From: an uncultured Methanosarcinales archaeon | Lineage (GTDB): Archaea; Nanobdellota; Nanobdellia; Woesearchaeales; CAXGTL01 | Reading direction: 5' to 3' | Assembly (NCBI GenBank): GCA_964645705.1 | Contig: CAZYAB010000007.1 | Location: 466 to 64,465, forward strand | DNA: 64,000 nt | In this document: positions 1-64,000 of the stretch, piece after piece | Position numbering within the stretch: position 1 is the stretch's first letter | Layout of the letters: the number at the start of each line of letters is the position of its first letter | Translations under genes and position numbers: made by a program | The notes under the pieces: model-generated | Told to the model about the DNA's origin: nothing | Databases searched by the model: none | The model's input: the letters and a program-made list of their open reading frames with translations, nothing else

Positions 1-304
1 GTAGGTCGGTAAACACGACTGTGATCTTGTTTGCACCTGCTCTTTTAGCTGCATCTGCAACATATGCTGTCCTGCCTATCATGTCTAATGGGTCTTGGAA
101 TGGACCTTGAGTGCACACTATGTAAATATTTTTTCCAGTTATGTCTTTTCTAAATGTTGGGTAGAATTCTCCGCCTGCATATGATCTTGGTGATAATATA
201 TTGTCAACATAATCAGGCAAGCCAAGGCATTCCCTTATCTTCTGGACAAAACTCGCATGTGTTTGAGAAACAGCCACAACCTCAAAGTTTTTTTCTTCTG
301 ACAT
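1..304 (-). CDS. prs: Ribose-phosphate pyrophosphokinase (PRPP synthetase), N-terminal part, runs off window
   Basis: Not in the ORF track. Hand translation MSEEKNFEVVAVSQ...SYAGGEFYPTFRKDITGKNIYIVCTQ...VADAAKRAGANKITVVFTDL matches the Prs N-terminal pattern (F.dGE..., A.kragA.kIt.V). Confidence 0.8.
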   Translation of the reverse strand, partial: MSEEKNFEVVAVSQTHASFVQKIRECLGLPDYVDNILSPRSYAGGEFYPTFRKDITGKNIYIVCTQGPFQDPLDMIGRTAYVADAAKRAGANKITVVFTDL

Positions 305-403
305 TTTATGATTTTGAATTATGATTAAGTCTAATAAATAGATTTATATTATCAAATGTATAGAATAAAGTATATATAACGAAATAAAATAAAAAAATAA
401 AAA

Positions 404-1702
404 TTAATACTTCTTCTTCCTAGGAACCCCCCATAATTTTACAGCTTTTCTTAGTTCAGGGTATTGTTTAGATGCTTGTTTTAATGATTTTTTATTAAGA
501 GTTGCATCTACTGCTTGTCTTATTGCTTTTGCACCTGCGCGAGTACCGTCAGGATGACCATGGCAGCCGCCGCCTGCTTGAATAACAATATTATTACCCA
601 TTATTTTCATTAATGGGGGAATAACACCAGGATAAACACCGCCAGAGCAAACAGCAAACACTGGTTTTTTACCATACCAGTGTTGTTCAAGCATATGGTT
701 TGATTCTGATTTTTTTCCAATTACTTGTTCTTCTATTTCTTCTCCAATATTATGTACTTCTTTTGCACCGCCTTCCATTTTTCCAACAATTGCTCCAATA
801 TGTAATTGATCAACGCCTATTAGTCTAGCACATTTTGCAACTGTCATCATTGATATTCCGTGTTTTGGATATCTTGTAAAAGCACCGTGCATTGCCCTGT
901 GTGCGTGTATTACCATGTTTAGTTTGTCATCATAATTTCTCATTGTTTGTAAAGCTGCCCAACCAATTGTTAATATGTCAAGCATAAAATATTCTCCACC
1001 AAGTTTCTTAATATAATCTGCCCGTTTTTTCATTTCTTCTGTTTCTGCTGTTACATTTGCCATGTACATCTTTTTTTCGCCTGTCTCATGCTCTGCTTTG
1101 TCTCTTAATTTTAATGTTAGTTTAACTCTTTTTCTGAACTTGTTAAAAGTCATTGATGACAAGTTTTCATCATCTTTGACAACATCAAGGCCGCCACGCC
1201 ATGCTTCATATGCAACTTTTGCATGCTGTGATTCATTTAAACCTACTTTTGGCTTGACAATTGTTCCTGTTAAAGGTCTTTTTCTTATTTTTAATAATTT
1301 TCTTATCCCCTTTATACCATATTTAGGTCCTTTGAACTTTCTCATGATTATTTTTGGAAAATGTATGTCCATTAATCTTAAGTTTTTAACAGCTTTCATT
1401 CCAAATATGTTTCCTGCTATACTGGACAAGATTTCTGGCATGTTTCCTGCTTCAAATAATTCATATGGATAAGCAATCTTTACATATTTTGTTATAGGAT
1501 TTATGTAATAAACATGCGGTTTTAGTCTTTTTGCTATCTTTTTGTTTAAAGATGAAATTGTTGTCCATGTTCCTATAGAAGATTCTCCTGCTAAGTGTTG
1601 GCAAGCTTTTTTTAGTGTTAAACCTCTTGCAGGTTCTGCATAATATTCAGCAACAAGGTCTTTAGAATGTGGTTTGTATTTAAGATCTATATAGTCTAGC
1701 AT
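404..1702 (-). CDS. rbcL: Form III (archaeal/DPANN-type) ribulose-bisphosphate carboxylase large subunit
   Basis: Motifs ESSIGTWT, IVKPKVGL, GGLDVVKDDE, HAHRAMH, DQLHIG, GKM, SGG, QAGGG.HGHP; catalytic K/D/E/H/S residues present. ATG at 1702 follows a GAGGTG RBS. Confidence 0.95.
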   Translation of the reverse strand: MLDYIDLKYKPHSKDLVAEYYAEPARGLTLKKACQHLAGESSIGTWTTISSLNKKIAKRLKPHVYYINPITKYVKIAYPYELFEAGNMPEILSSIAGNIFGMKAVKNLRLMDIHFPKIIMRKFKGPKYGIKGIRKLLKIRKRPLTGTIVKPKVGLNESQHAKVAYEAWRGGLDVVKDDENLSSMTFNKFRKRVKLTLKLRDKAEHETGEKKMYMANVTAETEEMKKRADYIKKLGGEYFMLDILTIGWAALQTMRNYDDKLNMVIHAHRAMHGAFTRYPKHGISMMTVAKCARLIGVDQLHIGAIVGKMEGGAKEVHNIGEEIEEQVIGKKSESNHMLEQHWYGKKPVFAVCSGGVYPGVIPPLMKIMGNNIVIQAGGGCHGHPDGTRAGAKAIRQAVDATLNKKSLKQASKQYPELRKAVKLWGVPRKKKY

Positions 1703-1795
1703 TTTGTGCACCTCTATTTTTTTAATATATATAGATTATTGGAAAAGGTGTATATAAATGTTTCTGTATATTCAAATACATAAATCTTTTTAAAC

Positions 1796-2509
1796 ATGGA
1801 GATAAGAACATTAAACAATATGACACAAGAATGTCCTTGTTGTGAAAGAGAATTCGAAAGACTAGAACATTTTCCAAGGATATTGCTTGTAAATTTTGAA
1901 AGAGTTAAAATTCCTAAAGATAAAAAATTTCCATATTTAGAAGAAAGAGTGTTCTTTGAAGAAAAATTTGTAGAAGAGGAACCAAGCTATAAACACAATA
2001 ATAATAAACTACCGCCAGAAATAGAAAAAAAATTCAAAAGATATCCTCACAAATTATCTATTATGCATAAAGGTTATATCTGGCTTAAAACAGCAAGCCC
2101 ATTTGATAAGATATGCGAAGGACAACCATGGGCCAGAAGTTATAATAAGCATGCTGGTTGTGTAAACAAATATATTAGGACTGAACTTGATCAAAAGAAA
2201 AGGATTCTTGATTCTCTTAACCCGTATTTTGAATCTCTAGAAGAATTAATTGGTCAAGAGGTTAAAAGAGCAAGTTTCTTACCTAGTTTTAAGAAAAATT
2301 TATCTCATAAAAATAATTTTTATATCCCTAATGCTAATTATTGTTTACAATTATATGAAAGTAGTAAGGTTTCAGAACATGGTATTAGAATAGTCAAATT
2401 AAATATCACTAAAACAGAGCTTTCTGATCATAAAACAGGAACAATAAATTATGAAATGAAGCATGAAGCAAAAGTTGCAGAACTAGAATACAAAGGAATG
2501 ATAAAATAA
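1796..2509 (+). CDS. Hypothetical protein with N-terminal CPCC zinc-knuckle-like motif
   Basis: 237-aa ORF in genome-like codon style; no recognised family. Confidence 0.6.
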   Translation: MEIRTLNNMTQECPCCEREFERLEHFPRILLVNFERVKIPKDKKFPYLEERVFFEEKFVEEEPSYKHNNNKLPPEIEKKFKRYPHKLSIMHKGYIWLKTASPFDKICEGQPWARSYNKHAGCVNKYIRTELDQKKRILDSLNPYFESLEELIGQEVKRASFLPSFKKNLSHKNNFYIPNANYCLQLYESSKVSEHGIRIVKLNITKTELSDHKTGTINYEMKHEAKVAELEYKGMIK

Positions 2510-2513
2510 AAAA

Positions 2514-3119
2514 TTATTTCTTATTCCCAAAATAAAACACATTCTCTACAGACACATCTTCGGAACTGTAATTACCTTGCTTAGGATGTGATTCTTTTTT
2601 AGGTTCTGGTTTTGGTTCTTTTTTAGGTATGCCTCTTGGTTGTTGTTCTGGCTCATCATCTTCTATATTAATTTCTTCTGAACCTTTTGGAGCAGATACC
2701 ATCATTTCGCCCATCTTTGTTTGTCTTCTGGCTAATTCTTGTACATTGTTTTCAAAAGTTCCTATCTTAGAATGAATGCCTTCTAATTGTTTTTGAAAGT
2801 CTTTTAACAGCTTTACAATGTATTCATTGTTCTTAGCCATTGCTTGCTGCCATGTCATGCCTGTTCTTTCATCTTTAGCAGATTGTTGTTGTGGTTTTGG
2901 TTGTTGTGTTTGTTCTGGTTCTCTTTGCGGCCTTGGTTGTTGTGGTTGTGATCCTCCTGTTCCTAGATCTCTGCTGTGTGTAACACTTGCACCTTCGCCT
3001 AACATCTTTGTTGCTTTTTGAACAGCCTCGTCAAAAGAAGTAGCCATGCCATGAGAAATAAGCTCTTTAGCCATTTTGTTTATTTTTTTAATATCTTCAA
3101 CATATCCCATAATTATCAC
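2514..3119 (-). CDS. Hypothetical coiled-coil/low-complexity protein
   Basis: Q/P-rich linkers, coiled coil, C-terminal HPKQGNYSSEDVSVENVFYFG motif; start probably ATG at 3110 after GGTGA RBS. Confidence 0.75.
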   Translation of the reverse strand: MIIMGYVEDIKKINKMAKELISHGMATSFDEAVQKATKMLGEGASVTHSRDLGTGGSQPQQPRPQREPEQTQQPKPQQQSAKDERTGMTWQQAMAKNNEYIVKLLKDFQKQLEGIHSKIGTFENNVQELARRQTKMGEMMVSAPKGSEEINIEDDEPEQQPRGIPKKEPKPEPKKESHPKQGNYSSEDVSVENVFYFGNKK

Positions 3120-3212
3120 CTGTTTTGTTTATTTAATATATTATTGTATTATATTTATTAATTATATTATTTAGTTTATATATAAATTAAGACTTATTAT
3201 ATATAAAGATTA

Positions 3213-3728
3213 TTATGATAGAAAATAGATAATATCTTTGGTCTCTTGTATTTTCTTTTTTATATTAAAATGTTTCTTAATCAATCTCTTTATCTTAGGC
3301 AATTTCTTGCTTTTCTTTAATATTGTTATTATAAACTTCTTTTTACCAACTCTTTTCATTTCTTTTAAACCTTTTTCTATGTTTGTGAAGTTGTGTATTG
3401 CTGTTATTGATATGACAATGTCAAACTCATTTCTACCAAAAGGCAATTGTTCTGCTTTTCCTTTGATAAATGTTTTTTTTGATTTCTTTGTTTTATTTTT
3501 CTTTTTTTCTTTTTTCCTAGCAATCTTAATCAATTCAATACTAGGATCTATACCAACAACATGACAATCAAAGTCTGAACTAATCCCTGTTCCACAACCA
3601 ACATCTAGAAGTTTGGTGCTCTTGTTCAGCTTGATGTGATTCTTTATAATTCTTAATTTATTAAGTTGTTCTTCTTTATGAAGACCATCATAACCTTTTG
3701 CAATTTTGTCATAATATGTTTTTGCCAT
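3213..3728 (-). CDS. Class I SAM-dependent methyltransferase
   Basis: LLDVGCGTG, GIDPS, AEQLPF..FDIVIS motifs. Confidence 0.9.
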   Translation of the reverse strand: MAKTYYDKIAKGYDGLHKEEQLNKLRIIKNHIKLNKSTKLLDVGCGTGISSDFDCHVVGIDPSIELIKIARKKEKKKNKTKKSKKTFIKGKAEQLPFGRNEFDIVISITAIHNFTNIEKGLKEMKRVGKKKFIITILKKSKKLPKIKRLIKKHFNIKKKIQETKDIIYFLS

Positions 3729-3734
3729 TTTTTA

Positions 3735-4823
3735 TCAACTTCCTATGGGTCTTGTTGATGTGCATTTGCCTTCTACATTTAAAAAATCTTTGTGTGCTTG
3801 GTGTGATGATAAGATAAATGTTGCAGAACTTCTTGGACAGAACAAGATTGTTGGTCCGCACTTTGTTTTTGATGTCTTTAAATTATTATAAAAACAATAA
3901 TCAACAGAACTCAGTCTTTGTGTAGAAACATCAATGTCGTCGCTATCAACAAAAGTTGAAATGCCGCAACATTCGGATTTCTCACTATATATTCCTTGTA
4001 TTCTTTGTAAATAACTTGGAGCATATGAGTTGTGGAAATAAGCTTTTTTTGTAAGAATTTTTACTAATTGTGCAATGCTTTTATCATCACTTTCTTTCCA
4101 ATCAAAATCATCTATTATCATGCTATTTATTTTGTTATTGATTGTTCTGATATTTCTTAAGTCTATGTCTTCAACATTTGATCCTGCATTTAATGATAAT
4201 TGTTCTTCTATGAAATTATCAACATAAAGTTTATCTCTTAAATCAACTATGCTCACGTCTGTTTGTATTTTTCTTTTGGTGTCCCATAAAAAAGAATCAG
4301 CATTTACAATTACCTCTACTTCGATTGTTGCATTAATGTGCCAAGGATCTTGTTGAGATAGTTCTATCTTAATCGGATTGATCCTTGTTTCTATATCTAA
4401 GTAATCTTTTGATATTTTGCTTATCTCTTCAAACCAATAAAATAAATATTTTCTGTCTAGGATTATTTCCCCGTCTGGTTCCAGGTTACCATTTCTTATC
4501 AAACGTATGTGTTTTTCTTCATACAATGCATCATAGTTGTAACTGTGTGTTGCAATGTAGTCAAGTGTGTGATAAACACTTGTCTCAAGTGCAAGAGGAA
4601 TGTATATGTCAAACAATGATTCTACAAATTCATTTGCTCTATGAACCCTTGTTTTTACAATGTCTGTTTTATAAGGAGATACGTTTACGCTCTGTAAACT
4701 ATAAACAAAGGAAAATAAGATGACTATAAGCAAAGCTATCAATGACAAAAACATTCCTTTTTTACCTAAGCTTTTCTTACTTATTTTTTTCTTTCCAAGA
4801 TTTCTTAGCTTGTTCATCTCCAC
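3735..4823 (-). CDS. Class III signal peptide (pilin-like) surface protein
   Basis: Basic N-terminus KKG|MFLSLIALLIVILF followed by a hydrophobic helix; last large gene of the pilus operon. Confidence 0.7.
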   Translation of the reverse strand: MEMNKLRNLGKKKISKKSLGKKGMFLSLIALLIVILFSFVYSLQSVNVSPYKTDIVKTRVHRANEFVESLFDIYIPLALETSVYHTLDYIATHSYNYDALYEEKHIRLIRNGNLEPDGEIILDRKYLFYWFEEISKISKDYLDIETRINPIKIELSQQDPWHINATIEVEVIVNADSFLWDTKRKIQTDVSIVDLRDKLYVDNFIEEQLSLNAGSNVEDIDLRNIRTINNKINSMIIDDFDWKESDDKSIAQLVKILTKKAYFHNSYAPSYLQRIQGIYSEKSECCGISTFVDSDDIDVSTQRLSSVDYCFYNNLKTSKTKCGPTILFCPRSSATFILSSHQAHKDFLNVEGKCTSTRPIGS

Positions 4824-5419
4824 ACCCTTACCTCAACAATGTATGGTCCCCAAACATCTTTTGATTTTGGTTTTTTTCCAAATATTATTTTTTTTGTAGA
4901 AATTGTTACTTTGGATTTTTCTTTGCTAATTCCTGTGTTGTATATTTCAAATAAAGATTCGCCTGTATTGCTTGGCGGGATGTATATATTAATCTCAAGA
5001 TTGTTTTCATATGGTATTAATCCTGTTAAAATTTCTTTTAAAAGATTATCTTTTATTAAATCTTTTTTACCAAGATAATAAAATTCTCCTATTTGTTCAA
5101 GGATCGTGTTTTCAGTGTTTGTTATTTCTTTTGTATTTATTATCAAATGACTGTGGATATGGGGAAATTCTTCAGCACTTAAATTATTTATCTTTGTTTT
5201 GGCAAGTACTGTCATGATATCTTCTGATAAAAGGTAAGTAGGACTTTCAACTGACCTTGAACTCATGATAAAAAATACTAAGAATATGCCTGTTGTTAGA
5301 ATAGTGACAGCTATGATTGCATCCAAAGAAAAGAAATATGCTTTTTTTCCAGTTGATTTTTTAGTTTTTTTTTCCTTTTTTCTTGTTTTGCTATTCATCA
5401 TTTTAATTCCATACAACAA
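4814..5419 (-). CDS. Class III signal peptide (pilin-like) protein
   Basis: KKA|YFFSLDAIIAVTIL N-terminus; C-terminus ...GPYIVEVRVWR. Confidence 0.75.
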   Translation of the reverse strand: MLYGIKMMNSKTRKKEKKTKKSTGKKAYFFSLDAIIAVTILTTGIFLVFFIMSSRSVESPTYLLSEDIMTVLAKTKINNLSAEEFPHIHSHLIINTKEITNTENTILEQIGEFYYLGKKDLIKDNLLKEILTGLIPYENNLEINIYIPPSNTGESLFEIYNTGISKEKSKVTISTKKIIFGKKPKSKDVWGPYIVEVRVWR

Positions 5420-8400
5420 CTCTTACTTTTACTGGCTTTCCTTTGTACATTGCAATCTTTGTCATTGTGATTACATTTTCTGATTCTTTTACATTTATCT
5501 TTGTGTCAACTATATTGCAAACATTTTCACATGTTTTACAATCTTCGTGCACTTCTTGATAATTTCTCATGTTTGGGTCTAATGTTGAACAATCATAGCA
5601 AGTGCATGCATAAGTTCCATCACCTTTGCAGAATCTCCATGGATAGTCAGGTCTTCTTTTACCAAAGCAGTCTTCACAATAACAAGTTTCACCTTTTTTA
5701 CATACACCATCTGGCAAACCAATGCATCCTCCTCCGTCTTCACAAATTTTGTCTTCTGAGCAATATTTTCCTGGTGCACAGCCTGCATCTTCCCAGCAAT
5801 TGTAACAATTTTCTGCGTCATCAATTACGCCGTCTCCGCATTTGTTGAGTTCAAAGTTTAATTCAATTGGTTTACAATAATCTGTTTCTATTGTTTCTGT
5901 TTGTTTAACTAGATTGCTCATCTTTGCTTCAATGTCATATGTTTCTCCGGGATCAAGTTCTAGTCTGTATCCAACTTCTGGGCTCGTATCTTTTGCTACT
6001 AATTCGTCTGATGATTTGTTGTATGCTCTTATCTTTGCATCTGAAAGTGGAATGTTTTCATTTGTTTTATCATATACGACTCCATATACTATTGCTTTTT
6101 CAGAACGACATATTGTGAAAAATCCTGAGTATGCTGTCTGTCCTCTGATTAACTTTTCTTCAAATTCAACTTTAGGAGTTATATTTATTTGGTATTCCAT
6201 GTTTTTATCTTTTAATTCTTCTATATTCCAGTCATAGTAATAATTTCCATCAAGATCTTTTCTATTTGGAATGTTTGCTGGTATTCCATTAGGTATAGAA
6301 TACCAATGTTCTGATGAATCATTTGAATATGCAATATTATATTTGATTAGATTATCAAATTCTTCTTGATCTTGTTTTTCCCAGTAAATTCTGAGTGTTT
6401 CTGGATCTTTTATTATTGTTTCGTGTTTTGGATATATTATTTTAATAGGTTTGATTGCACAATCTGGATCAAAGTCAGCGCACGCAAGGAAATTTTCTTC
6501 AGCAGGAGGACATATGTCGTCACTTTCTTGATCATTACATGTGCAAAGTCCTTCATCATTACATATTAAACCTGTTGCACATTTTATATTATCACATACT
6601 TGTTCTTCTTCATCACATGGCACGTCTTGACAAATAAGTTCGTCATTGATTATGCACGGATATTCATCTGCAGCACATCCACAGTCAGGATCAATGTATG
6701 AACAGTCTTGATTACATTCACCATCTGGTATATCTTCACCTTCACAATCACATTTGTTTCCTAGACCGTCTGCGTCTTTATCACCTTGGCCAGGATTGTA
6801 TATCTTAGGACAGTTATCACAAGTGTATTCATCACTATCAGGAACATCTTCGCTTTCATATAAGTCTGTGAATATTCCTTCTGGAACATTATCATTATCC
6901 ATGTCAAGGTATTTACAATCCCAGAGATCATTTTCTTCATCTTTACTGTCTTCACTATTACATACATAGAATATCTTTGGTTTTGATTTAATTGTAAACT
7001 CTGGTTTGTCTTTATCTTGTACTTCTACATTAACAAGATACATGCCATCTTCTGTTATTTCTGCTAATTCTGTATCAAATGAAAGTGAACATGTTAATTC
7101 ATTATTTGTTACAGTTCCTTGGTTGTCTATTGTTTTAACTGTGTCACCTTCTACTTTCTTTATCTTGAATTTACAATCTGGTTTGAATTCTCTGTTTGTG
7201 GCTGTGATGAATTTGAACTCACCTACATCTACATTTTTTGTATCTGAATCATAGAATGCTCTTTCTAGTTTATAATTTTCTGTTATTTCTTTTGGTTTGA
7301 CAATTATGTTAAAGCTTGGTCCACTAATATAGTTTGTCATGATATTAGAAGCACCGTCTTTTGCAAGAGCTGCTGTTGTGTATGCTTTGTCTTCTATATT
7401 GTTTGTGATTGTTGTTTTACAGTTTCTTATAAATCCTGTTTCATCTCCATCAAGTTTGAATCTACATTCACAGATTCCTGAATTGCCTGTTTGTGAATCA
7501 TCTGGTTTAGCAAATATGTCAAATGAATCACCGTGATAGAGTGTTACTTTATTATCTTTTAATCCTTCTACAATAATTTTGTTGCTATTGATTGTTGGTT
7601 CAAGTTTTTCAAATACTTCATGACTGAATGTAAATTGTTTTTCAGCAGGTATGTCTAATTGGCCGTCGAATATTGTTACTTTAAACTGTGCTTTATCATC
7701 TGAAGGTGATGTGTATGCATTGCATGTTAATTTGACATCTGAATTAGCTGATAATTCTTGTTTGTTCTTTATAGTCGCTGTTGTTGAACTTGTTGTTTCA
7801 AAAATAAATTCATCATCATTATCAATAGTGCATTTATTTTGGAGATTATATGGGAATTGTGATAAGTATACTTTTAGGTTTTGTTTGCCAAAGACTTTTA
7901 ATGCTTGTATTTCAAGTATATAAGGTTCATTAACATGCAAGTGTTGTTGATGTTTTACACTAATTTTTGAGAATGTTGCAGATTCTGGTTTAGGAACGTC
8001 TGTACATTGTGCAGTGTTTGTGCCAATATAACATCCACAATCATCATCAGCACAATCAATAATGCCGTCTCTGTTATTGTCAATTCCATCATCACAGATC
8101 TCTGTTTGACTACATGTTTCCCCGCGCGCATTTGTTTCGCCTTCACAACCTCTGTCAGCACAATCTACTTTATTATCATTATCATTGTCAAAGTCATCAT
8201 CGCAAACTTCTATTCCGCATCTTGCACCATAATATGCACCAATCTTTCCATTGCAATCATTTTGGTCAGCACAATTTTTTAAACCATCATTATCATTGTC
8301 ATCATTATCAACACATGCAAAAACATTTATGTCCTCAACAATTGATAATCCTGGGAATCCTGTTACACCACACAGATTGAATTTGTGGAAACAGTCTGTT

Positions 8401-11400
8401 TCATATTCTGATGGATCAGTGTTTTCTATTTCTTCACCTTTGTCATCTCTTCCATCTATTCCACCGCCTTTTTTCTCGTCAAAGTCATTGTCTAATCCGT
8501 CTTTACAAAAATCATAAGCAAATAATTTGAATTCAAATGGAGCACAAATTATGTCTTTATTTTCTGGATGTTGAACACCTAAACATTGTGGATCAAAGCA
8601 GTCAAATCCTCCTTCTGGATTTTTGACGTATTTTGATTGTTGTTCATTCCATACATATGCGTCTAAGTCATTGTCAAATCCGTCAAAGCACCTTATTGGA
8701 TCTTCTTGACCAGTTTCGTCTAATAATTCGTTTGAAGGACAATTGCTTGCACCTGCACAATCATAATCATAACAATCATGACCGTATTTTTCTCCTTTGT
8801 ATGCATCTTTGAATGGTTCTTCTCCGTATGGGTGAGGTATTTTGTAACTGCCTAACCATGATCCTGCATTACTAACTTCTCTGTCAAAGTCATTGTCAAT
8901 TCCATCATCACACCAACTAGGATCATTGTTTTCAAATCTTGGACAAGGATTTGTTTCAATGTTTGTGCTTTTGCCTCCTCTTCCCCAACATGAACTCACA
9001 TCATAACAATCAATTGAGTTTGTTTTACATGTGCCGTCGAATTTATATTCTGAGTCAGGGCATGAATATTTTTCAATTTGCCATGCATTCTTATCAGCAT
9101 CATTGTCAAACCTGTCATTACAGCTGCTTATTCCATGAACTGATTTATCATAATAAGAAACTTGTCCAATTGGGGATCCTTCTTTTTCTTCACAATAAAC
9201 TTCTTGTGAATTTTCTATTACATATTTTTTGATTGAACCATCTGAATCTTTATAACCTCCAATCTTTCCTATGCAATCACTGTCATCACAATCAACAAGA
9301 TCATCATGGTCATTATCATAACCATCAAAACATGTTTCTTCTGTTAAGTATTCACATTCTATAGGTTCATCATCCCCTGATCTTTCACCTATTTGTTCAC
9401 CATCGCATTGTTCGTCTTTGCAATCTGTTTTATAATCTAAATCATTGTCAACTCTGTCATTACACTGATGATCAGACCTTGCTCCAGGTCCGCCACTATT
9501 GACTCCACCCCAAATTCTTTTTTCTGTTTCAGGTAATCCTTGGTAATTCTGTGCATCATTTTCATTATTTGTATTTGGTGCGTCGTCGTCTGAATTAAAT
9601 AAATATTCTGGTGAATAATCATACTTATCATTCCATTGACTGAATAAAGTAAATTTGTGGTCTGTGTTTTGATGAAGACCTGAAAAGTCTAATTTAATTA
9701 CATGATCATTCTTTTTATTTGAAATCTTTCCTATAACTGAGTATACTGTTTTTGCAGCATCTGTTTCTGATTTTGTAAATTCATATGCACCAGAAGCAGA
9801 TGTTGATTCTGCTTGTGTAAAACTATTACCTATTATTTCAATAGAATCTGTTGCAGGGTCTGCTGAGATTGAACCACCATTTGCAAACTGGAATCTTATT
9901 TTTAGTCTTCCACTTGGTTGAATATTTCTTGTGTACCAATATTTGACTGCAGTGTTTTGAGCTATATTAAAGCTTCCAGGACAAATATTTCCTTTGCAAT
10001 CCTCTCCTGTGTAAACAACATTGCCTGTGATTGAATTTGAACCAGAACCTATTATTGATTTTATTAGTTTTGTTGCTGTGTTTTGTATGTCATTGTTTTC
10101 ATAAATTTGGTTTGTTATTGCTTGTCCTGTGACAAGAGTTTCATGATATTCATTGAATTTTAGTTCACCATCTATCATTGGACTGTTAGGGTATGTAATG
10201 CCCCAGCAATCATAATCATCGCTATCTATTTCCTCGTCAACATCATTTGTTATATCATCATAACAATATAATTCAAGTGATTCTATTCCTTTTGACATAG
10301 AGTTTGCATAAAATATGTCTCCTTGTTTATTACATCTTACACTGTTGTCAAAATATTTTCCTGCGTGTTTAAGCATGCACATGACTGCTCTTTGAGCATC
10401 TGGTAATAATGCATTAGGGCAATCTCCTTGTATGTTTTTATCTTCACAAGTTCCAAAACCTGTCCATGTATTTTTATGAACATATATTTTTGATTTTGTG
10501 TTTGTTTCAAATATTGTTTCTCCATTGCTAGTAACTTGGCATGATTCGACAGTCCATGGTTTTTCTCTGTCGATTGGATCATTTTTTGTTAAATAATATC
10601 CTATTTTGAAATCATTATCAGAATTAATTACTCCTTGGATTTCTAATGCATTTTCATTAGACATAGTGATGACACATTTTGCTTGGCCAGAATCAATTTT
10701 TACTGTTGCAAAATCAAATTCTATTTTATGTTTTCTAGGAACCAAGATTGGTTGGCCTGTTTTTTCTCCGTCACAATAAGTATGATAATCTTGGTTGCAT
10801 TGTTCTCCTGTTCCTGCTGAACAACATAATGGTTCATATATTCCTTCTGGGAAAAATGGTTCAAAATCTTTTTTCATGTCACAGTCTGGATCTTGAGGTT
10901 CGCAATTAATTAAACATGCATCACCTGCATCACATGTAGCTCCATTACAATCAGAATCAGGAATATAAAGAACATTTGTGCATGCCAGGTTTCCTCCTGC
11001 ACAACCGTCACCATCTCCGCACGTAGTTTCCTCATCTCTTCCACAATCAGGGTCAACATCTTCGCAACCAATTACACATACATTTCCTTGCTGACACAAT
11101 GTTTGTTCACAGTTTTCATTAATATTTTGTTCATTACAATAATTATTACAATCTTGGTCAGGTTCACTACAACCAATTATACAAATATTGTCTAGTTCAC
11201 AACTACTTACACCGCAATCAGGGTCAGGAACTGTGCAATCTGGTTTACAACTATCTCCTTGATCACATGAACTTTCATCAGAACCACAGTCATTGTCAAC
11301 AGGTTCACAACCAATCATGCACAAGTCACCAGACTCACAAGTTGCTTCTAGACAGTCTAGGTCAGTTGGAACACAACCAGGTTTACATCCGTCGCCTGAT

Positions 11401-14400
11401 TCACATGTTGGTGCTGTGCAGTCGGGGTCTTGTGGTTCGCAATTTGCTAAACATGCATCATCTGCTTCACAAGTAGCGCCGTCACAATCAGGATCTTGTT
11501 GATCACCACATATTAAATTGCCTCCTGCGCAACCATTGCCTGCGTTACAGTCAGGATCATCACCAGAACCACAGTCAGGGTCAACAGTATCACAACCAAT
11601 AACGCACACATTTCCTTGTGCACAAAGTGTTTGTTCACAGTTTTCAGTAATGCTTTGTTGTTCACAATAAGTTTCACAATCTTTGTCAAGAACTGGACAA
11701 TTAACTAAACACACATTTCCTTCACTACATGTTGCACCGTCACAATCAAAATCATTAAAAGGACAATTAGCATCGCAACCATCTCCTTGTTCACATAATC
11801 CTGTGCCTGATCCACAGTCTGGGTCTGGTGTTTCACAACCAATCATGCACATGTCACCTTCATTACATGTTGCTGTCTCACAGTCAGGATCAACAGGATC
11901 ACAACCAGGAACACATTCATCATCTTCACTACAACTAGGAATGTCTGCTGTACAATCAGGATCTTCAGGATCACAATTTGCTAAGCATGCGTCACCTGGT
12001 TCACAAGTAGCACCGTCGCAATCTTGGTCTGGTTGATCAGTACAGATTAGATTTCCACCTGCACAACCGTTTCCTGCGCTACAGTCAGGATTATCACTAG
12101 ATCCGCAGTCAGGGTCAACTGGTTCACAGCCAATTACACACACATTTCCTTGTTGACAAAGTGTTTGTTCACAGTTTTCAGTTATACTTTGTTGTTCACA
12201 ATAATAATTACAATCTTGGTCAGGTTCTGCGCAACCAACTACGCACACGTCACCTATATCACAAGTAGCACCATCACAATCATAGTCAAATGGATCACAA
12301 TCAGGATCGCAACCATCACCTTCTTCACATGTTCCTTGACCAGATCCGCAGTCTGGATCAGGTGTTTCACAACCAATCATGCAAATGTCTCCTTCTTCGC
12401 ATGTTGCTTTGTTACAGTCAGGGTCAATGCTTCTGCATTCTACGCTTGGACAATCATTATCTTCTATGTTTTCACATTGTTCAAAAGAACAGCATAGTTT
12501 TAGATTTGCTTGATTGTTTGAATATTCTGTAATATGAGAATTTGATTCTTTGAATAGGGAAAGGATTCCTATTTCATTTATGTTGCATGTTTGTTCTCTT
12601 AATGCACATTCTATGTCTATATCAGTACTGTGTAAACAAACTTGTTCTTGATATTCTAAAAAGTCTGGAATACCTGCGTGTGAATTAACTTTCTTCTTTA
12701 ATCTTAATACAATATTTTCATCTTGTTCGCATGTTGTGCAAATGCATTTATCATATTCAATGCATAGTTTTTCCCCAACTTCTGTGTTACTTGGCAAACT
12801 TGCTGTGTATGTTGTCCCGCGCTTTAATAAATCTAATAATATCACTCCTTCACATTCTTGTTTTGATGAAACAATCTTTACATTTGTTTCTGCTTGTGTG
12901 TTGCAGACGCATTCTCTTATTCTTGGTTCAATGCCTAGGTCAATTGTTAAGATGTAAGGAACAGTATTTTCATTACCAACTCCATCTTTGCATTTAATAT
13001 AAATTGTATTTTCTTTGTAATTAAGATCTGATATGATGGTTGTGTGTTGGCTACTAAATTCTGTTGTAATGTCATCAGTCATTGATGAAAAATCAATATC
13101 TTGTGTATTATATTTACAAACAGCATTTTCATCTGTTGTTATTTTTATGGTCGCTGTTCTTTGATCAGTGTCTGCTTCTTCGTTAATATCATGAGTATTT
13201 ATTACTTCATTTGAACTTGTTTTTAATGTCATTGTTTTTACTTTACTATCTTCTGGACTAAGCTCTGTTATTGTTGGTGATGTTGAGTCTGTTGTGATTG
13301 TGATTTGTTTTTTAACTGACTCAGCCGTTCCATCACTAAGCCAGCAATAATAAATGTGACCCTGATCATCTTCAGGAACATTGAATGTGCATGATAATGA
13401 ATACTGGTTATTTGTTTTTGTTGATGTACTTGTTATGCATGTTCTTTGTTCTGTGTTTGTTTCATCATCTATACTGCTACAGAAAAAAGAAAGTTCATCA
13501 TCATTAACATCATCTGCACTTGCAGGAATGATAGTTATTTCTGAACCACCTTTTACTGTTGTTTTTGGTGTTGATAGTTCTGTGTATGTTGGTGCATAAT
13601 TACAACCTTCATTAACATTGCCGTCACAATTATTATCAATATCATCATCACAGTTCTCTGTTTCAGAATATCCTTGTATATTAGAATAATCATCATACCA
13701 AGTTGTGTGATCTTGGTCACATGATTGTTTACTTCCTGCACATATGTTTGCTTGTTTTTCATTGAGAGGACCTTGATTAATTAATCCTTCATTAGTATTT
13801 CCATCACAATTATTGTCTAGATTATCACATTCTTCTGCTTGTGGTAGTATTGAACATTGGCTCCAAGCTCCTTGTTCTGTGCATTCTTTTTCAGAACCAG
13901 CACAAGCTCCTTGTTGATTACAACCTTGCGTTGTTTTTAAAACATCTCCATCACCATCTTTGTGTTTGTGTCCATCACAGTTGTGATCAATTGCATCGCA
14001 TTGTTCTGGTTGTGGCAGTGTTGAACATTGGCTCCATGTTCCGTCTGCATTACATTCTTTTTCAGAACCAGCACAAGCACCAACTTGTTTACAATCACCT
14101 TGCATTGTTAATGCGTTTCCTTGATTGTCTAGGTTATTGTGACCATCACAGTCATGGTCAATTGCATCGCATGTTTCTGTTTCAGAATAACCTTGTATTG
14201 AATTATAATTTGGTTCTTGCCAACCAGCTGTTCCTTCACATGTCTTGACTTGACCTGCGCAAACACCGTCTTGTTTATCTGCTAATTCTGTTGGTAAATT
14301 ATTGTCAGGTGTTCCGTCACAGTCATCATCTTTCCCATTACAGTCTTCATTAGTGCTTAATGGTTTTGGTGTACACCTTTCAGGAGACCAAACACCTATA

Positions 14401-17400
14401 AAACATTCTTGTTGTATTTTATTTTTACATTCTCCTAAACCACATTCTGCTTCTTGTTTGTCTGTGTCATAACATGCACAATCTTCATCAGGTGTTCCGT
14501 CACAATCATTATCTTTTTGATCACATAGACCTTGTGCTTTTTCATTAAAATTAGGATCATCTCTCGGATATTCTTCAGCATCATTATCATCACAGTCTTG
14601 GTTATTATTAACCCAGTCTGCTGATAATGGTGTTACTGCGCATGTTTTTGTTTCTTGAGCATTGTTGGGATCACCATATCCGTCACCGTCATTGTCTGCA
14701 TACTTTATTATAATAAAACCTTCGTCTGTTTGATCATTGCAATTATTATCAACATTGTCGCAGGTTTCAGTAGCATCAGGATTTATGTTTTCATCTGTGT
14801 CGTCGCAGTCATCATCATTTGTAACATAGCCTTGTAATGGATCACATAATTGTATTGTTTGATCAGGATTTCCATCTCCATCTCCGTCAGAATCTTGATA
14901 AAAAGTTGTTGTTGTAAAACCTTCATCAATATTTCCATCACAGTCATTGTCTTGTCCATCACATATTTCTTCAGGGGCGTCTACATAATCACAACCATTA
15001 CAAAACTTTCCTTCTCCATTGCATTGTCCATACTCAGAATTAGAACATGGACAACAACGTCCGTCTACGCAAGTATTAGGGCAGTAAATCCATTGAGATT
15101 GGAGTTCAGTTCCTTCACAAAAATATTCTACAATGTTTCTATTATTGTTTACACAATAATCTGTTTTAGTTTCATATTGCTTCCAAGTATAAGAAGCAAA
15201 TGGATCAACTCTTATTGTTGTTGATTTAGTGAATTGATCTTTTTCATCAGGATCAATACAATAAACTTTTTTCTCACATCCACCATCCATTGAAGTTGTA
15301 GTTTTGCAGTCATTATCATAAGCATCATAACAAATTTCAGGAGCCCCAGGATAAATTTGGGCATTTGTGTCATCACAATCATCACTATTGAAAACCCATT
15401 CATCTGATGTTTCATGTAAAATAGGATCACCATTGCAAGTATTGGCTATATGAAATTCTTCAGGATTTCCATAAGTATCTCCGTCTTTGTCTTGATATGA
15501 CGTAATTTTAAAATCATCATCTTCTTTACCATCACAGTCATTATCAAGTCCATCACAAATTTCAGCAGGAGCAGGAACATAATTACAGTCTTGGCATACT
15601 CTGCCATTGTCTCCATCTTCACAAACGCCTTCATTTGAGCAACAGAACTCGTCAATCACACCAAAAACAGCCCGACCAGTTATTTGTTCATTAGCAGACT
15701 CAAAAGCTACAAAAAAATTATTATCATTTAATTGAATAAAAGGGTTATTCTTATCATAACTATTCATAATATACTCTGAAAATTTAATTTCTGTTTTATC
15801 CCCAATTTCATTACCGTTTTCATCGAACTTTTTTAAATAAACTTTCCCATCATAAATATAAGAAAAAATAAGTTCTCCATTATTGTTAGTATCAAAGGAA
15901 TAATCATGTGAATTTATTTCAAGACTAAGATCTGATGTTAATTCAGCATCATCCCCATTATAAATTTGAAATTTATGATATTTACCTCCCCCTACAACTA
16001 TAAAATCTCCATTATCCATCATTGTCGCAATACCTGCATCAAATCTAAATTCATTTCCATCACCTTGTGAAACTCCAGATGGAGGAGCTAATTCAGCACC
16101 ATTATAATTATACCTTTTTGCATAAACATAAAATTTATGATTACTTGAAGACTCTGAATATTCATCCCTCGACCATGTAATTACAAAATTCCCTTCAGAA
16201 TCCATTGATACATAAGGATTAGAATTTTTATTTTGCATTAATGTTTGTTGAATATGTGAAAAATATTTTTTATACGCAGCATAAGTATTAACTCTAAAAG
16301 TATTCTTTTTTACACTCCCATCTGCATTATACAGTTTGGCATTGATATCCTTTGTACAACCAGTACATAAGTCTGACATTGTTGGCCATACCACAACGAA
16401 TTTTCCATTACCTGCCATTGCTACTTCAGGGTCAATATTCATTAAGAATGTTGTATCAGAAATATCTGCAACCTTAAAATCATTTTTTTTAATTGTTCCA
16501 TCTGAATTGTATAATTTTGCATAAACTCCTTTACGTCCAACATCAGACCAAGCAATAACAAAATTTCCAGAATCATCCATTGCAACAACACCACCAAGAC
16601 CACCACCAGTAATAAATTCATTCCCTTCTCCTCTTGTAACTCCAGAAGGGGGTTCTAGTTCATTACCTTCTGAATCATATCTTTTTCCAATAAGTCCATT
16701 AACAGAATCCCACATTACTACAGCATTACCTGCTGAATTCATTGCAACTTTTGGTTCTACTGATGTAACCATATTATCATTCACTCTAAATATTTTACCA
16801 TCTCTATAACCTGTGCTTTCAAGAAGTTTTATAGGAGCACAAATTAATGTTCCTGGTCTAGAATAATCAAGTCCAACTGCAAGTCCGCCACCACTTAAAT
16901 CAGAACACGAATAATCCTTACTTTGTGGTAAACATGTATGACCTGATCTCCAGTAACAATCACCTGATTGATACCACCCTGATTCCCAAGTATTACCTAA
17001 AATTAAGCCACCATTTTCATTAACACCATCAATCTTTGAACAAACAATACCAATTCCACCAACAACATGACCATCATGTTTTGATCCTGTAATTACATAA
17101 TCGCTTGGGCACTTAATCTCTGTGTTAGTCCATGTACTATGACACCATCCAGTACAAATTTTTTCTTCCTCTGAACCAAAAACAACATTGCCATCTTGAA
17201 TATTAAGATCTTTACAAATAATCTGCATTCCGTCCATATAAGATCCAAAACTTAATTTAATACCAACAGCAACACTATCATAAGGACATACTGCTTTATA
17301 TCCTAAATAGTATTGACTTCCATCAATTCTTTTCTTTGTTCCTCGCAAAAGATAAGCATTTACTCCAATAATTGAAACTAATAAAATAAAAACTAATAAA

Positions 17401-17459
17401 ATTAATACAAAGTTTCTATTTTTTGTTTTTGTGTTCATTTGTTTTTTTATGATCAACAT
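5403..17459 (-). CDS. Giant (4018 aa) secreted Cys/Asp-rich surface protein/adhesin
   Basis: N-terminal signal peptide; P.VAMD..GNFV..W propeller-like repeats; many EICDG.DNDCDG and DCDD Ca-binding-type repeats; TSP3-like DNCP...NPGQ.D.D.DG.G motif; Ig-like and carboxypeptidase-regulatory-like domains near the C-terminus. Confidence 0.9.
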   Translation of the reverse strand: MLIIKKQMNTKTKNRNFVLILLVFILLVSIIGVNAYLLRGTKKRIDGSQYYLGYKAVCPYDSVAVGIKLSFGSYMDGMQIICKDLNIQDGNVVFGSEEEKICTGWCHSTWTNTEIKCPSDYVITGSKHDGHVVGGIGIVCSKIDGVNENGGLILGNTWESGWYQSGDCYWRSGHTCLPQSKDYSCSDLSGGGLAVGLDYSRPGTLICAPIKLLESTGYRDGKIFRVNDNMVTSVEPKVAMNSAGNAVVMWDSVNGLIGKRYDSEGNELEPPSGVTRGEGNEFITGGGLGGVVAMDDSGNFVIAWSDVGRKGVYAKLYNSDGTIKKNDFKVADISDTTFLMNIDPEVAMAGNGKFVVVWPTMSDLCTGCTKDINAKLYNADGSVKKNTFRVNTYAAYKKYFSHIQQTLMQNKNSNPYVSMDSEGNFVITWSRDEYSESSSNHKFYVYAKRYNYNGAELAPPSGVSQGDGNEFRFDAGIATMMDNGDFIVVGGGKYHKFQIYNGDDAELTSDLSLEINSHDYSFDTNNNGELIFSYIYDGKVYLKKFDENGNEIGDKTEIKFSEYIMNSYDKNNPFIQLNDNNFFVAFESANEQITGRAVFGVIDEFCCSNEGVCEDGDNGRVCQDCNYVPAPAEICDGLDNDCDGKEDDDFKITSYQDKDGDTYGNPEEFHIANTCNGDPILHETSDEWVFNSDDCDDTNAQIYPGAPEICYDAYDNDCKTTTSMDGGCEKKVYCIDPDEKDQFTKSTTIRVDPFASYTWKQYETKTDYCVNNNRNIVEYFCEGTELQSQWIYCPNTCVDGRCCPCSNSEYGQCNGEGKFCNGCDYVDAPEEICDGQDNDCDGNIDEGFTTTTFYQDSDGDGDGNPDQTIQLCDPLQGYVTNDDDCDDTDENINPDATETCDNVDNNCNDQTDEGFIIIKYADNDGDGYGDPNNAQETKTCAVTPLSADWVNNNQDCDDNDAEEYPRDDPNFNEKAQGLCDQKDNDCDGTPDEDCACYDTDKQEAECGLGECKNKIQQECFIGVWSPERCTPKPLSTNEDCNGKDDDCDGTPDNNLPTELADKQDGVCAGQVKTCEGTAGWQEPNYNSIQGYSETETCDAIDHDCDGHNNLDNQGNALTMQGDCKQVGACAGSEKECNADGTWSQCSTLPQPEQCDAIDHNCDGHKHKDGDGDVLKTTQGCNQQGACAGSEKECTEQGAWSQCSILPQAEECDNLDNNCDGNTNEGLINQGPLNEKQANICAGSKQSCDQDHTTWYDDYSNIQGYSETENCDDDIDNNCDGNVNEGCNYAPTYTELSTPKTTVKGGSEITIIPASADDVNDDELSFFCSSIDDETNTEQRTCITSTSTKTNNQYSLSCTFNVPEDDQGHIYYCWLSDGTAESVKKQITITTDSTSPTITELSPEDSKVKTMTLKTSSNEVINTHDINEEADTDQRTATIKITTDENAVCKYNTQDIDFSSMTDDITTEFSSQHTTIISDLNYKENTIYIKCKDGVGNENTVPYILTIDLGIEPRIRECVCNTQAETNVKIVSSKQECEGVILLDLLKRGTTYTASLPSNTEVGEKLCIEYDKCICTTCEQDENIVLRLKKKVNSHAGIPDFLEYQEQVCLHSTDIDIECALREQTCNINEIGILSLFKESNSHITEYSNNQANLKLCCSFEQCENIEDNDCPSVECRSIDPDCNKATCEEGDICMIGCETPDPDCGSGQGTCEEGDGCDPDCDPFDYDCDGATCDIGDVCVVGCAEPDQDCNYYCEQQSITENCEQTLCQQGNVCVIGCEPVDPDCGSSDNPDCSAGNGCAGGNLICTDQPDQDCDGATCEPGDACLANCDPEDPDCTADIPSCSEDDECVPGCDPVDPDCETATCNEGDMCMIGCETPDPDCGSGTGLCEQGDGCDANCPFNDFDCDGATCSEGNVCLVNCPVLDKDCETYCEQQSITENCEQTLCAQGNVCVIGCDTVDPDCGSGDDPDCNAGNGCAGGNLICGDQQDPDCDGATCEADDACLANCEPQDPDCTAPTCESGDGCKPGCVPTDLDCLEATCESGDLCMIGCEPVDNDCGSDESSCDQGDSCKPDCTVPDPDCGVSSCELDNICIIGCSEPDQDCNNYCNEQNINENCEQTLCQQGNVCVIGCEDVDPDCGRDEETTCGDGDGCAGGNLACTNVLYIPDSDCNGATCDAGDACLINCEPQDPDCDMKKDFEPFFPEGIYEPLCCSAGTGEQCNQDYHTYCDGEKTGQPILVPRKHKIEFDFATVKIDSGQAKCVITMSNENALEIQGVINSDNDFKIGYYLTKNDPIDREKPWTVESCQVTSNGETIFETNTKSKIYVHKNTWTGFGTCEDKNIQGDCPNALLPDAQRAVMCMLKHAGKYFDNSVRCNKQGDIFYANSMSKGIESLELYCYDDITNDVDEEIDSDDYDCWGITYPNSPMIDGELKFNEYHETLVTGQAITNQIYENNDIQNTATKLIKSIIGSGSNSITGNVVYTGEDCKGNICPGSFNIAQNTAVKYWYTRNIQPSGRLKIRFQFANGGSISADPATDSIEIIGNSFTQAESTSASGAYEFTKSETDAAKTVYSVIGKISNKKNDHVIKLDFSGLHQNTDHKFTLFSQWNDKYDYSPEYLFNSDDDAPNTNNENDAQNYQGLPETEKRIWGGVNSGGPGARSDHQCNDRVDNDLDYKTDCKDEQCDGEQIGERSGDDEPIECEYLTEETCFDGYDNDHDDLVDCDDSDCIGKIGGYKDSDGSIKKYVIENSQEVYCEEKEGSPIGQVSYYDKSVHGISSCNDRFDNDADKNAWQIEKYSCPDSEYKFDGTCKTNSIDCYDVSSCWGRGGKSTNIETNPCPRFENNDPSWCDDGIDNDFDREVSNAGSWLGSYKIPHPYGEEPFKDAYKGEKYGHDCYDYDCAGASNCPSNELLDETGQEDPIRCFDGFDNDLDAYVWNEQQSKYVKNPEGGFDCFDPQCLGVQHPENKDIICAPFEFKLFAYDFCKDGLDNDFDEKKGGGIDGRDDKGEEIENTDPSEYETDCFHKFNLCGVTGFPGLSIVEDINVFACVDNDDNDNDGLKNCADQNDCNGKIGAYYGARCGIEVCDDDFDNDNDNKVDCADRGCEGETNARGETCSQTEICDDGIDNNRDGIIDCADDDCGCYIGTNTAQCTDVPKPESATFSKISVKHQQHLHVNEPYILEIQALKVFGKQNLKVYLSQFPYNLQNKCTIDNDDEFIFETTSSTTATIKNKQELSANSDVKLTCNAYTSPSDDKAQFKVTIFDGQLDIPAEKQFTFSHEVFEKLEPTINSNKIIVEGLKDNKVTLYHGDSFDIFAKPDDSQTGNSGICECRFKLDGDETGFIRNCKTTITNNIEDKAYTTAALAKDGASNIMTNYISGPSFNIIVKPKEITENYKLERAFYDSDTKNVDVGEFKFITATNREFKPDCKFKIKKVEGDTVKTIDNQGTVTNNELTCSLSFDTELAEITEDGMYLVNVEVQDKDKPEFTIKSKPKIFYVCNSEDSKDEENDLWDCKYLDMDNDNVPEGIFTDLYESEDVPDSDEYTCDNCPKIYNPGQGDKDADGLGNKCDCEGEDIPDGECNQDCSYIDPDCGCAADEYPCIINDELICQDVPCDEEEQVCDNIKCATGLICNDEGLCTCNDQESDDICPPAEENFLACADFDPDCAIKPIKIIYPKHETIIKDPETLRIYWEKQDQEEFDNLIKYNIAYSNDSSEHWYSIPNGIPANIPNRKDLDGNYYYDWNIEELKDKNMEYQINITPKVEFEEKLIRGQTAYSGFFTICRSEKAIVYGVVYDKTNENIPLSDAKIRAYNKSSDELVAKDTSPEVGYRLELDPGETYDIEAKMSNLVKQTETIETDYCKPIELNFELNKCGDGVIDDAENCYNCWEDAGCAPGKYCSEDKICEDGGGCIGLPDGVCKKGETCYCEDCFGKRRPDYPWRFCKGDGTYACTCYDCSTLDPNMRNYQEVHEDCKTCENVCNIVDTKINVKESENVITMTKIAMYKGKPVKVRVVVWN
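10880..12430 (-). repeat. Three tandem ~530-nt (176-178 aa) coding repeats inside the giant gene
   Basis: gtttgttcacagttttca recurs at 11101, 11629 and 12163; unit ...ENCEQTLC.QGNVCVIGC..VDPDCG...GCAGGNL.C... Confidence 0.9.
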
Positions 17460-20041
17460 AAATTAGTTCTTGCTCTGTTTAGTTCAGACCTCATCTTGTT
17501 CATGTGAACAGCTCTGATTAAACCATTTGCTTGTGGTTTTTGAACACCAGAGCCCCAATTAATTGTCAAATCAATATTATTATAAACAGTTTCAATTCCA
17601 TCCCATATTTTTGTAAAGTCGCTGACTTTTATCAAATTGTTAGCACTAACAGTGCATGTTGTTTGAGTTAAGCCAAGTTGTGATTCTGTTTCTCTTAATG
17701 AAGTACAAAGATCATTAATGTGTTGAGCTTTTATCAATGTTTGACCCGCGACGACGTCTGAGCCAAAGTTAGATGATGATAGAGGGGTGCAAGCACCTTC
17801 ACAACTATCTTTTACACAATTAGGACCAATACAAACACCTTTCATATAATAAAGATCATCACCTTTGCCATAAATTATGTGATGATTTCCACCAGAATCA
17901 ATTACAATATTACTGCTGTATTCAATACTATTGCCAAGATCTTCTGCTAATACTTTTGCCTTACACCAAATATCTTCTTCAGCATAATAAGTTCTAGACA
18001 TCAGCCTAGCATTACCCCCATTTTCACCATTGGGATCTTCTACCCAAATAACAAATCTGTTTCCTTGATCATCAACATCAATTGCAATTGAACCTATTAT
18101 TATATAACCTGGATAATCAGCAATTGTTTTACTTCTACGAATATTAATACGATCACTCCCAGTAAAATCACTAAATTCTATTTCTCCTTTTTCATATCTA
18201 AGATTTACAGGACTTTGACCTTCTCTTGCATAAACAAAATGCATTTTATCATTAGAATCAACTTTAAGAGATCCTGAAAAAGCTTTCTTATTAAGCCCTA
18301 TATGAATATCCCAAGTTGCTCCATAATCTGTTCCTCTTTTATAATGAAGATTATTATCATGAAAAATAGGGGTATTACCAATCGTATATATGTCTGCTTT
18401 TGAATCAGTATCAGAATCAAAAGTATGTCCTGATTTAGGAAGATCAAACCTACCAGAACTTAATTCACTTCCTGAATCAGAATAAACTTTATGATATCCT
18501 CTATGCTGCCAATATCCACCTACACTGTAATAACTACCAATACTATAAAAAACATGAACATTATTATCTTTATCAACAGAAACAGAACCAGTTGATGCTC
18601 TTCCGCTTGAATCTGTATCAAGAGTTTTTTTAGTTCTATCATAATGTTTATAATACAGATTTTTTCCATCATTACTTGTCCAAGCAAAATGAGGAGTATT
18701 AGATGAATCTACATCTATTTTACTAAAACCCCCTTGATTATCAATTAATTCTTCAGTTCCGAAATTCTTTTTATAATAAGACTTTCCATTAGATTCATAG
18801 AACAAGAACAAATGATCTTCTGAAATTGCTAAATCTGCACTACCAACATCATTACTAATTAATTTTGTTTCTGAAAAATCCATACTACTTGGGCATTCTG
18901 GTTTTTCATCAAAAAAACCATCACAATCATTATCTATTCCATCACATTCTTCTGTTACAGAACTTACATCAATCCAATCACATTGATCACATTTTTTGCC
19001 TGTGTTTCCTGGTTGACATGATGTGCCTTCGCAATTACAATTGAAAAAATTAGAAAGAAAACCTTTTCTTGAACCAATTAATTGAATTTTTCCGTCATCG
19101 CTCATGTCAACATCATATGCTGTAGAATAAAATCGTCTTTCAGTCCAAGTTTCTCCATAATCAAAAGAAACATAGATTCTATTTTCTTTTGCTACTGCTG
19201 TTTGAATCATACCATCACCAGACATTGCAATCGACAATAAATTTACTTTTTTTTCAGATGTTTCTCCTGAAGAATAAATTCTTAAATAAGTTGGTTCTTT
19301 TACTAATCTCCAAGTATTACCATAATCAGAAGAAATGTAAATTATTCCTTCTCCCACTGCTGTTCTGTATTGCCCATTATTTGACATTGCAATTTCTTGC
19401 CACTTTTTTCTTACTGGTTTTTCTAACCATGTGTTTCCAAAATCTTCTGATAAATAAATACCAGAACCCACAGCCAAAACAGCTTGATATTTTCCGTCAT
19501 CTGATATTGCGGCAGATCTCCATGATTTGTCTGATAGTTTAGGTTGCCAATTAACACCATAATTAGAAGACAAATATATTTTCTCATTATATGTGACTAT
19601 GATTTGATATTTTCCAGTTCCAGAAATTGCAGCTTTTATCCAATTGTTCATTGGTTCAGTTTTCAAAGGCCACCAAGTATCACCATAATCAGAAGAACGA
19701 TATATCCAATAATTTTGGTCATTAGAAGAAGAATCAACTCCTACAATGGCTGTTTGATACTCACCATTATTTGACATAACAACATCTATCCAACTCGCTT
19801 TACTCGAAATCTTTTTCCAAGTTTCGCCATAATTATTTGAAACATAAAAACCTTCACTTGCAGCAGCAATAGTTTGGATTTTACCATCACTAGACACAGC
19901 AACAGAATGCACACTACCAGTATATGGTGTTACTTGTTCCCATTTATATCCATAACCATAGTAATTAATTGCACTCACAGAACTAATCAAAACTAACAAA
20001 ATCCAAATCCAGATTCCAATTACTCTTTTGTTGTTTTTCAT
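17453..20041 (-). CDS. Secreted beta-propeller (BNR/Asp-box) protein with Cys repeat and C-terminal I.A.H.N repeats
   Basis: Signal peptide; repeated SxDYGxTW Asp-boxes; EECDGIDNDCDG; C-terminal LIKAQHINDL / LIRAVHMNKM. Confidence 0.85.
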   Translation of the reverse strand: MKNNKRVIGIWIWILLVLISSVSAINYYGYGYKWEQVTPYTGSVHSVAVSSDGKIQTIAAASEGFYVSNNYGETWKKISSKASWIDVVMSNNGEYQTAIVGVDSSSNDQNYWIYRSSDYGDTWWPLKTEPMNNWIKAAISGTGKYQIIVTYNEKIYLSSNYGVNWQPKLSDKSWRSAAISDDGKYQAVLAVGSGIYLSEDFGNTWLEKPVRKKWQEIAMSNNGQYRTAVGEGIIYISSDYGNTWRLVKEPTYLRIYSSGETSEKKVNLLSIAMSGDGMIQTAVAKENRIYVSFDYGETWTERRFYSTAYDVDMSDDGKIQLIGSRKGFLSNFFNCNCEGTSCQPGNTGKKCDQCDWIDVSSVTEECDGIDNDCDGFFDEKPECPSSMDFSETKLISNDVGSADLAISEDHLFLFYESNGKSYYKKNFGTEELIDNQGGFSKIDVDSSNTPHFAWTSNDGKNLYYKHYDRTKKTLDTDSSGRASTGSVSVDKDNNVHVFYSIGSYYSVGGYWQHRGYHKVYSDSGSELSSGRFDLPKSGHTFDSDTDSKADIYTIGNTPIFHDNNLHYKRGTDYGATWDIHIGLNKKAFSGSLKVDSNDKMHFVYAREGQSPVNLRYEKGEIEFSDFTGSDRINIRRSKTIADYPGYIIIGSIAIDVDDQGNRFVIWVEDPNGENGGNARLMSRTYYAEEDIWCKAKVLAEDLGNSIEYSSNIVIDSGGNHHIIYGKGDDLYYMKGVCIGPNCVKDSCEGACTPLSSSNFGSDVVAGQTLIKAQHINDLCTSLRETESQLGLTQTTCTVSANNLIKVSDFTKIWDGIETVYNNIDLTINWGSGVQKPQANGLIRAVHMNKMRSELNRARTNLC

Positions 20042-20086
20042 TTATTTTTTTGTTTCTATTTTTTATTTTCTTTCTTATCTTTTTCA

Positions 20087-21928
20087 TTAAGGCGCATAAA
20101 CAGCATAAACCTTGTTTCCTGTGCTCTGTGCTGTTAAAGTTCCGTCTACTTTTGCATTACCACCAACAATAACATCACCAGGCGCATCTATTCCACCCAT
20201 GCCAGGGTCTGTTCTTATTTGACCAAAGCTTCCTCCAGATGATAATCTAATTCTTCCTGCAACTAATTCTCCTGCAGTACTACAACTTGAACTTGGTCCG
20301 CAGATTTTAAACTGGTTTGCAGTGTTTGTGTCAATAAATGCTCCTCTATACAAAACATCTCCACCAAGTTTTGATACTCCTGATACGTCTAGTTTTTGTG
20401 ATGGTGTTGATGTGCCAATGCCAACATTAACATCTGTTGTAACAATTCCTGTTCCGTCTGTCCATGAACTTGTTCCTGCTGGTCCTGCTGGCCCTGTGGC
20501 TCCTGTTTCACCTTGCGGTCCTGCTGGTCCCTCAGGTCCTACAGTACCTTCGCCACCTAAAGTCTTTACATTACCATCTGCATCTAAGATATTTCCAGTA
20601 AGTTTAAGATTACCAACAACATGTAAAGATTCCCCAGGTGTTTCAGTTCCAATACCAACATTACCATCATTATAATAAATTCCTGGTTGTTGCTCACTTT
20701 GTCCTTCGACTTCAGAAACTTCTATAGAATCAATAACAATGTCATCAACAGCCATGTCGCTTCTAAATCCATCTCCTGTAACTCCTTTAATTCTTAATTT
20801 TTTTACAGTGTGTGATGATAGGTCAATAGTTGCCTGAGTCCATGCAGCAGCATTACTGTCGTGCTTCTGTCCTTGTTTTATCCAAACCTGATTCCAACTA
20901 CTTCCATCATAATATTCAACTGATAATGTTCCCATATTAATACCAAACATGTGATACCAAAAGCTAATAGAACTAGCATCTGTTAAATCATTTGATTCAA
21001 GATAGAAAACTTTGTTTGAATAACCAACATTACTTCCAGATGCTTCTGTATAAGCATAATTAGTTCCACCGTGTGCGCCTGCTGGTCCTGTGCCGCTTGA
21101 TGTGGTTCCTCCTGAGTTTGTTTTCCAATCTTGATCATCTCCTGCAATATTTTTCCATTTTACAAAATCAGTTTCAAAGTCTTCTGATATTTGTACTGTA
21201 GAAGTTGTAGTCTGTGTTTCAGTTATTTCAATGCTTTCCCATGCACTGTCACCACCTGTTCCACCTTCACCTGCTGGACCAGGCGGTCCTTGTGGTCCTG
21301 TTGCTCCTGCTGGTCCTGTTGCACCTGGAAGTCCTTGTGGCCCTTGCGCTCCTGCTGGCCCAGTTAGTCCTTGTTCTCCTTGTAGTCCCTGAGGACCTTG
21401 TAACCCAGTAGCATCTCCGACCCATTTTCCATCACTATCAATAATCACTTGTCCATTTATAGCAACGTCTCCACCAACATCTAACTTAGCACCAGGTGCT
21501 TGTCTACCAATGCCAAGCTTACCATCTTTTGTTAGAGTCATTTTTATGTCACCTGATTGTCCACCAGTATACCAAAAATATTTATCTAATTTATCATTCC
21601 AAATAAAGAGTGCTTTAGCATCTTGATTATTCTTTTCATAAAAACCAATGCCTGTAAGTTCGATTTCACCTGTATCAGGATATTTTATAGCAATGATATT
21701 GTTTCTAGACGAGTCTATTATCAATGGAAAATCTACATAGCCGCCAGTTCCTGGTCCAATTGTAACTCTTCCGTCTCTAACTTTTAACAAGTCTGTAACA
21801 GATTTCTGCCCTCCTGTGTCTTGAGTTATCTGTTCTAATGGATGCCATGCTAAATCAGAATTATATTCTGCAATAACAAATACAGAACAGACCAATAAAA
21901 TTATACTTATTATGAGTATTCTTTTCAT
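20087..21928 (-). CDS. Secreted collagen-like fibre protein with MAM domain and NVGIGT repeats
   Basis: Signal peptide; G-X-Y runs; MAM-like TGP..HGG..YAYTEAS / [15 protein letters not shown] / DMAVDDI; KLGIG and NVGIGT..P...L.V.G repeats. Confidence 0.85.
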
Positions 21929-21989
21929 TTTAAACCCCCTTTGTTTAATTATTTACTTTTATTTTTTATTTATTTTAATCAAATAATGA

Positions 21990-22391
21990 TCATGATAATT
22001 GTCCGCAGACCATGCCTTCACCTATTTCAACATTTCCGCTTCCTACTCCATAATATATTTCTCCTTCTTCATTTTGTACAGGAATTACTTTTCCATTTTC
22101 ATCTTCAATAAAAATACAAAACTCGTTTCTAATACCAAGTTCTGATTTTATTTCATCATAATCTTTTTCCATTAATTCATGAATCTTTTCTTCTTTGATT
22201 TGGTTGTCTTCAATCACAGAAACTTCAGATTCTAATGATTTTATTATGTGCATGCCTTCATTGTTTAGGTCTTTATCACTTGTTGAGTATGATCTAAACA
22301 TCATTACTCCAAAGAATAATGTCATCATGCCAACAAAGATCATGATTGCAATCATTAGGTCCATGGATAATGTCTGTGATTTTTTGTTCAT
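21990..22391 (-). CDS. Short class III signal peptide (pilin-like) protein
   Basis: MNKKS|QTLSMDLMIAIMIFVGMMTLFF; overlaps the stop of the upstream T2SS-F gene. Confidence 0.8.
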   Translation of the reverse strand: MNKKSQTLSMDLMIAIMIFVGMMTLFFGVMMFRSYSTSDKDLNNEGMHIIKSLESEVSVIEDNQIKEEKIHELMEKDYDEIKSELGIRNEFCIFIEDENGKVIPVQNEEGEIYYGVGSGNVEIGEGMVCGQLS

Positions 22392-23413
22392 CCAAATAAA
22401 CCTCCAAACATCGTTGTCAAGATCTTTACAAAGAACAAGTGTGATAAAACAGATCCAAGGATAAAGATAGGAACATATTTAACACCTGCTTTCATTTCAC
22501 CTTTGCTAATTATAGACACAATTAATGATGCAAAGAATGAAATAATTATGAGCGATGCTCTTGCAAAATTAAAAAAATCTTCAGGAGTTACAGCAATTGT
22601 ATCAAATTTTATAGGTAAACTGACAGCGGATAAGTCTGCTGCTTGAAGATTGCCTACAAATGATTCTATTACAATCAACAGGTTTTGTGATAAAGCAAAC
22701 AAACCAGGTGCAATAAAAATAACAATAATAGTTATGAACATTAAGAAAGAAAAAGCATTTGTCGCCAATCTTTTTTTAAGATCATTTGTTTTGTGTATGT
22801 CTTCAACAACTTTATCAATTATTAATGCAATCTCTGTGCCTGATTTCATTCCTTCAACAATAAGTTTTAATGATCTGTTTAATATTGAGGAATCATATTT
22901 TTTTGAAAAGTCTTCTAAAGCAATTGCTATGTCTTTTCCAGTCATTACTTGTTTTGCAGCTATTCTAATTTCGCTTGCTAAAACACCAAACTCTGGTTTA
23001 ACAGCTCTCCACAAAGATTTGTCAGTTGTCATTCCACTTCTCAGATTTTCAGAAAATACATTAAGAAAATCAGGCAATACTTCTTCAATTTTCTTTGTTC
23101 TGTTATATATTTTGTAATCAAAATAAAAATAAATTCCAGCCATTGCTAAGAATGCAATTGCAAGGTGTATGACAAACCAAGCAATAAGAACTCCAAAGAA
23201 CATGAACAATGGATTTGCAAGATATTTGCTTAATAAAGGCCATGTATAGAAAAAGATGATCAAAGTAATCAAACCAGTTATCCAAAACATAAGTCCAAAT
23301 ATTGTGTAAGGAATTTCAGTCATGCCTGTTGTCCTTATATAACTCCTTAGCTTAGGCCTTGCTTTCTCAGGCACGAATGCTTTTCCGAATTTTTCTAAAA
23401 ATTCTATTTTCAA
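22388..23413 (-). CDS. Type II secretion system F family (TadC/ArlJ-like) membrane platform protein
   Basis: IEEVLPDFL...NLRSGM...PEFGVLA.EI; several TM helices; next to the ATPase. Confidence 0.9.
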   Translation of the reverse strand: MKIEFLEKFGKAFVPEKARPKLRSYIRTTGMTEIPYTIFGLMFWITGLITLIIFFYTWPLLSKYLANPLFMFFGVLIAWFVIHLAIAFLAMAGIYFYFDYKIYNRTKKIEEVLPDFLNVFSENLRSGMTTDKSLWRAVKPEFGVLASEIRIAAKQVMTGKDIAIALEDFSKKYDSSILNRSLKLIVEGMKSGTEIALIIDKVVEDIHKTNDLKKRLATNAFSFLMFITIIVIFIAPGLFALSQNLLIVIESFVGNLQAADLSAVSLPIKFDTIAVTPEDFFNFARASLIIISFFASLIVSIISKGEMKAGVKYVPIFILGSVLSHLFFVKILTTMFGGLFG

Positions 23414-23423
23414 TTTATCACCT

Positions 23424-24233
23424 TTATAAGTTTACAGCTGGTCGAGCTCCTTTGAATAATGCGATGAAAAATATTTGTACGCCTATCAATAATGCTCCTA
23501 TGATGTAAAAAATAGATGTAGGAAGTTCCATGTTGATAAAGCTTGATAAAACAACCAACATTGTGACCCCCAGTGAAGGAAATATTACACCAGTTACAAG
23601 ATAAAACAATGTTAATGAATTTAATTTTTTACCATATTTTTCTATTTCAAGTATGTATTCTTTGCTAATCTGTTCTAAGATTGATGTCAATGTTTTGTTT
23701 ATGTCTGTTCCTGTTTTAATTGAATTAGAAAGTTCCCATAATATTCTTGTTAGATCTTTGCACGGATTGTATTTTATTGCATTATCTATTGCATTTTCCA
23801 TGCTAGTACCAAATTGTATATCTTGAACAATTTCTCTGAATGCTTTACCCGCGGCACCATATGATTTTGATACACCAATCAATGACATGAATAGTGGTTC
23901 TCCAGATTCAATTTTAATCAACAAATATCTTCCTGCAAACAAAAGATTTCTTTTGATTTCTTTTTCTCTTTTTCTAATAATATTTTTAGGATAGTTGGCA
24001 AAAAAGAATATTCCTCCAAAAAATGTTACAATAAGAACAGGGATTGTTTTTAAAAAACCTAAAATAAAGAATGCAATGAATGAAAACATTAGACTAACAA
24101 ATACTGCTTGCATAAATATTTTTTGAGCATATTTATCTACAGAGTCTGGTAATTTAGCTGATATTAAATCGTGTTCTAGCTTAGGAAATACTTTTTTAAT
24201 GTAGTATGCTATAACATTCAAGTTAATGTACAC
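23424..24233 (-). CDS. Type II secretion system F family (TadB/C-like) membrane protein
   Basis: IKIESGEPL...SYG....FREIVQDI.FG T2SS-F pattern; TM helices. Confidence 0.85.
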   Translation of the reverse strand: MYINLNVIAYYIKKVFPKLEHDLISAKLPDSVDKYAQKIFMQAVFVSLMFSFIAFFILGFLKTIPVLIVTFFGGIFFFANYPKNIIRKREKEIKRNLLFAGRYLLIKIESGEPLFMSLIGVSKSYGAAGKAFREIVQDIQFGTSMENAIDNAIKYNPCKDLTRILWELSNSIKTGTDINKTLTSILEQISKEYILEIEKYGKKLNSLTLFYLVTGVIFPSLGVTMLVVLSSFINMELPTSIFYIIGALLIGVQIFFIALFKGARPAVNL

Positions 24234-24269
24234 CCCCTTTTTAATTGTACATGTTTGTTGTTGCGTGCT

Positions 24270-25727
24270 TTATTTGTTTTTGCTGTAATACTTTGCAAAT
24301 ATTAGCCCTATTTTGTGAAGATCTGTTATGTCTTTTCTAACAAAATCTTTTAATATTGCTACTTTTTCTAATAAATCCTTTTCAATGTCTTCTTTAGTCA
24401 TTCCTGTGTAAAGATTGATTGTCTCAAGCGTGGATATTGATTCGTTTCTTCTCAAAAGTGAATCTTTTACAACATCCAGCTGCATCAGAACATTTGGATC
24501 ACCTTTTTCAGATACTTCTGAAATCTGCAATGTTCTTCTTGCACCTGTTCTTCTGTTTCTGTTTTGTACAAGTATGATGTTTAGAGCTGGAAGCATTAGT
24601 TTAGGAATTTCAATTGGCGGATTTGTTAGCCTGATTACACATTCTTTTGCATTGTTTGCGTGAATTGTTCCATAAACACTGTGACCAGTATGCATTGCTT
24701 CAAACAAAACTTCTGCTTCTTTTTGCCTTCTTATTTCTCCAACAATTATTCTGTCTGGTCTCATTCTTAATGAGTTTACAACTAAGTCAAGCATTGAAAC
24801 TTCTCCTTTACCTTCTGGATTAGGCATCCTTGTTTCCATAGGAACCCAGTGAAGTGTTTTAGGAAGCTGAAGCTCTCTTGTATCTTCGATTGAAATGACT
24901 CTTTGATTTGGTGGAAGAAAATTAGCAATAACATTAAGCATTGATGTTTTACCAGATCCTGTTCCTCCTGCTACAAGTATTGATAATTCGTGCTGCATTG
25001 CTAACCAAATTAAGGCAGCACCTTCATAATTGATTGTTTTTGCTTTTATAAAATCAGTAATTGTCCAAGGTCTTGGTGCGAATTTTCTGATTGTGATTGT
25101 GTTTCCATTTGAAGATATTGGTTTTAGAGTTGCATTTACTCTGTCTCCTGTTTTCAAATGTGCGTCCATTAGTGGTTCTAGAACTGTAATCTGTTTACCA
25201 ACATCTTTACCAATCATAGTTGAATAATGTCTTGTCTTATCCTCTGATTCAAGAAATATATTGGTTTTTAGCCAGCCATATTTTTTATGATATATCCATA
25301 TACATTCTTTTGCATTATTAATTACAAGCTCTTCTAACATGGCATCTTTTAACAAGATTTCAATATTTCCCATGCCAATGTTTTGTTGCACAACATATGC
25401 AATCAGTAGTTTCATTGTTTTTTCATCTATTGCAGGGAAGTATTTTTTTATTAGAATAGTAATTTCTTCTCTAAATCTTTTTTCAATGTCTGTTACTGCT
25501 TCTGGTGTTGATATGTCAACCTTGCCAAGATTAAGAGACGTTATGAATTCTTCTCTTATTCTTTTTAGAACAAGTTTTGTTGCAGTTGATATGTTCAAAA
25601 TAGATATAAGATATGTTGGTACAAAGTCTCCTTCATACTGAACAATCCTGATATTAACAAGAATATTGTTTACATTTATTTTATATGATTCTAAGTGTTT
25701 TGAAGGTCTTTCTGCCATTTTTATCAA
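24270..25727 (-). CDS. Type II/IV secretion ATPase (CpaF/TadA/ArlI family)
   Basis: Walker A GGTGSGKT, SIEDTREL, LRMRPDRIIVGE, TGH..YGTIHA. Confidence 0.95.
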   Translation of the reverse strand: MIKMAERPSKHLESYKINVNNILVNIRIVQYEGDFVPTYLISILNISTATKLVLKRIREEFITSLNLGKVDISTPEAVTDIEKRFREEITILIKKYFPAIDEKTMKLLIAYVVQQNIGMGNIEILLKDAMLEELVINNAKECIWIYHKKYGWLKTNIFLESEDKTRHYSTMIGKDVGKQITVLEPLMDAHLKTGDRVNATLKPISSNGNTITIRKFAPRPWTITDFIKAKTINYEGAALIWLAMQHELSILVAGGTGSGKTSMLNVIANFLPPNQRVISIEDTRELQLPKTLHWVPMETRMPNPEGKGEVSMLDLVVNSLRMRPDRIIVGEIRRQKEAEVLFEAMHTGHSVYGTIHANNAKECVIRLTNPPIEIPKLMLPALNIILVQNRNRRTGARRTLQISEVSEKGDPNVLMQLDVVKDSLLRRNESISTLETINLYTGMTKEDIEKDLLEKVAILKDFVRKDITDLHKIGLIFAKYYSKNK

Positions 25728-28096
25728 ACCCTTGCTCTATTTTTTTTGTTATTAATCTTGTCCAAAACCATTTTTGCTTGGTGATTGTCTGGGTCTAGTT
25801 CAAGTATTGTGTTGACTTCTTCTAATGCATGGTCATAGTTTTTCTCGTTCATGTATTTCTTTAATCTTTTTTGTTTTGCTGCAACCAATCTTTTTACTAA
25901 ATTTTGTTTGTATTTTATTTTTCTAACTCTTTCAAGTTCTATTATTTTTTTCGCAATTTCTTTGTTGTTAGGATCTAGTCTTTGTAATTTTTGTAGTGCT
26001 TTGAGTGCTGTTGAATAATCATTTTCTTTTAATCTGTCCTGTGCAAATCTGTAAAGTTTTTTACTTTTCTTTAATCTGTAGAAATCATTTATTTGTTTAA
26101 TTTCTTTTTCTTCCTGGAATTTTTCAAGCTCTATTTTTTCTTCTTTTTTCCTTCTTTGTTTTCTGTTTTTTAATCTTTTTTCTCTTTGTTTTTTTCTAAG
26201 TTCTTCTTTTTTCCTTTTCTTTTCTTCAATTTTCCTTTTTGTTTCTACTTTTGGTTTTAGTGTAAGCTCCTTTTCCAATCTGTCAATGGCCAGTTCTTTG
26301 TTAGCATATTTTTCATACTGTCTTTTAACATATTTCAAAAGTTTTACATAACCATAACAATTTTTCTCAGCACTTGTAAAGTTTTGATTAATATAACCTA
26401 GTGCTGATCTCATTCCTGCTTTGTCTGAAGTATAGTGGTGTTTTTGTAAACTTAGAGCTGCATGATACATCCTATATATTTCAAATATCTTTGAAATTTC
26501 TTCTTTTAATAATAGATTCTTTCTAATGATTCCAATTGGCAGTTCATTGTATATAGAATAAATGTTGTTGTATATTTGATCTATTAATGAGAAGTTGTTA
26601 CCATCTACTATCTCGTGAGCATTTACTAATAAGTCAAGTAGTTTAAGATATCTTGTTTTTACATATGGGTTTAGTTCTCCTAATTCTAGTGTGTCTTTTC
26701 CAGATACAACTTCATAATATAATTTATATATTTCTTTTCTTATTTTTAGTTTTTTAGGGTCAAAACCCAGAGGCATCTTATTATAATGTTCAACTATGTC
26801 CTTATATAGATCATATGCTACGTCATAGTCTTTGTTAAGATGAGCTTTTTTACATTTTTCAATAAGCTTGTGTATTCTTGATGATCCTGTTTTTATTGTT
26901 TGTGTTGTTACATATTTCTTTAGTTCAATCAGTTTTCTATAATAATCAAGCATCATTTTTTGAGCATGGTTGTATTCTTTTGCAAATGATCTTGGCAATT
27001 TTTCAAATATTACTTTTGCTTCATTAAATGATTTTACAGAATTTTCCATGTCATTTTTCTTCATATAGCTGTATGCATATCCTAATAATTCTCTGATTGT
27101 TGATAGTTTTTCTTTTACATCTTTTTGAACAAAAGATTTTTTATCAAACATTAGTTGTCTATATATATTGATCATCTTTTCTTGGATATCAAGTTTTTTA
27201 TCAAGAAAACCAGGAGGTAATGTTTCGTATACTGTTTTTAGCTCTGTATACACATCTATTGCTTTTTCAACATTTCTTTTTATGATCTCTGACTCTATTT
27301 TGTTAACTAATTGAATTATTTTCTTTTCTTTTTCTTCCATGTCTTTTTTATGAAGCGTGTTTGTGATGTTTGTTAATGTTTGAAAGAATGTTAGTATGTT
27401 TTCTGCAAGCTGTGTTTTTTCTCCATATAATCCTTCTGGAAGAGAATTATATTCTTCCTTTATCTTGTTATATGTTTGAACTGATTCGTCTATTTGTTTG
27501 TTCTTTATTTGTTCTGTTCCTTGTTTTAGCAGTGTATTTATCACGCCTATTCCTTGTTTTATTCTTTTTAATTCTTCTTTTTGTAATGCTATTGATAGCT
27601 CATTGTTTAGCCTTATCAGGTCTGTTTCTATCTTGCTTTTTTGTTGTAAGAATTTTATAGGCAGACTATCATATGATTTCTTTATTTGTATATATATTTG
27701 TTTTGCAGTTGGAAAGTTTCCTTGTGTAATAAGATTTCTTGTTTGTTCTATTAATCCTTTTATATCTTCTGTTGTTGTTTCTTCTGATGCATCAATAGGT
27801 TCTTCTTCTGCATCTACTGGTTTTTCATCTTTGAACTCTACTTTTTCTTCTTCTTTTACATGTTCTTGTTCATGTTTTATAACTGCTTCTGGATTAAATT
27901 CCATGAACGGAGTAGTTAGGTTGTACTTGATTGAAACTATTCCTTCTTCTTGTAAAACATTTGCCCAATTCTCAATAGTTGCTAAGTTTGAATTCAAAGC
28001 TTTAGCAGCATCTGCAAAAGAAATCTTATTTTTGCTTTCTAACAAATGGATTAATGAATCTACATCTGTTAACATCATACCTTCTTTTTTTGCCAT
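25724..28096 (-). CDS. Large helical-repeat (TPR-like) protein with N-terminal HTH-like domain, first gene of the pilus operon
   Basis: Repeated A...Y..I...Y..LP helical units; C-terminal LELDPDN TPR motifs; overlaps the ATPase start. Confidence 0.75.
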   Translation of the reverse strand: MAKKEGMMLTDVDSLIHLLESKNKISFADAAKALNSNLATIENWANVLQEEGIVSIKYNLTTPFMEFNPEAVIKHEQEHVKEEEKVEFKDEKPVDAEEEPIDASEETTTEDIKGLIEQTRNLITQGNFPTAKQIYIQIKKSYDSLPIKFLQQKSKIETDLIRLNNELSIALQKEELKRIKQGIGVINTLLKQGTEQIKNKQIDESVQTYNKIKEEYNSLPEGLYGEKTQLAENILTFFQTLTNITNTLHKKDMEEKEKKIIQLVNKIESEIIKRNVEKAIDVYTELKTVYETLPPGFLDKKLDIQEKMINIYRQLMFDKKSFVQKDVKEKLSTIRELLGYAYSYMKKNDMENSVKSFNEAKVIFEKLPRSFAKEYNHAQKMMLDYYRKLIELKKYVTTQTIKTGSSRIHKLIEKCKKAHLNKDYDVAYDLYKDIVEHYNKMPLGFDPKKLKIRKEIYKLYYEVVSGKDTLELGELNPYVKTRYLKLLDLLVNAHEIVDGNNFSLIDQIYNNIYSIYNELPIGIIRKNLLLKEEISKIFEIYRMYHAALSLQKHHYTSDKAGMRSALGYINQNFTSAEKNCYGYVKLLKYVKRQYEKYANKELAIDRLEKELTLKPKVETKRKIEEKKRKKEELRKKQREKRLKNRKQRRKKEEKIELEKFQEEKEIKQINDFYRLKKSKKLYRFAQDRLKENDYSTALKALQKLQRLDPNNKEIAKKIIELERVRKIKYKQNLVKRLVAAKQKRLKKYMNEKNYDHALEEVNTILELDPDNHQAKMVLDKINNKKNRARV

Positions 28097-28238
28097 AAAT
28101 ATAACACCCCTTTATATAATATATATATAAATTGAATTACCATTTATAAAGTTTACTCTTTTTTATATATATTATAATATATATTTGGTTAGTGTAGAAA
28201 CATTTTTATATAATATATATATGATGACTAATTATCAA

Positions 28239-28353
28239 GCCTCTGTAGCTTAGTGGCTATAGCGGCCGCCTAGTAACTTTGTTAGTAAGCGGCAGATCGA
28301 GGGTTCAACTTTTATTCTAGGAATCTAGGTGAATGAAATTCCCTCCAGAGGCT
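28239..28353 (+). tRNA. tRNA-Thr(AGT) with two BHB introns (37/38: 28276-28287; 59/60: 28310-28339)
   Basis: Acceptor GCCTCTG/CAGAGGC with U73; anticodon stem GCCGC/GCGGC; loop CT-AGT-AA after splicing; T stem GAGGG/CCCTC. BHB central helices CUAG/UUAG and UUCA/UGAA. Confidence 0.9.
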
Positions 28354-28369
28354 TATTTTATTTTTTATT

Positions 28370-29035
28370 CTAAATTCTTTCAGGATAATCAGAAATAATT
28401 CCATCAACGCCAATCTTTCTTAGACCATCTATAAACCCAAGCCAATTGATTGCCCAAACAATAACTTTAAGATCTTTTTTATGTGCTCTATCAACAAACC
28501 TTTTTGTCACTCTTGTTGAAAAATGCGGATGAACACTATAGCAACCTAATTTCTGGGCAATCTTTATTCTACCTATTCTTCTTTTAGATAATAAACCTGT
28601 CTTAATAAGAGGGTTGAGTTTTTTTATTTTTTTTAGAACTTCCCATTTAAAAGATGAAATAAGTACGTCGTGTGTAAGATCATATTTTTCAACTAAGTTA
28701 AGAATTTCTAGATAAGAATTTTTGTCTTTAATCTCAATATTTATTTTACATTTTCCTTTCATTAGTTTGAAAGCTTGTTCTAATGTTGGAATTTTGTAAC
28801 CTGATTTTGTTCTTAGTTTTTTTATGTCTTCGTATGGTATCTTTCTTACTTTGCCTCTACCATTGGTAGTTCTGTTTACTTTTTTATCATGTATTAATAT
28901 TATTTCGCCTGACTCGCATTTCCTTGCATCTATCTCTACCATGCTGCATCTTAATTCAATTGCTTTTTTTATGCTTTCTAAAGTATCTTCGTCAACATGA
29001 CCTGCAGCTCCCCTGTGTCCGATTCTCATTACCAT
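28370..29035 (-). CDS. Glycerophosphodiester phosphodiesterase family protein
   Basis: IGHRGA, VEID, IPTLEQ, NIEIK, GVDGIISDYP. Confidence 0.92.
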   Translation of the reverse strand: MVMRIGHRGAAGHVDEDTLESIKKAIELRCSMVEIDARKCESGEIILIHDKKVNRTTNGRGKVRKIPYEDIKKLRTKSGYKIPTLEQAFKLMKGKCKINIEIKDKNSYLEILNLVEKYDLTHDVLISSFKWEVLKKIKKLNPLIKTGLLSKRRIGRIKIAQKLGCYSVHPHFSTRVTKRFVDRAHKKDLKVIVWAINWLGFIDGLRKIGVDGIISDYPERI

Positions 29036-29069
29036 GGTATTAGTTTTCTAATATTAATATATAAATGTT

Positions 29070-29136
29070 GGCCTCATAAGTTACTACCGTTCATCATCAC
29101 CCGAAGGTTCAGTCGGGAATAACATAATCATAGGCC
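29070..29136 (-). ncRNA. Box C/D methylation guide sRNA (candidate 23S targets)
   Basis: Minus strand GGCCU-AUGAUUA(C)-UGUUAUUCCCGA-CUGA(D')-ACC UUCG GGU G-AUGAUGA(C')-ACGGUAGUAACUU-AUGA(D)-GGCC; terminal stem; TATA-like box ~25 nt upstream; guides complementary to 23S at 63782-63801. Confidence 0.8.
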
Positions 29137-29238
29137 GTTATATTGTAATGTGTGTGTATTTATAAGTCATTCTATTTTACAATAAGATTTATATATTAGT
29201 ATGTTAGTCTTTGTTGACATACATAGGAGGTGTTATAC

Positions 29239-29538
29239 ATGACAAATTACAAAGCAAAATCAATGTTAATATCAAGGGCAAAGAATTATAATAAAACAGA
29301 TGACTTAGATAATTACCCTTATTTTATACAGGTGAAGTTCTTTAATATAAATGATCCGCATAGGACAACAGAAACGCCGTTTCAGGTTTTAGAATTTAGA
29401 GCACTTAGTGCGTATTTTAAAAGTTTTAAAGAATCAAAATTCTTGCCTTGGGGAAATGATCTTTTGTTTAATGATATAGAAGAAGTCGAAGTAAAGCATG
29501 AGAATGATAGACTTTATATTACTAATTTATCTAAATGA
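29239..29538 (+). CDS. Hypothetical protein
   Basis: Strong GGAGGTG RBS upstream of ATG; 99 aa. Confidence 0.65.
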   Translation: MTNYKAKSMLISRAKNYNKTDDLDNYPYFIQVKFFNINDPHRTTETPFQVLEFRALSAYFKSFKESKFLPWGNDLLFNDIEEVEVKHENDRLYITNLSK

Positions 29539-29545
29539 CTTTTTA

Positions 29546-29653
29546 GGGTCTGTGGTCTAGTGGCTATGCTTGTTTGCACCACAAATGACTTCTCGTTGAC
29601 TAGCCAATATCTCAGAACCGAGACGGTCGCCGGTTCAAGTCCGGCCAGACCCA
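29546..29653 (+). tRNA. tRNA-Val(GAC) with two BHB introns (D-loop: 29566-29584; 37/38: 29602-29617)
   Basis: Acceptor GGGTCTG/CAGACCC with A73; anticodon stem TCTCG/CGAGA; T arm GCCGG-TTCAAGT-CCGGC. BHB helices GUGG/CCAC and UUGA/UCAG. Confidence 0.88.
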
Positions 29654-29752
29654 TTACTTTTAAAATGTTTTAGAATATAGATTTGTCTGGTCGGGAATCG
29701 AACGAAGCAAAGCGTAGTGAGTTCTTCTGGCCAGACCCATTACTTTTAAAAT
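29643..29752. repeat. 24-bp direct repeat of the tRNA-Val 3' end flanking a 62-nt spacer
   Basis: GGCCAGACCCATTACTTTTAAAAT at 29643-29666 and 29729-29752. Confidence 0.9.
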
Positions 29753-30606
29753 CATGCATAAGAATAAACTAAATCTCTGAACACGTCGATTGCTCTCATT
29801 CCATTTCTGACTAAGTTGATAACAAAGTCAAATGCTAAGTCATGGAAATTGTTTTTTGCAGGATTAATTTGTATTATGTTTTTTCCAATTCCACCAATAT
29901 CATGTTCTCTTATTGTATCAAGCCATGCTAGTTCAAATGCAAATGCTTTTTCTTCTTCTTTTCTTCCGCCGAGTCTCTTACCCATTAGGTGTCCAAGTTC
30001 GTGTCCAATTGTTATCATAACTTTGTCTAAGCTATCTTCTTTAACAAAGATTTCATTAATTCTGTTTTTTTCATTTCTGTTGACTGCAAAACCAACAATT
30101 CCATCTGACCACATGCCGCCTAATTTGTTGTGTATTGATTTTAATTCTTTTTTGTCACAGATTCTGATAATAATATTGTCTGGTAATTTCTTTCCTAAAG
30201 TTTTTTCAAAACATTCTTCTACTAAGTCTTGAACATCTTTTGCTTTTCCAATAAACATTGTTGGAATTCTGTAGATTGATAAAAATGATTCAGGATCAAA
30301 AACATTTGTTGTCATTGCTGGTAATTTGAATTTTGCATACGGGTCACCATCTCCTGAACTTGGTGCAGAGTAGATTGGACCTGATAATTTTCCTGCTGCA
30401 TAACTTGCACTTCCTCTGTTAATCAAAGAAACTGCATTGTATGATTGTGATGGTGCAGCTACCATGTAGTCAATTGTTTGCATTGATTTGTTATAGGTTG
30501 AAGAACTAACACTATGCACTGGAACAGGATTGTGTGATGATGATTGATAATTGCATCCTGTGCAAAGTGCATCTATACTATATCCTGATGATTGTTGTGA
30601 GTACAT
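29752..30606 (-). CDS. Putative zinc metallopeptidase-like protein (HExxH) with Ser/Tyr-rich N-terminus
   Basis: TIGHELGH...EEEKAFAFE motif. Confidence 0.65.
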   Translation of the reverse strand: MYSQQSSGYSIDALCTGCNYQSSSHNPVPVHSVSSSTYNKSMQTIDYMVAAPSQSYNAVSLINRGSASYAAGKLSGPIYSAPSSGDGDPYAKFKLPAMTTNVFDPESFLSIYRIPTMFIGKAKDVQDLVEECFEKTLGKKLPDNIIIRICDKKELKSIHNKLGGMWSDGIVGFAVNRNEKNRINEIFVKEDSLDKVMITIGHELGHLMGKRLGGRKEEEKAFAFELAWLDTIREHDIGGIGKNIIQINPAKNNFHDLAFDFVINLVRNGMRAIDVFRDLVYSYA

Positions 30607-30623
30607 TTTGATTTTTAGTTATT

Positions 30624-30857
30624 TTATGCAGCTTGTTTATTCATCAAATATTCAACAAAAACTGAATAATGTTTAAATGTGCTTTTTGGAATTGTTTTTT
30701 GTCTGCCTACATCGATTGCTTTGACTGGTTTTCTTTCTTTATCTAGCACAAACAAGTATCCTTTATTGCTATGAGGAGATTTTGCAAATAATTTATTATC
30801 ATATAATTTTACTTGTTTACTTGTATCCAGTGCTTGTTGTTTGTACTTGTCCTTCAT
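30624..30857 (-). CDS. Hypothetical protein
   Basis: Part of the 107-aa ORF; ATG at 30857 after GGTGA minimises overlap with the upstream ORF. Confidence 0.45.
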   Translation of the reverse strand: MKDKYKQQALDTSKQVKLYDNKLFAKSPHSNKGYLFVLDKERKPVKAIDVGRQKTIPKSTFKHYSVFVEYLMNKQAA

Positions 30858-31212
30858 CTTTTTCACCAATATATTGTTTTGCATTTTTTCCATTATATGG
30901 TTTTTTATCAGACATGTTATTAAGGTATAATTGTATGCCCTTTTCAAGGTCAGAGTATAATGGATTGTCTTGTTCTAGATCATTGTATTTATTATCTAAA
31001 TCAAGATTTTCAAAAACACTGTCTGCTGCGTCTTGTCCAAGCATGTTTGTCAATGATTCATAACCTATTTTTAGTAAGTCATTAAGCATGTTTCCATATT
31101 GTTGCACTGCTTTTAATGAAGCTTGCATAAACTGTGTATATAGTTCTAACATTTCTCTGTGTTGGTTTCGTTCTGCTAAAGCAGGGGTATATAATTTAGA
31201 CATTTTGATCAC
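30817..31212 (-). CDS. Hypothetical protein
   Basis: 131-aa ORF with GGAGTG RBS. Confidence 0.6.
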   Translation of the reverse strand: MIKMSKLYTPALAERNQHREMLELYTQFMQASLKAVQQYGNMLNDLLKIGYESLTNMLGQDAADSVFENLDLDNKYNDLEQDNPLYSDLEKGIQLYLNNMSDKKPYNGKNAKQYIGEKDEGQVQTTSTGYK

Positions 31213-31363
31213 TCCAAATATAGTATATTTCTATTATTTATAAAGAAAATTGGGTTAAAACGGGGGGAAGTGAGACATTTTTATCATGTTTGTGTTTGTT
31301 TAGTCACTAATAAGTAATAAAAAACAAAACATTTATATACTGGAATCTACTACTATTTTATAT

Positions 31364-31483
31364 ATGACAGAACAAAATACATACATAGTAAAACTAAAAG
31401 ACGCGTACAAACCAGCTCAAAAACCAAAAGATGATGAAGATTCTAAAAAATATGGTTGGCGAGATGATTATTTTAAAAGATAA
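31364..31483 (+). CDS. Small hypothetical protein (39 aa)
   Basis: MTEQNTYIVKLKDAYKPAQKPKDDEDSKKYGWRDDYFKR; leaderless ATG ~30 nt after TTTATATA; below the ORF-track cutoff. Confidence 0.5.
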   Translation: MTEQNTYIVKLKDAYKPAQKPKDDEDSKKYGWRDDYFKR

Positions 31484-31498
31484 TTCGGGGTGTAAAAT

Positions 31499-31921
31499 AT
31501 GACAAGTATTTTGGAAATGAAAATAAAAGAACAATTCAATGTAAAAAAGGAATATGGAAGTGAAAATTGTAAAGATCTATATTCAAATATGGGTTCTAGT
31601 AAAAAAATTGATTTATTCCCATTTATGCTGAGTTTTTACGGAGAGCAAGCAGGAATTACTGAACAAACTCTTGCAAATGGCCAAGTAAAATACAGACTTA
31701 AAACACCTGTTGAAGGAGTTAATCCTGAAAATGTTGCTGGTGTTTGGATATCTAAAGATGAAGCAGAAAAAAGATTAAATGAAGAAATGAAAAGAGAAAT
31801 TTTTGCAAAAGATATAAAGAAAGGTTATGATAATCTTATAAATAAGGATCTGAAAAAAAACAAATTTTCACAATATTCAAAAATAAAAAATATTAAAAAT
31901 ATCAACAAAAGAAAAAAGTAA
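31499..31921 (+). CDS. Hypothetical protein
   Basis: 140-aa ORF with GGGGTG RBS. Confidence 0.65.
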   Translation: MTSILEMKIKEQFNVKKEYGSENCKDLYSNMGSSKKIDLFPFMLSFYGEQAGITEQTLANGQVKYRLKTPVEGVNPENVAGVWISKDEAEKRLNEEMKREIFAKDIKKGYDNLINKDLKKNKFSQYSKIKNIKNINKRKK

Positions 31922-31943
31922 ATAAAATATATTTTTTATTTTT

Positions 31944-33155
31944 TTATTGTTTCTTCTTAACCTTTACTTTAATCTTAAAATACTTCTTTGGTATAAACAA
32001 ATAAACAATAAACCAAGCAGTAAGTATTATTGTGGAAATTATACCAAACAAGAATATTGCTTGTAATAGTGTTAAAGCGTCTATTGCATATCCAAATACT
32101 GGACCAACTAAAGTAAAAGTCATTCTGTAGATAAGGCTTTTTATTGATAAGACAGTTGCTCGTTTATCTGCAAATGTGTATTCTAATATTGCGTGGTTAA
32201 GTATTGGGTTTAGTAAGCCTCTAACTAGTTGGTGGAATAATATGAATAAGAATCCTAGTTTTACAGCATAAAATGGTAATGTGAAGAATGGAATTATTAT
32301 GAATAGTGATATGATTATCAATGAATTGAATTTTCCAAATGTGTTTTCAAACCTGTCGCTTAGTGTTGAACCTATTGCTGCTGTGATATTAAATATTACA
32401 AATATAAAACCAAACTGATAAACTTCCCAACCAGACATTATTAAAAATGGCTGGTAAGCCCAAAACATGATGTGTGAACCAAATGTTAAAGCAGTAAATA
32501 TAACATACCATCTTATTAATTTGTGTTTTGAAACAAATTTAAATGATTGAAATATCAAGTGCCAATATTTAGGTTTATTTACTTTGATATAATGTTGTGG
32601 TTCTTTAAACCAAAAACTAAATATGAAACAACAAGCCATTGGTATTGCACTGTATATCACTGCATATCTTAGCTTGATTGCACCAATAAATGCTCCTATT
32701 AATGCACCTAAACCAGCAAATACAAGTAATAATGCTTTTGCCCTTCCTTCGTGTTTTTTAAATTCATTTTCTCTTTTTAATATTTTTAGTGTGTCAAATA
32801 ATAATGCAGAGTCTGCTCCTGATATTAATGACAAACCCAGTGCCCATGTTAATTCTGCAGCCATAAAATGATAAAAGTTAAATGCCGAACCATAGATAAT
32901 TGCACCTAAAACAAGAGAACCACTTCCATATATCATGCTTTGCTTTCTTCCTATTTTGTCTGCAACAGCGCCAGTTGGAACTTCTAATAATACGATGCAA
33001 ATTGAAAAAAATGATTGCAAAATCATTATTTCTGTAAAACTTAATCCATTTTCTTGTAAAAATAAAACAATGATAGGTGCAAAGAATAATAATTCTCTAA
33101 ATGCATTAAATACATAATATTTCCAGATGTTTGCTTGTATTAATTTTTTGTTCAT
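31944..33155 (-). CDS. MFS transporter
   Basis: ~12 TM helices; LEVPTGAVADKIGRK motif A; SGADSALLFD. Confidence 0.92.
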   Translation of the reverse strand: MNKKLIQANIWKYYVFNAFRELLFFAPIIVLFLQENGLSFTEIMILQSFFSICIVLLEVPTGAVADKIGRKQSMIYGSGSLVLGAIIYGSAFNFYHFMAAELTWALGLSLISGADSALLFDTLKILKRENEFKKHEGRAKALLLVFAGLGALIGAFIGAIKLRYAVIYSAIPMACCFIFSFWFKEPQHYIKVNKPKYWHLIFQSFKFVSKHKLIRWYVIFTALTFGSHIMFWAYQPFLIMSGWEVYQFGFIFVIFNITAAIGSTLSDRFENTFGKFNSLIIISLFIIIPFFTLPFYAVKLGFLFILFHQLVRGLLNPILNHAILEYTFADKRATVLSIKSLIYRMTFTLVGPVFGYAIDALTLLQAIFLFGIISTIILTAWFIVYLFIPKKYFKIKVKVKKKQ

Positions 33156-33260
33156 TGTTATCTTTTATTTGTCCACCAAGCCTTTCCCCCGGCCACCCGC
33201 CCCCGATATAATAAGGGACTGTGTTTTGGTGGTTTGTTTCTTGGGTTGTGGTCTGTTTCT

Positions 33261-33392
33261 TTATTCTACTTTTGGCAATCTTATTCTATTGCCCCAATTA
33301 AGATTTCTGTCAAATCTTTTTTGTTGTCTTATTTCTTTGTGTATAAAGAATTTTTTAATTAAAAAACTTTGTTTTAGATTGTTTTTTAACAA
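33261..33392 (-). CDS. Small basic ORF (43 aa) upstream of the MFS gene
   Basis: GAGGTG RBS then TTG; MLKNNLKQSFLIKKFFIHKEIRQQKRFDRNLNWGNRIRLPKVE. Confidence 0.4.
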   Translation of the reverse strand: MLKNNLKQSFLIKKFFIHKEIRQQKRFDRNLNWGNRIRLPKVE

Positions 33393-33435
33393 TTTATCAC
33401 CTCTAAGTTTTATTGGTATTTTTATTTTTTTTACT

Positions 33436-33906
33436 TTAATGTATTACAATCAATGATTGTGTTTTATCAATGCCTTCTATGTTTTGGATTTTTCCTAAAA
33501 GGGCTTTGTCATATTCTTTAACATCTTTGACTCTGATTATTGCAATGATATCTGTTCCACCAGAAACAATGTCTGCTTTTTCTACGAATTCAAATTTTCT
33601 AATCTCTTTGATTAAATCATATTGTGATTTTCTTTTTTGTTTTAATAATGGGAGATTGGCAGTTATCAGAACATAGCTGACAAAGTTGTTTTGTACTTTG
33701 TCATGATCTAACTCTATTGTGAATTTTTTAATAATTCCCTCACTTTTTAATTTTCTTATTCTGTTATGTATTGTTGTGGCTGGCAACAATGTTTTCTTAG
33801 CAATTTGTCTGGTTGTAAAATCACTATGATTCTTTAATATTTCAATAATCTGCCAATCTTTTTTATCCATTATATAGCCCATAATGGAACATATGTGCCA
33901 TATCAT
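33436..33906 (-). CDS. Lrp/AsnC family transcriptional regulator
   Basis: MDKKDWQIIEIL...IAKK..LPATTIHNRIRKLKSEGII; C-terminal RAM domain. Confidence 0.92.
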   Translation of the reverse strand: MIWHICSIMGYIMDKKDWQIIEILKNHSDFTTRQIAKKTLLPATTIHNRIRKLKSEGIIKKFTIELDHDKVQNNFVSYVLITANLPLLKQKRKSQYDLIKEIRKFEFVEKADIVSGGTDIIAIIRVKDVKEYDKALLGKIQNIEGIDKTQSLIVIH

Positions 33907-34024
33907 ATATAAATGTTTGTATTTCTGGCAAGATTTTCCATGTTTTTTGGAATAAATTTATATACTGTTTTTACCACTTAATAGTTATATAAGAAAAGTC
34001 GCATGGACTTAAAACATGGAGAAA

Positions 34025-34189
34025 ATGAAAATGAAAGAAAAATATGAAATTTCGAAAAAAAGTGAATCTATAGTAGATTTGTGTGAAGAAGCAAAAAGAA
34101 TACCTATGGCTAAAGCTGTTTATGTAGTTGGCGGTATGCTTTCACTTGCTAAGTCAAAAAGTTTCAAAGAAGCTATGGAAGAATGTTAG
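34025..34189 (+). CDS. Small hypothetical protein (54 aa)
   Basis: GGAG RBS; MKMKEKYEISKKSESIVDLCEEAKRIPMAKAVYVVGGMLSLAKSKSFKEAMEEC. Confidence 0.5.
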   Translation: MKMKEKYEISKKSESIVDLCEEAKRIPMAKAVYVVGGMLSLAKSKSFKEAMEEC

Positions 34190-34200
34190 AAAGGAGGAAG

Positions 34201-34587
34201 ATGAAAATGACAGAATACAAAATTAGAGTATGGGTTGATGGAATACTAGATGGACCTGTTTTTATCTGGAAATCTGATAAACCATTAGGCGGGATGAGAG
34301 AAGCTGGAAGTTATTGTTTGTTAACTTATTCACTTGAAGAATCTGTAAAAGAAATGGTAGAAGAAGTATCTGAACAAACAAAACCAGAAGATTCAATAGA
34401 TTTTGTAGTTGAGTTTGGTTCAGTATACACACATGCTACATTGATTGAACAAGAAAAAGAAGTTATCAAAGCTTGGGAAAGATTAGAATCTGAAGGTTAT
34501 CCCAGAATTGCAGAATCCCAGAAAAAAGTATTGTTGGATTTAGTTAAAAAACATTACAAAGGAAAAATTAAGGAGCCTGAACAATAG
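34201..34587 (+). CDS. Hypothetical protein, paralog of the next gene
   Basis: GGAGG RBS; MKMTEYKI...PVFIWK...LEES..EM...KPEDSIDFV. Confidence 0.7.
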   Translation: MKMTEYKIRVWVDGILDGPVFIWKSDKPLGGMREAGSYCLLTYSLEESVKEMVEEVSEQTKPEDSIDFVVEFGSVYTHATLIEQEKEVIKAWERLESEGYPRIAESQKKVLLDLVKKHYKGKIKEPEQ

Positions 34588-34607
34588 GCAAAAACTGTAG
34601 GAGGTAA

Positions 34608-35126
34608 ATGAAAATGACAAAATACAAAATAGAAGTTGGACTTGGAAAAACATGCTATGATGTGCCAGTGCTTATGTGGAAAGTGTATGATTTAGATAAA
34701 TCACATTCTTATTATGGCGCAACTAGTTTAGTTAGTAGAAGGTATCGTCATGATACTGGTTGGAAAGATGAAATAATGCAGCTCGAAGAAGCAATTGAAG
34801 AAATGTTTGAATTAATAAAACCAGAACCAGAGGATTCACTTGATTTTGTTGCAGATGAAGTGGTGAAGACGAGCACAATTAAATATTGGGAAGATCTTAA
34901 AGAGTATGGAATTGAATCAAGCGGAGATGAGATGAAAGCATATCTTTTAGAAAAGATCGAAGAAATGAAACCAGAAATGATAAGAAAATATGCTGAACCT
35001 AAGAAAGAAAAAGTTTGTGAACCGATACCAGATCTTAAAACTTTAATGGAAAGAGCTAGAAAGAAAAAAGAGAAATGGACTGTAAGACAAGCTGATGAAT
35101 TTTTTAGACCAATATGTAGATTTTAA
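34608..35126 (+). CDS. Hypothetical protein, paralog of the previous gene
   Basis: GGAGGT RBS; MKMTKYKI...PVLMWK...LEEA..EM...PEDSLDFV. Confidence 0.7.
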   Translation: MKMTKYKIEVGLGKTCYDVPVLMWKVYDLDKSHSYYGATSLVSRRYRHDTGWKDEIMQLEEAIEEMFELIKPEPEDSLDFVADEVVKTSTIKYWEDLKEYGIESSGDEMKAYLLEKIEEMKPEMIRKYAEPKKEKVCEPIPDLKTLMERARKKKEKWTVRQADEFFRPICRF

Positions 35127-35135
35127 AATAAAAAA

Positions 35136-35735
35136 ATGCTAACACAATTAATAACAGGAATAGTATTAGGATTGTCAGTTGCAATGCCGATTGGACCAGG
35201 CTGCATACAAATAATTAAAAAAGGTTTGAGAAAAGGTTTTTTATCTGCAATGTTAGTTGGTTGTGGATGTTTTAGCGCAGACCTGGTCTATATTGCATTG
35301 GCCTATTTCGGATTAGCAAGTTTTGCAAAGATTGCGCTAGTCAGGATACTGATGTTATTAATAGGCGGAATTGTTTTGGTATATATTGGTCTGAGAAGTG
35401 CGAAAAAAAAGATTAAAATTATATCAACAGAACAAAGAAGTGATTATTTGTCAGGCTTTATAATGGTTGGCGTTAGTCCGTTCAGTGCATTGTTTTGGTT
35501 AAGTGTAATAGGTTCAACAATGTCAAGTTCTGCATTTCCTATCTTGGTTGTGCTTGGAATTGCAATTGGAATGATGACTTGGTTTTTTATTTTATCTAGT
35601 TTATGCAGCCTCGGTAAAAAATATGTTTCGCCGAGATTATTAAAGTTTATTACCATGATTGGAAGTGTGTTTATAATCGGGTTTGGGATAAGGTTTTTGG
35701 TTTTGTTTATTGGTGAAGTGATAAGTTTTTTGTAA
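35136..35735 (+). CDS. LysE family amino acid exporter
   Basis: GLSVAMPIGP..IQIIKKGL..GF, ADLVY; ~6 TM helices. Confidence 0.9.
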   Translation: MLTQLITGIVLGLSVAMPIGPGCIQIIKKGLRKGFLSAMLVGCGCFSADLVYIALAYFGLASFAKIALVRILMLLIGGIVLVYIGLRSAKKKIKIISTEQRSDYLSGFIMVGVSPFSALFWLSVIGSTMSSSAFPILVVLGIAIGMMTWFFILSSLCSLGKKYVSPRLLKFITMIGSVFIIGFGIRFLVLFIGEVISFL

Positions 35736-35802
35736 AATTAAAGAAAGACTTATATATATAATTTGATTAAATTAGATTATTGAGTAAAAAAGAGGAAATC
35801 AT

Positions 35803-38289
35803 ATGAAACTTAGAGTAGATGTTTTTAGTTTGTTGGCTTTGTTTCTTGTAATTTTAATTATGCTTTCTAGTGTTTATGTTTTTGCTAGTGATGATGATTA
35901 TGAAGAATACGCTGGTGGCGGAGTTAGATATGATTCTAGTGATCCTTATAATAAAAATTTTTGGGAAAATCCTCACCAAAGTGATTTCAATAAAATCCCT
36001 AGACATGTGTGGAAACAAATGCCTGATGATGTGATTAATAGAGTGCCAAGAGACGGGAGATTTGAAAAAGCATTAAAGTCAAAATTCAAAGGATTCAAAG
36101 GAAAATTAAGAGAACTTTTAAGAAAAAAAGGACAAAGAGCAAGACTAGAAGATGGCAAACTAGTTGTTTATGAAGATGATGCAGATATCACTAACCTAGA
36201 TCTCGATGAGGAAAATATTGTTTCTGAGATTAATATGGAATCAGAAGGAGCACCAGAACAAACTACAACAGGAGAAGAAGAACCAGAGATAGAGATTGTT
36301 GAAGATGCTGTTATTGTTGACGAAACAAGACTTGAAGATGCAAGAAACATTAGGTATGAAGATGAAGTTTTAAAAGCAGACGCACCTGAGGATCAAGAAA
36401 TAACAGAAGTTGTTATTCACGAAGAAACAGAAGTTGATTATGAATTCACTGGAGAAGTTGAACATTTACAAGACGGTGAAACAATTTTGAGTGATGTTGA
36501 AAACCCTAAGTCTGTTGATGATGAAATAACATTTGATTATGCTGAAAAAGTTGAAACATTGGGTTATAAAGATTTGGTTTACTATGTTTTCTCCAGCATA
36601 AAGAATAGTAAACTTGTGGTTGACAGTGTTGGAAGATTGATGAGTGCTGTCGTTGTTTCTAATAAAGACAATAATGAACTAGAAATAGGAAAACAAGAAA
36701 TAGATGTTACACTTGATAAAGATGGTAAACTTAGTTTTGATGATGCAACATACACTATTGAAAAAGGAGAAATAAGTTATACAGGAGAAGAAGTAATAGA
36801 AACTGTTAAATCAGAAAAACCTGCTCAAGTAAATCTTGATTTCTCTCCACTAAACGGTTTTTATTCATTAAAACTAAGCAAAGATTCTAAGTATGAGCTA
36901 GAGTTTAAAGATGATTTTCATAAAGATTTTATGATAGTTCCAAAAGTTAATGATTATGTTATATTTATAAGAAAAATAGGCGAACAATCAATAGACACAA
37001 GTTCAATGACAACAAATGATTGGGCATTGGTTGATCTTGTTGAAAATAAAATTCTTATAAATGGGTTGGCTGATTTTTATAAAAAAGGTGATGCTGATTT
37101 TGTAAAAATCATTGAAACAACCGACCCAAGGAATAATTATTATCTGCAGTTTGGCGAAGATTTTATTTATTTTGATATGAAGCTTAGTAATAATAATGTT
37201 TTTTATAAGACAATTGCAAAAGTATTTTTTGGTGATTATGTTATAAAAGAGGAATTAATTGGCAACAGTGTCCACACTATTGCTGAATTTGTTCATGAAA
37301 ATATTCCTTCTTATGTCAAATCTTATGAGCATGAGTTTAATCTTGATTATGTTGGTTCTGTTATAATTTTTCAAAGCGGAAAATTAATGCAGCTTACTAG
37401 CACTAATATGATTACTTTGTTTTCTTCTGAAATTGCTGATTCAAATTATGTGAATGAAGTGGGGGAATACAAACCAACTTGGTGTGATGAATTTAATGAC
37501 TACTATTATAGTAATCTTGGATTGACTCATTATTTTGATTCTTTTATGAGCTTGGGCATTGTAACTGGCGGTGTTGTTAAAGATCTAAACTCTGATGTTA
37601 GTTCTTATTTTGCGATTTTTATTGTTTTATTTGCTATTTTGTTTGCTTTGTTTGTTTTTAAGCGGTTTAATAAAAAGTCACAAATTAGCTGGATAATTGC
37701 AGTAGGAATTGTTTTGGTAATAGTATTTACATTATTGTTTGAATTAGCAGGATATTCATTGTTATATGAAGATGCAAGTGCAATGTCTGTAAAAGAATAT
37801 ACCACTAGTTGCGTGAGCAAGGTTGTGCATTGTTCATTAATGAACCAGGGATTTAATTACAGGTATCTGAAAAAGAATTTTTATTCTGTTGATAATAATT
37901 TGTTTCAGGTAACTACTAAAGATTATCTTGATAAGGTTTTGATGAAATGTTATGATGACATGCCTCCTGAGCACAAAGATTATGTTACTGTTAACAAGTT
38001 TGATTCAAATGTTAGGTTTTCTAACAGAGTTTTGATTGAAATAAATACAGACATTAGTTATGAAGATGATCAGTACAGAGAAAAGTTCAATGTTTTTAAA
38101 CTAAGCGTTCCAATAAAAATGAATGATTTAGTAAGGTTTGCAGAAACTATTGATAAAATTGATTTATCATATCTTGGCGAGTCTGGATATAATATAAGGG
38201 TTTATGAGATGGAAAATGAACCTTTGTATGTTATCACAGACCCGGGTTCTAAATTATTTGACAAGGAATTTAAGTTGTTAGTACAATAA
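35803..38289 (+). CDS. Large secreted/membrane protein with an internal class III-like signal and C-terminal pilin-like domain
   Basis: N-terminal signal; acidic extracellular region; TM helix followed by KRFNKKS|QISWIIAVGIVLVIVF. Confidence 0.7.
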   Translation: MKLRVDVFSLLALFLVILIMLSSVYVFASDDDYEEYAGGGVRYDSSDPYNKNFWENPHQSDFNKIPRHVWKQMPDDVINRVPRDGRFEKALKSKFKGFKGKLRELLRKKGQRARLEDGKLVVYEDDADITNLDLDEENIVSEINMESEGAPEQTTTGEEEPEIEIVEDAVIVDETRLEDARNIRYEDEVLKADAPEDQEITEVVIHEETEVDYEFTGEVEHLQDGETILSDVENPKSVDDEITFDYAEKVETLGYKDLVYYVFSSIKNSKLVVDSVGRLMSAVVVSNKDNNELEIGKQEIDVTLDKDGKLSFDDATYTIEKGEISYTGEEVIETVKSEKPAQVNLDFSPLNGFYSLKLSKDSKYELEFKDDFHKDFMIVPKVNDYVIFIRKIGEQSIDTSSMTTNDWALVDLVENKILINGLADFYKKGDADFVKIIETTDPRNNYYLQFGEDFIYFDMKLSNNNVFYKTIAKVFFGDYVIKEELIGNSVHTIAEFVHENIPSYVKSYEHEFNLDYVGSVIIFQSGKLMQLTSTNMITLFSSEIADSNYVNEVGEYKPTWCDEFNDYYYSNLGLTHYFDSFMSLGIVTGGVVKDLNSDVSSYFAIFIVLFAILFALFVFKRFNKKSQISWIIAVGIVLVIVFTLLFELAGYSLLYEDASAMSVKEYTTSCVSKVVHCSLMNQGFNYRYLKKNFYSVDNNLFQVTTKDYLDKVLMKCYDDMPPEHKDYVTVNKFDSNVRFSNRVLIEINTDISYEDDQYREKFNVFKLSVPIKMNDLVRFAETIDKIDLSYLGESGYNIRVYEMENEPLYVITDPGSKLFDKEFKLLVQ

Positions 38290-38323
38290 GTTTTATAAAA
38301 TTATTGTGTTTACCTATTTTATT

Positions 38324-39391
38324 ATGAAGCTTATAAAAGAACAAGGCACTGAATTTTATACTCTAGAAATAGATAAATTAGGTAAGAGGAGTGGGTTTTA
38401 TAATCCTAAGATGAAGTTTAATAGAGATATTTCTGTTCTGTTGTTAAAAGCTTTTGGTAGAACTAAAATGAATATTGCTTTGCCATTTGCTGCAACTGGT
38501 GTAAGAGGTTTGAGATTTTTTAATGAACTTGGAAACTCAGTGGAAATGGTAAATTTTAATGATAAAGATGAAAAAGCAGTTGATTTAATACATCGAAATG
38601 TGGAACACAATAATATAAATAAAAATAAATACACGATTTCGTGTAAAGAAGCAGACCCTTTTATCTTAGACCAGACTGGTTTGGATTATATTGATGTTGA
38701 TCCGTATGGAACTCCGCTTAAATTCTTGGATTCTGCTGTAGAAAGAATGAAGTCTGGTTCAATAATTGCTGTGACTGCAACTGACCTGGCTGCTTTGACT
38801 TCAAATGTAAAATCATGCAAAAGAAAGTATGATGCAGTTCCTTGTAATAATGAAATTAAGCATGAGATTGGTCTTCGTATTTTGGTAAGAAAGTGTCAGT
38901 TAGTTGGAACATTGTATGAAAAAGCTCTTGTCCCTCTACTTTGTTTTTACAAAGATCATTATTATAGATGCTTTTTTAAGGTTGTGATTAATAATAGAAC
39001 TATTTGTAATGAACTTGTTAATAATCATAGATATTTTTTATATTGTAAAAAGTGTTTGAATCGTTTGGTGAGTGGTCTTAATTCTGGTACTTGTAAATGT
39101 GGGTCACCTTTTACTTATTTTGGTAGAATATTCTGTGGTAGTCTTTATGATCATGATTTGATTAGAAAAATGTATTCAATTAATAAGAATCATGAATTGA
39201 TTGATTTTTTGCAATTGGTGTTGGGTGAAAGTAGGCGGAATGTGATTGGGTTTTATGATATGAAGAAAATAAATAAAGTGTTTGGTTTGAATGGTGTTAA
39301 GATGAATGATTTGATTAGATTGAATAAAGGCGTTAAAACACATTTTTCAGTTTCTGGGTTTAAGTGTGGAGATTTTTCATTAAGTAAATAG
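38324..39391 (+). CDS. trm1: tRNA (guanine26-N2)-dimethyltransferase
   Basis: FYNPKM.FNRD, ATGVRGLRF, IDVDPYG, VTATD, HE.GLRIL, DHYYR, CxxC. Confidence 0.92.
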   Translation: MKLIKEQGTEFYTLEIDKLGKRSGFYNPKMKFNRDISVLLLKAFGRTKMNIALPFAATGVRGLRFFNELGNSVEMVNFNDKDEKAVDLIHRNVEHNNINKNKYTISCKEADPFILDQTGLDYIDVDPYGTPLKFLDSAVERMKSGSIIAVTATDLAALTSNVKSCKRKYDAVPCNNEIKHEIGLRILVRKCQLVGTLYEKALVPLLCFYKDHYYRCFFKVVINNRTICNELVNNHRYFLYCKKCLNRLVSGLNSGTCKCGSPFTYFGRIFCGSLYDHDLIRKMYSINKNHELIDFLQLVLGESRRNVIGFYDMKKINKVFGLNGVKMNDLIRLNKGVKTHFSVSGFKCGDFSLSK

Positions 39392-39451
39392 AATATTTTA
39401 TAAATTGAATAATATTCCTCATTGATACTATAATTACAAGGTGATATAAAA

Positions 39452-40525
39452 ATGAAACAAGAACTAATAAAACTAACAGAAAGCTTGGTTAGATTTAAAA
39501 CTATAAAAGATAATCCTCAAGAACTTAAGAATTGTGTTGATTATATTAAAGAATATTTTTCAGATGGTTTTGTTGTAAAAGAATTTGAAAGTAATGAAAA
39601 ACCTAGTTTAGTTGTTTCTTATGAAGATAAAAAACATTTTAAATTAATAATGAATGCACACATTGACGTTGTTGAAGCAGATGACAAAGATTTTACACCT
39701 AAGATTGAAGGTGATAAATTATTAGGCAGAGGATCTGTTGACATGAAAGCAGGTGCTGCTGCAAGCATGTTGCTCATGAAAGAGTTTAAAGATAAAAAGC
39801 CTGACATGGCATTAATGATTGTAAGTGATGAAGAGATTGGCGGGTTTGATGGTACTGGTCATCTGGTAAAACAAGGTTATACAGCTGATTTTGTGATGGC
39901 TGCTGAGCCAGGCCATGATGCAAATAAGTTAGACATATGTATAAAAGAAAAAGGCGTGTTCTGGGTAAAAATAAAAACAAAAGGAAAAGCTTGTCACGGG
40001 TCAAGACCTTGGCTTGGTGAAAATGCTGCTGAGAAATTATTTAATAAATATTTTGAGATCAAGAAATTATTTACACCAACAACACCAGAAGATAGATGGA
40101 AAACAACTGTGAATCTTGGCAAAGTTAATTCTGGTAATTCTCCTAACAGAGTGCCTGATGAAGCAGAAATGGTTTTGGATATTCGATATACTGAGGAGAC
40201 GAGTGCTTCTGAATTGTTTGATAAAATAAAACAAATACAAGACATAGAAGTAGAAGTTATTGAAGAGGCGCCTATGCTAATTAATAAAGACATGACAATG
40301 ATAAATAAATTAAAAAAGGTTGTTGAAAATGTGACTGGTAAAGAGTGTCCATTAATGTCTGAGCACGGTGCATCTGATCTAAGATTTTTTTCAGAAAAAG
40401 AAGTGCCGAGCGCAATCATAGGACCTTTTGGTGAGAATTATCATGGAGATGGTGAGTTTGTTTTAATATCGAGCTTAGAATTGTTTTACAAGGTAATGGT
40501 TGAGTTTGTTAACACACTTACCTAA
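39452..40525 (+). CDS. M20 family metallohydrolase (ArgE/DapE-like)
   Basis: NAHIDVV, GRGSVDMKAG, DEEIGG, HGS.PW.GENA, GASD, YHG.GE. Confidence 0.92.
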   Translation: MKQELIKLTESLVRFKTIKDNPQELKNCVDYIKEYFSDGFVVKEFESNEKPSLVVSYEDKKHFKLIMNAHIDVVEADDKDFTPKIEGDKLLGRGSVDMKAGAAASMLLMKEFKDKKPDMALMIVSDEEIGGFDGTGHLVKQGYTADFVMAAEPGHDANKLDICIKEKGVFWVKIKTKGKACHGSRPWLGENAAEKLFNKYFEIKKLFTPTTPEDRWKTTVNLGKVNSGNSPNRVPDEAEMVLDIRYTEETSASELFDKIKQIQDIEVEVIEEAPMLINKDMTMINKLKKVVENVTGKECPLMSEHGASDLRFFSEKEVPSAIIGPFGENYHGDGEFVLISSLELFYKVMVEFVNTLT

Positions 40526-41165
40526 TACCTAAACTTTTTAATTTTCTTATTAAGGTTTCATACCTTATTTTTATTTTTTTTGCTGTTGTGGTGATGTTGT
40601 GATTGTTTTCTTCCAGAGCTTTCATTAAATATCTTCTTTCGAACTCTTCTTCTGCTTCTTTTAATGTTAATTTTTTTGTTGGTATTTCATTTATAATCTC
40701 TTTTGAGAATTTAGGCACTTTTTCATATGCTTTTTGTAATGCTTCTTCTTTTATTACATCTTTGTATTCGTCTAATGCATCTTTTACTCGTGTACCTATG
40801 ACCATTTTTTTGTAATGATCTGGGTTAAGAAGTTCTGATCTTAGTTTTTTTACATCTATGTTTAGTTCTTTTACAATTCTATGGATAGTCCTTCTGTCAA
40901 CGTCTGTGAAATTAGCAACTTCTGATATGTTTCCATAATGTGTTTCTATTAATTGAGAAAAAAACTGTTTTTTAAATATTCTTTTTGCTTGTTTAAATGG
41001 TATGGATGTGTCAACTGTGAAATTTATCAAGGGTTTTCCTAGCTTGTCTAATAATGTTTCATTTAATTCTTTTATTGATACTCCTATTAATTCTTTGGTT
41101 GCTTTTGCGACTTTTTCTTTGACTAGTTGTTTTTCTAAAGCTGATTCTTTGGATTTTTCTTTCAT
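40518..41165 (-). CDS. Protein with two Fis-type helix-turn-helix modules
   Basis: HYGNISEVANFTDVDRRTIHR and LKEAEEEFERRYLMKALEENNHNITTTAKKIKIRYETLIRKLK; no AAA+ domain. Confidence 0.8.
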   Translation of the reverse strand: MKEKSKESALEKQLVKEKVAKATKELIGVSIKELNETLLDKLGKPLINFTVDTSIPFKQAKRIFKKQFFSQLIETHYGNISEVANFTDVDRRTIHRIVKELNIDVKKLRSELLNPDHYKKMVIGTRVKDALDEYKDVIKEEALQKAYEKVPKFSKEIINEIPTKKLTLKEAEEEFERRYLMKALEENNHNITTTAKKIKIRYETLIRKLKSLGIR

Positions 41166-41203
41166 ATATGATATTTTTGTCGCAGTGGTTTATAAGGGTT
41201 TTG

Positions 41204-41316
41204 GTATGTGCATGGCTCGTTCGCACTTTCCATGTGCATTACTGTTGCATGGAAAGTCCTGATAGTGTTATCATATAATGGGTGCTCACTGGCCTTAACA
41301 GGCGCCATGCACATAC
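41204..41316. ncRNA. Unrecognised structured RNA motif, copy 1
   Basis: 13-bp terminal stem, CTTTCCA/TGGAAAG hairpin and conserved linkers shared with 54730-54830. Confidence 0.7.
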
Positions 41317-41362
41317 ATGTTTTGGTTAGGTTTATATATAATTAATTCTTTATAAAATATAT

Positions 41363-42172
41363 ATGGCTAAGAAAAAGAAGAGGTCTAGAAAAAAGAAAAA
41401 AAAGAATGTCTTGTTTTCTATTGTTAAATATTGTTTGTGGTATCCTATTAAATATTTAGGTAAAGGTTTTATGTGGGTTTTTTATAAAATAAAGGATAGA
41501 AAAGAGAATGTTGTTCTTGATAAAAAAACAAAAGCATTGATTGCTAAAAAGTATAAAACAAAAATTCTTGAAACAATTAAAGGTGATTATAAAGTTTTTT
41601 GGAAAAATCTTAAAAAGTCTGATTCATTGATTGGTATTGTTATAGGTGCAAGAGGTTCTGGTAAGACAGCAGTTGCATTAAAATTATTAGAAGAATTAAA
41701 AGGTTCTAAGAAAAAGATGTTTGCTATGGGTTTTTCTAGTTTGCCAAGATGGATAAAAATTGTTGATGATATTCATAAGATTAAGAATAATTCGTATGTT
41801 GTAATAGATGAAGGCGGAATCTTGTTTTCATCTAGAAAGTCTATGACTAATGCTAATAGGTTATTGACTGATCTTTTGCTTATTGCTAGGCACAAGAACT
41901 TAACAATATTATTTATATCACAGAATTCATCTAACCTAGATGTAAATACTTTGAGGCAAGCTGATTTTTTAATTTTGAAAAAGTCTTCTCTTTTGCAAAA
42001 GAACTTTGAAAGAAAAGTTATTGCAAAGACTTATGATGATTATAGTTCTAAGTTTAAGTTGTATAAAGGTAATAAAGGTGCTTGTTTAGTTTATAGTGAT
42101 GAGTTTATTGGTTTTATAGAAAATGGTTTGCCTAGTTTTTGGTCTGCTAAGGTTAGTAAAGGGTTTAGGTAG
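41363..42172 (+). CDS. P-loop ATPase with N-terminal hydrophobic segment (Zot/FtsK-HerA-like)
   Basis: GARGSGKT, YVVIDEGG, ARHK, FISQ motifs. Confidence 0.75.
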   Translation: MAKKKKRSRKKKKKNVLFSIVKYCLWYPIKYLGKGFMWVFYKIKDRKENVVLDKKTKALIAKKYKTKILETIKGDYKVFWKNLKKSDSLIGIVIGARGSGKTAVALKLLEELKGSKKKMFAMGFSSLPRWIKIVDDIHKIKNNSYVVIDEGGILFSSRKSMTNANRLLTDLLLIARHKNLTILFISQNSSNLDVNTLRQADFLILKKSSLLQKNFERKVIAKTYDDYSSKFKLYKGNKGACLVYSDEFIGFIENGLPSFWSAKVSKGFR

Positions 42173-42176
42173 AAAT

Positions 42177-43058
42177 TTAAAATATGATCTTAGTATAAAA
42201 TTTAGAAAGAATGCCAACTTTGCCAGCACATCCTAATTCATCATCTTCTCTAACACCTTGAGTTAGACCATCAGCAGCCGCATGTGCTTCTTTTTTTTTA
42301 ATCTTTTTTATCTCCACCATGGCATAAAGTTCAGGATGAATAGGTTCATTATCAAGTAATTTTTCCAACCTTTCAACTTCTTCAAAATCTTCAAATCTTC
42401 TTGCAATCTCCTGTGCTTGTAAATAATTATGAGCTTGTTCTTGTAATTTTATTACTTCATTATATTCTTGTATCTTGCTTTGGTGTACTTGACCTTGATT
42501 AATAATCTCTGATTTTAATTCATAAAGATGTAAACGATATTCTAAAACATCACTCATAAAACCAAGATATTTATTAAGATCAAAATTTTCATATGGTAAG
42601 TGTTCTATTATTTTTTTTTCAAAATCAGCATATGCATAATCCAAAACAATTTTTCTATTAGTCTCATCATCAAGATGTAATTTGCCAAATACTGCGGTCA
42701 TTATATTTAACCTATAACTTATTGCGTGTTTATAACATAATAATGCTATGTGCATGTTTCCTTTTTCTAATTCATCAATTGCTAATTGTCTATTACTCAT
42801 TTCAATGATTAAATTGTCAGGATGATCAATAGGACTTTTGAATTCTTTTTTGTGAACCAACATAATAGAATTATAATTTGCGTATCTATTTAATTTAGGA
42901 TTAGTTCTAAACTGATCACCAATAATGTTTGGCATTAAAACATATTCGAGGTGAAGGTATTCTCGTAAGAAATTTCTAAATCGTAATGTGATAACTTTTC
43001 CTTCTTCTAAATCAATTTTTTCCACTGTTCTTCTTAGCATGTTTTTTGTTAATGTCAT
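42177..43058 (-). CDS. Hypothetical helical protein
   Basis: 293-aa ORF, no recognised motif. Confidence 0.6.
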   Translation of the reverse strand: MTLTKNMLRRTVEKIDLEEGKVITLRFRNFLREYLHLEYVLMPNIIGDQFRTNPKLNRYANYNSIMLVHKKEFKSPIDHPDNLIIEMSNRQLAIDELEKGNMHIALLCYKHAISYRLNIMTAVFGKLHLDDETNRKIVLDYAYADFEKKIIEHLPYENFDLNKYLGFMSDVLEYRLHLYELKSEIINQGQVHQSKIQEYNEVIKLQEQAHNYLQAQEIARRFEDFEEVERLEKLLDNEPIHPELYAMVEIKKIKKKEAHAAADGLTQGVREDDELGCAGKVGILSKFYTKIIF

Positions 43059-43094
43059 TTTATGATGTTTGTGATTGTGTTAGTTTATAAATAT

Positions 43095-43778
43095 TTATTT
43101 TCTGCAAACTACAATAATCCTCTGAGCTAAACTTGGTATTGGTTTTGCTAGTAATTTAGAATGAAATCCCTTTTTCCATGAGTTTGGATTAAAATATATT
43201 TCTGTACCAATTACACTTTCCACAGAGAACTTATTCCTGCTCAACACTTTTCTTAAAGTAGGCAAAGTAAAAAGTCTATAATGATTACCAAAATGCCATT
43301 TATTGCAAGGACCTAGTTGTAATGGATATAATCCCACCAATAATCTAAGTCTTGACCCAAGTGAAGCTAAGTTTGGTGTAGATAGTATGACAATTCCATT
43401 TGGTTTGAGTATCCTATATATCTCGGTGAGAAGAAATTCTGGGTTTGTTAAATGTTCTATTACTTGTAAACAAGTCACAATATTAAAATAATTATCAGGA
43501 TATGATAAATGATTATTTAGATCTAATTTTTTCATGCTAAAGCCTTGTTTTGATAATTCATTTACAATATTAACTGAAATATCAACACCATGAACTTGGT
43601 AGCCAAGATCTTTTGCTTTATCTAAAAGATAACCATCTTTACAACCAAGATCTATATACTTCTTTCCCTCTAGGTTGTTATTGGCTTTGTTTTCTTTGTT
43701 TGTAATTTCTTTTATAATATCAAGTACAAGGTTTAGGCGATATAATTTTTCTTCTGAAATTTCGAAATTTTTAATCAT
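43095..43778 (-). CDS. Class I SAM-dependent methyltransferase
   Basis: IDLGCKDG, GVDIS, VIEHL..P, RILKPNG..ILSTPN. Confidence 0.9.
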   Translation of the reverse strand: MIKNFEISEEKLYRLNLVLDIIKEITNKENKANNNLEGKKYIDLGCKDGYLLDKAKDLGYQVHGVDISVNIVNELSKQGFSMKKLDLNNHLSYPDNYFNIVTCLQVIEHLTNPEFLLTEIYRILKPNGIVILSTPNLASLGSRLRLLVGLYPLQLGPCNKWHFGNHYRLFTLPTLRKVLSRNKFSVESVIGTEIYFNPNSWKKGFHSKLLAKPIPSLAQRIIVVCRK

Positions 43779-43821
43779 TTTAGGTGGAAATCTTTTTATA
43801 TATTAAAATCTTACCCTATAT

Positions 43822-44217
43822 ATGCCAAACATAGTAAAATGCTTGATAGTACATGATGATAAGTTTCTAATGGTTAAAAGAGCGTATCATGAAGTTAATC
43901 CTGGTAAATGGACATTTCCTGGCGGACATGTTGAACAAGGAGAAACATATGAACAAGCTGCAATAAGAGAAGCAAAAGAAGAAACAGACCTAGACGTTGA
44001 AGTGGTTAAGCTTAATACTGAATGGTCATTTCCTAGCAAAACTCAGCCGGGAGGTATTGTTGTTGGTAAGTCTTTTTTATGTAAATTAAAGTCTGGTTCT
44101 ATAAAACTTAGTAATGAGCTTGAAAAACATCAATGGATTGATATAAATACTTCTTTAGATGATATAGAGTGGAACTGGGTCAGGAAGGAGTTGATGGCTT
44201 TTAAGGGGAATTTCTAA
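43822..44217 (+). CDS. NUDIX hydrolase
   Basis: PGGHVEQGETYEQAAIREAKEETDL Nudix box. Confidence 0.95.
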   Translation: MPNIVKCLIVHDDKFLMVKRAYHEVNPGKWTFPGGHVEQGETYEQAAIREAKEETDLDVEVVKLNTEWSFPSKTQPGGIVVGKSFLCKLKSGSIKLSNELEKHQWIDINTSLDDIEWNWVRKELMAFKGNF

Positions 44218-44252
44218 TTAAGTTTATATATTAGTTTTGTATAAGTGTTTGT

Positions 44253-44771
44253 ATGATAATCAAAACAAAAGGATTTGTGTTAAGGCCACCAAAATTAAGT
44301 GATGCTAGAAATATTTATGAATATCAACAGGAAAAAGAGGTGAAAAAGAATTTTATGGCTGTGCCAAAAAATATTAATGAAGCTAAAAAGGAAATTAGAG
44401 CTTACTTAAAAAGTAAATTTAAAAAAGGAATTATTAAAGAACATTTTGTTATAGAAGTAAATGGGAAAGTTGTTGGGGAAATTGGTTTTAGAGCAAAAGA
44501 CCCCTATAATCAAACAAAGGCCAAAATTACTTATTGGATTGCTAAGAAAGTAAGAGGAAAAGGAATAACAACAAAAGCTTTGAAATTAGTAACAAATTAT
44601 GCTTTTAAAAAATACAAAATAAAAAGAATGATTGGTGTATGCAGAACATTTAACAAAGGTTCAGCAAGAATACTTGAAAAAGCAGGATATAAATTAGAAG
44701 GTATACTTAAGAAAGATGCTTATAAGAATGGCAAACATTATGATAATATGGTGTGGGCAAAGGTAAGATGA
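44253..44771 (+). CDS. GNAT family N-acetyltransferase (RimJ/RimL-like)
   Basis: ITYWI...RGKGITT, N..SARILEKAGY.LEG. Confidence 0.92.
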   Translation: MIIKTKGFVLRPPKLSDARNIYEYQQEKEVKKNFMAVPKNINEAKKEIRAYLKSKFKKGIIKEHFVIEVNGKVVGEIGFRAKDPYNQTKAKITYWIAKKVRGKGITTKALKLVTNYAFKKYKIKRMIGVCRTFNKGSARILEKAGYKLEGILKKDAYKNGKHYDNMVWAKVR

Positions 44772-45460
44772 AAAAAGAAAAAGAAATAATCAAATTCCTA
44801 AAAAAAAGATACAATGCAAAAGCAATAGTTATAACAGGTTCAAGAGCATATGGTGACTATAAACCCAATAGTGATTGGGATATTTATGTATTTACTGACA
44901 AAAAATACAGAAAGGAAACAGATGATGAATTTTATGCATCATTTCCAGATTCATTAAAAGGCGAGAATTTAGATTTATATAAGCACTATCTCGGTAGAAA
45001 GGAGTATCCTGATAAGATGTATAGAAATTTTAGGTATAGTAAAATTGTTTTAGATACTAAAAATGGTTTTGCAAAGAAATTAAAGAAAAGATCACAAAAA
45101 ATATATAGCAAGAAACCTAAGAAATGGACAAAAACATATGCACAAGGAAGAGTGTATAAAGCAGAGAGATACATGAAAAAATTCATAGATAATTATGATG
45201 ATAAGAAGTTTGGTGAATTGTATTTAAGATTTTGCTGGCATTATACAGAGAATGTTATTGATTGGTGGTTTGGTATAAGACAAGAACATAAACTAAGACC
45301 TCAACAAACTTTTCCTTATATCAAGAAAAAAGATCCCAAATTTTACAGACAATTAAAAAGAGTGTTTGATGAAACTAATTACAAAGTTAAGATAGATGCT
45401 TTTAAGAAAATGCATAAGTTATTGTTTGAGAGCAGAAAGTTTAGGAAATTGGTTAATTAA
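44768..45460 (+). CDS. Nucleotidyltransferase domain protein with helical C-terminal domain
   Basis: TGSRAYGD...SDWDI Pol-beta-type motif. Confidence 0.85.
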   Translation: MKKEKEIIKFLKKRYNAKAIVITGSRAYGDYKPNSDWDIYVFTDKKYRKETDDEFYASFPDSLKGENLDLYKHYLGRKEYPDKMYRNFRYSKIVLDTKNGFAKKLKKRSQKIYSKKPKKWTKTYAQGRVYKAERYMKKFIDNYDDKKFGELYLRFCWHYTENVIDWWFGIRQEHKLRPQQTFPYIKKKDPKFYRQLKRVFDETNYKVKIDAFKKMHKLLFESRKFRKLVN

Positions 45461-46400
45461 TCCTCTTCTCCAACCTTTTCCTCATCAACTTTAGAATCTT
45501 TTTATATCTTTTTTTATCAAAACCAGTTTTTTCTTTATGATAATTTTTTATTTTCCACAAAATATACAAATAATCAGTAAGCATGTGAAACACTTGCCAT
45601 GCAAACACTCTTTGCCTCAAAGTTTTATCAGGATTATATTTTAGATAAGTGTTAAGATAATATTCAAATCTTTTACCTTCTAAATTAATAAACCAAGGCA
45701 TGCACCTATAACCATAATAAAATAATAATGAAACATCTCTTGCATTGTCACCATAACCCATATATTCCCAGTCAATATATCTTACTTTACCTTTATGAAA
45801 TAATATATTGTCAACACAAGGGTCATAATGTATTAATGAGAATCTTTTCATACAAGTAAAATATTGATCTTTGTCTTTTATGTATTTCTTTATTATTGGT
45901 AATGCTTTTTTAGCTGTTTTATCATTCAATACAGATTTAAAATCATTGATTTCTTCTAATAATTCTTTGTACAAACTTATTTTTTTATCTTTGCTATACA
46001 ATCCGCATTTGTTTGATTTATGTTTGTGTAATTTAGCTAATGCTTTGGCATGTATTCTTAAATGTTTTTTTGTCCATCTTTTAACTTGTTTGCCTTTAAC
46101 ATATGTTAACACAGAATAATTGTGTGGAATGATTTTCTTAGAACCATCATAAAATATTGGTTTTGGTCCATATCCTTTTGGTAATTTCTTAAGAAAATCA
46201 AATTCTCTTTTAACATTTTTTTGGCATTTTTTTCTCATGCCAATTCTAAATGTTATCTTTTTTTTATTAACAATAGCTAGCATGCTAAGATTATTCTCAC
46301 CAACACCTAATTTAGAAACTTTGATAGATTTTATTTGTTTAAAACCTAGTTTATTCTTATTCTTTTTAATTGATTTTAGGATTAGTGGTTTGCATTTCAT
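45453..46400 (-). CDS. Aminoglycoside phosphotransferase/choline kinase family protein
   Basis: LG.GENN, LAKLH, LIHYD...DNIL, IDWEY.G.GD.A.D. Confidence 0.88.
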   Translation of the reverse strand: MKCKPLILKSIKKNKNKLGFKQIKSIKVSKLGVGENNLSMLAIVNKKKITFRIGMRKKCQKNVKREFDFLKKLPKGYGPKPIFYDGSKKIIPHNYSVLTYVKGKQVKRWTKKHLRIHAKALAKLHKHKSNKCGLYSKDKKISLYKELLEEINDFKSVLNDKTAKKALPIIKKYIKDKDQYFTCMKRFSLIHYDPCVDNILFHKGKVRYIDWEYMGYGDNARDVSLLFYYGYRCMPWFINLEGKRFEYYLNTYLKYNPDKTLRQRVFAWQVFHMLTDYLYILWKIKNYHKEKTGFDKKRYKKILKLMRKRLEKRIN

Positions 46401-46645
46401 TGTTCATCTTTATGATATAAGTTTAAAAATATTATTTTATTTTCTTCCTTAATATATGCATATGATAATCTATAAGGTTTAATATAAAGTTCTCTTGTGC
46501 CTTTCCTTGCATGCCTCATTGTCTTTCCTATTTCCGGATTCTCAATTATTTTCTTAATTTGCTTTTTAATCTTTAATTTAACTAAAGCATGTTTTATCTT
46601 ATTAACTTTTTTTTCAAATAAAGGTTCAAAATCAGTAATTACCAT
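46397..46645 (-). CDS. RelE/ParE family toxin
   Basis: KIIENPEIGK.M......RELYI.PYRL.Y...YHKD; overlaps the antitoxin stop. Confidence 0.85.
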   Translation of the reverse strand: MVITDFEPLFEKKVNKIKHALVKLKIKKQIKKIIENPEIGKTMRHARKGTRELYIKPYRLSYAYIKEENKIIFLNLYHKDEQ

Positions 46646-46914
46646 TTTTCAAGTTCTTTTAAGAAATCTTTACTATCCATACTAATAAATTCACCTTTTT
46701 CATATCTTTTCCAAGCTTCTTCTGTCCTTCTTGCAAATTCTAGATCATCTTTTAGATTTTCATCTAATTTGTTTGCTTTTTTAAGAACAAAGTGATCATT
46801 ATCATGTATAATTAGTAATTTATCACCTTCATGAATATCTTTTCTCATTTCAGATGGTATTACGATCTGTCCTTTTGAACTCATTTTTGTTATAGCAATG
46901 TCCATTTGTATCAC
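46639..46914 (-). CDS. AbrB/MazE family antitoxin
   Basis: KMSSKGQIVIPSEMRK..I.EGD.L. Confidence 0.88.
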   Translation of the reverse strand: MIQMDIAITKMSSKGQIVIPSEMRKDIHEGDKLLIIHDNDHFVLKKANKLDENLKDDLEFARRTEEAWKRYEKGEFISMDSKDFLKELEKW

Positions 46915-46956
46915 CTAGTAAGATGTATCTTACCTAACTATATAAATGTTTCGGTT

Positions 46957-47382
46957 TTATCTCAACTTCTTCCCCAAAACAGCAGTATCTTTGCAATATT
47001 TATATCCTAGTTTTTGATAAATCTTGAATGCAAGTGCATTTTTTGCAGCTATTATCCAGATCTTTTTACTTTTACAAACTTTTTCTGCTTTTTTAATCAA
47101 AGCTTTACCAATGCCTTTGCCTTGGTATTTAGAATCAACAACCAATTCTTCTATACAAGTGACTTTGCCAATATTATAATATTCATATCTTAAGAGTATA
47201 AACCCAATAACTTTTCCACCTACAACAGCAACAAACATTTCACCTACTTTAAGACAATGTTTAATAGATTTAACTGCAGCTTTTATTGTCCATTTTTCTT
47301 TGTATGGTGGTTTACCATACTCATTTTTCATTAATTCAGCAATTCTTTTGTGATCTTTTTTAGTTGCTTTGCGTATTTTCAT
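46957..47382 (-). CDS. GNAT family N-acetyltransferase
   Basis: IEELVVD..YQGKGIGKALI, A.KIYQKLGY. Confidence 0.92.
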   Translation of the reverse strand: MKIRKATKKDHKRIAELMKNEYGKPPYKEKWTIKAAVKSIKHCLKVGEMFVAVVGGKVIGFILLRYEYYNIGKVTCIEELVVDSKYQGKGIGKALIKKAEKVCKSKKIWIIAAKNALAFKIYQKLGYKYCKDTAVLGKKLR

Positions 47383-48584
47383 TTTTTTTCCTCCCTCATA
47401 CTCAAAAATATCAATATACTTGGAATAATAACCAAAGCACCAATTCCAATAGTATTCTGACCACCAATCAAATCAACAACATATCCTGAAATACCAATAC
47501 CCAATATAAGAGCAGCATTTTCAAACATTGATTTATACGAAATTATCGAAGCCCTGTGCGAAGAAGGTATCAAAGAATTATACCATTTCTCTTCTGCAGG
47601 AATGTACAGATCATCTGTAAATATTATTAATATAGCTAAGAGTGCAGCTAAAAAAGGATTTGTCACAAATAATGCCAAAACATAGATAACAAGTACTGCA
47701 AATAACAAAAGAGCAAAATAATATTTTTTATTCTTAAATTTCTTCATCAACTTAATGCTATAAAGCGCAATCACAATACCAAGTAAAGCAGGAATTATTT
47801 CTATTATCCCCCAAAAATTAAGAGGAATCCCTACTTGAAACTTAAAATCTTGTATTGCTGATGATTCTGCAAAAAAACCAGCTAAATTAGCAAAAAAAGT
47901 AATCCATGTCAATTTATATATAACAGGATTCTTTTTAACAAATTTTACAGCAAACTTAATTTTTTTAATAGTTGTTTGCACACTTTCCATTATTACTTGT
48001 TTTCTTTTAACAAATTTCTCTCTACCAAATATCAATATAATAATAGCAAGAACAAATGTTAAACCTGCTCTGACATACCAAAGAAAAGTATTGTTTGTAA
48101 ACGAAAGAAATAATGTAGACAATAAACCTGCACATACAAAACCTGCATTATAAAAACTTCTACTTTTTGAAAAATAAGAGTCAAGTAAATGTTTTTTTCT
48201 ATCATAGATTAATGTATCAACAGCCCATGCTTGATCAGCACCAGATGCTAATGTGGTTGATATGCCCCATAATCCAAGTAATATAAATATTTGCCAAAAC
48301 GAATTTGATAATGCTATTAAGAATATAATTATTGAATCTGCTACTAAACTTATTACTATGGAAATCTTTCTACCAAATGTATCTGCAATTGAACCTGTTA
48401 TTAATTCAAATGCTATTGTCATCAATGAACAGAAAGCAATTGCTAATGATGATTGAAAATATGTAATGCTTTTTTCTTGTGTATAGAATATAAATAGTGT
48501 TATTGTTGTTATAAAAAATAGACCTCTAAAGAATTTGTATAAATAGAATAACCATAAGTTGGAACTTGTCTCTTTTTGTTTCAT
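47379..48584 (-). CDS. MFS transporter
   Basis: FELITGSIADTFGRK, SGADQAW; ~12 TM helices. Confidence 0.92.
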   Translation of the reverse strand: MKQKETSSNLWLFYLYKFFRGLFFITTITLFIFYTQEKSITYFQSSLAIAFCSLMTIAFELITGSIADTFGRKISIVISLVADSIIIFLIALSNSFWQIFILLGLWGISTTLASGADQAWAVDTLIYDRKKHLLDSYFSKSRSFYNAGFVCAGLLSTLFLSFTNNTFLWYVRAGLTFVLAIIILIFGREKFVKRKQVIMESVQTTIKKIKFAVKFVKKNPVIYKLTWITFFANLAGFFAESSAIQDFKFQVGIPLNFWGIIEIIPALLGIVIALYSIKLMKKFKNKKYYFALLLFAVLVIYVLALFVTNPFLAALLAILIIFTDDLYIPAEEKWYNSLIPSSHRASIISYKSMFENAALILGIGISGYVVDLIGGQNTIGIGALVIIPSILIFLSMREEKK

Positions 48585-48638
48585 ATATCATAATATTACA
48601 GAAACACTTATATAAAGTTTTTCATAAAATTAATATAT

Positions 48639-49811
48639 ATGAACTACAAAATTGAGTCAAACATTTGGAAATACTATTTAGCTACAGCACTGACACATTT
48701 CGGCTTCTTCACACCAATCATACAATTATTCTACTTAGTCAACAACTTAACAATAGTCAAGATTGCATTTCTTGGAGTTATTTGGAATATAATCAGAATG
48801 ATTCTAGAAGTACCTTCAGGCATACTTGCAGACAAGTGGGGAAGAAAAAGAACATTAATAATCTCTTCAACTTTTGCAATACTACAATTGGGAGCACTTC
48901 TTTTTGCAAGTAATTATTGGCATTTTTTTCTGGCAAGTATTTTATCAGCAGTATCATATGCTTTTATATCTGGAACAAATACTGCTTTTTTTTATGATAC
49001 TTTGAAAGAATTAAAAAGAGAAAATGAGTTTGAAAAACTATGGGCTAGACAGGAGATTTATACACAAGTTCCATTACTAATTGCATTTATATCTTCCGGT
49101 TTTTTATTCAAAATATCAAACCTGCTTCCATTTCAACTTTCATTAATCTTTTTAATAGCTTCACTTATTGTTGTATTCACATTTAAAGAACCAAAATATC
49201 ATAAACCAAAAAAAGAGGCAAGTGTATTTTCTCATTTTAATGAATCATTAAAACACATTTTTAAAAATAAATACTTAAGACCTATATTAATTTTTACACT
49301 CTTTTTTTGCATTGCATCAGATATTTCATATGGTTATGGACAAATATATTTAAAACAACTAGCACTGCCTATTGTGTTGTTTGGAATTGTTTACACATTT
49401 AAGTCATTATTATGTACTATTGCAGCCAATATTGCTCCATTATTCAGAAAGAAGTATTCATATAGAAACTTGTTTAGTTTTCAGATAATCGCAATTACTG
49501 TCTTATTTTATATCATGGTTTTAACAAAAAGTTATATTATTGGAGCAGCTTGTTTTGTATTGATTGCAATCCCTCATGGGTTCTTTTCTATCTCAAAAAG
49601 TAGTTATGTCCATAAACATACAAAAAGTCATCATAGGGCTACTATTGATTCAATGTTCTCTTTTCTAGTTGCACTTGTAATCCTTATATTAGAACCAATC
49701 GTTGGATATTTAGCAGATCTCTATTCTATGAAGTTTCCTTTTCTTTTAATAGCAATACTTATGACTTTATATTGTTTTTATTATGTGTTTGGTGAAAGTA
49801 AAAGTATTTAA
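48639..49811 (+). CDS. MFS transporter
   Basis: LEVPSGILADKWGRK, SGTNTAFFYD; paralog of 31944-33155. Confidence 0.92.
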   Translation: MNYKIESNIWKYYLATALTHFGFFTPIIQLFYLVNNLTIVKIAFLGVIWNIIRMILEVPSGILADKWGRKRTLIISSTFAILQLGALLFASNYWHFFLASILSAVSYAFISGTNTAFFYDTLKELKRENEFEKLWARQEIYTQVPLLIAFISSGFLFKISNLLPFQLSLIFLIASLIVVFTFKEPKYHKPKKEASVFSHFNESLKHIFKNKYLRPILIFTLFFCIASDISYGYGQIYLKQLALPIVLFGIVYTFKSLLCTIAANIAPLFRKKYSYRNLFSFQIIAITVLFYIMVLTKSYIIGAACFVLIAIPHGFFSISKSSYVHKHTKSHHRATIDSMFSFLVALVILILEPIVGYLADLYSMKFPFLLIAILMTLYCFYYVFGESKSI

Positions 49812-49849
49812 TAGTAACATTTATATTCTACTTATCCATAAACCATTAT

Positions 49850-50548
49850 ATGAAAAAAGAGATTCAACCTAAATGGCCAAAACTTCTTGTAATAGTTAGA
49901 CATGGTGAGTCAGAACAAAACGTAGCAATTGACTTGTTTGATAGAAATTTAATATCAACACTAGACAAACTTAAGAAAGTAAGAGACATGGACATAAGAC
50001 TAACAAAAAAAGGAATTAGACAAGCAAAATCAACAGGAAAATACTTAGCTAAGAAGTTTAGGTTTGATGTTTGTTATTGTTCACCATATAGAAGAACAAA
50101 GCAAACTGCAAAAGCAATTATTTCTAAATTTAATTACAAACTAAAAACTATTTATGACAACAGGCTAAGAGAAAAAGAATTTGGCAGGTTTAGTAGTTTT
50201 TCAATGAAACAAATTAAACTAGTTTTTCCAGAAGAATGGAAAGATAGGAAAAGAGAAGGCAAGTATTGGTATAGGCTGCCTCGGGGAGAAAACTATCCTG
50301 ATGTTGAGATGAGGGTTCATAGTTTTCTTGATAAATTAACAAGAGATTGCAGAGGACAGAATGTTTTGATTGTAACGCACCAAATAACCTACAAATCATT
50401 CAGAACATTGTTTGAACATTTATCTGAAAAGCAAGTTCTCAAGCTACAGAAAACACCTAATTGTGGTATACAAGTTTATGAAATAGACACAAAAAAGTCT
50501 AAGACAGGCAGAATGAAGCTAGTTCTTTATGATAAGAAAGCTTATTAA
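49850..50548 (+). CDS. Histidine phosphatase (phosphoglycerate mutase-like) family protein
   Basis: IVRHGESEQN, SPYRRTKQTA, LREKEFG, P.GE, VTH. Confidence 0.93.
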   Translation: MKKEIQPKWPKLLVIVRHGESEQNVAIDLFDRNLISTLDKLKKVRDMDIRLTKKGIRQAKSTGKYLAKKFRFDVCYCSPYRRTKQTAKAIISKFNYKLKTIYDNRLREKEFGRFSSFSMKQIKLVFPEEWKDRKREGKYWYRLPRGENYPDVEMRVHSFLDKLTRDCRGQNVLIVTHQITYKSFRTLFEHLSEKQVLKLQKTPNCGIQVYEIDTKKSKTGRMKLVLYDKKAY

Positions 50549-50589
50549 TAAAGTAAAATTTATATATATTCTGTAGTACCCATATTAAT

Positions 50590-50892
50590 ATGACTGAAAT
50601 TACTATTAGTGGAAACAGTTTTGCAGTATACACTCCTAAACAAGACTATCTTACACCAAAAGATCATAGTGACATGGATGAATTAGCAAAACAAACAGGA
50701 CAACAAGTTGCTCTTGATGGTTCTGCATTAGAACATGTTACTTCTAGTGATATTAGGCAATTGAAAAAAAGGAGCAGACCTATTGTTAATCCTAGTCCTA
50801 ATCTTGAACACAAATTAGAGATATATAATGACAAAGGAGCTGCTGTTGATTATTATAATATTTCTGGTCAGAAGTTTGATGATGTTGCTTGA
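50590..50892 (+). CDS. Degenerate STAS-like domain protein
   Basis: VALDGSALEHVTSSDI...IVNPSPNLEHKLEI resembles the STAS consensus vvLD.s.v.fiDSsgl...l.npsp.v...lei. Confidence 0.55.
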   Translation: MTEITISGNSFAVYTPKQDYLTPKDHSDMDELAKQTGQQVALDGSALEHVTSSDIRQLKKRSRPIVNPSPNLEHKLEIYNDKGAAVDYYNISGQKFDDVA

Positions 50893-50948
50893 ATACCATT
50901 CTACAGTACTCAACAAATTTAATATACTCAATACTTATAAACCTATAT

Positions 50949-51752
50949 ATGAAGTTTGATATAAAGAGAAATGTTAATCCAAATATGAAACATTATTCTC
51001 ATGAAGATCTGCAATTAGCAAGAAGGTTTGCTAAGAATATGTATGATGAATTTTCTGCGTTTTTAAAAGCAGTGATTATATTTGGTTCAACAGCTAGGCA
51101 AGAACATCCTGGTGAGGGTGATATTGACATAATGATTGTTGTTGATGATGTAACTACAGTATTAAATCCTGCGATTGTTGAAACATATAGAATAATAACT
51201 GAAAAAATAATTGCAAAAATCTCAACAAGGTTGCACGTGATTACATTAAAGCTTACAGCATTCTGGGATTATGTAAGAAATAGTGATCCTGTTGCAGTTA
51301 ATATGTTAAGAGACGGAGTTGCATTGATTGATACTGGTTTTTTTGAACCATTGCAAGGCCTTCTCCAACGAGGACGTATTAGGCCAACTGCTGAGGCAAT
51401 CTGGACATATTTTTCAAGAGCACCACGAACATTGACAAACTCACATTGGCACATAATGCAAGCAACTGTTGACTTATACTGGGCTGTTATTGATGCTGCT
51501 CATGCTGCTCTTATGAAGCAAGGAGTTGTGCCGCCATCACCTAAACATGTTGGTGATATGATTAATGAAGTTTTAGTTAGAAAAGGTCTTGTTAATAAAA
51601 AATATGTTAACACTATGAACAATTTCTATAGATTAATGAAAAGAATATCTCATCGTGAGATTAAGTCTATTTCTGGACAAGAATATGAAAAATACAGATC
51701 ACAAGCAGTTGATTTTGTTAATGTGATGAGAAAAGTAGTTGAGATGAAGTAG
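50949..51752 (+). CDS. Nucleotidyltransferase-HEPN-like fusion protein
   Basis: IFGSTAR...GDIDI then LYWAV..AAHAALM..G..P.SP.H. Confidence 0.85.
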   Translation: MKFDIKRNVNPNMKHYSHEDLQLARRFAKNMYDEFSAFLKAVIIFGSTARQEHPGEGDIDIMIVVDDVTTVLNPAIVETYRIITEKIIAKISTRLHVITLKLTAFWDYVRNSDPVAVNMLRDGVALIDTGFFEPLQGLLQRGRIRPTAEAIWTYFSRAPRTLTNSHWHIMQATVDLYWAVIDAAHAALMKQGVVPPSPKHVGDMINEVLVRKGLVNKKYVNTMNNFYRLMKRISHREIKSISGQEYEKYRSQAVDFVNVMRKVVEMK

Positions 51753-51800
51753 TTCTGTAATATATAAAATTTTATAAATATATGAATATTCCATAGTAAT

Positions 51801-52799
51801 ATGAGTTTAGAAATAATAACAATAGGAACTTTATCACAATATATGGGTCTGTGTGACGAATCTGTTACTAGTTATTTTAAAGCCAAATATACAAATATTC
51901 CTTTGTTAAAAAGCTTGGTAATTGATCCGTTTGAAAAACTTCTTAAACAAGAAACAGGGTTTAGTAATGAAAATGTTCCAGAGAAAACTGAAACAACAGA
52001 GATTAAGTTAGGAGATATAACTTTTCTTGTAAAGAATGAGAAAAAAAAGAAAAAACCAAGAACATCTGAAGTTTATAATTCATTGGTAGATTATTTAGAG
52101 TTTATTAAAGAAGAATATGATGCATTTGAGAGAGTACATGGTTCAGGAAGTCCTACATATGCAAAAGTGATTAAACAAGGTGATCAAATATATCTATCAT
52201 TAGATTATATTCTTAATAAAATACAAGAATCACAGCAAGAAGTCAGTGTTGATGAAGTTAAACAAACCATATCTAATGATTATCCAAAATCTGGCGCATT
52301 CTTTCCAATAGTTGTTTCATTACATAGTGAATTATCTCTTAGTGAAAGCGATGCATTGCTTTATGTCAAAGCATGTCTTCTTGAAAAAAGATTAAAAGAT
52401 AATTGTGTTAAACCATTTGAAAGTACTTTGAAAAAGCAAACAAGTTATAATAAAAATAATGTTCCTGAGGAAACAAAAACCAAATGGATACAAATAGGAC
52501 AAGATTTGTTCAAAGTACAATCAATACCAGAAAGAACTGTTAAATATTCAAACATATTTACATCATTAGTTAAGAAAATGCCAAAAAAGATCACAATCAG
52601 AACAAAATCTGCAGATTTAACATGGATTCAGAATGATAAAGATCTTCCATCAGAAGTTGCATTGTTATATGATGTTATGGTGCAAGATGATCATAAATAT
52701 ATTAGTATTGATGGGTTCTTAAAAAGACTAGAACAATTAAAACAAGAAAATACAAAAACAACACTTAATCAAAAGATTTCTTATTTTCCTGCAAAATGA
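51801..52799 (+). CDS. Hypothetical protein built from two homologous halves
   Basis: PFEKLLKQETGFSNENVPE vs PFESTLKKQTSYNKNNVPE; YLSLD vs YISID. Confidence 0.75.
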   Translation: MSLEIITIGTLSQYMGLCDESVTSYFKAKYTNIPLLKSLVIDPFEKLLKQETGFSNENVPEKTETTEIKLGDITFLVKNEKKKKKPRTSEVYNSLVDYLEFIKEEYDAFERVHGSGSPTYAKVIKQGDQIYLSLDYILNKIQESQQEVSVDEVKQTISNDYPKSGAFFPIVVSLHSELSLSESDALLYVKACLLEKRLKDNCVKPFESTLKKQTSYNKNNVPEETKTKWIQIGQDLFKVQSIPERTVKYSNIFTSLVKKMPKKITIRTKSADLTWIQNDKDLPSEVALLYDVMVQDDHKYISIDGFLKRLEQLKQENTKTTLNQKISYFPAK

Positions 52800-53362
52800 A
52801 TAATAATTTCACCAAACATAAACAAGATTTTTTATCTAAACAAGATAAAAGCAAAAAAGGGGGCATAGACAACAAGATTCAACCACTCGTTGATCTAATT
52901 AATTCTAATGAAAACTATTACACAACTTCATCATGTTCTGGTAGAATAGTCTTGCTGAATCTCGGTGAAAGGAAAAATGAATGTGAATGGTTATTTGTTA
53001 GCCATGATAAGGTTGATGAAAACAGTAACCTACTTGGCAATATAGATCTAAACAAATCAAACAAGACATTCTTCCGTATGGAAGGTGCAATACTTCATGT
53101 GTGCTGCAAAGACCTTGATTCTGCTAAGAAATTATTTGACTTGGGTAAAAGTGCTGGATTCAAAGTTGGCGGTATTATCTCAATCAAACCTAAGATAGTT
53201 GTTGAATTAAGAAGTGTTGATTTTCTTGATACAATAATTTCTAAACATGGTAAGATGTTGGTTGGTGCTGATTATGTTAAAATATTAATAAATATAGCTA
53301 ATTCTAAATTAGAAAGAACTTGGGAAAGAATAAAAAAACTATCCACCGAATTGGTGGAATAA
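52796..53362 (+). CDS. taw3: tRNA wybutosine-synthesising protein 3 (Taw3/TYW3)
   Basis: DKS.KG.ID, YTTSSCSGRI, W.FVSH, ILHV.C. Confidence 0.92.
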   Translation: MNNNFTKHKQDFLSKQDKSKKGGIDNKIQPLVDLINSNENYYTTSSCSGRIVLLNLGERKNECEWLFVSHDKVDENSNLLGNIDLNKSNKTFFRMEGAILHVCCKDLDSAKKLFDLGKSAGFKVGGIISIKPKIVVELRSVDFLDTIISKHGKMLVGADYVKILINIANSKLERTWERIKKLSTELVE

Positions 53363-53536
53363 TTAATCTGTCATTGCGATCAGTATTAATAAGAAACCTA
53401 CTCCTGCAACAAATAATCCTAATGCTCCTTTAACTAAGACTAGTAATGCAGGCCACCAAACTGTGTAAGAAGCTAATCCTAATACTATTAATACTAAACC
53501 AATTAAAACCTTGATAAGTTTTGCTAGTGCACTCAT
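53363..53536 (-). CDS. Small two-TM membrane protein (57 aa)
   Basis: GGAGGG RBS; MSALAKLIKVLIGLVLIVLGLASYTVWWPALLVLVKGALGLFVAGVGFLLILIAMTD; below the ORF-track cutoff. Confidence 0.75.
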   Translation of the reverse strand: MSALAKLIKVLIGLVLIVLGLASYTVWWPALLVLVKGALGLFVAGVGFLLILIAMTD

Positions 53537-53700
53537 TTTAAATATCCCTCCATTTAATTTTATTGACTAATATATTTCTATTTGAAAATAGTGTTCTTTA
53601 TAAATATTTATTGAGTATAAAATATAAGTTGTAGTATAAACTATAAAACACAATATTTAACCAAAAGCTTTAAAAAGAGGAGAAAATTGCCCTATTATGT

Positions 53701-53739
53701 AAATAGTGCCGAGGGTTTTTTTAACTTTTGGTATTATTT
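53701..53739 (+). promoter_or_regulatory. G-U-rich 17-bp hairpin in the cold-shock gene 5' leader
   Basis: AAATAGTGCCGAGGGTT/AACTTTTGGTATTATTT with five G-U pairs, just upstream of the GGAGG RBS. Confidence 0.55.
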
Positions 53740-53759
53740 GATTATTGGAGGTTAAAAAC

Positions 53760-54092
53760 ATGGAAGGAACAGTAAAATGGTACAACAGAAAAAAAGGCTT
53801 TGGTTTTATCATAGGCGAAGATGATGTTGAGTACTTTGTGCACTATTCTGGATTAGCACAAGGAACATTTATCAGAGACAATGATAGGGTTGCTTTTGAT
53901 GCTGTTGAAACTGAAAAAGGTAAACAAGCACAAAATGTTACTTTGCTTCAAAAAGCAAGTGAAATGGAAGGAGCGCCACAAGAGTCATTTGGTGACGAAG
54001 AACCACAAGCACCTGCTGAAGAACAACAAGAAGCACCAGCAGAAGAACAACCTGCTGAAGAAGCACAACCTGAAGAAGTAAAACAAGAGTAA
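53760..54092 (+). CDS. csp: Cold-shock domain protein with acidic tail
   Basis: GTVKWYN..KGFGFI, YFVHYS RNP motifs. Confidence 0.95.
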   Translation: MEGTVKWYNRKKGFGFIIGEDDVEYFVHYSGLAQGTFIRDNDRVAFDAVETEKGKQAQNVTLLQKASEMEGAPQESFGDEEPQAPAEEQQEAPAEEQPAEEAQPEEVKQE

Positions 54093-54166
54093 AAGTAAGA
54101 GTAAGAATTTAAATTTCTTATTATCTTAGGATTTTTATTTTTTTGTTTTTTTTTGATTTTGTTAGT

Positions 54167-54670
54167 TTAAACACTCTTCTGCTTTCTAAACTTGCCTTTA
54201 TAATTAACTTTACCAACAGTTCTACAGAATATGATCTGACAAATCCTTTCACCAGCATACAACTTAACAGGCATTTCACCTAGATTCCTTATCTCAAGAA
54301 CTTGTACATTGTTGACATTAGGCTGAACAAAATTAGCAGTCACGTGAACTGCTAAACCCAATCTAGCAAACCTGCTTCTACCTGATAAGAATGCACATAT
54401 GTCTTTAGGTAGCTTGATTCTTTCTTTTGTCACGCCAAGAATAAACTCATTAGGATTAAGAACAACTGATTTAGATGTAAACAGTTTTGTATACTTCTTA
54501 TAATTAGTTCTTTCTTTTATATCAATGATCTTGTCACATTTAAACTCTCTAAATTTATTATCTAGGGTTAAGTCATATGATGCTCCTGAAAGATTTTTCT
54601 TAGAAAAAGGAGTGATCTTTATTCTCCCTAGATTAATTTCCTTAAGAACCTCTTTTTTTGTAAGTATCAT
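54167..54670 (-). CDS. dcd: dCTP deaminase
   Basis: ASYDLTL, GRSRFARLGL.VH.TA, LEI.N.G, ICQI.F. Confidence 0.92.
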   Translation of the reverse strand: MILTKKEVLKEINLGRIKITPFSKKNLSGASYDLTLDNKFREFKCDKIIDIKERTNYKKYTKLFTSKSVVLNPNEFILGVTKERIKLPKDICAFLSGRSRFARLGLAVHVTANFVQPNVNNVQVLEIRNLGEMPVKLYAGERICQIIFCRTVGKVNYKGKFRKQKSV

Positions 54671-54729
54671 TTTTGCCTCTTTCTTTATCGTATTAGAAGC
54701 TTTGTAATATATAAATATATTGTTTTATA

Positions 54730-54830
54730 GTGTGCGTGGTTCGTTCGCACTTTCCAAGCAAAATAATGACACATGGAAAGCCCTGATAGTAAATATCTAT
54801 GCTTACTGGCTTTACAAGCACCACGCACAC
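54730..54830. ncRNA. Unrecognised structured RNA motif, copy 2
   Basis: Same architecture as 41204-41316 with compensatory changes. Confidence 0.7.
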
Positions 54831-55010
54831 ATATTCATATACTGCAACCGTTAGATTTATAAATGCCTGATTTTTTCTAAGTACTACGTATATCAAGGGA
54901 TATGCAGGTTTTAGTTTTAAGGGCTATTTAACTAAAGCTCGCATAAACTGGAGATAATATATTTTTTCTTTTTATATTGTCTCTTTGTAATATTATAAAG
55001 GTGAAAACAA

Positions 55011-55466
55011 ATGGCAAGAATGCATTCAGGAAAAAAAGGAAAATCAGGTTCAAAAAAACCCAGCAAGAAAAAGGTTCATGCATGGATTAGGTACAAACCA
55101 AAAGAAATAGAATTATTAATATCAAAATTGGCAAGAGAAGGACACAGTGCATCACAAATAGGAATAGTGCTAAGAGACACATATGGTGTTCCTGATGTAA
55201 AGAATATTGTTGGTAAAAAAATTTCTAAGATCTTGAGTGAAAAAAAATTATTACCTAAATTACCAGAAGATTTAATGGCACTAATAAAAAAATTGATTGC
55301 AATAAACTCGCACTTAGACATTAATCATAAAGACAGAACAGCTAAAAGAGGGTTGCAATTAACAGAATCAAAGATCAAAAGATTAGTCAAATATTATAAA
55401 AAGACTAAAAAATTACCAGAAGACTGGAAATATGATCCAAAGAGATTGAAGTTTTATCTGGAATAA
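55011..55466 (+). CDS. rps15: 30S ribosomal protein S15 (uS15, archaeal S15P/S13e type)
   Basis: MARMHSGKKGKSGS, SQIGIVLRD.YG, LPEDL, ESKI.RL.KYYK. Confidence 0.97.
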   Translation: MARMHSGKKGKSGSKKPSKKKVHAWIRYKPKEIELLISKLAREGHSASQIGIVLRDTYGVPDVKNIVGKKISKILSEKKLLPKLPEDLMALIKKLIAINSHLDINHKDRTAKRGLQLTESKIKRLVKYYKKTKKLPEDWKYDPKRLKFYLE

Positions 55467-55562
55467 GTTTTCCTTGTTTTTTTATTGTTTTTATTTTATT
55501 TTTGTTATTTCTTATTCTTTATTACTTTTCTATTTCTTTACTTTGTTATTTTTATTCTAATC

Positions 55563-56489
55563 TTATTCATATTTTATCTTTAATAGTTTTGCCAAAGGCA
55601 AACACACTGTAGAGTGTTTTAAAATATGGATTATATTGAATAAAAGGTCTTGGTCTTTTTGTTTATATATTTCAACTTGTAGGTCATTAACAGATTTTGA
55701 CAATTTGTTTATGCCTTCATATTTAGGATCAAACAATTGTTCATAATAATCTCTTAAAACCTTGTTAACTTTTGTAAGCAGTTTTATTGATATATTCCTT
55801 TTTCCTTTTAATTCAGCAATCTTTGCATAACTACTGCCAATTAATTTAAGATTATTTATCAAAAGGATGTATCTTTCTCTTTCTTTTATTGGTATGTTTG
55901 CTGTTCTTAAAAGTTTAGTAGCATATCTAAGAAACTTTCCAGCATTATAATATTTTATTGTGAATTCTGATGCATATTCTGTGTTGTCAAAATTCTTGGC
56001 ACTACTGTTCTTAACACATTCTGCATTTTCTAGTAAAAGAAGAAAGCCTCTTCTGAATGTATTTTTAAATGAAGATGAATCAACGTCTGCGATTTCCTCT
56101 ATTACACACATTCCTGGTTTGTCTTCTGTGATCTCTGTACCAATCAAACATTTAACAAGATTTTCTATTGCAATGAATGTGTTTATTTCTTTTTTTCTTG
56201 TATGAATATATTTTGATGAAGTTGGTTTGTACTTTATTCTCATTTTTTTAAAACCACTCATAAATAAGTTTAGAATAACATAATGAACCAATGTTGTTGT
56301 CTCGAGTTTTGTCACGTCTATTGATACTTCTTCTTTGATGTTTTTGCCTTTTCCAGTTATAAATAATCCTTCTTGTTTTTCAAAGATGTCTAGTTCATCT
56401 CCTTTTTTAATATGATTTTGTTTAGCCCATTTACTAGGTAATGAGATCATTAAAGTAGATGGACCTATCTTGCTAATTTTTCTTTTCAT
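55563..56489 (-). CDS. AbrB-PhoU-type regulator (archaeal phosphate uptake regulator family)
   Basis: RKISKIGPSTLMISLPSKWAK...KKGDEL N-terminal AbrB domain, then helical domain. Confidence 0.8.
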   Translation of the reverse strand: MKRKISKIGPSTLMISLPSKWAKQNHIKKGDELDIFEKQEGLFITGKGKNIKEEVSIDVTKLETTTLVHYVILNLFMSGFKKMRIKYKPTSSKYIHTRKKEINTFIAIENLVKCLIGTEITEDKPGMCVIEEIADVDSSSFKNTFRRGFLLLLENAECVKNSSAKNFDNTEYASEFTIKYYNAGKFLRYATKLLRTANIPIKERERYILLINNLKLIGSSYAKIAELKGKRNISIKLLTKVNKVLRDYYEQLFDPKYEGINKLSKSVNDLQVEIYKQKDQDLLFNIIHILKHSTVCLPLAKLLKIKYE

Positions 56490-56657
56490 TTTAATACCCC
56501 CAATATAGTATAGTAAGTAAAACAGATATTTAAATGTTTCTAAAAATTATAATATTATAATTCATTATTATAATATTAACATAAAATATATATATTTGCT
56601 TTACTAGAAAATATATAATATTCGGAAAAAATAAATGTTTTCCAATATTGGGGGTGC

Positions 56658-57116
56658 TTGTATATGAATAAAAAAGATTTAAAAATATTATCAGAACTAA
56701 GACAAAATGCTAGGATGTCTTTGACAAAGATGAGTAAAAAGACTCAGATACCTGTTTCTACAATATTCGACAGGTTAAAACTAAATGAAAAGAACATAAT
56801 AATCAAACACACAAGTTTGCTAGACTTTAATAAGCTTGGATACAACACAAGAGCAAACATTACTATAAAAGTAAACAAAGAAGACAAAGAAACACTAAAA
56901 CAGCATTTAATAAGACACCATCAGATAAATTCTGTTTACAAGATCAACAATGGCTTTGACTTCATGGTAGAAGGAATATTCAAACACATAATTGAAATGG
57001 AAGACTTTTTAGAACAATTAGAACAAAAATTCAACATAATTGACAAAAAGTCATTCTTTATAATAGAGGATCTGAAAAGAGAAGCTTTTATGAGTAATGT
57101 TAATCTGGTTTTTTAA
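56658..57116 (+). CDS. Lrp/AsnC family transcriptional regulator
   Basis: KKDLKILSELRQNARMSLT.MSKKT.IPVSTIFD.L; INNGFDF. Confidence 0.9.
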   Translation: MYMNKKDLKILSELRQNARMSLTKMSKKTQIPVSTIFDRLKLNEKNIIIKHTSLLDFNKLGYNTRANITIKVNKEDKETLKQHLIRHHQINSVYKINNGFDFMVEGIFKHIIEMEDFLEQLEQKFNIIDKKSFFIIEDLKREAFMSNVNLVF

Positions 57117-57166
57117 AACACAAAACTTTTTAAACAAATCATCTTACCTAGGTTTTGGTGGGTTTA

Positions 57167-58582
57167 ATGTATGATGAATTTAGGGAACAGATAAAAAAAG
57201 CAAAAGAATTTTTCTACAAATTCGATAAATCAAAACCAATAAGAATAATTTCACACTTAGATGCAGATGGAATTAGTGCAGTTTCTATACTAGTTAAGTT
57301 GTTAAACCTTGAAAATAGGAAATATGTTGTTTCAATTATTCAAACATTGAGCAAAACGTCTATGTCTGAGTTTGCAAATGAAAATTATGAATATTATATT
57401 TTTACTGATCTAGGAAGTGGACAATTAGATCACATAAATTCTTTGTTCAAACAAAAAAAAGTGCTTATCCTTGATCATCACACTCCTAAAAAAATTGAAT
57501 TAGATAATAATATCTTTCATGTTAATCCTCATTTATCTGGTATTAATGGTACTGACGAGATTAGTGGGTCGGGAGTGGTATATTTTTTTGCAAAAGAGTG
57601 TAATGAAAAAGTGAGCGACCTTGCACATGTTGCAATTGTTGGTGCAATAGGTGATCTACAAGAAAACAAAGGATTTAAAAAATTGAATAAAGAAATTTTG
57701 AACACTGCTGTTGAAAATAATTTGATTAAAATTAAAAAAGGTTTGAAATTTTTTGGAGTGAATTCTAAACCTTTGCATAAGATTCTCGAGTATAGTACTG
57801 ATATTTTTATTCCTGGCGTTTCAGGAACAGAGTCTGGAGCTATACAGTTCTTGCAAAACCAAGGAATCAGTCCAAAGAAGGGAAATGAATGGAGAAAGTT
57901 TTCAGATCTTGATGAGAATGAAGTTAGTCGTTTAGTAACTGGCATTGTCATGAGAAGAGCATCTGAAACAAAACCAGAAGACATAATTGGACAACTGTAT
58001 ATTGTTAATACTGATAATAATACAACATTCAAAGATGCGCGCGAGTTTTCAACTTTACTTAATTCGTGCGGCAGAATGAATAAAGCTTCTTTAGGCATAG
58101 GAGTTTGTCTTGGTGATGAAGAAATGATTAAAAAAGCAATAATGAGTCAGCAAGATTATAGAAGAGAATTGATGCAAGCAATTAAATGGTATAATGAAAA
58201 TAAAGATTCTGAATTATTTGTTAAGCAAGGCAAAGGTTTTCTAATAATAAATGCAGGAGAACAAATTAGGCCAGAAATAATAGGCACACTGGCTTCAATT
58301 ATTTCTAGATCAAATGATGTGATGGATAATACTTTTATTATGTCTCTTGCAAGAAAGGATGATGGAACTACAAAAGTGTCTTTAAGAGTTTCTGGTATAA
58401 AAAGAAATCCTAATCTGGATTTAAGAAAGCTTATGAAAGATGTGGTGGATAGAGTTAAAGGTGAAACCGGCGGTCATCAGTTTGCTGCAGGCGCTGTTAT
58501 ACCAACTGATTGTGAAGCAAAATTAATAATTGCTGCAAAGGATTTGTTAAGTCAGTCGTCTATGGTTGAAACCATAATATGA
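57167..58582 (+). CDS. DHH/DHHA1 phosphoesterase (archaeal RecJ-like)
   Basis: SHLDADG, FTDLGSG, ILDHH, GAIGD, LLNSCGR, GGHQFAAG; usual rps15 neighbour. Confidence 0.93.
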   Translation: MYDEFREQIKKAKEFFYKFDKSKPIRIISHLDADGISAVSILVKLLNLENRKYVVSIIQTLSKTSMSEFANENYEYYIFTDLGSGQLDHINSLFKQKKVLILDHHTPKKIELDNNIFHVNPHLSGINGTDEISGSGVVYFFAKECNEKVSDLAHVAIVGAIGDLQENKGFKKLNKEILNTAVENNLIKIKKGLKFFGVNSKPLHKILEYSTDIFIPGVSGTESGAIQFLQNQGISPKKGNEWRKFSDLDENEVSRLVTGIVMRRASETKPEDIIGQLYIVNTDNNTTFKDAREFSTLLNSCGRMNKASLGIGVCLGDEEMIKKAIMSQQDYRRELMQAIKWYNENKDSELFVKQGKGFLIINAGEQIRPEIIGTLASIISRSNDVMDNTFIMSLARKDDGTTKVSLRVSGIKRNPNLDLRKLMKDVVDRVKGETGGHQFAAGAVIPTDCEAKLIIAAKDLLSQSSMVETII

Positions 58583-58758
58583 TTATTGTTGTAATTATTG
58601 TTAAAATTCTTGTTAATTGTTAAGAAAATAAACCGAACAGTTCCCAGAAGAGGAAACCATTCGGCTTAACCTCTTTTGGTATTGTTTCTGGAAGAGATCT
58701 TTGTATTTAAATATTTGGATTATAGAATACTGCTATTAAATAATAAGAAATAGAATAA

Positions 58759-59124
58759 TTATGTAAGAATATATTGTATTAAGTTAAATCCTGAAAAATA
58801 TTTTACAACCCAAACAACTAAATAAATAAAAATAATACTTATAAGAATTGATGCAGAGATTGCTAAAATAAATTTCCAATAAGAAATCTTTCCGCCAACT
58901 GTTTTTGATGATTTCTTTTTAGCTGTTTTCTTTTTAACTTTTTTTTCTTCATCGCCTTCGTCATCTGATTTATCTTTTTTGCTTTTTCCCTGTTTTTTAT
59001 CTTTTCCTTTCTTTCTATTTTTCCACCATTTCTTAATAGTTCCTTTACGAACTAATTGAAATATTACCATAATAAGAGCTAGAACAACGATGCACGATAT
59101 AAATATTATTAAACCTAAATCCAT
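58759..59124 (-). CDS. Small two-TM membrane protein with charged loop
   Basis: Two hydrophobic helices flanking a K/D/E-rich segment. Confidence 0.7.
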   Translation of the reverse strand: MDLGLIIFISCIVVLALIMVIFQLVRKGTIKKWWKNRKKGKDKKQGKSKKDKSDDEGDEEKKVKKKTAKKKSSKTVGGKISYWKFILAISASILISIIFIYLVVWVVKYFSGFNLIQYILT

Positions 59125-59236
59125 ATTTTTGCCTCTAAATTTTAATTTAGAGGTCCACCAGCTTGTTGGTGATACCTCTTTTTTATTTTGTTATTATATA
59201 TTTATACAGAAGTTATATTTAAATGTTGCGGGTTTT

Positions 59237-60448
59237 CTATATCAAAAAATACATGACAACAGGTATTAATAAACATCCCATTGCATGGGACCTGTTCACA
59301 CCAATCAATGGTGGTAGCATGCCTATAACAGTAGCAACAGCCAAAACAAGTATGCCATAAAAACCAGTGAAAAATAATACTAACCCGCCAACCAAACCAA
59401 TTATAGAGTAGCACAAAACCTTGTAATTGATCTTTGGAATTATTTTTGCAAAAACTTTTGTAATTTTTAGAGCCAAGAATGTTGCAATACAGCCTGCTAT
59501 CAATGCACAAACCAGAAAAATAATCATTTCTGTTAATGTAATTGTTTTTACAATCTCCATTACTGCGATTATTGCTCCGTTTCTTGCTTTTTCAAGTGCA
59601 TAAAGTGTGGCAATTGAAAATAAAAAGTTCACTGTATTGATCCCGCCGATCAATATCATGAATGCGTGGTTGCCAATGTTTCCAACAATGTTCATTGCAA
59701 TGATTGCTGCGTGTGCACTGCCTAGTCCCGGTAAAAAACCTGTTAAGATTCCTGAAAAAGTAGCAGCACCTAATGCTTTCCCTGTCTTAACCTTATCAAC
59801 ATGAATTTCTTGTGTTATTTTTTGTTCTGGAACTGTAACATTATTACTTAATGACATTAATAAAGTGCTTATACCAAAAAGGCCTGAAAGCATTGGAAAA
59901 AGTGGTTGCTTTAAATTAGGAAAATTTAGGACAATTAATCCAAGACAGCCAGAAAGCAAGACAATGAATAAGTTCAACATAACTTTTTTTGGTTTTATGT
60001 CTTTGACAATCATAAAGACAATTACAAAAGCCAACATGTAGCCTATGTAAGGAGAAATAAATTCGTAAAGAAAAGGAATAACAGGAATTAACAAAGGAAT
60101 AAGAAGCAAAGTAAGAATCAATGAACATAGACTACCAATGACTGTTAATTTAACAGCTTCATAACCCCTTCCTTCTAATAATAATTTGTGGCCTGGCAAA
60201 ACACCTAATGCAACTGCTGGATCAGGAGCACCTAAAAAAGTTGCAGGTATTGTGTCTAAAAAACTATGAGTGATAGACATTGCAATTATGAATATTGCTA
60301 ATGATATTGGTGATGTGAAGCCTAAGAAATATCCTGATAAATTAATTAGTATGATTGAAATCAAGTTTATGTGAACACCAGGGGTTAAGCCTGTTATAAT
60401 TCCAAAGAAACATCCTATTAATATTGCTAAAATTATTTGTGTGATCAT
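59237..60448 (-). CDS. Tripartite tricarboxylate transporter permease-like (TctA/DUF112) membrane protein
   Basis: GIITGLTPGVHIN, THSFLD.IP..FLGAPD...LGVLPGH...GRG.EA. Confidence 0.88.
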   Translation of the reverse strand: MITQIILAILIGCFFGIITGLTPGVHINLISIILINLSGYFLGFTSPISLAIFIIAMSITHSFLDTIPATFLGAPDPAVALGVLPGHKLLLEGRGYEAVKLTVIGSLCSLILTLLLIPLLIPVIPFLYEFISPYIGYMLAFVIVFMIVKDIKPKKVMLNLFIVLLSGCLGLIVLNFPNLKQPLFPMLSGLFGISTLLMSLSNNVTVPEQKITQEIHVDKVKTGKALGAATFSGILTGFLPGLGSAHAAIIAMNIVGNIGNHAFMILIGGINTVNFLFSIATLYALEKARNGAIIAVMEIVKTITLTEMIIFLVCALIAGCIATFLALKITKVFAKIIPKINYKVLCYSIIGLVGGLVLFFTGFYGILVLAVATVIGMLPPLIGVNRSHAMGCLLIPVVMYFLI

Positions 60449-60713
60449 AGTATTGTTTATATTAAATGGTTTTTAATGATTATTGTGATTAAATAATTAT
60501 TTTATAGAAATATTTCGAAAACAAAAACAAAAAGTTTAAATAATATTTCAACCTACACTTTCTTATATGATAAACAATGTTTTTTTTGGTGATTGTACCT
60601 GGCAATAGAATTCTTTTTTACTTAGATATTAATATATATAGAAACTCGTCTGGATTTTGGCGTTAGTGTTATTTCTAGAAGATTTTTATGAAAACTATGG
60701 AGGTTTGAATAAT

Positions 60714-61364
60714 ATGAAAAAAACATTAATTTTTGATTTAGATGGAACTATATATAATTTTGAAAAAAATAGTTTTGTTGAAACAAGGATGTATTCAGAA
60801 ATAAAAAAAAATTCAATACAATTAATTCAAAGGTTGTTTAATAAAAATGAAAATGATGCTATAAGAATTTTTAATTCAATTACAGAAAAATATGGCACAG
60901 AAATAAGTGTTGGTTTTGAAAAAGAACTAGGAGTAAATAGATTACTTTATTTTAAAAAAACATGTAACATCAAGCCAGAGAAATATATTGAAAAAGATCA
61001 TAGAATATTTGAATTATTAAAACAATTAAAGCGAAGATATAATTTGGTGCTATTAACTGATGCCCCTTTGATCTGGGCTAAAAAAGTGCTAATTTATTTT
61101 AGAATTTATAATTTATTTAAAGGAAATATATTTACAGGAGAAACAAATACAAGAAAATCAAATTACAATGCTTTAGAAAATGTTTGTCTAAAAAAGAGAT
61201 TAAATCCTGAAAATTGTATTTCCATAGGCGATCAAGAAAATACAGATATAACTCCTGCAAAAAGATTGGGCATGAAAACAATCTTTGTAGGATATAAAGA
61301 ATCGAGATATGCAGATTATAGTATTAAATCAATATTAGAAATAAAAAATATATTGGAGGTTTAA
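60714..61364 (+). CDS. HAD family hydrolase
   Basis: IFDLDGTIY, LLTD, IGDQ..TDI.PAK.LGM.TI. Confidence 0.9.
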   Translation: MKKTLIFDLDGTIYNFEKNSFVETRMYSEIKKNSIQLIQRLFNKNENDAIRIFNSITEKYGTEISVGFEKELGVNRLLYFKKTCNIKPEKYIEKDHRIFELLKQLKRRYNLVLLTDAPLIWAKKVLIYFRIYNLFKGNIFTGETNTRKSNYNALENVCLKKRLNPENCISIGDQENTDITPAKRLGMKTIFVGYKESRYADYSIKSILEIKNILEV

Positions 61365-61365
61365 A

Positions 61366-62103
61366 ATGAAATTTATTGGAATGATTCACTTAAAAGCATT
61401 GCCTGGTTATCCTCAACACAAAAGTATGGGTTATGTAATTGAAAATGCTTTGGATGATGCAATTGCATTACAAGAAGGGGGGGCTGATGCTGTTCTTGTA
61501 GAGAACAGCGATGATGATCCACATACCAAAATCGTTGGTCAAGAGATTATAGCAGCTTTTACATTAGTAATTGAAAAGATTAAAGAAAGAATAAACTTAC
61601 CAATAGGTATTTGTGTTTTATGGAATGATTATAAAGCCGCACTTGCTATTGCAAAAGTAACTAATTGTAATTTTATAAGGGTGCCTGTGTTTACTGAAGC
61701 AGTTGTGACTGCGTCAGGGATTATTGAAGCTAATCCTTATGATGTAATTAGTTATAGAGATAAAATAAAAGCAAATAGTGTTAAGATAATGGCTGATGTT
61801 CAAGTTAAGCATGCAAAAATGCTTGCTCAAAGAGACATTATACAAAGTGCAAAAGAAGTTATACACTTCGGTGCCGACGAAATTATTGTTACTGGAAAAT
61901 TTACAGGCGATGCTCCTAATTTGGAAGAATTAAAAAAAATAAGAGAAGAATGTCCTAATGCTATAATTGTAATTGGAAGCGGAACAACATCAGGTAATTT
62001 TCATAAACTATTCCAATATGCTAATAAGTTTATTATTGGGACTTCTATAAAGACCAATGGTAAGGTTGATGTTGGCAAAGTTAAGGGGTTTGCAAATGTA
62101 TGA
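61366..62103 (+). CDS. BtpA/SgcQ family protein
   Basis: IGMIHL.ALPGYP, GGADAVLVEN..D.P, ADV.VKHA, IVTG..TG, IGSG. Confidence 0.9.
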   Translation: MKFIGMIHLKALPGYPQHKSMGYVIENALDDAIALQEGGADAVLVENSDDDPHTKIVGQEIIAAFTLVIEKIKERINLPIGICVLWNDYKAALAIAKVTNCNFIRVPVFTEAVVTASGIIEANPYDVISYRDKIKANSVKIMADVQVKHAKMLAQRDIIQSAKEVIHFGADEIIVTGKFTGDAPNLEELKKIREECPNAIIVIGSGTTSGNFHKLFQYANKFIIGTSIKTNGKVDVGKVKGFANV

Positions 62104-62503
62104 AATATTATTTATTTGTTCAGCAAATGTTGGTAGAAGTCAGATAGCAGAAGGGTTTTATAATTATTATAGTGGTGGAAAAAAATCTATAAGTGCTGCA
62201 GCAATTGAGGATAAAAGAGAAAAATATAACAATAGGCCACACCCAGACATAATTAAAGTTATGAGAGAAAAAGGAATAGATATTTCAAATCAAAAAATTA
62301 AATTGGTTAATCATCAGATAATTAAAAATGCTAAAAGAATTATTGTACTTTGTGATATAAAAAAATGTCCTATGTTTTTAAAAAAAAATAAAAAAATTCA
62401 AATAGTATTCTTTGAAGATCCGTATTCTTCAAATAACCAAATATTGCAATTTAGAGAAACAAGAAACTTGATTGAAAAATTAGTGTTGCAACTCGTAAAT
62501 TAA
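62096..62503 (+). CDS. Low-molecular-weight phosphatase/ArsC family protein
   Basis: ILFICSANVGRSQIAEG, DP. Confidence 0.88.
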   Translation: MYEILFICSANVGRSQIAEGFYNYYSGGKKSISAAAIEDKREKYNNRPHPDIIKVMREKGIDISNQKIKLVNHQIIKNAKRIIVLCDIKKCPMFLKKNKKIQIVFFEDPYSSNNQILQFRETRNLIEKLVLQLVN

Positions 62504-62533
62504 TTAAGGATTATCAAATAAAGGTGTTCAAAC

Positions 62534-63244
62534 TTGGAAAAAATAAATAAAATAGGAGTTTTAGGAGGAATTGGACCAGAAGCCACAGGAGAATTTTATC
62601 TTAAATTAATTCACAAATTACAATCTGTCAATTTGATTAAAAATAATATGGATTTTCCACAAATTGCTATTAATAGTATCAATGCTCCTGAGCTAATATT
62701 TAATAATATTAGTGATGACAAACTAATACCTTATATTAATGGTTTAAAAGAATTAGAAAAGTTTGGTGTTGATTTTATTATAATGGTTTGTAATACAATT
62801 CATTTATATTATGAATGTTTACAAAGTAAAATTAGTTGTGACATTATTGACATAAGATCCGAGTTAAAGAATAAATTGATTAAAAATAATAAAAAAAAGA
62901 TTACAATTATTGGTACTCCGTCAACAATAAACAAAGGTTTGTATTATTTTGATGAATTTGAATATTTGAATCCTAATAGAGAGGAGATTAAAGCATTAAG
63001 TAATGCAATATTTGAATTTAATAAAGGAGTGAATAAAGGAAAGCAAATTAGGATTTGTGAAAATATTTGCAAGAAATATTTAAAATTGGGTTCTGATGTC
63101 ATTGTATTGGCTTGTACAGAATTTGGAGTTATGTTGGGCGGTTGTAATTTTCCTTTAATAAATACAATTGATGTTATGGTTGATTCTGTTATTGAAAGGT
63201 TCATAGATTTAAGGAATAATCTATTTGTTATAGAAAAAAAATGA
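62534..63244 (+). CDS. Aspartate/glutamate racemase family protein
   Basis: IGVLGGIGPEAT..FY, CNT.H, LACTE catalytic Cys pair. Confidence 0.9.
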   Translation: MEKINKIGVLGGIGPEATGEFYLKLIHKLQSVNLIKNNMDFPQIAINSINAPELIFNNISDDKLIPYINGLKELEKFGVDFIIMVCNTIHLYYECLQSKISCDIIDIRSELKNKLIKNNKKKITIIGTPSTINKGLYYFDEFEYLNPNREEIKALSNAIFEFNKGVNKGKQIRICENICKKYLKLGSDVIVLACTEFGVMLGGCNFPLINTIDVMVDSVIERFIDLRNNLFVIEKK

Positions 63245-63269
63245 AAAAACCATGCTAAACAAGATCACA

Positions 63270-64000
63270 TTAGATTCGAACTATTGGTAACTGCGGGCTG
63301 AATATCTCGCCGAAGCTTGATACTTACACCCCAGTCCCATCAACCTCCTGTTTTAAGAGTATTCTACGGTGTCTCTTTTCAAGAAGGGCTTCGTGCTTAG
63401 ATGCATTCAGCACTTATCCTTTAGCGCGTAGCTGCTTGGCATACCTTATCAGATAACCAATAGACCAGCGGCGCCGAGAGCCAGTTCCTCTCGTACTATG
63501 GCTCCCTTTCTTTCAGACACCAAACATCTCCAGTAGATAATAAACAAACTGTCTCACAACGTTCTGAACCCAGCTCACGTTCCCTTTTGATGGGTGAACA
63601 CCCCCACCCTTGGGCGCCTGTGCACGCCCAGGTTAGGAAGAGCCGACATCGGTGAAGCAAGCCGCGCCGTCGATTTACTCTTAACTCTAAGTCATAACTA
63701 ACGCAGGAAGTTTTAACAAACCAACTGATATAAAGTTATTTGTCGCTTAGAGCTAATAGGAGCTCTCGGGCGCGACAACTCTATTATCCCCGGAGTAACT
63801 TTTCAGTCATCTCAGACTCCCATTAAAGAAGTACTGAGGTTCGCTAGACCAAACTTTCGTTTTTGAAATTCGTATTATTGGGATTCCAATCAGGCTAACT
63901 TTTGCTCTTGCACTCTACATCGGATTTCTGACCCGATTGAGTTAACCTTTGGGCCCTGCTGATAAATTTTCAGCAGGATGCCACCCCAGCTAAACTGTCT
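63270..64000 (-). rRNA. rrl: 23S rRNA, 3' portion (domains V-VI), runs off window; 3' end approximate
   Basis: Reverse complement contains GAUGUCGGCUC, GUGAGCUGGGUUCAGAAC, sarcin-ricin loop AGUACGAGAGGAAC and GCAUCUAAGCACGAAGC. Confidence 0.97.
63675..63757 (-). other. 83-nt BHB intron in 23S rRNA helix 89
   Basis: Interrupts GAGCUCCU|AUCGAC; BHB GCUC/GAGU with CUA and AAA bulges; 11-bp stem UUAGCUCUAAG/CUUAGAGUUAA. Confidence 0.88.

Follow-up and report, generated by a model that had tools for sequence, protein, structure and literature searches.

In the eukaryotic case tRNA-Thr(AGU) is read as IGU after deamination of its wobble adenosine (A34) by ADAT2/ADAT3, and it belongs to a set of eight eukaryotic ANN tRNAs. 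Archaeal ThrRS uses U73 as an identity element, and archaeal tRNA genes with several introns, at positions 37/38 and 59/60, are known from Thermoproteales and DPANN. The threonine tRNA of Mycoplasma capricolum, which also has the anticodon AGU, carries an A34 that is left unmodified (Andachi 1987; Inagaki 1995; via PMC3711424 and PMC13433404), and according to PMC3711424 and PMC13433404 such an unmodified A34 reads both U and C. In the Leuconostocaceae (Leuconostoc, Oenococcus), Thr(AGT) and Leu(AAG) are found in place of GNN tRNAs, as set out in a review (PMC8007984). The same review has ANN anticodons all missing in Archaea, with no A34-specific deaminase known there.

The window analysed here is the whole stretch of 64,000 nt, on contig C7 of a 1.29 Mb assembly (G000; 30% G+C, 94.9% complete) from a small, uncultured marine archaeon, and it carries a tRNA-Thr gene with the anticodon AGU. 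Amino acid and anticodon are those of the M. capricolum tRNA, and the Mollicutes-type gene set accompanies them in a small AT-rich genome: an A34 gene, no tadA-type gene over cut-off, a companion Thr(UGU) and no Thr(GGU) found. Unlike its mycoplasmal counterpart, the present tRNA is archaeal, has introns, is accompanied by a retained Thr(CGU) and is known from the gene alone. With the Leuconostocaceae the archaeon shares a lineage-specific swap of an A34 for a G34 isoacceptor in a four-codon box, threonine included. Those bacteria, however, have TadA, which they need for Arg(ACG), whereas the archaeon keeps Arg(GCG), has no TadA-type protein over cut-off and is affected in the Thr box only. 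The encoded loop, C32 U33 A34 G35 U36 A37 A38, is of the same type as in eukaryotic tRNA-Thr(AGU), with apparent loss of the GGU gene as a further likeness, but no ADAT2/3 or TadA homolog exceeds the cut-off and only one of the eight ANN tRNAs is represented. As in the multi-intron archaeal genes, one BHB intron occupies the canonical position and another the T loop, and the gene is hidden from standard finders; those genes, in contrast, have ordinary G34, U34 or C34 anticodons. The features of the locus, all on the + strand, are as follows.

28239..28353 (+): tRNA-Thr(AGU) gene, 115 nt unspliced, 73 nt mature including discriminator T73, CCA not encoded (reading, BHB enumeration, ARAGORN on the spliced sequence, orthologs)
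28239..28275 (+): exon 1, tRNA positions 1-37, with the acceptor 5' strand, D arm, anticodon stem 5' strand and C32 U33 A34 G35 U36 A37 (sequence, BHB enumeration)
28272..28274 (+): anticodon AGT, with A34 at 28272 (sequence, BHB enumeration, contigs of 4 runs)
28276..28287 (+): intron 1 (ACTTTGTTAGTA), 12 nt, canonical position 37/38, strict hBHBh' (BHB enumeration)
28288..28309 (+): exon 2, positions 38-59, with A38, anticodon stem 3' strand, variable loop AGATC, T stem 5' strand and TTCAAC (BHB enumeration)
28310..28339 (+): intron 2, 30 nt, T loop position 59/60, strict hBHBh' (BHB enumeration), with a T>C variant at 28313
28340..28353 (+): exon 3, positions 60-73, with T60, T stem 3' strand CCCTC, acceptor 3' strand CAGAGGC and discriminator T at 28353 (sequence, BHB enumeration)
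28205..28213 (+): TTTATATAA, a putative TATA-box-like element some 30 nt before the tRNA begins, read from the sequence in a flank that is AT-rich throughout
28354..28366 (+): T-rich run TATTTTATTTTTT, directly 3' of the discriminator, read from the sequence and likely the archaeal termination signal

The linear order of the gene is GCCTCTG, TA, a D arm of GCTT/AGTGGCTA/TAGC, G, GCCGC, 19 nt, GCGGC, AGATC, GAGGG, 37 nt, CCCTC, CAGAGGC and T, the 19 nt between the anticodon-stem strands GCCGC and GCGGC being a 7-nt loop plus 12 nt. Introns were defined by two 3-nt bulges on opposite strands with a 4-bp helix between them and outer and inner helices on either side, and both introns have this form. 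Enumeration over the 115 nt gave a sole strict motif at intron 1, with a complete central helix (4/4: C32:G, U33:A, A34:U, G35:U), an outer helix of 5 bp that is the anticodon stem itself, an inner helix of 1 bp, and both bulges UA|A. The motif of intron 2 is stronger, with a 4/4 central helix, 5 outer and 6 inner base pairs. A preliminary description of this DNA had recognised a single 12-nt insert, which corresponds to intron 1 at 37/38, and had left the 30-nt T-loop intron unmentioned. It had also stated that any register for removing 12 nt yields AGT, which is borne out: the loop is CTAGTAA each time, and TTAGTAA for the extreme 5' register.

Removal of both introns leaves 73 nt with the anticodon loop CTAGTAA (RNA CUAGUAA) and the T loop TTCAACT, and ARAGORN, given this script-spliced sequence, calls a complete tRNA-Thr(agt) cloverleaf of 73 nt over the full span. 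At the unspliced locus nothing is called by ARAGORN or by Rfam at gathering score because of the second, T-loop intron; the Rfam tRNA model (RF00005) gives the unspliced gene only 17.9 bits, against a gathering score of 29 bits, because the introns are present. Threonine identity is indicated by G35 and U36 of the anticodon and by T73. The last had been proposed to fit Thr identity, and it does recur in Thr(TGT) and Thr(CGT) of this genome and in all 15 aligned orthologs. The locus is a genuine archaeal tRNA-Thr gene with an encoded A34 and two BHB-defined introns.

The A34:U pair in the BHB helix of intron 1 had been offered as an argument against a base error. The pair exists, but the argument is weak, since a G at position 34 could pair with that U as well. 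What does speak against an error is that relatives conserve the base and that independent contigs agree on it. In contigs from 4 DNA runs (2 studies), one run possibly being the source sample, position 28272 is A only, which answers the earlier call for read support favourably in that neither G nor T appears there. The T>C variant at 28313, within intron 2, is present in contigs of 2 of the 4 runs while the exons are identical, so that population variation at this tRNA gene is confined to the intron.

A DNA search of 60 relatives (61 genomes with the source genome), followed by inspection of the loci, recovered AGT orthologs in 3/3 same-genus genomes and in three further families. Correspondingly, the pattern GCKRTAGCGNNNNNCTAGTA matches 7/61 genomes in 4 families, namely the source genome, the three congeners and matches in 3 other families, and reversed-pattern controls gave 0 matches in the 61 genomes. 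Orthologs in G003 (same genus), G025 and G028 have no anticodon-loop intron and show CTAGTAA directly, and thus their AGT can be read without any splicing model; across the orthologs the loop is invariably CTAGTAA, or CTAGTA followed by an intron. Two of these intronless orthologs score well with the Rfam tRNA model, G025:C4:278397-278469 at 65.1 bits and G028:C1:511628-511700 at 56.2 bits. A species-genome collection scanned with the pattern GCTATAGCGNNNNNCTAGTA yielded 88 stretches, and among the 80 of them that were listed at least 21 hold the same tRNA: ARAGORN calls Thr(agt) in 17, and another 4 (L118, L142, L149, L170) were recognised as this tRNA by eye; in three of them the placing of the intron led to a call of Ser(aga), a miscall that still implies A34, and the fourth has a T-loop intron. 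The other 59 listed stretches are chance matches, coding-like, bacterial or archaeal. By record title the 21 comprise Woesearchaeota (7), Nanoarchaeota/Nanoarchaeia (3) and 'uncultured Methanosarcinales archaeon' (11), the last title being taken as a pipeline label and all 21 as DPANN-type MAGs. The collection overlaps the 61 genomes, so the counts from the two are not independent, and since the pattern fixes the D arm all pattern counts are lower bounds. In a gap-free alignment of 15 intronless copies CTAGTAA is invariant, 9/22 predicted pairs are changed on both sides and 0 are broken. The AGT tRNA is thereby shown to be conserved, with compensatory stem changes, in a DPANN group of Woesearchaeota- and Nanoarchaeota-titled genomes.

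The remainder of the threonine box consists, in the source genome, of two genes that share T73: Thr(TGT), at C2:167251-167368(-), and Thr(CGT), at C6:42655-42748(-). No Thr(GGT) was recovered from this 94.9% complete assembly by tRNA parsers, by a genome-wide anticodon-arm scan with or without a 37/38 intron, or by two BLAST routes with the genome's own Thr exons and a relative's GGT tRNA as queries. The two non-coding GGT matches of the arm scan lie in rRNA and in a C-rich repeat, and a 14-nt BLAST match to the GGT anticodon arm, C1:165437-165450, is AT-rich, coding-like DNA and no tRNA. Because the tRNA inventory is incomplete and the assembly 94.9% complete, a heavily split Thr(GGT) could have been missed. 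The preliminary description had asked whether Thr(GGT) is absent; besides the source genome, it was not found in the complete relative G028 (a single contig of 773,982 bp, 99% complete), which has the same AGT tRNA. There ARAGORN reports 41 tRNAs, with TGT, CGT and intronless AGT for threonine, and ARAGORN, arm scan and BLAST all lack a Thr(GGT). The absence of GGU is firm for complete G028 only.

G025 is the one genome in which both states were seen, its AGT and GGT genes lying 135 nt apart with dissimilar sequences. Used as a query, its GGT gene matches 9/61 genomes at E<=1e-7, eight with GGT in the alignment and the ninth (G017) with GGG. The GGT-type tRNA, anticodon verified, is thus present in 8/61 genomes, and only G025 among these also has AGT, the other 7 being AGT-less; conversely, the query finds no match in the source genus, G028 or G035, that is, in 6/7 AGT genomes. 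In the remaining genomes neither the AGT nor the GGT query matched, which says little. Parts of the order thus have GGT as their normal condition. The D arms of some GGT genes resemble that of the AGT tRNA. A complete relative, G019, considered as an AGT-less control, gave only 14 Rfam tRNA matches and was therefore useless.

The tRNA set of the source genome includes G34 tRNAs for Arg, Ile, Val, Gly, Asn, Asp, His, Cys and Phe. ARAGORN finds 1 tRNA gene without and 5 with its intron option, and Rfam gives 11-16 matches, weak or strong, whereas purpose-built finders (BHB-splice plus ARAGORN pipelines and a T-arm-anchored parser) parsed 27 class-I genes automatically. The inventory stands at about 35 genes, including about 8 recognised by eye or unassigned; Ala, Tyr and several to most Leu and Ser are not among the genes assigned. 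Nearly all of the genes have 1-4 introns, mostly at 59/60 and 37/38 and often with a third in the D region, a His tRNA gene with three introns being one that these finders recovered. The only intronless gene according to ARAGORN is Cys(GCA) at C4:45366-45437; a second Cys(GCA) lies at C5:40317-40402. With almost all tRNA genes of the genome invisible to standard finders, anticodon censuses of such MAGs are unreliable.

Whether other ANN tRNAs exist had also been raised, and no credible one was found: in the arm scan no ANN arm but that of the present gene combined a 4/4 BHB helix with a tRNA context. ARAGORN's 'Ser(aga)' on C2 is Thr(TGT) on inspection; of the G028 calls, 'Ala(agc)' proved to be a CAT tRNA and 'Ser(aga)' resembles Lys(CTT). 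The 'Leu(aag)' call at C11:5580-5753 (-) has no strict BHB for AAG and no Rfam match; the element there is a class-II tRNA gene, 174 nt long and with G as its discriminator, for which Leu(CAA), Leu(TAA) and Ser(TGA) are anticodon alternatives. The window holds a second split tRNA gene 1.2 kb downstream of the first, at 29546-29653 (+) (C7:30011-30118), which parses as Val(GAC) with two BHB introns and is miscalled Glu(ctc) by ARAGORN with the intron option. Three His(GTG)-type genes are present, two in tandem at C11:8039-8107 and 8113-8245 (+) and one at C1:21337-21508 (-), and one of the tandem pair is intronless with an odd T loop, GTGAAAG. tRNA-Ile(UAU) is known from Nanoarchaeum and Korarchaeum, and a tRNA-Ile(TAT/UAU) gene with a strict BHB intron is found here at G000:C9:10277-10400 (-), as well as at G028:760423-760521 and in G025 (locus L206); the review (PMC8007984) lists Ile(UAU) as lost in Archaea.

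Deaminases were sought in five A34-bearing genomes. The TadA model NF008113 exceeds its cut-off (150 bits) in 0/5, its best scores in the source genome being 15.8 bits in the genome scan and 23.7 bits against proteins; ADAR/ADAT1-type (PF02137) and ADA-type (PF00962) domains are likewise found in 0/5. The earlier call for a deaminase search thus ends with no TadA/ADAT-type protein over cut-off in the five genomes. CDA-fold proteins are present in 5/5. The source genome has two, C5:71697-72113 and C6:63566-64036, which score 23.7 and 16.7 bits with the TadA model (cut-off 150); among NCBIfam models both match the dCMP deaminase ComEB best, with 66.6 and 43.4 bits where the cut-off is 219, and neither paralog reaches any curated family cut-off. 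By their sequences the two look dCMP-deaminase-like. G028 has a single CDA protein, with dCMP-deaminase motifs. Only G003 among the five has a TadA-like protein, a 159-aa product of G003:C27:11903-12202 (-) (locus L191) that resembles TadA and nucleoside deaminases, carries HAE...PCPMC and reaches 69.8 bits with the TadA model, below cut-off. It has no ortholog in the source genome or in complete G028 (tblastn best E 0.029 and 0.059). Co-distribution of the second CDA paralog (C6) with the AGT tRNA was considered and rejected, as G028 and G035 contain nothing that matches it at E<=1e-6, and the matches in G002 and G003 are no more than distant.

In the preferred mechanism tRNA-Thr(AGU) would occupy the slot of the usual Thr(GGU) and decode ACU and ACC, leaving ACA and ACG to Thr(UGU) and Thr(CGU). 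A34 would be left unmodified, as in the M. capricolum tRNA. Its pairing with U would have Watson-Crick geometry and should be favoured in a 30% G+C genome where ACU is about 10 times as frequent as ACC, and C would be read through an A:C wobble. Codon usage was tried as a discriminator between inosine (I34) and A34 and proved non-discriminating, with G028 and the source genome pointing in different ways. The source genome has ACU at 0.33 and ACC at 0.031 of its Thr codons, the comparable NNC fractions being 0.026 for Ala and 0.030 for Pro. In G028 ACC makes up 0.204 of Thr codons, vs 0.14-0.43 in boxes with a G34 tRNA and 0.065-0.11 in boxes for which neither a G34 nor an A34 tRNA was found (Ala, Pro, Ser4); G025 has ACC at 0.107. 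An efficient C-reader, for instance I34, would account for the G028 level no less well than unmodified A34 does, and since unmodified A34 is itself reported to read C, the codon argument does not discriminate.

The preliminary description had posed unmodified A34 and an unrecognised deaminase as alternatives, and these are indeed the two live readings. By analogy with Mycoplasma, and in view of the lack of any TadA/ADAT-type deaminase over cut-off in the five A34 genomes, unmodified A34 is favoured, by a judgement that puts it a little above even. The other of the two, conversion of A34 to I34 by an enzyme not recognisable as TadA/ADAT, is possible though on balance unlikely; in that case ACU, ACC and ACA would all be decoded by this tRNA, as happens in eukaryotes, and the candidate enzymes are a dCMP-deaminase-like CDA-fold protein or the archaeal tRNA adenosine deaminase that has yet to be described. 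The ACC level of G028, reached with no G34 Thr tRNA found, speaks for inosine, as do the CDA-fold proteins, of which every one of the five A34 genomes has at least one open to repurposing and the source genome two that fall below every curated cut-off, and the TadA-like protein of G003. But that protein is confined to G003 in the comparison with the source genome and G028, the second CDA paralog does not travel with the AGT tRNA, the single CDA protein of G028 has the motifs of a dCMP deaminase, no genome of the five has a TadA-type protein over cut-off, C can reportedly be read by unmodified A34 as well (PMC3711424 and PMC13433404), and the codon pattern of G028 is not repeated in the source genome, where ACC is close to its Ala and Pro counterparts. 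The bolder form of the inosine reading, that a DPANN clade makes wobble inosine on tRNA-Thr with an enzyme that either has no relation to TadA/ADAT or has diverged far from it, a repurposed dCMP-deaminase-like protein being one example, is slightly less likely still; if true, I34 decoding would have been invented independently a third time, and for the first time in Archaea.

A different modification of A34, or a narrower or regulatory role beside an undetected Thr(GGU), such as boosting the decoding of ACU only, is improbable. G025, with both genes, demonstrates that the AGT tRNA can coexist with GGT, and the incomplete tRNA inventory of the source genome leaves room for such a partner, but complete G028 has no GGT and six of the seven AGT genomes give no GGT-type match. 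Least probable by far is that the gene is a decaying or unexpressed copy, or that it is a Thr(GGU) gene into which assembly or sequencing introduced a false A at 28272. The failure of standard finders to call the gene is what could be held in favour of decay or error, but the base is uniform in the contigs of 4 runs even though the intron variant at 28313 is visible in them, AGT is invariant across orthologs, nine of the 22 pairs have compensatory changes with none broken, both BHB motifs are intact, and the GGT-type tRNA of relatives is a different sequence. The preferred reading as a whole, in which the intron-split gene would be functional, its mature anticodon AGU, its product a replacement in the GGU slot and its A34 unmodified in decoding, is put at slightly better than an even chance for all of these parts jointly.

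tRNA-Thr(AGU) is a conserved, lineage-wide exception to the absence of ANN anticodons from Archaea, standing where Thr(GGU) normally does, and this probable replacement of G34 by A34 is the first documentable case for threonine in Archaea. In the full-text literature searched, subscription journals and supplements apart, there was no published report of an archaeal A34 tRNA. If A34 is unmodified, the rare Mycoplasma-type A34 decoding extends to the third domain; if it is inosine, an archaeal tRNA deaminase of a so far unknown kind exists.

Several other elements were recorded in the window and genome. An archaeal LSU rRNA lies at the end of the window. Aligned with the archaeal model, it has an insertion of 85 nt at 63664-63750 (-), close to model position 2570, possibly an rRNA intron or else an expansion. 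A C-rich repeat, roughly 40-50 nt long (CCCACC..CC...CCCCGACCACCCGCCCC), occupies about 20 non-coding sites just 3' of genes on either strand, for example G000:C3:79025-79078, C6:15868-15920 and C5:74470-74515. Another repeat, of about 65 nt (..CCTTATCAGGATCGACCGGGATRGTGCG...GCTCGCTTAGYCCCACA), is found within the D-region introns of both Gly tRNA genes, next to Lys(TTT) and once alone (G000:C1:161155-161345, C9:11526-11743, C9:30667-30809 and C3:113267-113349), and could be a mobile or structured RNA element.

What the first reader, a model, noticed from the sequence alone, without database searches (positions are those of the whole stretch)
41204..41316. Unrecognised multi-stem RNA motif present twice with compensatory changes (copy 1)
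Seen: this intergenic segment and 54730-54830 share architecture. P1 is GTGCATGGC/GCCATGCAC vs GTGCGTGGT/ACCACGCAC. Then come an invariant TCGTTCGCA, P2 CTTTCCA/TGGAAAG with a variable loop, and an invariant CCTGAT. P3 is AGTG/CACT vs AGTA/TACT, and P4 is GCCT/AGGC vs GCTT/AAGC. Three helices covary while the single-stranded linkers are conserved and the loops diverge, the signature of selection on an RNA structure with a functional core. It matches no riboswitch, ribozyme, SRP, RNase P or tRNA consensus I know. TATA-like boxes ~25-35 nt to the right of both copies weakly favour minus-strand transcription. Inference: a new archaeal ncRNA class (ribozyme, riboswitch or RNP scaffold).
Basis: partly seen in the sequence, partly recalled or inferred. 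Interest (0 to 1): 0.85.

Follow-up and report, generated by a model that had tools for sequence, protein, structure and literature searches.

The report
Structured mobile repeat, not RNA gene
The two look-alike segments are copies of a small jumping DNA element that keeps a well-preserved folded shape, so this is a mobile repeat family and not a new housekeeping RNA gene.

Summary
The shared architecture is real but was under-counted and partly mis-drawn. The motif is not present twice. It is a ~115-nt family with 21 copies in this 1.29-Mb archaeal genome, 14, 56 and 19 copies in three congeners, and 16 and 2 in two other families of the order.

The copies are mobile. Of 36 congener copies whose flanking genes lie together in this genome, 6 sites are occupied here and 25 are clearly empty. 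In addition, 16 of 109 genus copies carry 9-bp target-site duplications against 0.9% in controls. Window copy 1 has one (8 of 9).

The internal fold nevertheless covaries strongly: 93% of cells are paired against 65% when shuffled, and 29 of 30 pairs show double changes. It has an invariant three-way-junction core and matches no Rfam family.

No promoter, no common gene context and no RNA data support an RNA gene. No transposase was found.

Closest analogues are structured bacterial mobile repeats such as bcr1. Interest is moderate to low.

The parts
41206..41317 (-). Copy 1 of the mobile element (fold polarity = minus strand)
   Evidence: CM R1 match at 41203-41317, 112.6 bits; boundaries set by the flanking direct repeats
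41197..41205 (.). Target-site duplication, left copy (GGTTTTGGT on +)
   Evidence: 8 of 9 identical to 41318-41326
41318..41326 (.). Target-site duplication, right copy (TGTTTTGGT on +)
41206..41216 (-). P1 arm = terminal inverted repeat (pairs with 41304-41314)
   Evidence: 13-pair helix, 12 pairs covary in 20 copies, 13 of 13 in 128 copies
41304..41314 (-). P1 arm = terminal inverted repeat (other end)
41292..41303 (-). P4 hairpin (GCCU/AGGC) next to the P1 arm
   Evidence: 98.8% paired, 3 of 4 pairs covary; conserved in another family, G005
41286..41291 (-). Invariant junction strand CAGUGA (minus-strand reading)
   Evidence: Invariant or nearly invariant columns; kept in G005 and G014
41217..41222 (-). 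Invariant junction strand GAACGA (minus-strand reading)
41223..41225 (-). Pa, 3-bp long-range helix (pairs with 41283-41285)
   Evidence: 100% paired, 3 of 3 pairs covary; 97.6% in 128 copies
41226..41256 (-). P2 hairpin (8 bp) with a variable 15-nt loop
   Evidence: 6 of 8 pairs covary, 8 of 8 in 128 copies
41266..41273 (-). P3 mini-hairpin, 2 bp plus tetraloop (AUAA here; GUAA in most copies)
   Evidence: Pair 53/58 covaries: CG 7, UA 6, GC 3, AU 1; loops counted; hairpin missing in 3 of 20 copies
54730..54830 (-). Copy 2 of the mobile element; lacks the P3 hairpin; no recognisable target duplication left (3 of 9)
   Evidence: CM match at 54727-54833, 91 bits; TSD test

Best explanation
The two segments are copies of a non-autonomous DNA transposon, a MITE-like element of about 105-120 bp.

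Insertion duplicates 9 bp of target, which points to a transposase making 9-bp staggered cuts. That enzyme must be supplied in trans, and it was not found.

The element lands in AT-rich intergenic spacers in either orientation. It differs in number and position between sister species.

Its interior is not junk. An invariant three-way junction sits next to the ends: the P1 arm, the P4 hairpin, CAGUGA, helix Pa, GAACGA and the other P1 arm. A swappable inner domain (Pa, P2, P3) completes the fold, and the fold is kept by compensatory change.

Inferred, not shown: the fold is a cis-acting requirement of the element's own propagation, read in single-stranded form (a transcript, or single-stranded DNA of the minus-strand polarity). 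It is not a host RNA gene. Confidence in this sub-claim is about 0.45. Confidence that the element is mobile and MITE-like is about 0.85.
For: Copy number: 21 in this genome. Among 41 genomes of the order, 14, 56 and 19 in three congeners, 16 and 2 in two other families, and none in 35.

Filled and empty sites: 36 congener copies have both flanking ORFs mapping together in this genome. Of these, 6 sites hold an element, 25 are empty with less than 200 nt between the two ORF matches, and 5 are ambiguous. Fourteen filled and empty site pairs were aligned; most show one long gap at the element, with poorly conserved spacers around it.

Target duplications: direct 9-bp repeats abut the P1 arms. 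At least 8 of 9 match in 16 of 109 genus copies against 0.9% with shuffled partners. Window copy 1 has 8 of 9.

Independent insertions in one spacer: in the dCTP deaminase-S15 spacer the congener's copy lies in the opposite orientation and has its own perfect duplication TGTATAAAT. By my reading of the alignment it sits about 30 bp from window copy 2.

No promoter at a fixed distance.

Neighbouring genes are unrelated in function.

Orientation between tandem genes is 25 sense to 16 antisense.

Fold. Among 30 nearest-neighbour pairs, paired sites change at 0.126 per site against 0.238 for unpaired sites, and 59 pairs changed on both sides against 12.2 expected; 54 of the 59 still pair.

The junction core is kept in another family, while the inner domain differs or fails to align in about half of that family's copies.

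At one true orthologous copy the outer 53 nt are identical while the inner domain is swapped.
Against: No autonomous partner or transposase was found.
- Seven Pfam families gave nothing over cut-off in the four genus assemblies, one of which is rated 100% complete: DDE_Tnp_1, Transposase_mut, rve, DDE_Tnp_IS1595, the TnpB zinc ribbon, Y1_Tnp and RVT_1.
- No IS-sized pairs of the end sequence turned up.

Most copies lack a recognisable duplication (93 of 109 below 8 of 9).

The two subterminal invariant strands are not inverted copies of each other, which is unusual for a simple TIR transposon.

The inner part of P1 varies freely while staying complementary. That fits hairpin formation better than sequence-specific protein binding.

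Copies whose duplication has decayed to chance (68 copies) still pair at 95.9%. This could mean selection on resident copies, and so a host-level or RNA function.
Confidence: 0.8

Rival explanations
1. It is a family of stand-alone small non-coding RNA genes (trans-acting regulator, guide or RNP scaffold) that multiplied by duplication. The variable 15-17-nt P2 loop would be a target-recognition element.
For: Strong covariation. G.U exceeds A.C by 75 to 42, and G..A tetraloops lie on one strand. The fold is retained in copies with decayed duplications. No Rfam match.
Against: There is no promoter signal at a fixed distance in 108 copies. Copy number runs from 14 to 56 among congeners, and most sites are not shared. 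The copies carry 9-bp target duplications. By my reading, copy 1 lies between the TATA-like boxes of two divergent, probably leaderless genes and so outside both transcription units. I did not test the P2 loops for complementarity to rRNA or mRNA.
Confidence: 0.08
2. The conserved three-way junction is a new catalytic or protein-binding RNA module carried by the mobile element. One version is a self-cleaving ribozyme that trims the element out of host transcripts. Another is a K-turn-like junction bound by an L7Ae-type protein.
For: The invariant junction strands (C/A)AGUGA and GAACGA flank Pa and could form tandem sheared G.A pairs (my reading). The core is conserved across families while the periphery varies. 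Known small ribozymes are often linked to mobile DNA (recalled, not checked here).
Against: No similarity to any Rfam ribozyme model at E<=10 or at E<=1 in 20 further loci. The hammerhead core CUGANGA...GAAA is not met by eye. There is no expression evidence. Orientation relative to genes is nearly random.
Confidence: 0.07
3. The fold has no function of its own. Pairing persists because the copies are young, because decayed copies are quickly deleted from a compact genome or missed by the search, and because gene conversion between copies refreshes them.
For: At one orthologous site the inner domain was replaced wholesale while the ends stayed identical, so recombination between copies does occur. 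Detection by a structure model favours intact copies. Solo end remnants exist.
Against: Paired sites change half as fast as unpaired sites, and double changes are five times the independent expectation. Individual pairs show many pair types. Sequence-only nhmmer found the same 21 loci and no decayed ones in this genome. Nested ~50-nt insertions are seen only in loops, never in stems.
Confidence: 0.12
4. The copies are recombination sites of the integron attC type, or another structure-specific recombination site folded as single-stranded DNA.
For: Structure is conserved more than sequence, polarity is strand-specific, and some copies in one congener cluster 0.5-3 kb apart in the same orientation (coordinates).
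Against: Site-specific recombination does not explain 9-bp target duplications. Most copies are dispersed singly between unrelated core genes. No integrase was looked for, and the R'/R'' consensus is not evident by eye.
Confidence: 0.03

Closest known systems
bcr1 repeat of the Bacillus cereus group (as described in Delihas 2011, PMC3184786; I read passages only)
   Same: A mobile element of roughly 100-155 bp with a non-conserved genomic distribution and short flanking direct repeats. Compensatory base changes keep a branched, cruciform-like fold.
   Different: bcr1 is bacterial, has 5-bp direct repeats and is reported to be transcribed. Here the host is archaeal, the duplications are 9 bp, the core is a three-way junction with invariant strands, and transcription is untested. 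No sequence relation was tested.
Classical prokaryotic MITEs, e.g. Chunjie of Geobacter (9-bp direct repeats, 21-bp TIRs; PMC3184786 passages) and Correia/nemis of Neisseria (named in PMC3184786, figure 1 legend, as characteristic of MITEs; its properties recalled)
   Same: Terminal inverted repeats, target-site duplication, intergenic multi-copy distribution, filled and empty sites between relatives, and a stable predicted fold.
   Different: Those families can be tied to an IS with matching ends. Here no parent IS or transposase was found. The inner part of the terminal repeat varies while staying complementary, and internal helices covary.
MITEs of DPANN archaea in a genome census (PMC11602168; passages only)
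   Same: That census reports very high MITE density in some DPANN genomes, including a Woesearchaea genome. One public MAG titled Candidatus Woesearchaeota carries a copy of this family (L225, 66.5 bits).
   Different: In the 12 passages I read (of 30 places), the census gives no structural analysis. Its sequence lists are in supplements I could not open, so this family may already be listed there.

Membership tests
MITE (miniature inverted-repeat transposable element) | Short, non-coding, many dispersed copies | tested here: met
   105-121 nt (up to ~170 with inserts). 21 copies here, 128 in six genomes.
MITE (miniature inverted-repeat transposable element) | Terminal inverted repeats | tested here: met
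   P1, 11-17 bp, 91% of cells paired.
MITE (miniature inverted-repeat transposable element) | Target-site duplication of fixed length | tested here: met
   9 bp. At least 8 of 9 match in 16 of 109 genus copies vs 0.9% in shuffled controls. The other 93 are decayed or absent.
MITE (miniature inverted-repeat transposable element) | Filled and empty orthologous sites in relatives | tested here: met
   Of 36 sites, 6 are filled, 25 empty and 5 ambiguous.
MITE (miniature inverted-repeat transposable element) | Parent IS or transposase with the same ends | tested here: inconclusive
   Seven Pfam families are absent from four assemblies. No IS-sized pairs of ends. Of 63 metagenome loci holding the left-end motif, 58 are chance matches and 5 are ordinary short copies. 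Multi-copy IS often fail to assemble in MAGs.
Stand-alone ncRNA gene family | Own promoter at a fixed distance | tested here: not met
   At most 0.14 bit at any of the 60 upstream positions in 108 copies.
Stand-alone ncRNA gene family | Transcript with defined ends | not testable with these tools
Riboswitch / cis-regulatory leader | Fixed position and orientation upstream of functionally related genes | tested here: not met
   Neighbours include an HTH protein, a DRG GTPase, LonB, GINS, an ABC permease, a kinase, LigT, dCTP deaminase and an epimerase. Orientation is 25 sense to 16 antisense.
Known Rfam families, including the hammerhead, twister, pistol, hatchet and HDV ribozymes, tRNA, 5S, SRP and RNase P | Score against the family covariance model | tested here: not met
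   No relevant hit at gathering thresholds, at E<=10 on both copies, or at E<=1 on 20 other loci. tRNA and 5S hits in the genome lie elsewhere.
bcr1-like structured mobile repeats | Mobile, with compensatory changes that keep a branched fold | tested here: met
   This shows it works like bcr1; common descent was not tested.
bcr1-like structured mobile repeats | Transcribed | not testable with these tools

The most novel reading that the evidence does not exclude
A mobile element of small-genome archaea carries a previously undescribed functional nucleic-acid module. This is the invariant three-way junction P1/P4/Pa with the strands CAGUGA and GAACGA. The module would be either a new ribozyme or protein-binding RNA, or a folded single strand that is itself the substrate of an unrecognised transposition enzyme. 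The second version would explain why no known transposase is found even in a genome rated 100% complete that holds 56 copies and several perfect target duplications.
Probability: 0.12. Interest if true: 0.75.

Novelty: new member of a known kind. Interest (0 to 1): 0.33.

Why it matters
The result replaces a claimed new RNA class with a documented mobile repeat. That prevents 21 or more false 'ncRNA genes' per genome in annotation of these archaea.

The family may still be useful. It gives 128 natural variants of one compact fold with clean filled and empty sites, a swappable inner domain, and nested insertions confined to loops. That makes it a good system for asking why some MITEs conserve structure and what mobilises them in genomes where no transposase is visible.

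It also marks insertion hot spots in promoter spacers of very compact genomes.

Tried and rejected
tRNA hypothesis. Only 6 tRNAs are detectable in the genome, which made a disguised tRNA family tempting. No cloverleaf could be fitted by eye, RF00005 hits lie elsewhere, and copy number varies from 14 to 56 between species.

5S rRNA. The genome's 5S gene is at C1:123613-123728.

H/ACA, C/D and hammerhead readings. I tried these by eye and rejected them: there is no consistent ACA box or C/D boxes, and the hammerhead core is not met.

Helix Pb (columns 41-42 with 66-67). Only 57.5% of cells pair. The register shifts between copies, so I left it out of the model.

Terminator role. T5+ runs after the element occur in 16 copies in one orientation and 18 in the other, of 109.

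Orientation. The G000-only ORF table suggested a sense bias. The wider, cruder count did not bear it out (25 vs 16, with 50 of 122 unassigned).

RNA evidence.

Collection scans.
- The viral scan gave 38 loci, none real by the model.
I ran the model on only 3 of its 118 loci, chosen by their titles; 2 were real.
- The metagenome scan gave 63 loci, of which 5 are real and all are short copies.

One search used a mis-specified pattern and is worthless.

A weak RVT_1 hit in a congener is a Trm5/TYW2-type protein.

Literature. Searches found no description of this family. The supplement lists of PMC11602168 could not be seen.

Full report
**What is at the coordinates**

The two segments are there as described. 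They align at 81% column identity. Each strand of each copy folds better than shuffled sequence (z-scores -2.9 to -5.6).

Rfam has nothing for them. This holds at gathering thresholds over the whole window (the only hit is an archaeal LSU rRNA fragment at 63264-64000), at E<=10 on each copy, and at E<=1 on 20 further loci holding diverse relatives.

**It is not a two-copy motif**

- BLAST of copy 1 against the window's own 1.29-Mb, 18-contig genome already found about a dozen relatives.
- Iterated nhmmer gave 21 loci.
- A covariance model (R1) built from 20 of them found the same 21 and no more.

Among 41 genomes of the same order:
- three congeners hold 14, 56 and 19 copies;
- one genome from each of two other families holds 16 copies and 2 weak copies;
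- 35 genomes hold none.

One public MAG titled Candidatus Woesearchaeota also carries a copy.

**The fold**

I aligned 20 own-genome copies in the polarity of the window's minus strand (A2). The supported helices are:

- P1, the closing stem, 13 columns;
- P4, a 4-bp hairpin directly after the 5' arm of P1;
- Pa, 3 bp, long-range;
- P2, an 8-bp hairpin with a 15-17-nt variable loop;
- P3, a 2-bp mini-hairpin.

In these 20 copies 91.5% of cells pair against 68.5% in shuffles and 29-44% when the partner is slid. 26 of 32 pairs changed on both sides.

On 128 copies from six genomes the figures are 93.1% against 65.2%, with 29 of 30 pairs changed on both sides. That alignment was fitted to the model, so it leans towards the model's structure.

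On the minus strand they read (C/A)AGUGA, between P4 and Pa, and GAACGA, between Pa and the 3' arm of P1.

In a genome from another family (G005), P1, P4, both invariant strands and Pa are kept, while the inner domain differs or does not align in about half of its copies. The conserved unit is therefore a three-way junction next to the two ends.

**Polarity**

- In the 20 own copies, G.U outnumbers A.C by 9-10 to 1-2, and 15 of 17 P3 loops are G..A.
- In all 128 copies the ratio is 75 to 42, and 83 of 102 four-letter loops are G..A.

The minus strand of the window is the better polarity, but only moderately so. The same asymmetry would also fit a folded single DNA strand.

**It is mobile**

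I took the ORFs flanking each congener copy and mapped them onto this genome. For 36 copies both flanks map together:

- 6 of these sites hold an element here;
- 25 are empty, with less than 200 nt between the two ORF matches;
- 5 are ambiguous.

Fourteen filled and empty site pairs were aligned. Most show one long gap at the element, although the spacers around it are poorly conserved.

Direct 9-bp repeats abut the P1 arms. Examples are CTATTTTTT, GAAAATTAA, CTACTTTTT, TTAATATAG, TGTATAAAT and GGTGAAATA. At the canonical offsets, at least 8 of 9 positions match in:

| Genome | Copies with >=8/9 |
|---|---|
| G000 | 3 of 21 |
| G001 | 3 of 14 |
| G002 | 7 of 55 |
| G003 | 3 of 19 |
| G005 | 0 of 16 |
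| Shuffled partners | 0.9% |

.

Window copy 1 is flanked by GGTTTTGGT (41197-41205) and TGTTTTGGT (41318-41326). Window copy 2 has no recognisable duplication (3 of 9).

In the spacer between dCTP deaminase and S15, the congener G002 has a copy in the opposite orientation with its own perfect duplication. By my reading it lies about 30 bp from the position of window copy 2. These are two independent insertions in one spacer.

**What it is not**

- *Not a pathway riboswitch.* The 20 neighbouring proteins scanned are unrelated in function.
- *No sign of being a gene with its own promoter.* No flank position carries more than 0.14 bit in 108 copies.
- *Window copy 1 probably lies outside both flanking transcripts.* Read directly, it sits between a TATA-like box about 28 nt before the start codon of the minus-strand HTH gene (ATG at 41165) and another about 27 nt before the plus-strand gene (ATG at 41363). 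If both genes are leaderless, which is an inference from the usual archaeal spacing, the copy lies outside both transcription units.
- *No strong orientation preference.* Orientation between tandem genes is 25 sense to 16 antisense, with 50 of 122 copies unassigned by a crude ORF rule.
- *Not a terminator.* T-runs follow the element equally in both orientations (16 vs 18 of 109).

**Why the fold is nevertheless interesting**

Among 30 nearest-neighbour copy pairs:
- paired sites change at 0.126 per site against 0.238 for unpaired sites;
- 59 pairs changed on both sides against 12.2 expected if the sides changed independently, and 54 of the 59 still pair.

Copies whose target duplication has decayed to chance (68 copies) still pair at 95.9%, against 98.6% in the 16 copies with fresh duplications.

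Nested ~50-nt two-hairpin insertions occur in the P4 loop or the P3 loop, not in stems. The own-genome copy on contig C12 has such an insert.

At one true orthologous site (own C1:146274-146389 against a G002 copy), the outer 53 nt are identical and the flanks are similar. The inner domain, however, belongs to the other subfamily. Copies therefore recombine, and the inner domain behaves as a module.

**Who moves it**

This is unknown.

- Seven Pfam families gave nothing over cut-off in the four genus assemblies. These were DDE_Tnp_1, Transposase_mut, rve, DDE_Tnp_IS1595, the TnpB zinc ribbon, Y1_Tnp and RVT_1. The one weak RVT_1 hit is a Trm5/TYW2 protein.
- Searches for the end motif found only short copies, solo remnants and chance matches.
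- None of the 38 viral contigs that matched the core pattern carries the element.

Other transposase families were not searched, and MAGs often lose multi-copy IS.

**Comparison with what is known**

Structured mobile repeats are a known kind. In the passages I read of Delihas 2011 (PMC3184786):
- bcr1 of the Bacillus cereus group is a ~155-bp mobile, transcribed repeat with 5-bp direct repeats and compensatory changes that keep a cruciform-like RNA;
- Chunjie is a MITE with 9-bp direct repeats.

A census (PMC11602168, passages) reports very high MITE density in some DPANN genomes.

My searches found no description of this family or of its junction core.

**Verdict**

This is a MITE-like mobile element (confidence about 0.85) with an unusually well-conserved branched fold. 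It is a new member of a known kind and not a new RNA gene class.

The best-supported reading of the fold is a cis requirement of the element's own spread, read as a single strand (about 0.45). Next come a fold maintained without function (about 0.12-0.15), an RNA gene (about 0.08) and a new catalytic or protein-binding module (about 0.07).

Noticed in passing
Whole genome G000; the window hit is at 29546-29653 (= C7:30011-30118): Only 6 tRNA genes are detectable in a 1.29-Mb genome rated 95% complete, by both ARAGORN and RF00005. Four of the ARAGORN calls carry introns. This suggests that most tRNA genes are non-canonical (unusual or multiple introns, or split genes). find_trnas found none in the window, although RF00005 scores C7:30011-30118 at 43 bits.
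   Followed up: partly
G000:C8 about 41560-41675 (+), locus L011 about 2960-3076: By eye, a tRNA-like piece lies next to the C8 copy: an anticodon arm with CCU, a GTTCGAAT T-loop followed by about 30 extra nt, then the T-stem and acceptor 3' strands. Deleting any single 8-60-nt stretch did not make ARAGORN call a tRNA, so it is unconfirmed.
   Followed up: partly
G000, about 20 sites, e.g. C3:89069-89103, C3:110742-110776, C3:215350-215393, C4:21993-22034, C1:146412-146454: A second repeat family: a ~35-nt C-rich motif (roughly CCCACCATCC-N5-7-CCCCCAACCACCCACCC-TGG) in a 30% GC genome. Its complement is G-rich with several G-runs. One copy sits beside the C1:146k element and is conserved in two congeners.
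   Followed up: no
L140 (G002:C4:16516-16679), L141 (G002:C4:25145-25309); own genome C12:8794-8960: Nested ~50-nt insertions made of two short hairpins sit inside loops of the element (P4 loop or P3 loop). Related insert sequences recur in several copies and species. This may be a second, even smaller mobile module.
   Followed up: partly
L298:1087-2919 (G002:C3): A 611-aa Trm5/TYW2-type methyltransferase whose Pfam match comes in two stretches, with a xylose-isomerase-like TIM-barrel match (residues 318-493) as well.
   Followed up: no
L138 about 3480-3540 (G002:C2 about 112080-112140): A solo 3' end of the element (GC-AACGA plus a P1 arm) overlaps the last codons and stop of a 226-aa ORF. 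An element remnant has therefore become part of a coding end.
   Followed up: no

Follow-up and report, generated by a model that had tools for sequence, protein, structure and literature searches.

The window, by which we mean the whole 64,000-nucleotide stretch of DNA analyzed here, contains the 3' part of an archaeal large-subunit rRNA gene at positions 63264-64000, which marks it as archaeal. Within it, the minus-strand gene dcd and the plus-strand gene rps15, both confirmed by Pfam, enclose a short segment that a sequence-only reading had described as the second, shorter copy of an unrecognized RNA motif, at 54730..54830. The covariance model R1, built on 14 copies that BLAST and a regular expression had found in the 1.29-Mb genome (G000), matches at that place with a score of 98.6 bits (E = 2e-21), and we refer to the match as copy 2 (Table 1). 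Copy 1 lies 13.5 kb away in the same orientation, between a Fis-type HTH gene (minus strand) and a P-loop NTPase gene (plus strand). The two copies align with 82% mean column identity and have in common the blocks UCGUUCGCAC, CUUUCCA/UGGAAAG, CCCUGAUAGU and CUYACUGG, the terminal helix and a small hairpin that precedes the 3' arm, so that the distance, orientation and shared linkers all stand as first described. Copy 2 is the shorter of the two because 8 nt, corresponding to the small P3 hairpin, are missing from its center. Both copies are listed on the minus strand, which probably bears the fold; the sequence-only reading and R1 used the plus strand. Fold z-scores of copy 2 are -3.2 (plus strand) and -3.5 (minus strand).

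Table 1. Features of the two copies in the window, of the flanking genes and of the family fold. Positions are those of the window unless a contig or alignment A4 is named.
Feature	Position	Strand	Details
Copy 2	54729-54831 (G000, C7:55194-55296), 103 bp	minus (probable fold strand)	R1 covariance-model match
Left terminal inverted repeat, 5' arm of P1, GTGTGCGTGGT	54730..54740		pairs with 54820-54830; 11/11 complementary
Right terminal inverted repeat, 3' arm of P1, ACCACGCACAC	54820..54830
Conserved junction TC-GT-TC-GCA	54741..54749		covarying pairs 16:86, 19:83, 20:82, 21:81
Helix Pj in copy 2	GT 54743-44 with AC 54805-06
Helix Pa in copy 2	GCA 54747-49 with TGC 54800-02
2x2 internal loop of copy 2, TC/TY			reads tandem G·A on the minus strand
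P2 hairpin, CTTTCCAA ... ATGGAAAG	54750..54780		8 pairs; variable 15-nt loop
Central region: CCCTGATAGT, then P3 deletion site (8 nt missing), then TGC-TT-AC-TG	54781..54808		alignments
P4 hairpin, GCTT-TAC-AAGC	54809..54819		abuts right terminal repeat
dcd (dCTP deaminase), left neighbor, outside element	54167-54670	minus	Pfam DCD, 2.1e-43
rps15 (ribosomal protein S15/S13e type), right neighbor, outside element	55011-55466	plus	Pfam Ribosomal_S13_N and Ribosomal_S15
Copy 1	41205-41315 (G000:C7:41670-41780), 111 bp	minus (probable fold strand)	R1, 116 bits
Target-site duplication of copy 1, left, GTTTTGG	41198..41204
Target-site duplication of copy 1, right, GTTTTGG	41319..41325
Family P1	A4 columns 2-12:101-111		95.5% of cells paired; 11/11 pairs with double changes
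Family UC linker, 2 nt	A4, after P1
Family Pj	A4 columns 15:87 and 16:86		16:86 is UA in 86 copies, CG in 8
Family 2x2 loop UC/UC	A4, between Pj and Pa
Family Pa	A4 columns 19-21:81-83		19:83, 20:82 and 21:81 all covary
Family second junction	A4		carries P2, pair 56:80 and P3
Family P2	A4 columns 22-29:46-53		8 pairs, all with double changes
Family P3 mini-hairpin	A4 columns 63-64:69-70		loop UUAC; 64:69 is CG 41, UA 33, GC 10
Family P4	A4 columns 90-93:97-100, abutting P1		98% of cells paired; 4/4 pairs with double changes

The motif was unrecognized in the first account and remains without a match in Rfam 15, a comparison that takes in self-cleaving ribozymes, riboswitches, tRNA and 5S rRNA: the window gives no match at the gathering score, and at E values up to 10 only noise (best E = 0.81, 15.6 bits). 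An apparent ATG...TGA frame in copy 1 was considered as a small open reading frame (ORF) and discarded, as the frame is not conserved across the family because loop lengths vary by single bases. Adjoining rps15 is a divergent gene pair (55563-56489, minus, and 56658-57116, plus) whose 53-54% identical paralogues at G000:C2:198391-200448 lie beside another copy of the element; Pfam assigns to these paralogues an AbrB/MazE-type domain and an Lrp/AsnC regulator.

Covariation and the strand that folds

Alignment A4, with 100 distinct sequences and 112 kept columns, has its structure drawn from mutual information and resolves into a fully nested fold with two three-way junctions (Table 1). Among copies collected with a structure-aware model, which favors well-paired copies, and with several of the paired cells stemming from degenerate copies, pairing reaches 94.6% of 3022 cells, compared to 70.8% in column shuffles and 33-42% when partners are slid by 1-3 columns. 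Double changes occur at 30 of the 31 pairs, so that homologues with further covariation, on which the sequence-only reading had made its motif depend, do exist. A4 was fitted to P1, P2 and P4 of R1; Pj, Pa, pair 56:80 and P3 are absent from that model and are independent discoveries. The P2 loop, 15-17 nt long, varies across the family.

Compensatory change is also seen in five pairs of syntenic copies with the same orientation, where 27 of 146 paired positions differ, 20 of them compensatory, 1 one-sided and pair-keeping and 6 disruptive, and where 99 of 247 unpaired positions differ. Such change in place could also be mimicked if copies undergo gene conversion with one another; at one spacer (site 2), syntenic copies have identical terminal repeats but different P2 types. 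In copy 2 itself, P1 is perfect although it differs from the family consensus, the changes being compensated.

Covariation of the terminal repeats alone could come from co-evolution of two transposase-binding ends. Extended to the whole element, this idea would make it an ordinary DNA-only MITE, with a fold that is a by-product of end co-evolution, correction of quasi-palindromes by template switching and gene conversion and that has no function in RNA or as a single strand, an account we consider unlikely. It is possible to regard P1, Pj and Pa together as a single long, imperfect terminal inverted repeat, but P2, P3 and P4 fall outside this symmetry of the ends and covary freely, as pair 64:69 illustrates (Table 1). 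The syntenic pair with the same terminal repeats and different P2 types points to exchange between copies; on the other hand, the many covarying variants of Pa within one genome misfit recognition by one protein. Similarly, the flanking features are symmetric (TATA-like motifs 36 and 33, n = 85) and orientation is without bias, whereas the strand asymmetries of the element (A·C 47 to G·U 19, T-runs 23 to 3 and a GNRA loop on one strand) are unexpected for duplex DNA. As there are local hairpins and coexisting Pa variants, end co-evolution for a transposase is insufficient to account for the covariation, which indicates that a complex single-strand fold is under purifying selection.

The same asymmetries bear on the strand. 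Transition-type mismatches on the plus strand, the one first read, are A·C in 47 cases and G·U in 19, a ratio that is reversed on the minus strand (p = 0.0008). On the minus strand, the P3 loop becomes GUAA, a GNRA tetraloop, and the UC/UC loop becomes tandem GA/GA, features which we take to carry weight as strand markers. T-runs are termination signals in archaea, and 23 of 100 copies contain a run of at least five on the plus strand versus 3 of 100 on the minus strand, which is also A-rich. Mean folding energy is -35.5 kcal/mol for the minus strand versus -34.6 for the plus strand, with the minus strand better in 59 copies and the plus strand in 41 (p = 0.015); for copy 2, the values are -36.8 and -30.4. 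Promoter-like and terminator-like features in the flanks are symmetric and give no help. The statistical lean, a modest one, is toward the minus strand of the window as the structured strand, so that the motif was rightly placed by the first account and probably read on the wrong strand. If the folded molecule were instead single-stranded DNA, the covariation would be identical and most of the asymmetry between strands would be expected as well.

Several other readings of the fold were tried and rejected. An initial pseudoknot model, with 60-63:86-89 crossing 19-22:80-83, was abandoned, as 16:86 and 15:87 pair instead and 60:89 is barely above chance. Identity with tRNA or 5S rRNA was dismissed, the 5S gene being elsewhere and the invariant stems and loops being unlike those of tRNAs, and inspection against consensus motifs, together with the lack of an Rfam match, spoke against reading the junction as a hammerhead, K-turn or loop E. 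In a K-turn, tandem G·A pairs come after a bulge of 3 nt. On the opposite strand, a K-turn or L7Ae-binding motif was likewise rejected, as GA/GA is flanked there by Watson-Crick pairs (15:87 and 16:86) and has no 3-nt bulge.

Mobility and distribution of the family

The element is bounded by terminal inverted repeats of 11-12 bp, complementary in 95.5% of cells among 100 distinct copies, and some copies stand between direct repeats. Exact flanking repeats of at least 8 bp are found in 18 of the 85 copies with enough flank, versus 0.7 expected when each left flank is paired with the right flank of another copy. Anchored 9-mers agree at 9/9 in 11 of 85 copies and at 8/9 in 3 (expected 0.01 and 0.74), which puts 14 of 85 copies at 8/9 or better versus 0.75 expected. 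A clean duplication is present in only about one copy of five or six, and its length clusters at 9-10 bp, mostly at 9 bp. The flanking repeats are AT-rich, often TATA-like and different from copy to copy and are therefore target-site duplications.

Comparison of orthologous sites among the four species of the genus (G000 to G003) extends this picture. Copy 1 lies between direct repeats (Table 1), and the orthologous spacers in G002 and G003 lack the element and hold the target once. For copy 2, no target-site duplication is recognizable, with 5/9 identities between the flanks; beside dcd, G003 has no element, and G002 has one in the opposite orientation with its own 9-bp duplication, TGTATAAAT. 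Copy 2 is an old member of the MITE-like family, its fold intact and its target duplication lost. For about 6 of the 21 copies in G000, a congener has the element in the corresponding intergenic region, and 4 of these look orthologous, with the same orientation. One shared spacer (site 5) holds two clearly independent insertions with different duplications, and in another (site 1) the element points one way in G000 and G002 and the other way in G001 and G003. The element is mobile DNA with the hallmarks of a MITE: it is small and noncoding, has terminal inverted repeats and target-site duplications, is present in multiple copies and differs in presence and absence between genomes. Of the mobile RNA that the sequence-only reading had proposed, the mobility holds; RNA as the moving form draws no support, the terminal inverted repeats and duplications of ~9 bp marking a DNA element.

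It is quite improbable, given these signals, that the copies are stand-alone genes for small RNAs, trans-acting regulators or guides with the P2 loop as recognition part, which were multiplied by duplication and bear the signs of mobility incidentally. Such genes would suit the conserved fold with its variable loop of 15-17 nt, and in some cases a copy is retained at a syntenic position by as many as four species. However, target-site duplications far above chance, empty sites and independent insertions all speak for transposition, and turnover is high, with ~6/21 copies shared by spacer and 4 that look orthologous. TATA-like motifs 21-30 nt upstream of either end could be promoters of small-RNA genes, but the peak is equal on both sides, as fits outward promoters of the neighboring genes.

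The sequence-only reading knew two copies and proposed a genome-wide count; R1 finds 21 in G000. The three other species of the genus have 15, 49 and 15 copies, the 49 in a genome of 1.5 Mb. Outside the genus, matches are few in number and come from three other families of the order. R1 matched 5 of 61 genomes in a sample spread over 58 families of the order, among them G005, from another family, with 5 weaker copies; 4 of 151 genomes in a wider search of the order, among them G094 with at least 5 copies; and 2 of 151 in a search of the class, among them G285 with 1 copy. Counts in the large searches are lower bounds because only 25 candidates were scored per genome. None of the genomes from other orders in the class sample matched R1, and the distribution is patchy and so far confined to one order. 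In all, seven genomes are positive and roughly 300 negative. In a pattern scan of genome contigs, 12 of 80 loci among the matches listed were true copies, all in two metagenome-assembled genome records; a metagenome scan, with 0 of 80 loci true among the matches listed, is uninformative on distribution. BLAST against phages and plasmids gave no match to the element, and a pattern scan of viral contigs gave 0 matches.

Across the family, the element measures 103-167 bp, with roughly 110 bp typical, which leaves no room for a transposase gene, and has no coding capacity. About 10 members reach 155-167 bp and carry one or two extra hairpins of ~50 nt, placed centrally or just before P4 (long members include G000:C12:8796-8958 and L092, L105, L099, L106, L071, L091, L078 and L095). 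The single G285 copy (L378, G285:C4:5654-5785) has terminal repeats of the TATGTGCATAG type, as do genus copies such as L044, and its flanks hold a direct repeat of 17 bp (ATTATTTTGGTTTTGCT), not ~9 bp. Two further observations were made beside copies in G000. A (TTTTA)n microsatellite of ~60 nt abuts a minus-strand copy just upstream of C1 119972, and a 178-nt spacer upstream of another copy (G000:C8:41500-41677) contains GTTCGAAT, a T-loop-like block within an inverted repeat, which may be an undetected RNA gene or a tRNA fragment.

Gene context and the mobilizing enzyme

To the sequence-only reading, the functionally unrelated neighbors of the two copies spoke against a metabolite riboswitch, and the family bears this out. 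For the 75 copies with both neighbors called, crude ORF calls, with ten copies spanned by an ORF call, give 25 in the same direction as the genes, 24 opposite, 20 between divergent genes and 6 between convergent genes. The orientation of the element relative to genes is random, and a riboswitch or cis-regulatory leader acting on the adjacent gene, here dcd or rps15, is therefore effectively ruled out. A compact junction fold with invariant junction bases is what one would find in an aptamer, and the element is often less than 60 nt from a gene start; yet it flips between species at the same spacer (site 1), has unrelated neighbors, is separated from the gene start by a TATA box in several copies and reaches 49 copies per 1.5 Mb.

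The ends of the element usually lie 40-60 nt from outward-pointing gene starts, and TATA-like starts peak 21-30 nt from both ends (the 36 and 33 given above, n = 85; loci L025-L119). We read these peaks as the neighboring genes' own promoters, and an insertion is probably tolerated only if it falls immediately upstream of a core promoter. Alternatively, the peak may reflect a real target preference for promoter-proximal DNA. Two copy-rich contigs of G002 carry ordinary chromosomal genes, with Pfam domains in 13 of 19 ORFs and none transposase-like.

A fixed duplication of ~9 bp suggests, from the properties of insertion sequence (IS) families, a staggered-cut transposase of the DDE type. Nine Pfam families were searched, comprising seven transposase DDE/integrase families, one TnpB-type domain and reverse transcriptase. 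PF01609, PF00665, PF07282, PF00872, PF03400 and PF01610 gave nothing at the curated cut-off in any of the four genomes of the genus, of which G002 is rated 100% complete, and the same is true of PF12762 and PF13358, which were searched in G000 only; metagenome-assembled genomes often lose IS copies. No convincing longer element bounded by the same terminal repeats was seen in G000, and among its high-identity multicopy proteins the 8 paralogues scanned comprised 6 with unrelated Pfam domains and 2 with none, with no recognizable transposase.

We also weighed the idea that the element is a retro-mobile structured RNA, similar to a SINE, with the terminal helix as an RNA stem and copying via RNA by target-primed reverse transcription. 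Selection on a single-strand fold, the presence of duplications and the lack of a DDE transposase match among the families searched would all agree with it. It is nevertheless very improbable: PF00078, the reverse transcriptase family, had no match above the cut-off in the four genomes of the genus, the lengths of the duplications fall around 9-10 bp instead of spreading over a wide range, and the element has exact inverted-repeat ends, as in DNA transposons, and no A-rich or other 3' tail. One weak PF00078 match was rejected as a methyltransferase of the Trm5 type. In a 611-aa ORF of G002 (L255:1087-2922, contig C3), Trm5/TYW2 methyltransferase domains are joined to a TIM barrel similar to xylose isomerase (AP_endonuc_2), which is an unusual fusion or insertion.

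Mechanism and relation to known elements

As a whole, the data are best explained by a nonautonomous, MITE-like family with a conserved single-strand fold, present in a few Woesearchaeota-type lineages, a reading to which we assign a probability of roughly 70%. We propose that a gene-free element, ending in inverted repeats of 11-12 bp that form the terminal helix of the first account, would have to be moved by an enzyme supplied in trans, probably a DDE-type transposase with a staggered cut. Its insertions lie in AT-rich DNA between genes, most often 40-60 bp upstream of a gene start, and ~9 bp of target is duplicated. Compensatory substitutions keep the fold, even in old copies without target duplication. 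The fold probably acts at the RNA level, in transcripts that arise by read-through or from promoters in the flanks, where it may keep the insertion harmless or useful or may keep the element mobile.

It is possible, if on balance unlikely, that the fold represents a new class of structured RNA or single strand needed for RNA-assisted or structure-guided transposition, or that a dispersed family of small RNAs has arisen from a mobile element. The first would imply a transposition enzyme outside the transposase families recognized here, and the second a mobile element turned functional-RNA family in genome-reduced DPANN archaea.

Among known elements, the closest comparison in archaea is with SM1-SM4, small noncoding families of 25-44 copies each that have terminal inverted repeats, are intergenic and mobilized in trans and are tied to known IS families. 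The Woesearchaeote element is likewise small, noncoding, multicopy, intergenic, archaeal and bounded by terminal inverted repeats; it differs in that searches with nine Pfam families found no partner IS and in that its interior is under structural selection. We know of no conserved nonpalindromic fold with covariation described for SM1-SM4. In bacteria, Correia/CREE elements of Neisseria, ERIC, RUP, BOX and Rickettsia palindromic elements are ~100-150 bp in length, have inverted ends and lie near genes, and their transcripts fold and can affect expression. The present element is similar in size, inverted ends and gene-proximal insertion, but while those elements are essentially one long hairpin from end to end, it has two three-way junctions, local hairpins with a GNRA-type cap and invariant junction bases, and it is archaeal.

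By its duplication of ~9 bp and short terminal inverted repeats, the element resembles IS4-type DDE transposons (Tn5, Tn10 and IS231) and their MITE derivatives, which have short terminal inverted repeats and duplicate at least 9 bp of target; unlike in that group, the four genus genomes have no PF01609 at the curated cut-off. Omega RNAs (IS200/IS605 TnpB/IscB) and bridge RNAs (IS110) are also conserved RNA folds encoded by mobile elements, and the Woesearchaeote element's own DNA likewise encodes a conserved fold, probably of RNA. However, IS200/IS605 and IS110 have neither terminal inverted repeats nor 9-bp duplications and carry the RNA beside the enzyme gene, whereas the element described here has both; no TnpB-type domain was found in the four genus genomes, and no such Rfam family matched the element.

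A review names SM1-SM4 as archaeal MITEs of Sulfolobus solfataricus, lists further archaeal MITEs for Sulfolobus, Halobacterium, Haloquadratum and others and states that MITE transcripts form stable stem-loops (PMC10969869). A census gives "a Woesearchaea genome" 105 MITEs per Mb, among the highest archaeal densities, so that MITEs of Woesearchaea are already in print as counts (PMC11602168). The part of that census drawn on here has no family description, fold or covariation, and its supplementary sequences may include this family. Our literature search returned no structured RNA or MITE family of this kind described in DPANN archaea, and, as far as it shows, a mini-transposon with an intricate nonpalindromic fold kept by compensatory change is new for archaea.

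The fold is preserved in this way even in old copies and between syntenic copies of different species. In DPANN archaea such as the Woesearchaeota, genomes are tiny and there is pressure on each intergenic base, yet one genome of 1.5 Mb holds 49 copies. Which enzyme moves the element, given nine Pfam families without a match at the cut-off, and why a fold is needed make up the puzzle. The element provides a small, well-defined structure to probe, whether in RNA or in single-stranded DNA, and a marker for strain-level insertion polymorphism, and it is a warning to motif hunters that intergenic covariation can stem from mobile DNA.

A separate observation concerns the tRNA genes of G000, which is rated ~95% complete. 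Only 6 matches exceed the Rfam cut-off (for example, C4:45366-45437 and C7:30011-30118, the latter at window 29546-29653), and ARAGORN reports 1 tRNA without an intron search and 6 with it, of which one is spurious; the window has none by this tool. Congeners yield 10 and 6, and two complete single-contig genomes of the order yield 14 and 38. Most tRNA genes of G000 must be in a form missed by Rfam and ARAGORN, and visible T-arms suggest long or noncanonical tRNA introns.
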